A DNA stretch of 64,000 bases, from the NCBI GenBank assembly GCA_053919585.1, contig CM132794.1; one strand, given 5' to 3'. The translations under genes and the position numbers were made by a program. Positions 1-64,000 of the stretch are shown piece by piece. Origin of the DNA: Euprymna scolopes (Eukaryota). The notes under the pieces are model-generated. The model was not told the origin of the DNA. It ran no database searches and worked only from the letters and a program-made list of their open reading frames with translations. How positions within the stretch are numbered: position 1 is the first letter of the stretch; every line of letters begins with the position of its first letter.

Positions 1-33
1 TTTATATAGTTTTCAAGGTTAAAAACTTACAAG

Positions 34-36
<3 letters not shown>

Positions 37-113
<77 letters not shown>
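37..113. repeat. (TA)n + (TAGT)n microsatellite; many others in the window, e.g. (CAT)n 4114-4156, (TG)n 17198-17262, (AG)n 20345-20400, 55186-55229, 57830-57897
   Basis: Direct inspection. Confidence 0.95.
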
Positions 114-114
<1 letters not shown>

Positions 115-959
115 CCATTGATATATTTGTCATGTACAGGATTCACGTTTCAACTAATTAACTAATCATTATGAATTTTAACACATAACTGCTAAGAATA
201 AGAGGTTCAAATGTGAGCTATATTAAGGTTAATTTAGTTTAATGTAGGGGGATGAAAAAAAGGTGGATTGAGACTTTTCATGAAAATTCGGATACATTTT
301 ATTTTTATTAAATTTTAACAATAGTTATTCACCGTCAATTAATATATATTCTACAAATTTCACTTTCTGGACGTATTTTAATGGGATTTTAGTGACCATG
401 GTATGAGCACAATCTCCTATTTGAATATTCAAGAATATCAGATTCCTATTTTTAATACGAATAAAAAAAATGTTCAATGCATTTACAAAAATATGAAACT
501 TATTTTTTTTTTTACTATGTCTTTACGCTCAAATAATAATTAAGATCGTATCATTATCATCAGCAGCATCATCGGTGTAATATCCGTTTTACATATTAGT
601 TACTATAAATTTAATAAAAAATGATATTTTATTTTTTTAGTTTATCTATTGAACATACATTTTCAGTCGTTCTGTTTGCGATTGTAAAAGATTGAAATTG
701 AGACATTTTAAGAATAGATTCTATCTTTGAAAATCTAGCCCATTCTTTAAATAATCAGGATTGATGGGATCCTTAATAAATTACTTGAAACGTTAAACTT
801 TACTGACCAAATATTTTTATAGGAAAATTACCCCCTTTTTTTTTTTTTTTGCAAAATATTCCTCTGTATCTTCATCATTTTCTTTTTCTTCATTAATAAA
901 TCATTTTTTATTACTAGATTAGATTTTTACCATTATTTGTTCCACTTTGATTTGGTTTA

Positions 960-2100
960 ATCTGTTAACAAGCCTACAACAGAAGTAATACGAAAGAGTT
1001 GGTAAAAATACATGAAGACCTTCTATTACAGAAAACTGGAAGAATGGGCCAATCAACACTGTGCCAAGTATTTACTGGATGAACTATCACAGTAATATAT
1101 AAATACGGAAGGCTTTGTAGACCAGCTGAGAATAAGATCGTTCACTATGTTCAGAAAAGAATGGTAATGGCCGCCCAAGATCAAGGCTTGATGATCAATG
1201 TTTATATAAAAAAAATCAGTGGTCTCAGTGACAACAAGTGCAGGTTCTGCCACACAGAAGTAGAGAGTGTGAACCATCTGAAATCTGATGCAATTCTGAA
1301 TTTTTGAGATGAGATGTGAATGCTTGTGTTATGTTGATTAATCGGACTATTATTCTCATCTTGGGTGTTATTAGCACATCGTTTCGGTCGTTGCAACCTG
1401 CGACCTTCTTTTTCTCTACTAAGGAAAAGAGGGTTGGCTCTTTTCTTTAGTAGAGAAAAAGAAGCATGTTTTCAACACCCAAAGAAGGTTGCAGGTTGCA
1501 ACAACCGAAACGATATGCTAATAAGACCCAAGATGAGAATAATAGTCCGATTAATCAACATAACACAAGCATCTGAAATCTTGTTTAAAGCTCTGCTGGG
1601 GGATGGCTATTAAGCAGTGTGACACAATGGAGTGTGAAAATATCTCCACTGGAAAATCTGAATATCCAATGAAGCAGTAAGTCATGGGAGCATGATATAC
1701 CAGAAAGAACAGTTGAAAATACACCATCCATTATGACTCCTACAAGTATGTACCTGGAAAACACAGTTACTAAGTCTGATATCGTGATATGGGACAAGAT
1801 GGAGAAAGTAACAACCATAGTTGAAGTCCCTAATGATGATGGCTTTAACATAACTTAGAGGAAGAAGATAACGATCTTCATCATTCTAGTAATTATAGGA
1901 GCAATTGGACATTGTGAAAAAGAATTTCAAAAACTACCTAGTGATTATACCCAATGAACCAAGTGCAAGAGAAACACAAACAATTGCACTCAAAGGAACG
2001 ATTGGAATCTTTAAAAGATCTCTCGGTTGGAGTGACTGCAATAATGGGTGAATGTCTGGCATAGGATAGAATGCTCTATCTGCAGCAAAACAAAATGTTA
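960..2100 (+). mobile_element. Decayed R4/Dong-like non-LTR retrotransposon (CCHC + restriction-like endonuclease), interrupted at 1287-1569
   Basis: Fragmented DNKCRFCHTEVESVNHL, KYLHWKI, DIVIWDKMEKVTTIVEV, IIIGAIG, TQTIALKGTIGIFKRSLGW; homologous sequence at 22430-22700. Confidence 0.7.
1287..1569. repeat. Fold-back insertion: two head-to-head copies of the minimal-hammerhead repeat family
   Basis: Arms 1320-1411 / 1481-1572 (4 mismatches); inner hairpin 1405-1431 / 1438-1464; 12-bp direct repeat CATCTGAAATCT at 1275-1286 and 1570-1581. Confidence 0.85.
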
Positions 2101-4113
2101 AGAAATTCTTCTTGAATGACTAACAATGATAAATCTCTTCACTTCTATATTATCATTATAGATAATATAGAAGTAAGGCAGCTATTATTTTGTTAGCTAA
2201 TTTACATTTGTGTTTATGGTGTGTTTGGACACATTCTGTGAATTAGCTACAAAAAGAAAGTTACTGTTTATCCCAGAGACATTTAAAAATATTATAGAGG
2301 TGTTAAATCAACACAGAGTGAGAGAAGGTGAGAGAAATATGTAGTTGAGTGAGAGATGGTTGACTTGTTTAGTTAATTACAATTTGCAGTTAAATAGAAA
2401 ATTAAAATGGAATTTTTTCGAATACAACTCAATCCTAGAACTAAATATTATTTTCGCATGTATTTTGTGTCATTAAACTATATAAAAAAAAAAAGGTCTT
2501 AGGAAAACAAAGATTGATGGACTCCATAAATTTTATTAATCCTATTTTCATAAGGAAAACTGAATATGTCTTTCTATACTGCCTAGATTTCTCTCCATGC
2601 AACACATATCCTCAACCCTCACTTTTGTACTTGGATGCTTTGATTCAAAGACAAATAACATTTCAACCATAGGAACTGCAGTGTAATTACTGCACACAAG
2701 AGCGAGCAAAACTTTTCCATGTTTCATGACAAATTTTAGATTGGATTCAAGTAAAAAAATTGACTATTGAGAGACTCAGCGTTTTACTTTAGAGTATAGA
2801 TTGGTTTTCAAGATGGCTTAATACATTGCAATATTCAATGTTCCTTTATTTATAAAGTCCCCCGAGTTCCTGTTGAGCAAATTCCCTTCAATAATCAAGT
2901 TATATCCAATTTTCACCATTACTACACTGTTGTCCTGATGACCACACTCATTAACCCTTATTCTTGAGTGACCTTAAGGCTTTAATAAGTGGTTGTAAAA
3001 AAAACTCATACCATTTGAAGAGAAACAAAACCAAACAAGCCATCAGACTTCCGGAGGAAAGAGTGGTATAATGGATACCAACTCAAGCTATATAATCAGT
3101 TCAAAAGTTCAAATAACACGCTGTTGAGAAAGGTATGAACTTACCCCTCCCGCATCCGATTTTATCTTTAGTGACACTTTTATAATTGGTGAATTGTATT
3201 TCATCTTTAAATTATCTGGAAAGTATTGATATACATAAAACAAACCCAATTAAAACATTGTCACACTTTCACCCTCGGACGAACTGATTGAATTGCGTTT
3301 TTCGAATGTCCTTCCAGAAATAATTAGAAATGTTCCAGAGTAAACTTCATTCAGGAATCTTAATGCTTTTTGAAAAAAAATTTTTCTATGACGTACAGGA
3401 TCTTCTTTTCTTTTATTCTTGGATTGATTGTAAATTTTGGATTATGGAGCACAAATTCAAAGAAGTATTTTTAGAGATAGCAAACTTCCTACACTTCCGG
3501 TGGGAGATGATGAAAACTTGTTTCTGTGCTGCTTAACAATAACGTCATTCTTCTTCTGTTGAGTTGAAGGAAGCCCCTTTAATGATGCCTTTTCATTTCA
3601 AAGTAAAAAATAAAAGACATCTACGATGACATCATACTTCACTTTTGCTAGAAATTTCTAAATGTTTTTCAGCGATTTTAGAAGAATGTTAACCTGAAAT
3701 TCTTTCATGAACGATTTAAAAAATAATCAGCCATTGTTTTTTTTATGTTAAGAAAGAATCATTTTGAATTTGCAAATATGAAATCAACAAATACAAAGAA
3801 AATCACCTCAAAATGTGCTTAAATTTGTATTAAATGTAATTAAACTGATAAATAAATTAATAAAAAAAATTTGTATTAAATATAAGTAAATTGATCATCT
3901 ATTTTGAAAGTATGCAAATACTATTGTACCTTTTCCTACCCAATTTTGTCTGAACGTTCGTCTTCTGGATTTAATGTGTTTCCCAGTGTTTCCATTCCTC
4001 TTTGATAAAAACAATGATGAGCAAAAGTCGTTTGCATTCAACCTTGACTTCAATTGTTTCTCCCACTTCCATGCATGACTAAATAAAAAAACAGTCATAC
4101 TTATATAAACACG

Positions 4114-4157
<44 letters not shown>

Positions 4158-5189
4158 GTTCTTTCTCTTTCTCTCAAATAAATTAGTTCCTCTGAAAAAT
4201 GTCAAGAAATCGAAATAACAAGAACGGAAGCATTGCGTGTGTAGTGATGAAGAAGGAAATAATCTGCCATCATTCAATGTGTAAATAATAGCATTAACTT
4301 ATTTGAATTATTTCTGCACCATCAGCTTCTTTAGCAATTAATGCATAAGCATTAGCAATGCACTGTGCTGCACAAGTTGACAATCTTTCTGCGATGGCGT
4401 TTTGTTATTATTTTCAAATCTCAGACTGTTATCCTCATCTTGATTGTTGTGTTCATAATGTTTAATTCATTACAAATTTTGGCCTTCTTCACATGCCTGT
4501 TCTCATATTTTGGCCTTCTTTCATAATGGCTTGACTTTCTTCAGGTGACATTTGTCGTAGTTTGTTAAGCTTCTGGAAATTTTAAACTGAAGCTTTTGCT
4601 TTATCTTACTAGGAACAAAAACAAGTCAAATAAAATAAAATTTTACAAAACTATAACAAAAATCACGGAATTAGATAGTAGAACGAACAAAACTTTGTGA
4701 ACATAACAACAAAGATGAGGATAATAGAAGAAAACTTGTTTTTTTAAATCAATTTGACATGTGACAGGCATGGACATAAGCGGCTGAAAACAATGTGAGC
4801 ATGCTCTTGCTAGACACACCTGTGAGGTACAAGAATTCAATATAAGGATGAATCTCATGTCATTAAGGAGTGAGGATGGTATATCGATCATAGCACATGT
4901 GGTGAATTCAGTTATAAGGAGTTGGTCTAACTAATTGCGTTAAGAGGAAGTGTGGTGTAACGAATTGAATTGCGGGGAAGTTCCGATAGTTGGATTATTT
5001 TCTTCTCCAACAACCTGAGTCACATGCAATTTACCCTTTTCTTTATCAGCGTCATCATTATCACCATATTTGGTTTAATGTCTATGGTAGATACATTTTA
5101 GAAATTGAATTTCAAATTAACCTAAATATTCTCAGGTCTTTATTTTTTCCTTATTCTCTCAAATCTATCTTTATAACTTGCACCGATGT

Positions 5190-5544
5190 TTTCCATGGCT
5201 TTGTCTTGTGAAGTGACACTTTTGACTAAACTCTTCTACATCTACAAAAAGGCTTCCCTCAGTCTTGACAGACTATGGATACCCACTGTAAAAGTGACTG
5301 TGCATGAAATTTTTGTGCCAAGAGTTGTGCAATCTCCAACCACATCTCTCCTGAGTCGACATTGTTGAATGCCAGTGGCAAGTGGAGGTTCAGGACGACT
5401 GGAAACAATGCCGAGATAAGCAGAAAGCACATACAGTGCCTAGAATTCGCATTGGTCATCCGTCTGGTACTGGCCAGACTCAATGTTGCTTAACGTCAGT
5501 GATCTGACGAGAACCGGCATGTCAACGCGATTATGCCATACAAC
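5190..5544 (-). mobile_element. 5S rRNA-derived SINE (SINE3-like) or 5S pseudogene plus body
   Basis: Reverse complement of 5427-5544 reads ...GCCGGTTCTCGTCAGATCACTGACGTTAAGCAACATTGAGTCTGGCCAGTACCAGACGGATGACC..., a diverged match to metazoan 5S rRNA; no 5S array context. Confidence 0.7.
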
Positions 5545-5559
5545 ATCTACTAACCTAAA

Positions 5560-5785
5560 ACTCTCTTCTTATACATCTACTAACCCAAGAATTTCATCTA
5601 TTCTTTCAATGTGGCCATACCATCTAAGTCTCCTGTTCTGCACATGTCTTCCTATTCAGTCCAGATTTAATTTATCTCTGTGCTCACCAGATCTAAGTCT
5701 GTCTTTAAGACTCACATTACATATCCACCTTATCATTCTCATATTATTTCTTTCCATGCAACACATATCCTCAACTCTCAGTCAT
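5560..5785 (-). mobile_element. RTE-clade LINE 3' coding fragment
   Basis: Minus frame MRMIRWICNVSLKDRLRS...VQNRRLRWYGHIER, the RTE C-terminal RLRW.GH signature. Confidence 0.65.
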
Positions 5786-5872
5786 CTTTCTAAAAATCTA
5801 ACCAAATCAGAATGTAGGGTAAATAAAATGTTGTTCAAGATAAAATGACTTTTAGGAATGGTTTATTTACTC

Positions 5873-6085
5873 AGGCCACGGGTTCTTGTCTGCAATTACT
5901 ACTTCTACGGATTAAATAAAGAGTTCTGTTCGAAATTCCATGCAGATTCCCGAGTTTGGTAGTCGGAATCATGAGTTCAACAAGATACACCTGAAGAAGG
6001 TTGGAGGTTACATCGACCAAAACATTGTGAAAATAGCAGTCAAGATGAGAACAGTAGTTTGAAAAACCCAAATAATCTGAATTTA
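5873..6085 (+). mobile_element. Minimal-hammerhead (Penelope pLTR-like) repeat copy
   Basis: CACCTGAAGAAGGTTGGAGGTTACATCGACCAAAACATTGTG at 5988-6029, followed by the family tail CAAGATGAGAACAGTAGT...CCAAATAAT shared with other copies. Confidence 0.65.
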
Positions 6086-6945
6086 AAATGAATCCTGTGT
6101 TTAGTTGTTTGTGCTATTCTAGCTAATTGTTGCAGTCACTTTGCTTATTCCTTTCTCCTAGAAAATGAGAAACCTACAATATGTACAATATCTCGAGAGA
6201 CATACATCATCAAGTACATACATTAGTAGATTGCACTGACTTTACTCTTATCTGGGGTGGGTGGGAGTAATCTATAAAGTACAGAAGGACAGAAACGAAC
6301 TTTTTATACATACTTAAATAATATCCTTACTTTCATAAAACAGATTGGGTTTTACATAAAATGTAACAACCCACTTGAGAACAATGCAGCATATAATGAA
6401 AAGAATGCAACTACAATAAAGAATTTAAGTGCAATTACTTTGTTATGTAGCTGAATATGAAGTTTGATTATCCTGTGCCTGGCTCTGAACGTGTGACGTC
6501 ACTCATGTTATGTTGTCACCCTCCTTTTATTCAAACATTCAATATGACGTGACTGACGTTCATTAATCATTGTCTGTAGAGTCTTTCAGCACTTCCCAAA
6601 TTAACATTTCTTAGCATTTAACTAAAATATATGTAAATGCACAACAAATATTGTTTGTTACGCACCTTTTTTGTTCATCACTTTGATGCTGAAAAGATTT
6701 TTTTTGACGCTTTTCACCATTCATGCATTTCTTCAACAAATTCTGGGCATTTACTCAAGTGGACACTGCTTATTTCATCTCAACTTAATAAAAATGTCGT
6801 AAACAAATCATTTTTATTAATGATAAATCGATTTTGAAATGAATTTTTTCATCATTTTTAACTAAAATTTTAATTGGAATGAATTTAATTGCAGACAATT
6901 TTTACCAATCTTATGTTTCAAAAGCAAAGAAACTGTAATTAAATG

Positions 6946-7214
6946 AACTGCAAGAACTGTTTTAACTGTAAGAACTGTTTTAACTGCAAGAACTGTTTTA
7001 ACTGTAAGAACTGTTTTAACTGTAAGAACTGTTTTAACTGTAAGAACTGTTTTTAACTGCAAGAACTGTTTTAACTGTAAGAACTGTTTTAACTGTAAGA
7101 ACTGTTTTAACTGCAAGAACTGTTTTAACTGTAAGAACTGTTTTAACTGCAAGAACTGTTTTAACTGTAAGAACTGTTTTAACTGTAAGAACTGTTTTAA
7201 CTGTAAGAACTGTT
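6946..7214. repeat. 18-bp minisatellite (AACTGYAAGAACTGTTTT) x ~15
   Basis: Direct inspection; one unit carries an extra T near 7050. Confidence 0.95.
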
Positions 7215-7650
7215 GATTTGTCATTGATATAATGTTTATTTATTGGTAAATTTTTATTAATTTGTTGTCGATTTGTTCTGAAACAAAAAGAAAAAAAACT
7301 AATTAGTTTAATTATTTTTTATTATTTTTGTTATTTAATAACAAAAGCAAGTAGTGTTTCCTGTAGTCCGAGTAACAATAAGTCTAACAGATTTCCAGTA
7401 CATGCTGCTTTTTCTGATTACAGTTACAGATTTTTTCATGTTCTCGCAATAGCCGTTTACCAATTTTTACTAATAACAGCTGTTGTCTTTCGTTGGAATG
7501 TGAGTGACAATAAGTCTCTTTAGGAGTACTCACCATGCCCTTCCAGCTGAGGTCTGGATGGAGTTCTCTCTTCTCGATCTTTTGTGTATAGGGCAAGAAA
7601 AGGAGTGTCAGATCATGGGGCTCTTCTCACATATCTGTTCTTCTCTTAGA

Positions 7651-7837
7651 TTATTATCATTATTATTAATGATATTATCATCATCAATATTAATAATATT
7701 ATCATCATTATTAATATTCATAATATTATTATTATCATTATTATTATTATCAATGATATTATTATCATCAATATTAATAATATTATCATCATTATTAATA
7801 TTCATAATATTATTATTATCATTATTATTATTATTAT
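7651..7837. repeat. ATT/ATC-derived low-complexity array with an 84-bp higher-order duplication
   Basis: GATATTAT... unit starts at 7671 and 7755. Confidence 0.85.
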
Positions 7838-8409
7838 TACTCCATAGGAGCTTTCACACAGGCCGTAAAAGATTTCTCTTTCAGAACAACCTATGGTGTT
7901 CCCTGGAGTCTGCGTGACAATGTCTTCCCAGATTTCCAGTACTCTCTTTCAATAAACTTTACAACTTCAACTGTACTATTGCAATGATTTCCCATTGGTA
8001 GTAACCATTAGTATTTACTGGAATTTGGGTGACAATAAGACTCCCCAAGTGGCAACACTTTTATTTTCAGCCTGCTGTTCTTCATCCGATGCTGCAGTTG
8101 AGTCCATTCTTCATAGGTACTCTGGTGAATGGCTGGTATGCTGCGTTTCTCAGCTGCAACTTGGTGTCGGGTTCAGGGTAGATCTGAAATCAAACCAATA
8201 TGCAATCAATAATAACTCTTATTTGGTATGGCGCCTGTTTATAGCGACACACGAGCAAAAAATGGTGGAAGGCAGGGACGCAGGAGGATTAACTTACAAT
8301 TAAACAGTTTCAGTTTTCATGATTCCATGTAAAGTTTCTTTGTGTTTTACATCTGTAACAGATGTTTTGCATCTGTAACAGATGTTTTGCATCTGTATGC
8401 CCAGTTTTT

Positions 8410-9436
8410 ACCTGTAGTTCATGTGTGTTAGTCTTCATTTAAGGATTTACCTTAATATTTTAGCTGTTTTCATTATCGTTGTCTGTTGTATCTTATCAGC
8501 CATCCATCTGATTCCAATCTCTCCCATTCTTTTTTTTTTCTTTTTAAAGGTTTTGGTATTGTTCCTAGCACTCCAACTATTATTGGTGTTATTACTATTA
8601 GTGGTATCTTGACTTCCTTCATCTTCCAAATCACTTGGAGCTTTCTGGTCAGTTCTGTGTATTTGGTCCACTTCTCTGTCTCCTTGATCTTCACTTTGTG
8701 ATCTGCTGGAACGGCAAAATCTATAATCTGGTAGGACTTGTTAATTATTATAACATCAGGTCTTCTTGCTTGGATAGGTTTATCCGTTTGTATATCCATA
8801 TCTCGTAGAATTTTGTCTTTCATTTTAAAGTAAGTGCTGGTTTGTGCTTGCACCATTTTCTGGATGTTCAAGATGCAATTATCTGCATGATTCCCAGTTG
8901 ATCGTGTCTATCTTTATATTCTTTTTGGCCTAGTTTGTTGCAGTTGGTTATTATGTAGTTCATTGTTTTGTCTCTTTGTCGCAGAGTTTGCATTTGTTGT
9001 TTTCTTGGGTCTTGTCGATCATTGCTTTGATATAATTCATGATGTGGTTTAATGAAAACTAAAAGTGCATTATCTTGTGCGACTCTTATTAGGAATTCAG
9101 TTTCTCTGTTTATATTTCCTTTTTGTAGTCATGTCCAGGTGTTTTCGTTCGTCTCGTCTTTTGTCACTCTTATGAATCGTCCATGTAGCTGTAGCTCTTC
9201 CCATTTTCTATCCTTGTCTTATCCCTCGTCTCTTCTCTTTCTATCTTGTTTCTTCAGTGTATCTTGCTGCGGTAATTATTCTTTCCGTGTTCTGCATTAT
9301 ATCTTTCTAATTCTTGGCATTTTCTTAGTATATTGTTCAAGGGCATCATAACTATGATGAAAAGTAGCGATAATAGGGAATCACCTTGAAATCTACCTCT
9401 TTGTATTTTGATCTCAGTTATGTATTGTCCATCAGC
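8410..9436 (-). mobile_element. Decayed R4/Dong-like RLE retrotransposon abutting (ATT)n; further 3'-end pieces at ~7360-8090
   Basis: IQRGRFQGDSLL (RT), TWTxLQKGNINRETE, ARRPDVIIINK..IIDFAVPADHKVKIKE.EK..KY (PD..D endonuclease), IIVGVLGTIPK. Confidence 0.85.
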
Positions 9437-9482
<46 letters not shown>

Positions 9483-9816
9483 GCTAACAAATATATATTC
9501 CTTCCTTACATATTTTGACTAGCCTGGGAAGATGGTCTCATGGTCCAAAAAAAAAAATACTAGACTACTCCCTTTACCCACCCACGAAAATGAAGAGATA
9601 ATACCCAGGATGATGGTATCATGATAACAGATTAGATACCGCAATACCTCCTCTTGAATTGAGCATTAAAAGATGGTATAATAGTATGTTTATTAGAACT
9701 AATGGAAATACAAAATCTGTGTTAGTAAAAAATTTTAAAAAGGTGAAATTCAAATTGATCGCTTTTTTCAGTTTTATCAACATTTATTTTGACGTGTTAT
9801 TTGCTTATTCTTGCAG

Positions 9817-9915
9817 GGTCCAATTGTATTGCTGAATTGTGTGCCAGAGAAAGACTTAAAGAATCTCACAATTTTCCAGAAATCGTTATTATGGAAGATT
9901 TTCTGTATTCATAAA
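9817..9915 (+). CDS. Exon A of divergent dynein heavy chain (DNHD1-like), internal exon, phase 0-0
   Basis: ttcttgcag| acceptor and |gtaaga donor; 99 nt; GPIVLLNCVPEKDLKNLTIFQKSLLWKIFCIHK resembles the dynein LTxFQKLLLxRxLRPDR segment before AAA6; joins in frame with exon B. Confidence 0.8.
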
Positions 9916-10069
9916 GTAAGACAACAAAGTTTCTTCTATTTTCAGACAAAAAAACATTTGGAAAGTTTCTTGTATTTTCAAACTAAAAAAACATTTTACC
10001 AGCTGCGAAGCATCCCACCATCACCACAAAAACTTTAGAGAAGTATTTTAAATGATCTCAAAGTTGCTT

Positions 10070-10330
10070 AGTGTCATTATGGCAAGTGCTCGTCTGAGCT
10101 TCAATCTATGCCCTCCCCCTCTTGCGAAACTTTCACAAAAAACACTCGTCTGGCTAAAACTACTATCAATAATTCCCCCACTCTTTATCTGTGCCTAAAC
10201 CTAAATGTAAATTCCATGAATTAAGCTTCTTTCTTAGAACTGCATGCCTGTGGAACTGTTCCGTTTGCTTACTTTCCAGCTGACTACAATATGGTTGTCT
10301 TCAAGTCCAACGTAAACAAGTTCTTCATGA
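10070..10330 (+). mobile_element. CR1/Zenon-like LINE 3' fragment
   Basis: Nucleotide match to the 3' coding end of the copies at 30420-30700 and 61800-62070. Confidence 0.8.
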
Positions 10331-10489
10331 TCCTTTAGTATCTAATTTACCAAATTTTGGTACTTGTGCATTTAACGAACCAGACGTAACTCAGCTGTCT
10401 GATGAAAAATGGTCATCAGCCAATCAAAATGCTGTGCGCTGAGTTTCTACTTGACGCATGTATGCGCGTCGCGCAGCAGACAAGAATTT

Positions 10490-10930
10490 TGATATGGGCG
10501 TTCGAGATGGCGGCGACTAGGAATCTCCAGCGCGAATGTGGGTTGTGGTCACACCACACAATTGTGGACTGGAAGAATTTCCTGAATGCTGAAACCCTCC
10601 TTCCACTAATAAGAAAATATATTCTGCCGGGGGCCACGGTCATATCAGACTGTTAGAGGGCTTACAGCAAAGTGGGAGGAGAGGAGGGGGTATCACCATT
10701 TAATGGTGAACCACAGCCTTAATTTTGTAGATCCCGCCGTGACACCGGCAACAACAAATAATGTGGAGCGGATGTGGAAGGAAGCAAAACAGCGCAATAA
10801 ACGAGAATGCGGAACCAACCTGGAGCTTTTGGACACATATCGTTTAGAGTTTATGTGAAGACAAAAGTTTGGTAGACAGCCGTTTGACTCCATATTAACC
10901 CACATCGCTGAAAGCTACCCGGTTGGTAAG
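10490..10930 (+). mobile_element. Merlin / ISXO2-like (IS1595 family) DDE transposase fragment
   Basis: AETLLPLIRKYILPGATVISDC*RAY, then HHLMVNHSLNFVDP and TNNVERMWKEAK in shifted frames; stop and frameshift present. Confidence 0.75.
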
Positions 10931-11409
10931 GAGCTTCCTATCACATTCGCTATCTCATCTCTGTCCACTTTGTCGTCTGATGCCCTCCAAAAGTCTGAGG
11001 AAAATACATTCTCCTGAAAAAATATGTTCGGCCAAAAAAAAAAAAAAAGAAAACGAATCTCACAGGGATTCTGGTTTAAAAAAAATAAATAAATAAATAA
11101 ATTTTCCTTGTTCTTGGCCCCCCCAAAAAATCCTAGTTTAAAAAAAAAAGTTTTGTTCCTTTCATTTTTCTTACGATTTTTTTTTTTTTACGCATATAGT
11201 TGAAAAAAAAATGTTCATAAAAAACAATTACTAACTCTTATTTGTTTAAAAAAATATCCTACAAATATCATTTTTGTTGGTTATTTTACGTAAATAGTTG
11301 AAAAAAAAACATGTTTCATTAAAAAACATAATTACTATTATTTGTTTACAAAAATGTTTTATAGGTATTTATTTTGCAAACAGAAAACAATTTCAAACAA
11401 TAATACTAA

Positions 11410-11640
11410 TCTATAAATATAAAAGCGAAAATGTATGTATGTGTGTTCGCTTTTTCTGTATGTCTACAAAAGGCTTCTTTCAGAGAAGCGGTCGCTCGCT
11501 TCACAACTTTTTAAAACTTTTTATATCACATATAAATCGTAATATCTCAGAGTTAACAACGAAGCTCGCCTGTCTATTTAATTTGCTCGATTTCGGGAAG
11601 ATAAATATTCAACATTTGTCGCTCGCCGCATGTGGGTTAG
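11410..11640 (+). mobile_element. Short non-autonomous Helitron-like element
   Basis: A|TCTATAAATATAAAAGCG start, GTAT microsatellite, GC-rich subterminal segment, TTAG|T end. Confidence 0.5.
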
Positions 11641-12054
11641 TCTTTTTCCTATAACATCGTGAGGAATTGCAAGATTTCCAGCGTCAATTTCATCTGTTTC
11701 CTTTTAATTTGGAATGATGAGAGTCGCAATCTTTATTTTGCCAAACATGCAATATGCAAAACAACTTGTGTATACCGCCTCTATTCACCCCACAAGATTA
11801 GAAAAGATTAAAAAGCTTTGCAATACTATAACCAATAGTTAAGACTTTTCTTTATGGTTATTGAGCCGTTTTAAGGCACTTTAGTTAATTTGTTCGTTAT
11901 AAAAACTGAATATTAAATATTATCAGATTACCTGTAGTCTGTAGCGTAGTAAAGATTAAATAAATGGTTTCCTTTCATTCGTAAATGTTTTTATGTTTTT
12001 TTTTTGTTTTGTTTTCAGTCATAAAAATTATTTTTTTATTTTTTTTGTTATTAG

Positions 12055-12223
12055 TTTAGTGAATTGTGTCAAAATCTGATTGTTGCTGAACTTGGCAGTT
12101 TGTTGATTCCACCCGACAATTACAATGTTCGAGATGCTTACAAACTGACAAAAAGCAACACGCCGATTCTATTACTTCTACCGTCGCCATTAAAAGCTAA
12201 CCAACAAGTTGATGGCATTCAGG
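12055..12223 (+). CDS. Exon B of DNHD1-like dynein heavy chain, phase 0-1 (absent from the ORF track)
   Basis: Poly-T tract ttgttattag| and G|gtaagt; 169 nt open: FSELCQNLIVAELGSLLIPPDNYNVRDAYKLTKSNTPILLLLPSPLKANQQVDGIQ(G), matching the dynein pattern F....LG..F.EPP.F.L...Y..S...TPLIFILSP. Confidence 0.85.
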
Positions 12224-12673
12224 GTAAGTCATGACGTTTCTTATTTAAAAAAAAAAAAAATGGAACAAATTCTTGAAGTATAAATGCATTCACATCACAG
12301 TGTTATGCATTGACCGACGCTTGTCTCATCTTTGCTGCAACGCGATGCTTTTCTGGAGAATTGTGATATGTGTCAGTGTTGGTTTCTTATTGTTCCTTGG
12401 CAGATAAAACAACCTTTCTCATCTCATGGTTGGGAGGTTTACGTGTTTCTGTGACCATGAAGGCTACCCACTTCACAGGCCTCGATCTCGTACTACAAGA
12501 CTTGCTTTTATTTTTTTTGGAGCCACAAGGAAAAATAAAGAGAAAGAAATCAAGATACATTTAATGTCAAAAGGCAGATGTGTCGAAAACTGGCTATGCA
12601 TATATGGTGCTGGTTGGAGAAGTTTATCAAGGACCAGCATGCTTGGAGAAGACTATAACCAAAGTTGGGTCAT

Positions 12674-12805
12674 NNNNNNNNNNNNNNNNNNNNNNNNNNN
12701 NNNNNNNNNNNNNNNNNNNNNNNNNNNNNNNNNNNNNNNNNNNNNNNNNNNNNNNNNNNNNNNNNNNNNNNNNNNNNNNNNNNNNNNNNNNNNNNNNNNN
12801 NNNNN
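12674..12805. other. N-run (others: 21499-21630, 23637-23766, 34075-34203, 41852-42034)
   Basis: Runs of 132, 132, 130, 129 and 183 N. Confidence 0.98.
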
Positions 12806-13094
12806 TACTATGAAACCTGACATGCAGAGAAAAAGAACAATGTGTTGACGACATAAAAGAGTTAAGGTGTCTTCAAGATGTCCTCATTGTTTTTGGTTGG
12901 TGTAAAGTTCATGTTATTCATTATATATGCGTGTGCAAGCATAAATATTTTGTAGTTTTTTATCTGAATTGAAATAAGAGTTTCTGTATTTTTCATATTT
13001 GGATGGAAAAAGATTTTTTAAAAAATCAGCAGAATGCATGGGAGTCTCCATATAATCTCTTATGTAGTTGTTTTTCCCTATTTTTATTATTGTC

Positions 13095-14343
13095 ATTGCA
13101 TACAGAAATCACTTTTTCCATTGTTTCCAATAGATGTACTGAGACTAAAGCCACTTTCAGGACTGCCAGCAACCACTGCAAAAGAGTAATAAAGAACACA
13201 AGAGAATTGTGTGCTCAGTCCATTAAATTCAAAGTAGCTGAGCAGCAGCTTTGTTGCCACCAGTTTTGGCAAATAGTAAACAGGGTCCTAACAGAAGTGT
13301 GTACTCTATCCCAATCATCATCACCTGGACATAAGGTAATCTCGTCAGTATTGGACAAAGCCAAACTCTTTGCCAAGAACTTTGCAGCTAATTCTACCCT
13401 ATGCAATCAAGGCTGCCAACCCTTTGTATTTCCTCCTGTATCTGAAAACATGCTATGCAACATACAAATATCTGTGCATGATGTTACCAAGCTAATAAAA
13501 AACCTTGATTTCAGTAAAGCAACTGGCCCTGACAGCATTCCAATTATAGTGCTGAAAAAGCTTCAACCAGAACAAGTTCTCGTACTTACAAAGCTGTTTA
13601 AGTGTTGTCTTAAGAAGAATTGCTTCCCAACACCCTGGAAAACCTTATCATTTAATATTTATATTTAAGAATTCAGTTGATTGGTCATCTCTCTCTCAGC
13701 ACAGACCAATCAGTCTCCTGTGTGTCATAAGTAAGTTGCTGGAATTTGTTAAATAGAGAAGTAGTCAACCACCTCAGCAATAATAACCTCTTTAATGATA
13801 TGCTATATGGTTTCAGTTCTGCTAGATCTAAAGCAGATGTGCTAACACTATATCTCATAGCATTAGTGAATCTCTAGATGGAGGGTTCCTTTCTAAGGCA
13901 ATTGCTCTTGACATAGCTCCAGTAGATATCTCACTGCTGATGCAATTCTCTACTTGTATAAGAGTCAAACTGTTGGCACATCTGAGCAGGAGCTACTAGA
14001 TACACATTATCCTGCCTAGACACAGTTCATAATAGACTTTGTAGCCTAGTAGGGGGGGGGATGCCCTTTTCTCTTTCCTGCAACCTTTTTCCCACAGAAG
14101 AGTCGTTGCGAGTTTGTCTCCGCTTTATCGTTATTTTCATAGCATTGTCTGAGCTCTAATCCATGGTCCTCTATTGCCTAACTTTCATGAAAAAACACTC
14201 GTTTAGCTGAAACCAATATCAATAATTTCCCTCACTCTTTATCTGTGCCTAAACCTAAACAGAGATTCCATGAACAAAGTTTCTTTCTTAGAACTGCATG
14301 CCTGTGGAACTCTGTTCTATTTGCCTGCTTTCTAGCTGACTAC
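13095..14343 (+). mobile_element. CR1/Zenon-like LINE, internally deleted and 3'-truncated
   Basis: KAKLFAKNFAANSTL, KATGPDSIP, FP.PWK; colinear with the 43326-46554 copy. Confidence 0.9.
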
Positions 14344-14344
14344 T

Positions 14345-15699
14345 GAAACCGGCATACCTTTAATTAATTAATAACTACAGCCACCAAAATGTTTTGAAGA
14401 ATAGGCTAACATAAATAACTTAACTAAATTAATGAAGGAACCATCCTCTCATAGCCACTTAACACCATCTCAAGCGCTATTGTTTAGTACTGAGCTAAAT
14501 GAAAAGAAATACAGTATGCCATCAAATAGGTAAAGGTGAGTACACTTTGCATACTTAATAATTAAACACCCGAAATTGATTAACTAAAATAATCCAAGGC
14601 TCTAGCATGCTTGTAATTGGAATGTTGATATATACCTATGGGAAGTATTATAGTAAAACAGCATTCCATAAGGAAACCAACCACATAATTGATCCCAAAC
14701 GATAATTAAGTACCATTAACTAGAGGGCTTTGGGAACAGAATACTCCACCAATATAGACAAATATGTGCTATTATGTACCTGTTTGCATGTATATGGTCT
14801 GAAAAACTTATCTCTATAACGAAGCATATAAACCTATAAAATATATTTATACTCTAGTGTTAAAGAAAAGATAAACAAACCAAATGAAAGAATGACAACC
14901 ATCGAAATTAAGTTTATATATAGATTTGAAAACCTTTGCCACTGTAAATACTTCAGACACAAAGGTAGAGTGGAAAATATCGCCCAGTATACCACCTTTA
15001 TTTAAATCATATAAATAGGCTTGTATATCTATTCACTGGCCGTTAATTTAACCATGTGGACATATATCTTACAAATAAACACATAAATAAAGAAAGAAAA
15101 GATTTGAAAATGAGAAGCAAATGAATGGATAAAAAAACTAGGAATAAAATAAATAAATAAATAGAACTCAACAATAAAATCACCACCAAAAAAGAAAAAA
15201 AAAACAACTATAAAAACCAAAGATAGGGAAGTATACAGCAATGAGGGCATAATATTACTTCAGACCAAAGCGAAAACTTAGGCCAATAAACAACCACCAA
15301 GTTAAAATAATACCAATACTCTCCTCGCTGCTACAGCTTGACCAAATAAGATCATACTTCCTCCTCTTCCCTGAACCCCCACCCCTACTCCCTTCCTTCA
15401 CCATACTACCCTCTAAAACCCCTACTGCTCACATTCACAAAGTATACACCCCACTTTCTTCCAAAGCGGAAACCACACCCAAGTATCTTATAAAAAACGA
15501 ATGTAATCTTGACTTTTTTTTGGTCTGATGAGGTGGTCTCCTTGAATTAGGATTCCACTGAAACATGTATACACATATGTAACCAATAATGTTTGTATAA
15601 TAAACAGATTATATACCAGCTCTGTCCTTCATTGAGCACTCTTTAATAATCACACGAGTTTCATTGGATTTAACCTCTAGGAAACCAATCTATACAACC

Positions 15700-15705
<6 letters not shown>
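14345..15705 (+). mobile_element. Probable decayed Penelope-like element 3' end / pseudo-LTR carrying the hammerhead
   Basis: Begins where a CR1 copy is abruptly cut; contains the hammerhead followed by AATAAA (15599-15604) and ends in (TA)n. Coding traces are only faint (EWIKKLG-like near 15120). Confidence 0.4.
15520..15586 (+). ncRNA. Type I hammerhead ribozyme
   Basis: TTGGT-CTGATGA-GGTGG(tc TCCT tgaatt AGGA tt)CCACT-GAAA-CATGT atacac ATATG-TA-ACCAA: complete core CUGAUGA/GAAA/GUA with helices I (5 bp), II (5+4 bp) and III all pairing. Confidence 0.85.
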
Positions 15706-15755
<50 letters not shown>

Positions 15756-15758
<3 letters not shown>

Positions 15759-15917
15759 TCATGATCGGTCCAGTGGTGTAGGCTGTAGGAGAGTTATACA
15801 CACAGACACACATGAACGCTACTACTTATATATATATATATATTTAAGTAGTAGCGTTCATGTGTGTCTGTGTGTATAACTCTCCTACAGCCCACACCAC
15901 TAGACCGATCATGACCA
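15756..15917. repeat. 73-bp-arm inverted repeat centred on (TA)n
   Basis: 15756-15828 is the reverse complement of 15845-15917 with 2 mismatches. Confidence 0.95.
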
Positions 15918-17193
15918 AACCTTGCATGATGATTGTCCCCCACCTAGGGATGGTGCACACTATTTTTCAAGGTTAAGGTCATAGCCTATGTATATATACT
16001 CTCCTACAGCCCACACCACTGGACCGATCATGACCAAACCTTGCATGATGATTGTCCCCCACCTAGGGATGGTGCACACTAGTTTTCAAGGTTAAGGTCA
16101 TAGCCTATGTATAAATACTCTCCTACAGCCCACACTACTAGACCGATCATGACCAAATCTGACATAATGATGGTCCCCCATCTAGGTATGGTGCACACTA
16201 GTTTTCAAGGTTAAAGTCATAGCCTATGTATAAATACTCTCCTACAGCCCACACTACTAGACCGATCATGACCAAATCTGACATAATGATGGTCCCCCAT
16301 CTAGGTATGGTGCACACCATTTTTCAAGTTCATGGTCAAGGATTAAGATCATTTTTGGTGTGGCTCTTCATAAACTCCCCCACCTAGGAATGATGCACAC
16401 CAAGTTGAGGTTCGCCACCATCCGGGGGCCCCCACCATGGTGCCAGCCAACTTCTTTGTGAATTCGAATCAAATCACCTTCCTCCACCCCCATGCGATGG
16501 CTTATGTTCGGTGAATGGGCTGAGTCAACCTATTCATCACTTTCACGACAAATCCAAAGTGGACAGAAATTACAGAAAACTTGCTTCAACGACAAGAACT
16601 TCAGGATCATCCAGATATTATTACCAACGTTTTTAGATAGAAGCTAAAAAAGCTAATGGAATGTATTAAAAATGGAGGATTTGGTAGGTTGAGGGCTTTC
16701 CTGTACAGCAGAAGAGGACTGCTACATGAACACCTCCTCACCTGGCAGGCCCCAAAGGACAAAGTTCAACCACAATAAATGGATCTCTGCAAATATGCAA
16801 AGATCCCTGACAAATAGGAAGACCTTGAACTTCACACAAAAGTGATGGCACATATGGTGCACAGACTTGTGAACCATTGAATCTAAGTTGCCCATGTATG
16901 ATCGACAACAAATGCTCCAAATGTACTCTAAAAATTTCTTCAGTGTACCGAACAAGGCCAGGACTCTTATCCCAAGTACAGGCAAAGGAAACCAGAAGAT
17001 GGAGTGTGGACTGGTACAATAAGGATGAAGAAAAATGGTCGGTATGTGCATCAAGAAATCACAAATCAGTAGATGTTTCTTTACAACAGGGTCCTCCTTC
17101 AGTAGTTCAACGTTTATATTAATGTAGAAATTATAGAAATTTGTACTAAAGTGTACAGCTAAGTCCTGCACGTCGTGCAAGTATCTTTGCTAG
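15829..17193 (+). mobile_element. Internally deleted Helitron with 119-bp tandem repeats and Rep (HUH) coding remnant
   Basis: About 16493-17130 encodes broken AMAYVR..LFITFTTNPKWTEI..DHPDII..VFR*KLKKLM..FG..RGLLHEHLL, HMVH, CPCMIDNKCSK, YPKYRQR, INVE; 3' hairpin TGCACG-T-CGTGCA then CTAG|T at 17190-17193. Confidence 0.85.
15880..16330. repeat. 119-bp tandem repeat x ~3.8 within the Helitron
   Basis: Unit CTCTCCTACAGCCCAC... starts at 15880, 15999, 16118 and 16237. Confidence 0.95.
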
Positions 17194-17263
<70 letters not shown>

Positions 17264-19904
17264 TCAGAACAAAGGTGACGAGTAAAAATAGATATTCGGC
17301 CTGAAATGAGCACCGTTAACCGTTAAATAAATAATGTTATGCTTGCTTCAATTTGTTGACAAACTAAATATTGTAAAACATTATTTGACAAAATAAATTA
17401 TCTCCTTTCTGGTCACAAAACATTTATAATGGAATGAAACTGAGCAACAATATCGGTAGGGAGAATACAATTGATTGTGTCAGGTTTTATTGAAAGTATT
17501 TAACACAATCATTCACAAGTACCTGCTCCAATTGCAGTTGTATATGTAATACGAAGGCCGAACATAAGCGGTAGCATTTTTACTGAGAAAACTCGATTTA
17601 CAATGTGGAATGTGTTTATTAATGTTCAGAAGTAGATAATATAAAGCTAACCTAAGTGGTCAACTATAGTCGAGGACGACCCAAAGGCTCCTTTTTTCAT
17701 CAGTTGTTACAGCATTATTACTCCACTTGCTCTTGATCTTCCTCTTATAATGTAACCCAATGTCGGGAGGGGATGTTTTTTGCCCAATTTTGGTTCATGG
17801 GACCAATTAGTGTAATCAGGCCATCTCCAGAACCTAAACATGGGCTAACCCTAAATTCCCGTGGCTACACTCTTATCTTCGTCTAGTGATGGACTCTTCA
17901 AAATGTAACTAGACACTTGTTATTGGAATTACTGCTCTGATGCTCAAAGCGCACAAAACGTGCACAGCCATAAGTCTGTGTGGCAATACCTTTAACTGGT
18001 TGGTTGGCCATTCGTCATCAGACACTGTAGTTGACTTCTTCTCGTAGGCTCCCTGGTAAATAGCTGGTATATCACTTTTCTCCATGCTCTTTGGGCTGGT
18101 TATGGTGTCGGTGCTGTAATTAACTATGTTTTCAAATCAAAGCAATTCAATAATCAAAGATACATCAAAGATCATTTTCTTATAAATGAGAATAATTATT
18201 CATAAGATACTTCAGGGCACACTTTGTGTAAAGGAAAGTTAACTTCTTCGAGTTCCTAATGGTTTCAAGATGCAGGATTTTTCAACTTGGATTCTTTCAG
18301 ATGGTTTCTCAGTCAGAGGAGGAAGAGCTTTCCACTTAGCTCTTTTGGGGAGATCAGCTTTTGGACTTTAGCCCCAAAACGATGCATGCTCTTCAACGGC
18401 CAGCAAACAAGTCCTCCTTTTATCTGCTAACTGAAAAGGTTTATTATGAAATCCTAATTTCGACCACCATCTCTTTAAGAATAGCATTTCCTCCTCTGTC
18501 GTTTGGAAATTAGCATTTCTCCTTCTTCTTTTATTATCTCTTCCCTTCCCCTTTTTTTTCTTTTTCTGAATCTCTTTTCTTTCTTTCTCTCTCTTATTCC
18601 ATATTTCTCTTTCCCTCTCTTTTCCTTTGTTCTAAAGAAATTTTATTATCAAACTAGGTCAGAGGTCTGCATCCAGCCAAACAGCTATAACAATCTTTTA
18701 CTGCATGTTATCAAAACTAAATTAACGAATAGAAAATAAAGCCTATCCAAAATCTTCTTTCATTATAACAGATGTCTGATTAGCAATAACTTGTTGATAT
18801 TTCGTTAGGGAGCTGTCATCTCAATTATAATCGAGAGGCCTATTTTCCTGCCAATTTGGAAAAATACATATTGTTTTATTATTCTGCTAAAGCATCTAGA
18901 TTCTTTGACCAAGTATCAACATCCCCGATAGCTTCATATTCACCAAGAAAACAATCTGGTACTGTCTCATTAGAATAATGCTGAGTGTTTTGCAACGGGC
19001 ATCAAGTACCATTTTTAAGTCTTTGGTATGACTCAACCAATGATTGAATCCCATTAGCAAACACTCTTACCTTTACATTAAATGTGCTGGTTAGACTTAA
19101 AGCAAGTCTTGAAATAGATAAAATTTGGTCAAATGATAAAGATACAGCCCTTTGCTGATTGTCATACAAGAGTCGCAAGAGGCAACTTCTTACTGTCAAT
19201 GCCTAAGAGAACTTAAAAATACCCCGAGAAACTCCTCAACAAAGTGAAACAGCCAGTCAAACCAGGCATACTCTCAGATGGGAAGAATTGTGAAGACTAG
19301 AGTTGTGCAATGCGCAGAAAAACATGTGGCTAGTTGACGTGACAACAAAGTTTTTTCCAAACCATGATGCTCTTTGGGCAAATTTTTAGTCATTTCTTCA
19401 AAAAGGAATTAGAGTCGATTTAGATGACTATATCGAAAACATCATAAGTGAGGTTTATCAGTTCTGGATTTGTTAATTTGTAGATATGTTCTTAATTTTT
19501 TTTTTTTTTTTTAAGCTGCCAGTCCGATCAGATGATTTCCCAGCAAAATATTAGGGATTTTTTATCCGCTTGCGACTACTCCATTTATGGGGATTGGTTG
19601 ATGTTGGGTAGTTTTTTCTTTTAGATAAGTTTATGAAAATAAAAGATTGTTTGAACATTAATTTTTCTAACAAGTTATAAAAATAACCAAAAGCTTTACA
19701 AAGGTTGAAGGAAATCAGTGGGAACTAATTACTTATATAAGGCTGTTGCCTTATCTTTATTATAAAAGTTTATTATAAAAGTTTATTATAAAAGTTGCTT
19801 TTCAATGCTTATCATTACACAAGTTGCAGTTTGACCTCCAAAATTTTAGATCATTATTCTCTGTGAGTGGCATTCTCTGCCTAATTTTTTTTTTTATTAC
19901 TTCA

Positions 19905-20339
19905 ATTCACCAGAAGCAAAGTGAATTGCCACTGAGATATAAGAGGCTGCTGTGAATTAGGCACATCCTAAGTGAGTAGTAGTGCAGCGGAATGTTTGTT
20001 CACATTACATTTAATTTTTTGCATGTGGGTATACTCAGGGAAACAGAGAGCAGAGAGGTAATTCCAAAGTCAAATGAATCAAGAAAATAAGCTATTAAGA
20101 ATAGCAAGTCTTTTAGCATCTACAAACTTCTACAATGAAAGGGTGTGATTTTGCTGCTTCTCAGGTTGGTTAGGGATAATTAGATTAAGGAAATACAAGT
20201 GCAGCAAGTTTGTCATAGTACATTCCATTGATGTACTTGTAAAATAAGCAGAAACCTTAATATCATAGCAATTGGACAGGCATTGGAGCTTAGTTGACAG
20301 TATGGGACATATCAGGTTAAATACTTTTTTTGGGACCCT

Positions 20340-20405
<66 letters not shown>

Positions 20406-20640
20406 TGGTTGATACACTAATCCAGATGTGATAGCAATACTCCATGGACAAATGGTGGCGCTGTAAAGATACAGGATACTTGCAGAAGTTTGTAGTTAGT
20501 AGAAATAGCTTACCTTCTTTGCAGCAGACTTGTCAGTATCTTATTTATTCCAATTCATGTTACTTGTGAATGTTATGTCGACAAGTTTGAATGCTGGAGA
20601 TCTTGAGAACCATTGTAATTCATGGTTGGAAAGGTTTGTT
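19905..20640 (-). mobile_element. Older CR1/Zenon-related LINE 3' part, interrupted by (AG)n
   Basis: Minus-strand traces of MEYCYHIW, ..YKYING and LWNYLS..FP; similar old copy at 35680-36330 (+). Confidence 0.6.
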
Positions 20641-21997
20641 ATAATTTTATATCTAAAATTCAAGTTTTGTTTGTCTGTAAATTAACATTTTTTTTTGCAT
20701 TATTTAATGCCAATTTTAAATAATTCAACATAAATGATTAAAACCACGTAATTTGCTATTTCACTTATAGCTCAGGGAGTGAAATATCGTATTCATACCT
20801 TTCCTTATAGTCTCAGTATTTAATTAACTACAATAGATCTAATTAGAACCAACCTCATAGTTTGTGAATATATCCATAACATCAATAAGATTGAAAAACC
20901 CACATTTTCTTTGTTTGTTTTTGTTTTTTTTTACTTCCCGTTCGGTCGTTTAAAAAAGTAATATCAAAGATTTTTTCAAGTGGTTTCTTTCAATTTGTTT
21001 GCTTATTATGGCTGACATGCTGAAGATGTTTAATAGAAAGGAGAGAAAGTTAGAATGGTTTCTGTGAATTATTCTGGTGTTTGGCGGCACCAATTCTGAC
21101 TGATACTTTTCTGTTGTTATCAACTTACCAGTTGGATGGTTCTCTGTACACATCACGACTGGCATCTTCATTTCATGCTGGCAGCAACGTCCTAGAGTGA
21201 AACATGTTTTGGCTTCTCTGTCATTCTCAGTGGCAATGTGAGGCAAAACAATCCCCCCATCAATCCACACCCTAACCCAAAATTACAAAATTACAACGAA
21301 ACATAAAAAATAAGGAGAAAAGATTTAGGACAGAAATAATCGCAGTCTGCTACAAAAGGTAAATGAATTTAATAAAAAAGAAAAAAAACGTAAAAAAAAA
21401 AAAAATGCTAACTTTGATCCAAACGCCAACAAGAAATGGATAGGAAAATGGTTCTCACATTTCTCAAAGAGAAAATCGTTTATGAGTTTGGATGGGTGNN
21501 NNNNNNNNNNNNNNNNNNNNNNNNNNNNNNNNNNNNNNNNNNNNNNNNNNNNNNNNNNNNNNNNNNNNNNNNNNNNNNNNNNNNNNNNNNNNNNNNNNNN
21601 NNNNNNNNNNNNNNNNNNNNNNNNNNNNNNGATGCTGCATATATCTGTAACCATGGAAACCTGCTTCAATCTTTGACTGCAATGCACACACGCACACACA
21701 CACACACACACACACACCCTGATGATCCAGCCATTTGACTATTCTCCAAATGTTAAAAAGAAAGAGGAAACCCTAAATATTTAGTGGTTTCGGTATGTAC
21801 CATTTCAGTGAAAAGCACACCTAACAGACTTGCACTTTGGGCCCCTAATTATTCATTTACCGATGACAACGATGTTTGATTTACTTTCTTGCCTTTATTA
21901 TTGAAGATTTTACTTCTCGTTCTTTAATTCTATTGTTTTGTGTTTATCAAGAAAAGTTGCGTCCCTTCATATATGACTTTATATACAGATATAATAA

Positions 21998-22416
21998 TCT
22001 ATAATATAAATCTCATCTGTCTGTTTAAATGTATACATGAGTGCATGTATGTATTTATGTCTGCCTAAAACTTTCAACGGAGGCAAAGGATTTTTCACAA
22101 GATCAGTATCGTTTTGAAGCTCGACCCTTCGGGCGACAAATGTAAAAAAATTGGCTAAAAACATTCATTCCTTCACCCTCAACTGGGCACTTTTCTACAG
22201 GAAGGGGTTACTTTTTTTCGCCGATATTTTTGAAAGTCATCCCCTTTTTTCAATTTAAACCTTCACCACTTCCAATTTGGTGATGGATGTAACAGCAAAG
22301 ACGTCATTTTCTTTTCCTCCTTCGCAGTACGGGTTCAAGCCTACCTGCCTACTACCACTTTTTTTTGATCAACTCACACCTCCAAACACCCGGGCAACGC
22401 AGAGAACCCAGGCTAG
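21998..22416 (+). mobile_element. Non-autonomous Helitron (family H2)
   Basis: A|TCTATAATATAAAT start, CCCGGGCAACGC... subterminal motif, CTAG|T end; body homologous to 42770-43178. Confidence 0.75.
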
Positions 22417-22424
22417 TATGACAT

Positions 22425-23636
22425 AAGAAGGAGAAAGCAGCAACCATAGAAAGAAAATTGAAATCTTAGGAAGATCTCCATTATTCCGGTAATTATACTA
22501 GCAATCAATCAAACTCATGAAACAGAATTTCAAAAACTACCTGGCGAATATATCAAGTGTAAGAGAGATACAAACAGTTGCACTTAAAGGGACAATTAGA
22601 ATCCTAAAAAGATCTCTTGGCTGGAGTCATTGAACTAGAGGATCAATGTCTGACATCTGCTAGGATGCTCCATCGCCACAAAAACAAAAAGATAAGAAAA
22701 TCAAAAAGCAGAGAGTCGGTACATATGCCTAAAATGTAAGCCTCAGAAGCTATCAAGGCAGTAATAAAAAGAACAAACACCACCTTCCATAATAGACTTG
22801 TGCCAACCAACACATCTTCCACATAACTGAATCAAGTTATTTCGGCTGTAGAACTATACACTCCCACAATTCCAAAACCAATGGCAGTTCAAAGCACCAA
22901 GGATAAAAACAACACCGAAAACTTGGAAGCTGAAGTGGCAACAGCAAATTAACCTGTTCAGAAAGGAATTGTCGCAGATCAAACAATTCCTTGCAGCCTT
23001 TATAGGGCCAGATCAGCTGACGAACATCATCTGTAGGTTTAGTTTGAAATATAAAACTAAAAATACAGAGAAAAGTAAAAACATTGTGAAGGATCTGAAA
23101 AGCAAGATACCAGCACTTGCCAAAAAAATTTAAAAACAATAAAAACAAAACAAAATTGGAAAATAAAAATTTCAATAAAAATGCGAGAATATTCTACTGG
23201 AACTTTATGAGAGAAACAATAACTGCATAAAAGTCACTTGAAAAACAAGAGCTTGAAGAATACTGGAGGTCTCTGTGTCAGAATGAAGGATCATATAATC
23301 AAAAGACCCAGTTGATTTTGGATATAGTTCAAAGACCAAGCCTGAAATGCCAGAGCCAGAAATACTTCCTGGAACGATAAAGAGAAAGATAAAATGATTC
23401 TAGAATCATAAAAGAACATCCAATTTCAGGCTAAAACAACTAACAGCACTTAATAATGATTGCTTCACGAGATTTGAGAGGCAAGGAACTCACACCGGCA
23501 TAGCTAGTAAAAAGCAATACAACCCTCATATCAAAAATGAGTAAGACAACACCCTAATAAATACAGACTAGTTGTTAATTTCTAAGATTATTCTTGAAGA
23601 CTGTAGGAATATTCCTCATTTCATCCACTCTGGGAT
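22425..23636 (+). mobile_element. R4/Dong-like retrotransposon fragments (3' end followed by pre-RT/RT N-terminal region)
   Basis: 22430-22700 matches 1850-2100; downstream broken frames ELEEYWRSL and NFRLKQLTAL. Confidence 0.6.
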
Positions 23637-26600
23637 NNNNNNNNNNNNNNNNNNNNNNNNNNNNNNNNNNNNNNNNNNNNNNNNNNNNNNNNNNNNNNNN
23701 NNNNNNNNNNNNNNNNNNNNNNNNNNNNNNNNNNNNNNNNNNNNNNNNNNNNNNNNNNNNNNNNNNAACTTTAGTAAAGGTATTTTTTGCTTAAACAAAA
23801 TAATACATTTTCACTAAGATTTAAATATAAATAATGGGTTCAATATATTCCATCATCATTATTTGATAAATACTGAAAAAATCATCTGTCTTTAAAAAAA
23901 TAATTTTTTGTACCCGCAAAATGAATAAATTATTTCATTTTAATTATAGAATTTTTTTTTCATATAATTACTAAAAAAATCATGATTACTTACTTTTTTT
24001 AAAGAATATAAGATTAATAGAAAATACATTTTGCTAAATATAAAAAAATCATTTTTTCTAAATTCAGTTGAAATGGTAAGGTTTTGGCAAATAACATTTC
24101 AAGGTGAAGTATGGATGTTCTGTCATGATGTAAAAATGTAGAATTGTTTCCAGATGAAAATTATTCCAAGATGGAAGGCAGAATACCGAGTAAAGGAGGA
24201 TCTTCCACCTGTCTGATGACCCCACCCACTTGTCTATCTCAAAGTCAGAACTTGGAAATCCGAGAACTGGAAAAGTGGTTAATTATTATTGCTTGGCAGA
24301 AAGTCCTGATCTCAAATATTTTACAAGTTTTGGATTCTCTTAAACCGAATAAGTATTCCCCCCTTCCCCCTGCGCCTTCATCCAGATGTAGGTAATTTGG
24401 TATGGGAAGAATAGTCTAAATTGGAAAGGGAGAGGCTTAGAATAAAGTTATCTTTGCAGTTCAGTTGAGAGAAGGGGAGGGGCGTCGAGAAATATGAGTA
24501 GAACAATAATTTCGCATAACAAAAAATAATGATGATAATAATAATGCACTTCCTTTTGTCTTGCTCCAAGTTCTTCCGCCACCTTTTCGTTTCTTTCCTG
24601 TTTCGTTGAATTCTCACCAATTCTTCCCCCCCCCCTCCCAGCTTCTCCAGATGCTATTCTATCCGCAGCAACAAGCGCATATGTTCATACAGAGACAAGT
24701 ACATTTTTTTATATAAACAAACCAGGGTGTGGTTTAGAGATTGAAGTGGAGGTGTACCATGAACGCAACAATTTTTTTTTTTTTTCAAAACTCTGGCAAA
24801 AGAAGTACAAGTTTTTATTTTTCACTCATTTCAGCTAATGCAAGATTTTTTGGCAAAAATCGCTTTATTCCTTTCCAAAGCTCATTATTCAGAAAATCTA
24901 TATATTAAAAGTTAATGTGCGTTTACAAAAATTCCAGACAGAAGATTCTTATACAGCGAACATTGGTTAAGACTATGATGACAATGATGATTATTTTGAC
25001 AACATCTATACCACTGGTTGCTAACATGTTGAGAGTGTTCATAGGTACAGGCAAAAATGGACGAATAAAGATAGGGGGGGGGACATAGTTTTGAAAGCCG
25101 ATTTATTATACTTTTTTTTTGTAGGTTTCCAACTACTTTTTGAAAGATTAAAGACCAAAGTTAATTTCCAAAAGAAAAAAAAATATAAAAAATGTTTTCA
25201 TAGTGAGCTAACCAATTCAGCTAAATTTTGAAGTTAAATAAATTCATAGTGAAAATCCTTTAAAAGATAAATATTAGTTTTCTGGGTCTATTCCAATGAT
25301 AATTAGTAAAGTCCTAAGACATTGAATTAAATTAAAAAAAAGAAAACACCTTGTTTGTACAAAAAATAGCTTAATTAGCCTAAAAAGTGAGGGATTCTGC
25401 CATTCGCAAAATCGCAACAAATAGAAGTTTTGTAAACACGGATTATATGGAAGCCCAAAATTTCAGACAGTCCAAAGGCCGTTTTTAACATGACGTCATG
25501 TAATTAAAAGGAGGTAGGGATGCTAGTTTTTTTTTGTTTTTTTTTCCAGGCGTACATCCATACATGCCTATCCTGAACGTTTGTATAATTTTTACCATTT
25601 TTTAATTGAATTATTTTTCTATGTTCCTATTTTTAAATCAAATTTTTTTTATTATTGTTCAAGATCATATAAAAAAAATTTTACGCCAAAAGTCTCCCAT
25701 TCATGCAAGCAAGGAAAATAGTAAAATCTTGCATCCAAAAATTATGTAAATCCTGTAATTAAAAAAAAAGTAGAAATATTTTTTGCTATTATAATTTTTT
25801 GTGTGAAAAATATTAAATAAACAATGCTTAATTCAATGATAATATCGGTAGTTCAAGAAATTAATTTTTATTTGAGTTATATTGAATTCATTAACACAGA
25901 CTTTAGGGTTTTTTTTCGTAATGCTCCTGTAAAAATTAAATAATTTTTTTTTTTAATTGTTATAATTTGCAATGCTTAAATGATGATAAAAAAATTATAA
26001 TTTACGATGCTTAAATGATGATAAAAAAGCAAAAAAAATTATTCATTTTTTTTACTACAGAAAACCATAACTTTAGTAAAGGTATTTTTTGTTTAAACAA
26101 AATAATACATTTTCACTAAGATTTAATTAAAAATAATGGATTCAATATATTTCGTGATCATTATTTGATAAATACTGAAAATTTCATTAAAAATGGTTAA
26201 TTTCCTGATTTTTAGTGAATTTTTAAGTAAAGGTCAAATTGTTTATAAATTTTAAGCATCGGCATTCATTTTGCATGTATCTAGTTTTCATCACTTTGAC
26301 TGCTGTCATCTCATGCCAGGACGAAAATGAAATTGATTTTTATTTTTGAATTTCTTAATTCATTTTATTCTGTTATAGTTAATTAATTTCACATTCAGGT
26401 GTGTATGTGTGTATATCTTCTATACTCCTATAAATTTAGGGTTTTTTTGTGTATTGATATTCATATTAAATACCCTTTTTTGTATTTATTTAAAAAGAAA
26501 ATACAACTTTGTTATATATGGGTTGTGGAATTGCATTCACTAGCAAAAGATCTAGCTAATTTGCATATTCCTTAAACATTTATTTTAATTAATTCCCTAT

Positions 26601-26737
26601 TAGTTTTTTTCGGTTTTCTTATGAGATGATCATTTTTAGTTAACTATTTATGTGTAATTATATTCGTGCAGATATTCTATATGATTTATACTCGCGTAAT
26701 ATTTGCGTAAAAAGATTATAGTAAACACAAACCTCTT

Positions 26738-27226
26738 TCTATATATATTTATGCATGCGCATATATATTTGTTTAAAACTTTTGCCTACTAAACTCCTCT
26801 ATCGTTTTTTGGTCTGCAGACATGAAATTTAATATATAGGATACTCAAATCCATGCAAAACTTTCTATTTGGGTTTTAACCAGGGAAAATTGGTGCAAAA
26901 GTGTTAAAATTAAAAAAATGGAATTTGCCAAGTGAAAGTCGAACGACAGCATTACGAATATTCATGTGTAACGTAATAGTTATTGGTTCATGTTTTAATT
27001 TTTAGCCTTTAAGCTCATAGCTTAGGCATTGACATCAAAGGAAAAAGTAAATCGTAAAGTAAACGTTTTGGTTTCGATTCTTGGTGATGACGCATGAGTC
27101 GTTTTTATTTTATTTTAAGTCATTACTATATATTGGTTCCAATATAATATAATAATAAATACGAAATCTGCATTAATCAAAATATATTTAAGTGTATTTT
27201 ACGACCGGACAATGCCAGGCGGCCTG

Positions 27227-27230
<4 letters not shown>
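26738..27230 (+). mobile_element. Non-autonomous Helitron-like element
   Basis: TCTATATATA start; 3' segment TACGAAATCTGCAT..AAAATATATTTAAG.GTATTTTAC.ACCGG shared with 52061-52608; CTAA|T end. Confidence 0.6.
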
Positions 27231-27297
<67 letters not shown>

Positions 27298-27351
27298 TAA
27301 GAAGCTATATATATAAAGAAATATTTTACAAAAAGATAAATTTGTAAGAGT

Positions 27352-27700
27352 TCCTCCCCACGGGAAAGAGACATCAGGGTCGTTTTTTAACGTGGAGAAA
27401 AAGGAACAAAAATAAAAATTGTCTCATTCGTGAGAGAGAACAAGAAATTGAAGTGTAGTATCTGAATGGTATCAGATGGTATTTATTTGCTTCCGCAAGA
27501 AAGCAAATTAGGCACAAGGTCGTTTTTTAATGTGGAGGAAAATCAGCTTCCCCAAAAAGGGGGAACTTTGGGAGTGTTCATATAAATAGTAATTATCTCG
27601 GTATGAAGGGTTTCCCCTACATTGATCAAGAACAAATTATTTAAGTGAAGTATCAGAACAGATACTACACTTTGATCCTGGCCCGAAGAACATCTGCTCT
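27352..27700 (+). repeat. Unclassified dispersed repeat (other copies 31393-31620 + and 49455-49625 -)
   Basis: Shared CCTCCCCA.GGGA.AGAG..ACA.CAGGGTCGTTTTTTAA.GTGGAGAAAA...AAAAATAAAAATTGTCTCA.TCGTGA and GATACTACACTTTGAT. Confidence 0.7.
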
Positions 27701-28109
27701 TATGGTGTTTAAGAAATTGATGACTCTACTGATTTTATAAACTAGAACATTCAGAAACTGGCATTAATCAAAGTTCATTATAGTTCCAGAGCTGCCAGGC
27801 GACATTTAATGGCCTCGTTTTGCCTCAAAAGATAACGAATATTCTCTTAAACGATGTCTGTAGAATTAGTTTATAATGCAGCAAAGGTTGCACATCTTTT
27901 GAACCAGCATTGCTTCAGTCAAGTATCAAGAAGACATCCAAGAGAGGCAGAAACAATGCAGGAATATTTTGTATTCTTTGGATTATCATAGACTAATGTT
28001 TTCATAACATTTCCGACGCTTTAACCTGCGACATTCGTAAGGTGTAGCTTGTCAAAGCTGTGGAAGCTTTTTGATGAACTCTGGAATCCGCACAGAATTT
28101 TAAAAAGAA

Positions 28110-30849
28110 CTAACCCCATCCTCCAACGTCGACCCCTACTACCATGCCTCCTTCTCTAACATCAGGGGTCAACATTCCAACATTCCAGAGGTTGAAACAC
28201 AATTGCAAGAGAAGAAACCGGTAATATTGTTCCTCAGCAAAACTAGATGAGTTCATAATTAATGGATACTCTAACTTAACATCTAAATCTGACCCCCAAG
28301 ATCGCCATGGTCATGGAATATGTGCCTACATTAGAGATGGCTTTCCATGTGGTAGGGATATCTCCAGAGAAGACCCTAATTTACCTTATATGTGCCTCCG
28401 GGTTGCACTTACTTACACCATTGCATTTATATTTGCCGTCTATCGCCCCCACAACAGCAGAGTCACTATCTTTAAGAGCATAGCTGAGAAAATTCGGCTA
28501 CATCCACATCTGTGATGACTTCAATGTCCACAATGTGGAATGGCTGACCCATTCAAACAAGACAGATGATGAGGGGAGGTTCTGTCATGACTTCTCCATT
28601 GCCTATAACCTCACTCAGATTGTTCACGAACCTACCCATGTGCCCGATACTACCGGTCAGTATGCAAGCCTTCTAGACCTTTTTCTCACAACTTCCCCTG
28701 AGCTATGTTCATGTTCCGTTCTATCTCCTCTGGGATCTTCCGACCACTCGGTTGTATCAGTTAAAATAAAAATGATATGTAACAAGCCTTCAGATGTACC
28801 TCTCCACTATACAGTATATCGATACTCTATGGCTGACTGGGATAGCTTCCATACATTTATGTCTGATCTACCTCTTCATTCGATGTTTAAAAAGGATGTG
28901 TCCTCTATAGTATCAGACCCGATCGAATGGTTAATTGTAGGTATAGACCGATTCATACCATCCAAAAGATTCCAACAAAAACCTAACAACCAGCCATAGT
29001 TCTCCCCAGAATGTGCTGCTCCCATCGTACACAGAAATCACTTTTTACCAACGTAATAGATGTACTGAGACTAAAGCCGCCTTCAGAACTGCCAGCAACC
29101 ACTGTAAAAGAGTAATAAAGAATGCAAGAGAGCTATATGCTCAGTCCGTTAAATCCAAAGTAGCTGAGCAGTTGCTTGGTTCCCACCAGTTTTGGCAAAT
29201 AGCAAACAGGATTTTCAACAGAAGCGTGCATTTTATCTCAACCATCATCAATGGACTTGAGGTCATCTTGTCAGTATCAGACAAGGCCAATTCCAATTAT
29301 AGTGCTGAAAAAGCTTCAACCAGAACTTGCCCCCTTGTTACCTTAAAGAGAAGTGCTTCCCAACACCCTGGAAAACCTCATCAGTATGCCCTGTATTTAA
29401 GAATTCAAGTGATGTCGTCTCCCTCTCAGTACAGACCAATAAGTCTCCTGTGTGTCATGAGTAAGTTGCTGGAATCCATATTAAACAGAGAAGTGGTCAA
29501 CCACCTCAGCAGAAATAGCCTTCTTAGTGACATGCAACATGGTTTCCGTTCCGCTAGACCTACAACGGTTATATCTCATAGGATTAGTGAATCCCTCGAT
29601 AAAGGCTTCCTTTCCAGGGCAATTGCTCTTGACATATCAAAGGCCTTTGATAAGGTATGGCATAAAGGCCTACTTCACAAGATTTCCAGCTACAGTATAA
29701 CTGGAAATGTTTTCTTAATTATTAAATCATTTCTCTCTGATAGGCTCATAAGAGTAGTGGTTGATGGGTAGAAATCAGAGGCCCTCAGTATTAATCCTGG
29801 TGTCCCTCAAGGGTCCATCCTGGGCCCAACTCTCTTCCTGATCTGCATAAATGATCTCCCAAAACACATACTTAAATCATTCGTTGACATCTATGCAACA
29901 CATCAAAGGCCATAAATGACAAAGTTCTCTCTGATTCTCTCTCCTCTGATCTCGAGCGCGTGGTACAGTGGGGGAAGAGGTGTCTGGTTACTTTTAATGC
30001 ATCTAAAACCAAACTTCTATCTTTACATCATCAACGCTCTGATCCCCATCTGGCATGAATTGAAATGGATGGCTCTCGTCTTGGGGAGGCTCCATGATTT
30101 GAAAAGCTTTTGGGATTGACCTTAAGCCTGATCTGAAATAGAACACATACATCAAATCTGTTGTCAGGGTTGCTGGAAAGATGGTGGGATCCTTCTACCG
30201 CTCCAGAAGATATCTCACTGCTGATGCAATTCTCTATCTATATAAAAGCCAAGTACGTCCAAAGATGGAGTACTGATGCCAAATCTGGACAGGAACTGCT
30301 AAAAACAGCTTATCCTGCCTTAACAGAGTACAAAATAGACTTCATAGCCTAGTGAGGGATGCCCTTTTCTCTTCCCTGCAACCTCTCTCCCACAGATGGG
30401 ATGTAGCGAGCCTGTCTTTGTTTTATCGTTATTTCCATGGAAAGTGCTCATCTGAGCTCCAATCTCTGGTCCCCCCTTGCAAATCTTTCACGAAAACACC
30501 TGTCTAGCTGAAACCACTGTCAGTAATATTCCTTACTCTTTATCTGTGGCAAAACCAAAATGTAGATTCCATGAGCAGAGCTTCTTTCTTAGAAGTACAC
30601 GCCTGTGGAACTCTCTTCCGTTTGTCTGTTTCCTACCTGACTACAACTTGGATGTCTTCAAGTCCAACATAAACAAGTTCCTGATGAACCGCCTCCTTAA
30701 GTAAGACACTTTATCAGATCTCCATTACTAACAATTACTACGATATTATGCCATTGATTACTATACATGCAATAACCCTTATCCCCGAGTGTCCTTCGGG
30801 CCTTGATAAGTGTTGACTTCCTTGTAAAAAAAAAAAAAAAGAAAAAAAA
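28110..30849 (+). mobile_element. CR1/Zenon-like LINE, near full-length with deletions and poly(A) tail
   Basis: APE motifs (LDLFLT, LGSSDH), RT motifs (YRPISLL, LDISKAFDKVWH, GVPQGS), stops and frameshifts, A-tail at about 30826-30849. Confidence 0.92.
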
Positions 30850-31139
30850 TCCACATGGGTAGCATCTTGTGCCATCAGGTATGACCAAATAGAAGTCTTA
30901 AATGATTTGCAATCATATTATTCATATCACTCGTGCTGAGGATTGAACCTTCAACCTCCGAAAGAGTGTCACTTACAACTGAACTTAACTAGTACTTTAT
31001 CGGTTATACCATGAGTTCGAGGTTACATTGGACAAAATGCTGTGTGAATAACATTCAAGATGAGAACAGTAGTACATAATAATCCAAATATTACAAATTA
31101 TCAATCCTTATCATAAAAATTCAGAAACATAAGACTGGT

Positions 31140-31340
31140 TTCAAAGTTTTCCTTATCCAAGACTAGTTGCTCTCCCAAAGCTTAAAAATATCGTCTTCCC
31201 AACTAGTTCATGCATAGCAACTGTCTTTATTTTCACTTGCATACTTATAGCACCTGACATTTCCAAACCGTTAATCATCCAAGTGCTGACTAGGTTCAAT
31301 ATTACTTAACTTTGGTGTTTCAATGTGATTTAGCTGTAAG
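31140..31340 (-). mobile_element. Second, more decayed 5S-derived SINE-like copy
   Basis: Reverse complement CACCAAAGTTAAGTAATATTGAACCTAGTCAGCACTTGGATGATT resembles the 5S box A / box C region. Confidence 0.5.
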
Positions 31341-33037
31341 ATTTTTAGAGCTGTAAAAACTGAAGATGGATTTATTGACCCTATTTACTATGCCTCCCCA
31401 CGGGACAGAGTTAAACACCAGGGTCGTTTTTTAATGTGGAGAAAAGGTACAAAAATAAAAAATTGTCTCAGTCGTGAAGGACTGCTCCTTCACCGAAAGA
31501 AAACAAGAAATGGAAGTACAGCATCTGAAGACAGATACTACACTTTGATCTTGACCAAAAGGCCAGCATCTAATTATATTCGCTGCGAATATATTTGTGT
31601 TGAGACTCGTGTAATAGTGGCACCAAATGTAAAAGAAGTTTGAAAGAAAAAAGAAATTCAAACTGGGCCGTTATTTTGAGATTGTATTTTTGTTTTGTTG
31701 AAGATTGTTTGCAAGCCTGTAGGTGGTACTCCCCATGCACAAACAAAAGTAGTAGTAGTAGTAGTAGTAGTAGTTGTTGTTGTTGTAGTAGTATGCTGCT
31801 GACTTGCCGCAACTACTTTAGGTTAACATTCGTTATTTCTTAAGTAGGTCTCTTGCCAAGGTTTTGACGAATAACATTTGACGATTGATTCACAGGATAA
31901 ACTTGACTTCTATTTCTCTTCGTTTTATCGTACTAAAACGTTGTATATCTTGCATATCAAACGGCGAACAGGATCAAATTGTTTTCATTAATGTGGTATC
32001 AGGTTATGATAAACTCTCTGCTCAATCAACACATGAATGCTTAATCAGACTTACTTCTTACTGATCCTTTCTATTTTTATTGCCTTCTGTAATGGCTATT
32101 CATCTATTAAATAAACTAGAGTCATATTTTTATCTGTGTATGTCCGGTTCAAACTGAGAAACTACGAAAGATACACTTACACTTAATATGTATTATTCTA
32201 ATAATATACAAATGCGTGTATAGTTGTATTAGTTGTTATTTGTGGAGAATGCTCGATAGTGATAATAAAGCTTGTAAGGTTTTTTTAATATTTGAAAGCG
32301 TCTCTTTTTCTCTGGTACTGGGTCAATTCACTGACACATCTCACAATGCTTGATAATTTGTTTGGCCTTTGACAGCCATAAATGTGTCTATGTGTCATAA
32401 AATACAAAGTCATTTTAGTGTCTAGATGTTTTCTATCTACCCCTAGCTCACTGTAGTAGTCATGGTTGAGCAATGGGCTCATCACCGACCTTCATTGCAT
32501 CATACCATTTGCAAGACACTCGTATCAGCTGGTCAGAAACGTTGCAGTATGACGGGACCAATGTTAACTGGACTACCAGGTCACACTCAGAGGACTGAAC
32601 TTAAAGGTGTCTAACTTTTGTCTTATCAGTGAACTCTTGTCATCTCACACACAAAAAAAAAATTCTATCTTAAAAACTGAACGCTCTAGGTTCAACTGAC
32701 ACACCGTGCGACCTTAACTCTTTTCCCCCATGGACCTGCATGATGGCTGCTACAAAACTTACATGGTTCTAAGTTTAAAAAGTATTGAGAGAGAATCAAC
32801 AGTGCATGATGATTAATAAACGCGGATAAAAATTGTGAGTAAATCTGTGCTATTGATTTTATATAAATGACGATGGAATAATGTTATTTTCTTTGCATCA
32901 GCTTGTCTTCAGTGATAAATATTGATTTCCTCTCGGAAATGTATATTTCATTTTGATTAACGTACTCTGGTTCATGTAGCTTCAGAATATATATCACTGT
33001 ATCCTAGAAGGAACTTGTAAAAAAACACACAAACTAT

Positions 33038-33095
<58 letters not shown>

Positions 33096-33103
<8 letters not shown>

Positions 33104-33526
33104 TGAAATTATCTGTGTGTGTCTGTGTGTCTACATTTCCCTACCAAACTACTTTGTCAATTTTCAGTCTACAGACTCGAGATTTGACATAAGGAGTATT
33201 GAGATTTTGGAAAATCTTTTTAATTGGTTTTCGGACAGAAATTTGGCTATCAAGGTGTCAAAGTTCAACGATTTGACCTTTGAAAACTCTACCAAACTCC
33301 TCTGCTAATTTTGAGTCTGAACATTTGAAATTTAAGATGTAGGTTATTGAACATGGATTAAACTTTTTAATTTGATTCGAACTCAAAACATTAAATGTTA
33401 AGAGGTCAAAATTGGGGTCAAAGTTTTAAACAATTTGATCTCTGTGGTTGCTACCAAATTACTTAGCCAATGTTTGGTCTAAACATTTGAAATTTTAGTT
33501 GTAGGTTACCTGGACATGAGTCAAAC

Positions 33527-33581
<55 letters not shown>

Positions 33582-33632
33582 TAAACCTATGAACAGTACA
33601 TAGGGCCCGAGCAAAGCCAGGCTGAACTGCTA

Positions 33633-33633
<1 letters not shown>
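33096..33633 (+). mobile_element. Non-autonomous Helitron (family H1), uninterrupted reference copy
   Basis: (TA)n-AAGTGAAATT-(GT) start, internal repeated CTACCAAA...GTCTAAACATTTGAAATT modules, CCCGAGCAAAGCCAGG motif, CTAG|T end. Confidence 0.75.
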
Positions 33634-33676
<43 letters not shown>

Positions 33677-34244
33677 AAACGTTTGATATTGAAAATTTAT
33701 TCAAATTTGCAAAAAACTTGTAAACCTAAAAGGAAGGTATACAAAATTTGAATTATTTGACAAGGAGTAAAACCCCGCTGCCCTCGAAAACTCTTTGATT
33801 GATCTTAATGAATGGAGGTCTACCTGCTTCAATGGCATTATGAAAAATGCAGCATCAAACATTATCAAACTGCATCAAACTAGGAAAAGAAATAAAGTAG
33901 CATCCACCATCCCAGCCATATAATCCAACAGTCCATAATCTTGCACAATTTGTGCACTTCTTTGTAGATCATTGGCTGAACTGAAATGTCATCTGCGAGT
34001 CACACACAAAGTAAAATAGACAAAGTCGTAAGAACCTCATACATCGAAATCGACGAGAAATTCCATGATATATCNNNNNNNNNNNNNNNNNNNNNNNNNN
34101 NNNNNNNNNNNNNNNNNNNNNNNNNNNNNNNNNNNNNNNNNNNNNNNNNNNNNNNNNNNNNNNNNNNNNNNNNNNNNNNNNNNNNNNNNNNNNNNNNNNN
34201 NNNATATCCTATTAAATTTTTTAATTTTTTAGATAAATATTGAT

Positions 34245-34660
34245 AATTCATATTATATTTGGATTAATTGAACTACTGGTCTCATCTCGAATGTTATTTG
34301 CACAACGTTCTGTCGCTGTAACCTACAACCTTCTCCAGGGCCCGTGGTGTAGTGGATAAAGTGCTTGATGAAATTTCAGTTGTAAAATTCATCTCTTCTG
34401 GAGGTGGAAGGTTGAATCCTCAGTGCAGATGACACTCAAAATACAATTGTGAATTGCTTAGGACTTCTATTCAGTCATGAATGACATAATGAGAGCATGC
34501 TACCCTTGTGGATTAAATAAAGGTTCCGTTTGAAATTCTGTGCAGAGTCCCAGGTTTGATAGAAAAATTCCTGAGTTTGACAAGATAAGAAAGTGGGAGT
34601 TTACATCGACCAAAACGTTGTGAAAATATAACTCAAGAATCCAAATGAAATGAATTCCAA
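34245..34660. mobile_element. Head-to-head pair of minimal-hammerhead repeat copies
   Basis: Minus copy at about 34245-34340 and plus copy at about 34445-34660. Confidence 0.6.
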
Positions 34661-35370
34661 TATCTTTTTTTTTTTTTATCTATTTTTCTCGCCTTACTAA
34701 GATTTTCTCTTGTGTCTTTTCACAAATTATTATCTTTATGCCATAAAACATTTATGTTTTTATTATTGTTGTTATTTTTATAAAAGGTATAATACTTTAA
34801 GGTAACTAAAAATTTCAGATCAAACATATCAATCTAGATGGACACTTCTGTATGAAACCAAACATTTTTTCTACAAATATCGTGAATAAGCAAAAAAAAA
34901 AAAGGATTTTCTCAAGATATGTCGATTCAGTCTGTTCTGTAGTGATTTTTATCTTTAAACATAACAACTTACAAAGCTTGTCATGATTTAAAGAAAATTT
35001 AAAAAAAAAATGATTTTATTTTGAACAAACATGATCTGTTTGGAGCGAAGACACAATTCAAACCAACAAAAGAAATGTTACCGTGACATTTATTGAGTGG
35101 GTTTCTAACAGTATTTTGTTTTATTTTTAGGTCATTACCAAAACTTCAAATGTTTAGGTGGCAATTCGCGGCCAATTTTTTTGTTCTCGCTCGATACTAT
35201 CTGTTTTTCGAACCAAATAAACTTTTTCAGTTAGGTATAAAATAACTTATTTTGCCTTTGATAACATTTATTTGATATACGTTTGTTTTTGTTTTTTTAC
35301 CACTTTTTCGTACCTCTGTGAATTGTAAAGCAAACCCAATTTTTCTTTTTCTTTTTTTCCTTTTCATCAG

Positions 35371-35588
35371 GTTTTTTGTATTCGGATCCAATTCGTGAAG
35401 TGAAGCATTTTGCTACGGAACTGAAGATGGATGAAAAAGTCTGTGTGACCAATTGCAATTCTGAGTTGACCGCAGAAAAACTAAAAAAAATTGTTGACGA
35501 ATGTTTTAACAACGGCTGTTGGTTAATCCTGCAGAATTACCACATGTGTGTGGCTAACATCCATCTACAACTTGCAAGTATTCTGAAG
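35371..35588 (+). CDS. Exon C of DNHD1-like dynein heavy chain (AAA6 region), phase 1-0
   Basis: Long polypyrimidine tract + catcag|, AAG|gtaaga; (G)FLYSDPIREVKHFATELKMDEK...GCWLILQNYHM...ILK matches dynein DP...L..FA and G.WV.LQN.HL; phase matches exon B. Confidence 0.9.
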
Positions 35589-36579
35589 GTAAGAAACAAA
35601 CGACAAAACACACTGTTTTCTTTGGGGGGGGGGTATAAAAAGGTAACATACTAAACCACCGATTACCATGACAAATATCACTCTGCCTGAGAGTTCATGG
35701 TTCAAACTCTTCGACTTAACATTTACAGGAAACAGGAATTGAAACAAATACATTGAGTACATTCTCAAGGCTGCTGTAAAGAAGGTGGGCTCGCTCTGCC
35801 ATGCTAGAAAATTGCTCACACAAAAGAGTATCTTATACCTCTACTAAGCCACCTTTTATCCATGCATGGAGCATTGTTGCCACATCTAAACTAGTGCTTC
35901 TACCACTAGTCTCTCCCTCTTAGAGTTGATAAAAGAGAGCCTCCAATCTAATAGGTTTCAAACTATCAGCCAAGCTCCAATCTCAGTCCCATCACTACAA
36001 TGTTGCACCCCTGTGCCCATTGTAAAAGTACTTTAATGGAATATGCTCTGATGAACTCATTGCGCTTGTTCCTTTCAACGTAATATTCCCAACTAACCTG
36101 ACAAGCAGCAAAATCACACCCCTTCACTGTTGAAGTCTCTAAACGACAAGAAAACCTTTTACTCTAAGTTTTTTTCCCCTCAGAATACAAGACTTTGGAT
36201 TTTCCTACTTGTTTTCTGACATGCGGGGGTTTAAATGTAACGTGAATAGACATCTTGCTTCTCAACTCCCCATGATCCTCTGTAAGACATGATCACAAAT
36301 ACTAGCCCCTTACAACCCAGTCTTGTTTGGAGTGAAAAATAAATATGTCTTGTTTGGAGTGAAAAAGGGTCAAAAAAAATAAATCTTGAGTTTTGGAATT
36401 GTTTTTGCTGTAAGTGTTAGATATTGAGGAGAAACTGAGAGAACCTTAGATCTGATGAACTCAAAAGAAGATTAAATGTGACCGATGCAGGGAAATGTAT
36501 GCAGAACGGCCACATTAAATAAAGTAGATGCTCTTAGGTTGGTAGATGTAGAACAGTTGATGTAGCAAGATCAGTTGTA

Positions 36580-37631
36580 AATGGGGCATTCAATAAGTAA
36601 TCCCCTTTACCCACTTCTAGTTGTCTGATCTAGTTGAAATTTTGTATCTGCAATTATTTATATCTCTATGGGTTATGTGGTAAATTACAAATCTGAACTA
36701 ATTGTAGTTTCCACTAATTGTGGATTACCAGATGTTTGAACAAAGTCAGCTGTGAAATAGAGCTTTTCCAGTGCCATGCAATTAATGTTCTTAGTAAAAT
36801 TAGTACAGAGTCTGTGAAAACTATCATTCATGTCCATTTGCATATACATAAGGTGCCTGCCAGATGGATTCCCATGTTGCTGATACCTTTCCAGAAGCAA
36901 GAACGCATTGAGTACTTGAAGATGAATTTGAGGATGTGCTAAGAAGATGAGTTGAGTTTTTTTCAAAAAATTGATGACATAGGGTAAAACCTGTATTTAT
37001 CATTATAATCTAAAGATCAAAGCCCAATCAATGCAATTAGACTTACCATCTTCAAGGAAGATGAAAGTGCAGCTCTCCCTAGGCAAGGCCTCACTCATAG
37101 TTCCAGGATTCCAGGATGGAGTAGTGATTACAAGTTTCAATCACAGGAGCCTAGTATGCTTCACTTTTGAGGAAATTAAAAGAAGCTATCAAAATCAAGA
37201 GGCTGGGCAAGTTCAGCAAAGATATCCTCTTCTTGCAAGACAACATACCGGTCCACAATACATGTGTCAATAGATCAGAAGTATAGATGTGTGGCTATGA
37301 AATCATTCCCCACTCTTCCTACTTTACTGACCTTGCACCCTCTGACTTTCACAATTTTCAAGCTATGAAGTTATTGTGGAAATGAAAGCATTTCCCAGAT
37401 GATGCAACCTTGATTTCTGAAGTTACATTGTTGTTGGAGGACTAATCTGGGTGTTCTAAAAAAGAAAAAAAGATGGCCTTCTTTCAGAGGTGCATTAAAC
37501 GATGGAAGAAATGTGCAAATCTGGATGCTTCCTATGTAGAGAAAAACTGAAAAACTGATAACTGTGCCAAGGTTTGTTGCTCTATTGCTATGAAAAGTGG
37601 GTCAGGAGAATTACTTAATGAGCGCCGCTCA
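36580..37631 (+). mobile_element. Old, internally deleted mariner inserted in an RTE 3' remnant
   Basis: Degenerate TIRs; IIHVHLHIHKVPARWIPMLL; homologous to 39053-40333; RTE-like sequence on both sides. Confidence 0.8.
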
Positions 37632-38074
37632 TAGGCTAGGGAAAACATGAAAAGAAAATGATATGGACGGACACAAGAGAAAGAGGGATAAATAAAAACC
37701 TGGCTAGAGATAAGTTTAAAAGTCAGTTTCTAAAAACTGTCCAACACATGCCAAAATGTAAAACAGATGTTGAAAATGATTGGAATAAATCAAATTTGAT
37801 TACTTATTTGGACAATTTATGTCAAGTATTTGTTGACATTGGATTTGAAGATGATGTAGGGAAGCAATCCCATCTGTTCATGTAAATTTCATTCGATGTT
37901 AAATACACAAAGGGCGAAAAGAAATTTCTTAGCAGCTGTGGTAAAAAGACGTGTTCTTGCTGTGAATGTCTTGCAAGTAGGAATCAGAGATTGGAGTTCA
38001 TTGTTCTGTTAGAAAAGAGCTATAGAGACCAGAATAGATCATCATCCCCACTCGATTGTGAAAGTGATTTTGTA

Positions 38075-38076
<2 letters not shown>

Positions 38077-38116
<40 letters not shown>

Positions 38117-50714: not shown

Positions 50715-50930
50715 TAATTGTGAATTATTTAAAACTTCTATCCAGTATTGGCTGATGGAACGAAAGTATGCTATCCTCATGGATTAAATAAATGGTTCTG
50801 TTCGAAATTCCGTGTAGATTCCTAAGTTTGACAAAATACACCTGAAAAAGGTCAGAGGTTATATCGGCTGAAAGTTTGTGAAAATAACACTGAAGATGAG
50901 AACAATAGTTCGATTAATCCAAATAATATA
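50715..50930 (+). mobile_element. Minimal-hammerhead repeat copy
   Basis: CACCTGAAAAAGGTCAGAGGTTATATCGGCTGAAAGTTTGTG (50839-50880) with family head and tail. Confidence 0.65.
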
Positions 50931-52060
50931 GAACACATTTTGTAAATAATTCATTGTATATGATTATTTGAATAAAAGTTGCTATTTTACCTAACGTGAG
51001 AGGGGGAGTAGAAATGATGGATTCATATTTTTTCGACAGTATTAGTGTGTAAACGCAATCAATCTGGTAAGATGTGGACTTGGAAGAGTTCGGCCACAAC
51101 CATAGCAAACACATGCGAATATTATTTCTATGATTAAAAAAAAGTTTGTGAAAAATGTTGCTTTATACCTTGGCACAGCATTGATATTTTCAGGATTTAA
51201 AAAAAAACATCATATTTTCAATTTGTTTTCAAGCTTTTCTTAAGCTGCAATAATTTTCAAGAGTTGCTGTTGACTTTTGCCATATTTTCTACCCCCCCCC
51301 ACACACACTCTCATTTAAAAAAAATAATAAAAGAAAAAGTAAGCTAGAATCCTTTGAGTCTGTGAAAGTCTCGGGGAGGGGAGGAACCATTTTTAGCTTT
51401 GGCATGGAATTTCATCATTTCAAAAGATAATAACTGCAGTCTAATTCTAGCCGTGTATTGAGAGCCGCGCGCGCAACCCCTAATGATTCATGGCGGTGTG
51501 CTGCTCATAGAAATCCTTGAAGAGATATTCTTCAGGGATTCTGCAGATTTAATCCTCCCCAAAAACCATGACCTACTTGCACTGAGATTTACTTTTTTTA
51601 ATCAGATAAACTATAAAACACACCCACACGTGTGTATATATAAAAATTTGGTAGATTCGAATTGGATGTTGGGTAATTTTACAGAGCAATATTAACAAAG
51701 TTATAAAAAAGAAATCAACACCATGTCAATTATAAATAATAATTTTTTTTATCCATCCGGCAGAATCTTCAGTGACTCACTCCATTTCTGCCACCCTCCC
51801 AACTTCCCCAAGGTACTGGAAAGGATTAAATTTTTTCATATTTTATTGGTTCGCCACTTATCAAGGCCCAAAGGCCATTCGAGATTAAGGATTAATGAGT
51901 ATCTGGTGGCTAGTGAGACAACACATTGTTGATCGTTGTGGTGGAAGTTTGGCAGAATTTGATTATTTAAGAAGACGGCCCAGCAAGAACTTGTTTACAT
52001 TGGACTTGAAAACGACCATGTAGTCAGCTAAAATAATTATTTTAAACTTTCTTAGACTTA

Positions 52061-52608
52061 TCTATATAAATAAATCAGTAGATGCATGTATGTATGTCTG
52101 TGTTTGTGCAAATATTTAGCCGATAAACTCTTAAACTACTAGTCACATTACACTGAAATTAACAGGAAATAATAATCATACACCAAGGATGGTTTATAAC
52201 AAGAAAAATCTTTGTTTGGATGGATGAATTACGTGTACAGAAATATGTTGGCAAGTTGAAATGCAAAATATTCATTTCAACTTGCCAACATATTTTTATT
52301 ACTTTTGCGCATGCAGAAATTCAATTCAAGTTTGAAGTGGTTTTAATTTAAAACTTTTCTTATCTATCTGTCGATAGCTCAAATGATAGGAAACTTGGCT
52401 GGGGCGCTAAATGTTTTGTTTTCGATTCTAGCTCGTAGCACCCAAATCATTTTTTTTTTAACTTTTGAAATGACTAGTATAAATTAGGTACAATATAATA
52501 TTCAATAGAGAATTGACCCTGTAATAATAATTACGAAATCTGCATGAATTAAAATATATTTAAGCGTATTTTACAACCGGGCAAGGTCGAGTGCCCAACC
52601 CCCGTTAG
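52061..52608 (+). mobile_element. Non-autonomous Helitron-like element with an internal perfect hairpin
   Basis: A|TCTATATAAATAAAT start; GGGCA..TGCCC subterminal hairpin; TTAG|T end. Confidence 0.6.
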
Positions 52609-52865
52609 TATTTTCATAAAAATATACTTTTTCTTTTTTTTCCCCCAAAGTCAAGAAGTGTATTTTCAAAAATGTTTCATGAATTACCTCCCTTTATTTT
52701 TGTAATTATAACTTTGACCAGTAGTAGTAGTAGTAATTATACTAGTCTTTATTTTTGTTTGCTCTTTTTTATATGTCCTCCTCCTCTATCTAGAGAAAAC
52801 TCTTTTTAACCAAAATACTAACTTTTGATTGATGAATAAATAAAATGTAACTATGTGTAATAATA

Positions 52866-54141
52866 CGAGAGGTGTGCAATAAGTAATGCGCCTGCTCCAC
52901 TTCTCATAGCAGTAGAGCAACGAAACTTGGCACAGTTATTAGTCTTTCTCTACATAGGAATCATTCAGAGTTATGTATTTCTCCCATCGTTTGATGCAGC
53001 TCTGGAGACCGTTTTTGTAGAACACCTCAGGTTGGTCCTCCAACCACGACATGACTTCAGAAATCAAGGCTGCATCATCTGGGAAACGCTTTCCTTTAAA
53101 AAATAACTTCATGGCTGGGAAGAGGTGAAAGTCAGAGGGTGGAAGGTCAGGAGAGTAGGGAGGATGGGGAAATATTTCATAGCCACATGCCCTTGCTTCT
53201 GATCTGGCGGCATGCGAGTTCTGGACCGGAGCGTTGTCCTGCAGGAGGATGGTACCTTTGTTGATCTTGCCCCGTCTCTTGATTTTGATAGCTTCCCTTA
53301 ATTTCCTCAAAAGTGAAGCATAATAGGCTCCTGTAATTGTAGTACCCTTTGCCAGGAAATCTGTCATCACTACTCCATCCTGGTCCTAGAAGACTGTGAG
53401 CATGACCTTGCCTGCGGAGTACTGCACCCTTGCCTTCTTTGGAGGTGGTGAGTCCAAGTGCTTCCACTGCATTGACTGGGCTTTGGTCTCTGGATCATAG
53501 TGATGGACCCAGGTTTCATCCTGTGTAATGAGTCTTTTGAAAAATTTTGACTCATCTTCTTGGCACATCTCCAAATTCATCCTCGATGCGTTTTTCCTTC
53601 TGGAATGGTGTGATCAACCTGGGAATCCATCTGGTAGACACCTTATGCATATGCAAATGGTCATGAATGATAGTTTCCACAGACCCTGTACTAATCTTGA
53701 CATCTTGGACTATTAGGCGAATAGTAATGTGCCGATATTCCAAAATGGCAGCCTCAACGTGACGGACAGATGCCTCATCAATGGCAGAAGGGGGGGGGGC
53801 GACCAGGTCTGGGAGCTGTTTCCACAGACTTCCGGCCATGTTTGAATTCACGATGCCAGCGTTTTACAAGGTCATATGATGGCGCATTATCACCATAAGT
53901 TTCTTTCATTTCATCAAATGTGCGTCCTTTCAAATACAAAAACCAGATTACTGCTCGACACTCAACAGGCTCCATTTCACACCTGACTTAGTTCAAACAT
54001 CTGTAAAACAGAAACCACAATTAGTTCAGAACTGTGCTTGCTACATAACCCTTAGAGATATAAATCATTGCACATGCAAAATTTCTGCTAGATTGGACAA
54101 CTGGAAGTGAGTCAGGGTCATTACTTATTGCACGCCCCTCG
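52866..54141 (-). mobile_element. Full-length mariner, same family as 39053-40333, frameshifted
   Basis: TA-flanked TIRs; TQDETW, LLQDNA, HPPYSPDLPPSDFHLF. Confidence 0.95.
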
Positions 54142-54479
54142 TAAAATGAAAATAATCATTAAATTAGTAGACAATAAAAATAGAAAAGTGCATTAATTAG
54201 ATGTCTTTTTGCTAAGTAGTATGCAAATTATCCTTAATATATCTACCTGCACACACATGATCAGTGTATTATAAAGCTATCATTATTCTATTTTGAAATT
54301 ACTTTGGCGTTTTAATCTTGATCGTATCATACTATTCATTCACTTTTCCACAACTTCAAGGAAAACGAAAATATCAATTGTTACTTTTCTATTTTATTAG
54401 TTAAGAAACTGTTGAAATTGGGAAAGCATTTTGTTTGCTTTTGTACAATTACTTCCTTTGCAGAAATGATCTTTGAATA

Positions 54480-54700
54480 GAGTAATGAATTATTGATGTC
54501 ATCGATAAATTCCAAAACTCTGGAATCAGCTTAGTTCAAATCCTATCAGATTCGTTTTATTCGATACCATTAGAGGAAAGGCATGAATCCACAATTTCAC
54601 CCTTAACTTGTGTTCAATTAATTGCATACAGATAAGCATTTATAAGAGCTATTTTGTTTCAGCATTATAAAGGGTTGATATACCACAAAACAGACAAGTC
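54480..54700 (+). mobile_element. Decayed tRNA-derived SINE
   Basis: B-box-like GTTCAAATCC, then GAAAGGCATGAATCC and a GGGTTGATATACCA tail; similar remnants at about 3055-3150 and 50990-51110. Confidence 0.4.
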
Positions 54701-55181
54701 AACTCATTTTCAGAAAGAAAAGATCAACTTGGCCAAATTTTTTCCAAGATGATTCTCATAATTGTTGAAAGTCGATTGAAATCAACTCTCGTAATTATAA
54801 CGTTTTCAATATACGAGCAGACATTCAGTGAATTATATAATGCTCACTTTGCCAGCTTGCTATAACTTCACAAAGTCTGTTGCTTGAAACCAAAGTTTTA
54901 AATAATAAATATTTAATTCATAAGTTTCTTGTAAACACAAGAGAAAAATGTTCACATTTATTCATATAAGTAGATATTTACATTATGGCAATTTAGATAC
55001 AAAAATTTATTTATCGAATAAAATCGTGAATAAATGAAGATAAAGAAGAAATCAATTCGCCTGTGCTGGTAAAATACGTGTTGGGGGAGGCTCTTTTAAA
55101 AACAAATAAAATTTAGCATCGCTAGGTGGAGATAGAATGAAAGAAAGGAAAGGGAGAGAGAAAAAGGGAAAGAAGAATGAA

Positions 55182-55230
<49 letters not shown>

Positions 55231-55684
55231 AATCACTTCCTTTCTTCTGCAGAACTCAAGCCGTTTTGATAAAAATGTATTTATCGTTTAAATAAGTCTT
55301 AAAGATTAAAAAATAAATGGGTGGGTCTCTTTTAAAAATGATAAAACAAAGAAAATTTTGAGTCACTAAAAAGAGAGGGGAAAGGAAAGGATGTGAGGAA
55401 GAGGAGGAGAGGAAACGAGAGACGAAGGCAGAAGAAAGAGTGAAACTTTTTTATATGATAAATAAGAAAGTAAGAAAGGTTTGCGTCCTTTATCCTTATT
55501 TAATTAAATCACTTAAATTAATTACTGTTAATATCGATGAAACCATTACACATATATAGATAAAACAGGACAATAAAATTACAAATGAATAACGCAGAGC
55601 ATTAATTTATTATAGTTATTGTTTAAAAAATAGCTATGAAAATGAGACATTCAAACTTCAACTCTTTTGTCTATACTGTATATA

Positions 55685-57006
55685 CGAGGTGCTTTCAATA
55701 AGTTTCAAAATTCTTTTCCTATGTGCACTTTTATTAATAGTACACACATAGAACTCTAGTCCCATTCGAAGTAATCTTCTCTGGCTGCAATGCACTTGTT
55801 GTACCGTTCCAACAACTTTTGGAAGGCCCCATGGTAGTCCTCTTGTGTGAGCATGTCAATGACCCTTGTCACAACTTTGTTCATCTCCTCAATTGTCTCA
55901 TAACGACAGCCTCTAAGGTTTCCTTTGAGGTTAGGGAATAGCCAAAAGTCACAGGGAGCAAGGTCTGAACTATAGGGAGGATGAGGAATTGTCTTGATGT
56001 TATTCTGTATTAAATAGTCTTTGACAAGGATAGAGTTGTAGACCAGTGCATTGTCCTCGTGGAAATGCCACTGACCCAATTTGAAGAGTACTAGCCTCTT
56101 CTGACAGAATCTCTTCCTAAACTCGAGTCTCAGTATTCCTTGTTGACTGTCTGTCCAATGGGAACCTAGTCCATGTAGATCATGCCTGCGCTGTCAAAAA
56201 AAAAAGGGACCATCATAAAGTTTCTGGGTGGGTTTGCTCTGTCTGGCCTTCTCAGGTCTGGGAGAGCCAGCATGCTTCTGCTGGAAAGTCTATTTCTTGG
56301 TCTCTGGGTCATAGCAGTAGATCCAGCTTTCATCGCATGTCACCAGAGCATCAAGAACTATGGGATCTGAATTGATCAGCTTGACCATCTCCTTGTTGTC
56401 ATGATAACGTCTTTCTTTCTGATCTTCTTTTCGCACCCTTGAGACAAACTTTGCACAAATCTTCCCCATTTTCAGTGCCTCACAAATAATTGTGTGTACA
56501 ATTCCCACACTCACATCAAACTGTGCACTTATTGTCTCTATAGACACACGACGGTCTTATTCATGAAAGTCTTTATTTGGCCAATCAACTCTAGTGTTCT
56601 GACTTTCTTATTCCTTCCACATCTCTCATCATCCCTCACAGACTCCCTGCTTATGCCACTCAAAAACTGATTCTCAATTCATACAAGATGATACAAAAGC
56701 AGTCTGAAGCATTCCATATGATTCTGTGCCATTTTTTCCCAAGTTTAAAACAAACTTTTATTGTATATCATTCTCCTAAAGTGTCCTCATGTCAAGATTG
56801 CATTTTGGAAATTCACCAGCTGTGACAATCAGGCTTTAATAGAGTGTATTCCAATTCCTGCTGTAGCTATATATGTGAACCTGAAAGCATAAAAATCGGT
56901 CAGTCATCTCATAAGATGTATAGCAATAACATACTGAATTTTCAAGAGTCTATGACAATTTTAAATACTTGTACAAAAAAAGTCTGGAAATTTATTAAAG
57001 GTATCT

Positions 57007-57008
<2 letters not shown>
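55685..57008 (-). mobile_element. Second-family mariner, decayed
   Basis: TA-flanked imperfect TIRs CGAGGTGCTTTCAATAAGTTTC / GAAATTTATTAAAGGTATCTTG; TCDESW, HEDNA, HPPYSSDLAPCDFWLF. Confidence 0.9.
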
Positions 57009-57039
<31 letters not shown>

Positions 57040-57824
57040 TATTCAAAACTTTATGTTGTGTTATTGATTTAAATGACAGTAAGACATTTTAGTGTAGTAT
57101 AGGATTGATGAAAAAAAAATGGCATTTATACATTTCAAAGATGTGGAAGTTAAGAATTTTTATTTATTTATTTATTTATTTTATCTAATTATGACGACAT
57201 TCTTCCTGGATTATTTTTCCTAATTGAAATGTTTAAATAATTTATCGGGTGAACAATTCCAGTCTTTTTGTCAATTTTATCAATTAGCATCCACAATGCC
57301 ATATCATTCTTTTAAGAATGTTGTTGTTGCTTTGCGTAAGATTAATTGTCATTTCGAAATAGAATCTGAAAGGTTTTGGCCAAGACGAAACAATGAATGA
57401 GGCATTCCTATGGGATTTACATTATTTCAAAGGCGCCATTAGAGAAGAACAACGCCTGATACTGATATTCCAGGTAACAAAAAGAAAGAAACGATTTTTT
57501 CATAATAAAAGAAATGACGATTCATGGTTTTAGTAGTAGACAAAATGCTTGTATAGTAGACAAGACGTAACTCAAAGCTTTTTTTTTTTTCTTTCGTTAT
57601 GGTGTTGTAACACTGGCTGGCACTTGTCTTTATTAGTGTCAGTTGGAATGATAAAAGTAATACCAATGTTAACCTTAAAAAGGAAGAACTTTATTTGCTT
57701 TTTTACATGTTGGAGAGAGTACACCTCTTGTTAATAAGGTTTGCCGGCAATGTGCGTCTTGTTAGTTCGGTGACTAAACGTGCACTGGCTACTTACCTGT
57801 CATGCTGGCTGGGGCTTGGCTAAG

Positions 57825-57902
<78 letters not shown>

Positions 57903-57998
57903 GTATAGGAGTAGGAGAGAGAGGTGAGGAAAAGTCTTTTAACAAGTAAGTTGGCAACTGACTCGGTCACGACCTACTTTTCGACCTGACCCCAGCTA

Positions 57999-58011
57999 GT
58001 TGCTAAGCAAC
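57999..58011. promoter_or_regulatory. Candidate RFX X-box
   Basis: Palindromic GTTGCT-A-AGCAAC; related AGTTGGCAACT at 57949-57959; lies in non-TE, relatively GC-rich sequence. Confidence 0.4.
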
Positions 58012-58189
58012 AAAGAAAGAAAGAGAAAGGCTAAGAAACTATTATTTTGGGGGAATGGTATTATTTTTGTCCTATTTCTTGGCTTTTAGGGGTGACTCAA
58101 GTCAGTCCTATAGTGTCTTCTTGATTATTGATCTTTTCACATCAATTATCCTTGAATCATATAGATGTCTAGGCATCGGTTTCGTGTTC

Positions 58190-58345
58190 ATGTTTCGTGT
58201 TCATCTGTTTTGTGTTTGTCTGTTTTGTGTTCATCTATTTAGCGTTCGTCTGTTTCGTGTTCTTCTGTTTTGTGTTCATCTGTTTTGTGTTCATCTGTTT
58301 TGTGTTCATCTGTTTTGTGTTCATCTGTTTTGTGTTCATCTGTTT
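58190..58345. repeat. 15-bp minisatellite (TTCATCTGTTTTGTG) x ~10
   Basis: Direct inspection; units become more uniform towards the right. Confidence 0.9.
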
Positions 58346-59185
58346 TATTTATGTGAGTGAAAGAAAAATGTGAATATGAGAAATGAGTGGAGAACAGATA
58401 CGATCATGATCCTGATGTTGATAAATGCAAACAGTAGGTGCGTGCGCGTGTGTGTGAGAGAGAGTTGGAGAGAAAGAGAGAAATAAGGTGGAAAACGGAA
58501 AATCCAGCAAAATGATAACAATACTTGGCCTCTTTCACTTGCCACAAAATAAAACCAAGAAAAAAAAAGCAAAAATTTCTTTTCAATGTGATTAATAACT
58601 TCATGAGTTTGTGATCCCTCAAAAGTTTAAGAATCACTGTTATAGAATACAGAAGATCACCCAGAGGATTTTAATATTAAAAATAGCATATTAGACGGAA
58701 ATAAATATAAAAATCGTTTATTATGCGATAGCATTGGAAAATTCACTTACATTTATAAGTAAAAATAACTTGTGTTCAATGAATCATTAACATTGTATTG
58801 TATTTTAGCATTGAATAAACACACACCCAAAGGAGAAGAGAAATAGAACAGAAAAGCATACCAAAAGAAGAATTGTGTAAGAACATTTAAACTTTAAAAA
58901 CATAAACAATGATTTGATGGAGATTTGTTCTGAAATGTGTAGTAAGAAAATAGTTACGAAAAATAACCAAGATTTTAAAAAAATGTTTTTAGTAAAACTC
59001 AAAATGTTTAAATGTGAGGAATATTATATTAGTAGATTATGGCCGTTGTAGAGATTTACTATTTCAAAGCTTACTTTCTTGTTTGGTCTGGTTTGTAATA
59101 TTGCTGCCTTATTAGTCTTGACTTACTGTGTGTGTGTGTGTTTTTTTTAACTCTTGTTCACCTCAAACAAGGCATGTTGCCACTT

Positions 59186-59282
59186 GGATGTAAGCGGCTA
59201 CTATTTGGGACCATGTTGACACGGATGTAAGCGGCTACTATTTGGGACCATGTTGACACGGATGTAAGCGGCTACTATTTGG
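59186..59282. repeat. 37-bp tandem repeat x 2.6
   Basis: GGATGTAAGCGGCTACTATTTGGGACCATGTTGACAC starts at 59186, 59223 and 59260. Confidence 0.95.
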
Positions 59283-59466
59283 CACTATATATAAGGAGAT
59301 AAACGAGATCTCATTTTACATTACATTTAAACATCTGTATGTCAGTTAGGGAATTCCAAAGGTCTAGCAATCCGAAGGAAGAAGGTTTTTGCTTTTGTTT
59401 ATTCTCGTTGATTTTTCATTTCATTATCTTGCAAACTCACCTTTTTGTTATCGATTTGCATTTCAG

Positions 59467-59796
59467 AATCAACCATTGGTTTCGGAATCGAATACAGATT
59501 TTGAAATTATGGCCTTAGCAGCTCTGCACAGCCTTTTTACTCAACAACGTTGTTTTTCCTTCTTGAAATCTCAGAGTAGAGATTTCAAACAGCAATGCCA
59601 TTGGTCAATACTTGATATGGCTTCTGTGTCGGAGTTCTTCTGCAATTGGCTGCCAATCACGAATCTAAAAACCCTCATAAAACTGGCCAACTTAGTGAGT
59701 GGAATATATTCAAGCTATTGTACCGATGAATATGATGCGGCATTAATCAAAGCTTTTACGCTAGATGTATTGAAAACAATGTATCTGGAAAAAAGG
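59467..59796 (+). CDS. Exon F of DNHD1-like dynein heavy chain (AAA6 lid), phase 0-0
   Basis: gcatttcag| and AGG|gtgagt; 330 nt; ALAALHSLFTQQRCF and IYSSYCTDEYDAALIKAF correspond to dynein L.FFHA...ERRKF and YGG.VTD.WD.R.L...L. Confidence 0.88.
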
Positions 59797-59857
59797 GTGA
59801 GTTTTCTCTCTTATTCTTCTCTCATTTACAGTTTCTTCTTTTATTGGTTTCTTCGGG

Positions 59858-59910
<53 letters not shown>

Positions 59911-60390
59911 TGATGGGACGGTTCCAAAATTTTTCCCGATTCTGTTCTAAATTTCCGATTCCAATTCGATTCCCGATTCCAATTTCGATTCTTTTATATT
60001 TTATAGAGATTTTATTAGAGATTTGTTGTTGTTTTTTTTGTAAATTTTCAAATCATTACATAAACCCCCGGGAAATTTCCGCGTATATTTTTCCTCAAAT
60101 TGTAATTGATTAAAAATTGTAAGACAAGAAAAGATTTATTTTGATTTAAAACAAAGCCAGATTGTATCAGTTCGTTGTTAGTGTACAACATGCTACTCGA
60201 AATTGTTCATAAACAGCTGAAAATAGTCCACGATTGGTAGGCAAAATGAGGAAACGATGTAAGAACAAAATATTAACAACGCCCCCCTCCCAATGTTATG
60301 AACGAATTTCTAAATAATAATGCTACAATTTGAATACCATTTTTAACGGTGCCCTGAAAACTCGTACGCGGAAAATTCGTTCATTTTTGC

Positions 60391-63300
60391 TCGGAAGGAA
60401 AGCTGGTCCATTATTGAATAAATATCGATTAAAAACACATTTTATGACCGTTCTTGAAGGGGATATTGTTTTTAAAGGTTACTACGCACCCTCATAATAT
60501 TTTTAAAAATTATAAACCATATATTTATTTTAAAATATTTTTTAGTTTTAACACTTTTTGTGGTCAATTTTTACAAGCCTTTATAAATAATATGAAAAGA
60601 GAAATTTGGAAAAAAAAATAGCATTTTAGAGTGGGGGGATCATTTTCCCATATAAATTTAACGTAAAGTGATGACCCATTTCTTAGCCACAATGGTTGAC
60701 AAGACATATTTCAAGTTTGGCGAGCGCGGGGAGGGTGTGGAAGGGCGGAAAACATGACAATATGGGGGGGGGGATTACATTTGAACATAAAATAACGATA
60801 TATTTAATTAAAATTTTAGTAGTGTTGGGGGTGGAGGATTTAAAACATAAAATAACACGATAAATTTAATTTTCGTGGAGGGAGGGGGAAATACCAAATT
60901 TCTTTTTACATATTATTCTTCAAAGCCATTTAAGTAGATGTTCATTTTTTAGGGATTAAACGATGCTGTTTTTTTTTTTTCGGGGGGGGGGGGGCAAAAT
61001 AAAACGAAAAAATGAATGAATTATTAATTAACACACAACCTACCTTTAAAAACTTCTCTAGGGGTTTTCGGTGTGCTGAAAACGAATATCACATTTAAAA
61101 TTGGGGCCGGCACTAGTTTTCGTTTTCACGGTATTACAAGCATATTTTTATCCGCATATTTCATATATAAATGTAACGTGGTGACCATGCTTGTTTTTTT
61201 AGACTTGCAGAATCGTGTGTATGTGGGGGGGGGGGACAATGAAATGACAAGATAATGTGGAGCTAATTTATTATTATTATTATTATTATTATTATGACAT
61301 CTATGCTGATGACACGACCATCTACGTCAACACATCAAAGGCTGTAAATGACAAAGTTCTCTCTGATTCTCTCTCCTCTGATCTCGAGCGCGTGGTTCAG
61401 AGAGGGGGAGACATCATCAACGCTCTGATCCCCATCTGGCATCAATTGAAATGGATGGCTCTCGTCTAGGAGAAGCCCCATGTTTTGACAAGCTTCTGGG
61501 TTTGTCCTTTACTCCTGATCTGAAATGGAACATGTACATTGTCTGTTGCCAAGGTCGCTGGAAAGATGGTGGAATCCTTCTACCGCACCAGAAGATATCT
61601 CACTACTGATGTAATTCTCTATCTATATAAAAGGATGGAATAATGCTGCCATATCTGGGCAGGAGCTGCTAAAAACTGCCTATCCTGCCTTGACAGAGTA
61701 CAAAATAGACTTTGTGGCTTAGTGGGGGATGCCCTTTTCTCTTCCCTGCAACCTCTCTCCCACAGAAGAGATGTTGCGAGCCTATCCTTGTTTTATCGTT
61801 ATTTCCATGGCAGGTGCTCGTCTGAACTCCAATCTCTGGTCCCCCCTCGCCAATCTTTCATGAAAAACACCCGTCTAGCTAAATCCACTGTCAAAAATTT
61901 TCCCCACTCTTTATCTGTGCCTAAATCAAAACGTAGATTCCATGAACAAAGCGTCTTTCTTCGAACTGCACTCCTGTGGAACTCTGTTCCGTCTGCCTAC
62001 TTCCCACCTGACTACAACCTGGATGTCTTCAAGTCCAAAGTAAACAAATTCCTAATGAACCGCCCCCTTAAGTAAACACTTCATTAAATCTCCATACTAA
62101 CGTACTGTACTTACAATAACCCTTATCCCTGAGTGGTTTCCGGGCCTTGATAAGTGATGACCACCGTGTAAAAAAAAATTATTATTATTATTATTATAAA
62201 TAATAATAAAAAAGAAAAAGAAATAAAATAAAAACATTGATTTTTGTACGCGCAAGCGCGCATATTTTTGCTAAAAAATACAAGAAGTGTTTTCGGTACT
62301 TATGTATTATTTGATAATATAAGACTTTTTTGTTTGTTTGTTTGTTTGTTTAAATGTCATTTGGGGGAGAACTTTTGCAGTATGCAGATGGCGGCTATTG
62401 TTACTCCAATTACTTCTTGGTTAAATAACGCTGCAAATAAGTAAGAAACAAGATTTTTTTCCGAACAGAAAATATTTGAAAACCAAAACATTTATTGTAT
62501 TAAAATGTATCAATATATAATTGTAAAAACATTTATTTAAAAGTCTACGTAAAAAATATAATTTTACTAAAACAATTGTGTAATGAAAGCAACATTGGAT
62601 TTTTATACAGTAAAATAGCTTTTGTTTTCGAACAAATAAATAATTAAGATGAAACACTTTTTTCAATTAAAGAAACTTTGAAGGGCCAACAAAAATTAAT
62701 AACTTAAATGTTTTTGGACCGAAAAGCGCCACCTGGCTACAGTTTAGTGAAAAGCACCAAGAAAAGGTCGCCGCCGTCCGCATACTGCAGAAGTGCCTTT
62801 TTTTTTTTTTTGTTATTCAATTTTCACCCGAAACAAGACACAGTGCCATTTTGAAGCAGGGGGCTTTTTGTTGTTTCGTGAACATAAAAAGTGTTACAAC
62901 TAAATTAATTTTTAAAAATTTGATAATACAAGAATTGTTTTCTTTTTTTGTTTGTTTGTTTCGTAATAACACAAGAGAAGAGGTGTTAAAAACTACAGTA
63001 TATTTTTTTATAAATATATGGTTTCGTTTTTCGTGTCTTCCGTTCGATTGCGTTACATAATCAACCGTATCAACTTCCGAGCAGTTATCTAGGACATTAT
63101 CTACAAATATACAAATATATTTTCTTTTGGAGGGTGAGGGGTGTTTTAAAACTATAGCTACCACAGTATTTTCTTTAATTTTCTATTTTTGGGCGATTAT
63201 CGAGACTCGTAAGATATGATTCTCTCATGTCAGACATTTTTTGTTCAAAAGTAACAATCGCTATATTTTTAACTAAGTAAACTCTTTAAAATAAGTTGAA

Positions 63301-63505
63301 CCAATAAAACCTTACAAAGCTAGGTAGAGTACAAACACTTAGAAAAGTCAATTTTATTTTTTTTTAAAGCAACACTAAACACGTAAAAATATTTTTAAAA
63401 ATATTATGGGATGTATATTCTCTTTTAAAAACTATATCTCCTTCAATAACGGTCATAAAATGTGTTTTCAATCGATATTTATTCAATAATGGACGAGTTT
63501 TCCGA
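60391..63505. mobile_element. Non-coding element bounded by ~115-bp diverged inverted repeats (DNA transposon derivative)
   Basis: 60397-60510 is the approximate reverse complement of 63391-63503. Confidence 0.6.
61296..62178 (+). mobile_element. 5'-truncated CR1/Zenon-like LINE inserted in (TTA)n
   Basis: DIYADDTTIY, C-terminal ORF 61722-62075, 3'UTR and A-tail; (TTA)n on both sides. Confidence 0.92.
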
Positions 63506-64000
63506 AAGTCTTTTTAACGTGGACATTGTTACTATTATGTGCTTTCCTTCTATGAATGAAGTTTAAATTTTATTTTAATTACAAAAATTTGGTGGGTTCT
63601 TAAATTGATTTGCCTTGCTGTAAAAATAAAATAAAAAAAAATAACGAGATAATAGTAATAATAACTAGCAGAACCCATGGAAATTCCACAGTGGTTGAAA
63701 ACATCATTACACAAGCAACCAATAGAATAAGTTTAATATTAGTTCCGATTACACCGGGAATTAAAAAGATATATTTTTTGTAGATAAATATGAATAACTA
63801 CTTGAGATATATTAGTACAAGAAATAGAACTATAGTAAGGCATCACGTTTTTAGAGATATAGTTTAATCAAAGTGACTTGTAAATGACTTGTAATAACTA
63901 TGTCACAATGCCTGATAATCTGATAATTTGGCATGTAAGTAATAAGATTTTTTAGAAGCATATTACATGTCAACTTTTGCAATTTCTTCATAGTGGTAAG

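What the first reader, a model, noticed from the sequence alone, without database searches (positions are those of the whole stretch)
15520..15586. Apparently intact type I hammerhead ribozyme, sense-oriented in a 23-kb dynein-gene intron
Seen: every core element is present in order with pairing stems. Helix I is TTGGT(15520-24)/ACCAA(15582-86); core CTGATGA is at 15525-31; helix II is GGTGG/CCACT extended by TCCT/AGGA; GAAA is at 15560-63; helix III is CATGT/ATATG; the GUA cleavage triplet predicts a cut after 15581. AATAAA follows about 17 nt after the cut site. Known: Penelope-like elements and retrozymes carry type I hammerheads, usually with a minimal helix III that needs dimerisation. 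Inference: this copy has a full helix III, so it could cleave as a monomer. It looks intact although the surrounding element is unreadable, and it would be transcribed with the host pre-mRNA, where cleavage could affect splicing or termination.
Basis: partly seen in the sequence, partly recalled or inferred. Interest (0 to 1): 0.8.

Follow-up and report, generated by a model that had tools for sequence, protein, structure and literature searches.

The report
Penelope-element hammerhead in dynein intron
The motif is a real, intact-looking hammerhead ribozyme, but it belongs to a dead, truncated copy of a Penelope-like jumping gene that has left well over a thousand equally intact copies in this 5.9-Gb cephalopod genome, so it is an ordinary transposon part and not a host invention.

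Summary
Window 15520-15586 (+) carries every hammerhead core nucleotide, with three pairing helices, and folds into the three-way junction on its own.

The host-element reading does not hold. The motif is the family signature of a repeat:
- 1,788 genomic sites match CTGATGA-N24-32-CTGAAACATGTAT, against 0 in the reversed control.
- 1,083 sites keep all core boxes plus the 3' strand of helix I.

The window copy (14346-15756) is a 5'-truncated piece, 3' UTR only, of a Penelope-like element (PLE) ending in (TA)n. Longer copies carry decayed reverse-transcriptase and C-terminal GIY-YIG endonuclease remnants. A related family with an open 716-codon frame shows the diagnostic motifs of the "Hydra" PLE clade (DKT, CxCX5C, CxxC/CxH). 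It has pseudo-LTRs with one hammerhead each and sits in (TA)n.

Between the two families, helix III and the 3' flank are identical. Helices I and II differ by compensatory changes, which argues for a selected ribozyme fold.

No Rfam model detects the motif. Cleavage was not shown, because only RNA contigs were available.

The scan has already found hammerhead retroelements many times on other DNA of this genome. Verdict: new member of a known kind, low interest.

The parts
14346..15756 (+). 5'-truncated copy (3' UTR, hammerhead and tail only) of a Penelope-like retroelement, long-form 3' end
   Evidence: Homology to about 20 copies starts at 14339-14362 and ends at 15756. The equivalent position in longer copies lies about 156 nt after the end of the GIY-YIG ORF remnant.
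15520..15586 (+). Type I hammerhead ribozyme motif (helix I open)
   Evidence: Family-wide presence.
15525..15531 (+). Core box CUGAUGA (C3-A9)
   Evidence: Intact in 23 of 39 aligned copies.
15532..15559 (+). Helix II: 5 bp (first pair G.U), 2x2 internal loop, 4 bp, loop UGAAUU
   Evidence: Compensatory variants between subfamilies and families.
15560..15563 (+). Core box GAAA (G12, A13, A14, A15.1)
15563..15580 (+). Helix III: 6 bp (ACAUGU/AUAUGU) with a 6-nt loop. 15571 is A here and G in most copies.
   Evidence: (15571 A>G in most contigs).
15581..15582 (+). Predicted self-cleavage site (after A17 of GUA)
   Evidence: Inference from hammerhead numbering. Not shown experimentally.
15599..15604 (+). 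AATAAA hexamer, conserved in the family
15606..15615 (+). Internal (A)UAUAUA site where short-form copies end and (TA)n begins, about 32 nt after the cut site
   Evidence: L009, L029, L042, L044, L051. The downstream pLTR of L070 ends here.
15703..15756 (.). (TA)n microsatellite at the 3' end, the preferred target
   Evidence: (TA)n lies on both sides of the copy in L062.
12973..14343 (+). Unrelated LINE fragment (RT N-terminal and C-terminal pieces, internally deleted, last ~200 nt missing) joined directly to the PLE copy
35382..35594 (+). Dynein heavy chain exon (D6 P-loop region), which gives the host gene orientation
   Evidence: PF03028, 32.5 bits.

Best explanation
Window 15520-15586 is the hammerhead ribozyme of a Penelope-like retrotransposon (PLE), most likely of the Hydra clade (C-terminal GIY-YIG endonuclease, (TA)n target).

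In full-length relatives the motif sits near the 3' end of each pseudo-LTR. It lies about 32 nt before the point where the downstream pseudo-LTR meets (TA)n, and about 125 nt before a TATATAAA box that precedes the ORF.

The window holds a dead copy. Reverse transcription started in a (TA)n tract and stopped, or switched template, after 1.41 kb, so only the 3' UTR, the ribozyme and the tail were inserted into a dynein heavy chain intron.

Shown:
- the motif itself
- its family-wide conservation
- compensatory changes in helices I and II between families
- the PLE coding remnants
- the pseudo-LTR arrangement
- the (TA)n ends

Inferred:
- The ribozyme self-cleaves element transcripts after GUA, as a monomer thanks to its 6-bp helix III, to process pseudo-LTR or tandem precursor RNA.
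- New copies are primed by pairing of nicked (TA)n DNA with UAUAUA stretches downstream of the ribozyme.
- This copy kept its ribozyme intact by chance, and any cutting of the dynein pre-mRNA is a by-product.
For: Copy number:
- 4,114 first-look candidates.
- 1,788, 1,195 and 1,083 exact pattern hits, each against 0 in controls.

Element limits and scars:
- 5' truncations.
- Head-to-head inverted 5'-truncated partners.
- (TA)n at the 3' end, and on both sides in L062.

Coding remnants upstream of the 3' UTR in L061, L062, L063 and L067:
- a thumb-like piece (Atlas HTH_animal, 0.96)
- a GIY-YIG piece (Pfam E 0.002; Atlas 0.90)
- CxCX5C and CxxC..CxH motifs
- a YSDDG box

Related family in L070:
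- an open 716-codon frame with DKT, CxCX5C, CxxC and CxH
- pseudo-LTRs 6-663 and 4556-5214
- one hammerhead in each pseudo-LTR

These are the features that PMC8557442 (section 11) lists for Hydra PLEs, including (TA)n targeting and readily detected hammerheads.

Covariation:
- First pair of helix I is U-A here and C-G in L070.
- Helix II is GUGG/CCAC + UCCU/AGGA here and GUAAUC/GAUUAC + CCC/GGG in L070.
- Within the genome, GCUG/CAGC, GCGA/UCGC, GCUA/UAGC and GAUUUC/GAAAUC also occur.

Transcription: the family, and this locus, are present in poly(A) RNA-seq contigs.
Against: - No Rfam hammerhead model hits the motif, even at E<=10 on 261 nt.
- The thermodynamic signal is weak (z -1.3). Helix I is only 5 AU-rich base pairs and is lost in a longer context.
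- RNAalifold on the family alignment does not recover the fold.
- Within the family there is no covariation beyond shuffles, as expected for neutrally decaying copies.
- The 10.1-11.1 pair is R-U or a mismatch, not the usual G-C.
- Pfam sees neither an RT nor a GIY-YIG domain in the open 716-aa frame. The Hydra assignment therefore rests on short motifs read by eye against a paper's description.
- Copies that begin exactly at the cut site are rare (12 against 1,195), so there is no clear genomic footprint of cleaved RNA.
- Cleavage itself was not observed.
Confidence: 0.85

Rival explanations
1. Host-exapted ribozyme: this particular intronic copy is kept intact because its cleavage of the dynein pre-mRNA regulates splicing or termination.
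For: The motif is sense-oriented to a dynein heavy chain exon. The core is intact although the copy is about 10-20% diverged from its relatives. AATAAA lies 17 nt downstream. RNA contigs identical to this locus exist.
Against: At least 1,083 other copies are equally intact. About 59% of sampled copies keep CUGAUGA, which is what neutral decay predicts. The AATAAA is a family feature. No conservation data exist for this locus.
Confidence: 0.03
2. The conserved three-way junction is mainly a recognition or priming module for the element's reverse transcriptase, and it cleaves poorly or not at all. The hammerhead core would then be a relic or have a second role.
For: The 3' half (GAAAC...GUAACCAAUAAUGUUUGUAU) is nearly invariant, even between two families whose proteins are about 57% identical. 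That is more than pairing alone requires. It lies just upstream of both alternative 3' ends. Metazoan PLE hammerheads cleave poorly in vitro (PMC4209133). Few copies start at the cut site.
Against: All eleven core nucleotides are kept in both families. Helices I and II change by compensation, which is the signature of a selected hammerhead fold. The two roles are not exclusive.
Confidence: 0.1
3. The motif is part of the 3' UTR of the LINE (APE + RT) that lies immediately upstream in the window, which would make it a LINE-borne hammerhead.
For: The LINE C-terminus lies directly upstream, in the same orientation, in the window, L003, L046/L064 and L067.
Against: The LINE has its own 3' end with a poly(A) tail before the joint. 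The joints fall at different positions of the hammerhead element. Longer hammerhead copies carry their own GIY-YIG ORF. L070 is a complete pLTR-ORF-pLTR unit without the LINE.
Confidence: 0.02

Closest known systems
Hammerhead ribozymes in the pseudo-LTRs of Penelope-like elements (Cervera & de la Pena 2014, PMC4209133)
   Same: Type I topology, location in the PLE terminal repeats, long helix II (5+4 bp), short helix I (5 bp) without a defined loop 1, thousands of dispersed copies, and pairs on opposite strands 100-700 bp apart.
   Different: Metazoan PLE hammerheads described there have no helix III, or a 1-2-bp palindromic one, and are thought to act as dimers. Here helix III is 6 bp with a 6-nt loop, more like the monomeric variants reported for fungal and protist PLEs. 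The 10.1-11.1 pair is R-U or a mismatch, not G-C.
Hydra clade of C-terminal-EN PLEs (Craig et al. 2021, PMC8557442)
   Same: Single ORF, DKT in place of DKG, CxCX5C linker, CxxC and CxH around the endonuclease E and N, no CCHH seen, insertion into (TA)n, hammerhead present, and inverted 5'-truncated partner copies.
   Different: The unit is longer (4.55 kb in L070, against <3 kb) because of a 1.3-1.6-kb 3' UTR. The host is a cephalopod with thousands of copies, whereas the paper lists only a few mollusc families. No phylogeny was made here.
Animal non-LTR retrozymes and Schistosoma Sm-alpha (Cervera & de la Pena 2020, PMC7229834)
   Same: Type I hammerhead in non-coding retroelement copies. 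Such elements are also present in this genome as ~410-bp tandem arrays with Rfam-positive hammerheads.
   Different: The window copy is not a 170-400-nt tandem unit and has no tRNA-like head. It is a truncated autonomous-type PLE. Its hammerhead is not recognised by RF00163.
Conserved intronic hammerheads of amniotes (HH9, HH10; Rfam RF02275, RF02277)
   Same: Sense-oriented hammerhead inside an intron of a protein-coding gene.
   Different: Those are single-copy and conserved across species. This one is one of over 1,000 copies, and no Rfam HH9 or HH10 hit was found.

Membership tests
Hammerhead ribozyme, type I | Conserved core: C3 U4 G5 A6 N7 G8 A9, G12 A13 A14, A15.1-U16.1 pair, H17 not G | tested here: met
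   CUGAUGA 15525-31, GAAA 15560-63, U 15580, A 15581. The same holds in the related family, with N7 = A.
Hammerhead ribozyme, type I | Three helices around the core, with helix I open (5' and 3' ends in helix I) | tested here: met
   The MFE fold of the 67-mer gives helices I (4-5 bp), II (5+4 bp) and III (6 bp). 88% of cells are paired in 39 copies.
Hammerhead ribozyme, type I | Helices supported by compensatory changes | tested here: met
   Between families: helix I U-A to C-G, and helix II wholly replaced but still paired. Between subfamilies: GUGG/CCAC, GCUG/CAGC, GCGA/UCGC. Within the shallow family there is none beyond shuffles. Helix III is invariant, so it is uninformative.
Hammerhead ribozyme, type I | G10.1-C11.1 pair and loop-loop tertiary contacts | tested here: inconclusive
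   10.1-11.1 is G.U here, A-U in about half of the copies, and mismatched in some subfamilies. No recognisable loop 1. Loop II UGAAUU is conserved, but its role is unknown.
Hammerhead ribozyme, type I | Site-specific Mg2+-dependent self-cleavage | not testable with these tools
   Only assembled RNA contigs were available, and contigs cannot show ends.
Rfam Hammerhead_1 (RF00163) and other Rfam hammerhead models | Score at or above the gathering threshold | tested here: not met
   No hit at gathering on the window, nor at E<=10 on 15420-15680. The model does find other hammerheads in this genome at 42-57 bits.
Penelope-like elements (PLE) | Reverse transcriptase joined to a GIY-YIG endonuclease in one ORF | tested here: inconclusive
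   The GIY-YIG remnant is below Pfam's cut-off (18.7 against 22.6 bits), with Atlas 0.90. RT boxes (FDIMDYYP, YRDDG) and YIG...FKNRF...H were read by eye in the open 716-aa frame. Pfam finds nothing in that frame.
Penelope-like elements (PLE) | Pseudo-LTRs (partial tandem), frequent 5' truncation, inverted 5'-truncated copy at the 5' end | tested here: met
   pLTRs in L070, 4,551 bp apart. 5' truncation gradient. Inverted partners.
PLE, Hydra clade | DKT motif, CxCX5C linker, CxxC and CxH flanking the EN E/N, no CCHH, (TA)n target, hammerhead present | tested here: met
   ADKTRN, CNCKKPEEC, CLLC...E...N...CKH in L070. CNCQRPTEC and CYLC...CRH in the window's own family. (TA)n ends. The criteria come from PMC8557442 section 11. 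No tree was built.
Animal non-LTR retrozymes | Short (170-400 nt) non-coding units in tandem, each with a hammerhead | tested here: not met
   The copy is a single 1.41-kb 3' part of a coding element. No tandem units were seen in about 55 loci.

The most novel reading that the evidence does not exclude
The hammerhead and its about 40-nt 3' flank are nearly invariant between PLE families whose proteins have diverged to about 57% identity. They may form a dual-purpose 3' module in Hydra-clade PLEs. On this reading it is a monomeric, full-helix-III ribozyme that Rfam models miss, and it also serves as the landmark from which reverse transcription is primed on (TA)n at the nearby UAUAUA sites. The recurrent joints to LINE poly(A) ends would then record template switching by the PLE enzyme.
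Probability: 0.2. Interest if true: 0.4.

Novelty: new member of a known kind. Interest (0 to 1): 0.18.

Why it matters
It matters little for host biology. The motif is one of more than a thousand intact copies of a transposon part, and nothing suggests that the dynein gene uses it.

It has some use for annotation. A whole family of PLE hammerheads with a long helix II and a 6-bp helix III escapes every Rfam hammerhead model, so ribozyme counts in cephalopod genomes based on Rfam are underestimates.

The family also extends the little-described Hydra clade of PLEs to a cephalopod, at high copy number. Its two alternative 3' ends at UAUAUA sites, and its joints to LINE RNA, are clean material for anyone studying how PLEs prime and finish reverse transcription.

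Tried and rejected
- Rfam at gathering and at E<=10 gave no hammerhead hit. I take this as a model limitation, because the family clearly carries the core and helices.
- RNAalifold on 39 copies gave a weak, different structure at -3.55 kcal/mol.
- Pair counting within the family showed no covariation beyond shuffles. The copies are too closely related and decay neutrally, so cross-family comparison was needed.
- Laying RNA runs: all runs are stored as contigs, so no molecule ends can be read. Contigs that bridge 15581/82 exist, which shows only that uncut RNA or DNA is present.
- A genomic footprint of cleaved RNA, meaning copies that start at the cut site next to (TA)n: 12 hits against 1,195 uncut. 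This is not clearly above what two point mutations would give.
- The hypothesis that the element is the 3' UTR of the upstream LINE was rejected.
- Pfam on the open 716-aa frame gave no RT or GIY-YIG hit.
- The Atlas look-alike search for the RT piece gave no lead.

Full report
**Observation**

- Helix I is UUGGU with ACCAA.
- CUGAUGA is at 15525-31.
- Helix II has two parts: 15532-36 with 15555-59, and 15539-42 with 15549-52. Its first pair is G.U.
- GAAA is at 15560-63.
- Helix III has 6 bp, ACAUGU (15563-68) with AUAUGU (15575-80), and a 6-nt loop.
- A17 of the GUA triplet is at 15581.
- AAUAAA follows at 15599-15604.

Folded alone, the 67-mer takes exactly this three-way junction as its minimum-free-energy structure (-17 kcal/mol). 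The energy is only 1.3 SD better than shuffles. With 20 nt of flank on each side, helix I is replaced by other pairings.

No Rfam family is hit. That holds at gathering thresholds on the whole window and at E<=10 on 261 nt. The Rfam Hammerhead_1 model does find other hammerheads in this genome at 42-57 bits, partly in ~410-bp tandem arrays.

**It is a repeat**

- A 221-nt query around the motif finds 4,114 first-look candidates in the 5.9-Gb assembly. The best are 80-95% identical.
- CTGATGA-N24-32-CTGAAACATGTAT occurs 1,788 times, against 0 for the reversed control.
- A pattern that also requires GAAA, a helix III-sized gap and TAACCAATAATG occurs 1,083 times.
- The 30-mer across the cut site occurs 1,195 times.
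- In 39 aligned copies, 23 keep CUGANGA and 88% of helix cells are paired.
- A strict full-motif descriptor passes about 8 of about 55 held copies.

The window copy is therefore one of very many intact ones. The fraction that is intact is what neutral decay predicts.

**The element**

Homology to other copies runs from 14346 to 15756 and thins out towards the 5' side, as expected for 5'-truncated retrocopies. All copies end in (TA)n, but at two alternative points:
- a short form, about 32 nt after the cut site (...AATAAACAGACTATA-(TA)n);
- a long form, about 120-175 nt after it, which is the one in the window.

Both points are UAUAUA stretches. In L062, (TA)n lies on both sides of the copy, so (TA)n is the target and not a templated tail. 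Many copies have an inverted 5'-truncated partner placed head to head.

**Not the LINE**

The ORF just upstream in the window (13003-13668 and on to 14343) belongs to an APE+RVT_1 LINE. I first suspected a LINE 3' UTR. But this LINE has its own poly(A) end, and the joints to the hammerhead element lie at different positions. The two are separate elements.

**It is a Penelope-like element**

Copies that extend further 5' (L061, L062, L063, L067) carry decayed coding remnants in the same orientation, upstream of a 1.3-kb 3' UTR:
- an RT-like YSDDG box;
- FLDVTFDL...YIH..SNHPP, whose nearest Atlas clusters carry HTH_animal (0.96);
- KIIWFTPPF;
- a CNC-X5-C linker;
- VVYQA...FYIGST..TFKNRF..H, with Pfam GIY-YIG at E 0.002, below the cut-off, and Atlas 0.90 to eukaryotic GIY-YIG proteins;
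- CxxC...E...N...CxH.

A protein search of the genome with the thumb-like piece finds about 19,800 candidates. They include a related family, about 57% identical, with many open frames of about 719 codons, often in head-to-head pairs. One such copy is L070:
- It has a 716-codon frame at 810-2960.
- It has direct repeats at 6-663 and 4556-5214, 4,551 bp apart.
- Each repeat carries a hammerhead, at 575 and 5126.
- (TA)n follows right after the downstream repeat.

Its protein shows ADKTRN (DKT), CNCKKPEEC (CxCX5C), and CLLC and CKH around the endonuclease E and N. These are the features that Craig et al. 2021 give for the Hydra clade, together with (TA)n targeting and readily detected hammerheads (PMC8557442). 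Pfam recognises neither domain in this frame. That fits the stated divergence of the clade, but it leaves the assignment resting on short motifs. I built no tree.

**Evidence that the fold is selected**

The comparison is between the window family and the L070 family.
- Helix III and the 3' flank (GAAACAUGUAUGCACAUAUGUA | NCCAWUAAUGUUUGUAUAA) are identical.
- The core differs only at the free position N7.
- The first pair of helix I changes from U-A to C-G.
- Helix II is replaced by an unrelated sequence that pairs again (GUAAUC/GAUUAC plus CCC/GGG).

Subfamilies picked up by the pattern searches show further compensated helix II stems: GCUG/CAGC, GCGA/UCGC, GCUA/UAGC, GAUUUC/GAAAUC and GUCCC/GGGAC. 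The pattern did not require any pairing there. Frequent one-sided changes in helix III keep pairing, for example G.U to A-U.

**How it probably works**

From the anatomy of L070, the ribozyme lies near the 3' end of each pseudo-LTR. It is 33 nt before the point where the downstream repeat meets (TA)n, and about 125 nt before a TATATAAA box that precedes the ORF by about 55 nt.

The window's long tail (15614-15695) is homologous to the stretch that follows the upstream repeat in L070, and it ends at the homologue of that TATA box. I infer two things:
- The ribozyme trims pseudo-LTR or tandem precursor RNA. This is the role proposed in PMC4209133.
- Nicked (TA)n DNA primes reverse transcription on the UAUAUA stretches just downstream.

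With a 6-bp helix III it should not need to dimerise. That sets it apart from the minimal GAAAC-UCGA-GUC hammerheads of the tRNA-headed elements in the same genome. None of this is shown. Copies that start exactly at the cut site are rare (12).

**Host context**

A dynein heavy chain exon lies on the + strand at about 35.4 kb, so the motif is in sense. Poly(A) RNA-seq contigs hold the family in hundreds of pieces. Two contigs are identical to this locus (15290-15448 and 15454-15555), so the region is transcribed. Contigs cannot show cleavage. With over 1,000 intact copies genome-wide, a specific host role for this one has no support.

**Comparison and verdict**

The thing works like, and is, a PLE hammerhead.
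- It shares the long helix II and short helix I of the metazoan PLE ribozymes.
- It has a full helix III, like the monomeric fungal and protist PLE variants (PMC4209133).
- It is not a retrozyme unit.
- It is not an HH9 or HH10-type conserved intronic ribozyme.

Earlier notes of this scan describe many hammerhead retroelements with (TA)n targets and head-to-head scars on other pieces of this genome. My results agree, and add that this family is a coding PLE of the Hydra type. Verdict: new member of a known kind, low interest.

Noticed in passing
window 14343/14346; L003 1093-1096; L046 1188 (= L064 8174); L067 585-777: The poly(A) 3' end of one LINE family abuts directly the 5' end of differently truncated copies of the hammerhead PLE. 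In the window the LINE lacks its last ~200 nt. In L067 a 193-nt LINE 3' piece sits between an inverted PLE tail copy and the direct copy. In L064 the 600-nt LINE piece is preceded by (TA)34. This looks like template switching from PLE RNA to LINE RNA during reverse transcription. The LINE is very dense (6 copies in this window), so chance adjacency is not excluded.
   Followed up: partly
window 5428-5543 (-): 5S rRNA match at 44.4 bits, above the gathering score of 38, with several non-canonical pairs. Probably a 5S pseudogene or a 5S-derived repeat.
   Followed up: no
window 15756-16300: Right after the element's (TA)n lies a palindrome with 84-nt arms around a second (TA)n (15756-15917). It is followed by tandem units of about 119 bp whose start matches the palindrome arm. 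This is another retroelement-like insertion in the same microsatellite. No CUGANGA box was seen by eye.
   Followed up: no
L018 318-360; L046 2947-2989; L064 9933-9975: A different hammerhead family (CUGACGA, helix II AUCC/GGAU, GAAA, 4-bp helix III with a 10-nt loop, GUA) turned up in the flanks of held loci. This genome therefore has several non-minimal hammerhead classes.
   Followed up: no
L070 752-759 and window about 15696-15710: In the related full-length copy, a TATATAAA box lies about 125 nt after the hammerhead cut site and about 55 nt before the ORF start. The long-form 3' ends of the window's family fall at the homologous position, where (TA)n begins.
   Followed up: partly
window 28113-30700 (+), 38359-38781 (-), 43390-46401 (-), 48931-49254 (-), 61248-62072 (+); 39129-40190 (-), 52942-53987 (-), 55759-56556 (-): The window is packed with copies of the same LINE family (C-terminal motif HRR.VASLSLFYRYFHG...FKSNVNKFL) and with remnants that look like mariner-type transposase by eye.
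   Followed up: no
G000: More than 15,000 first-look GIY-YIG candidates, many in open frames of 800-870 codons and in head-to-head pairs. Other PLE families, with Pfam-detectable endonucleases, are abundant in this genome.
   Followed up: no
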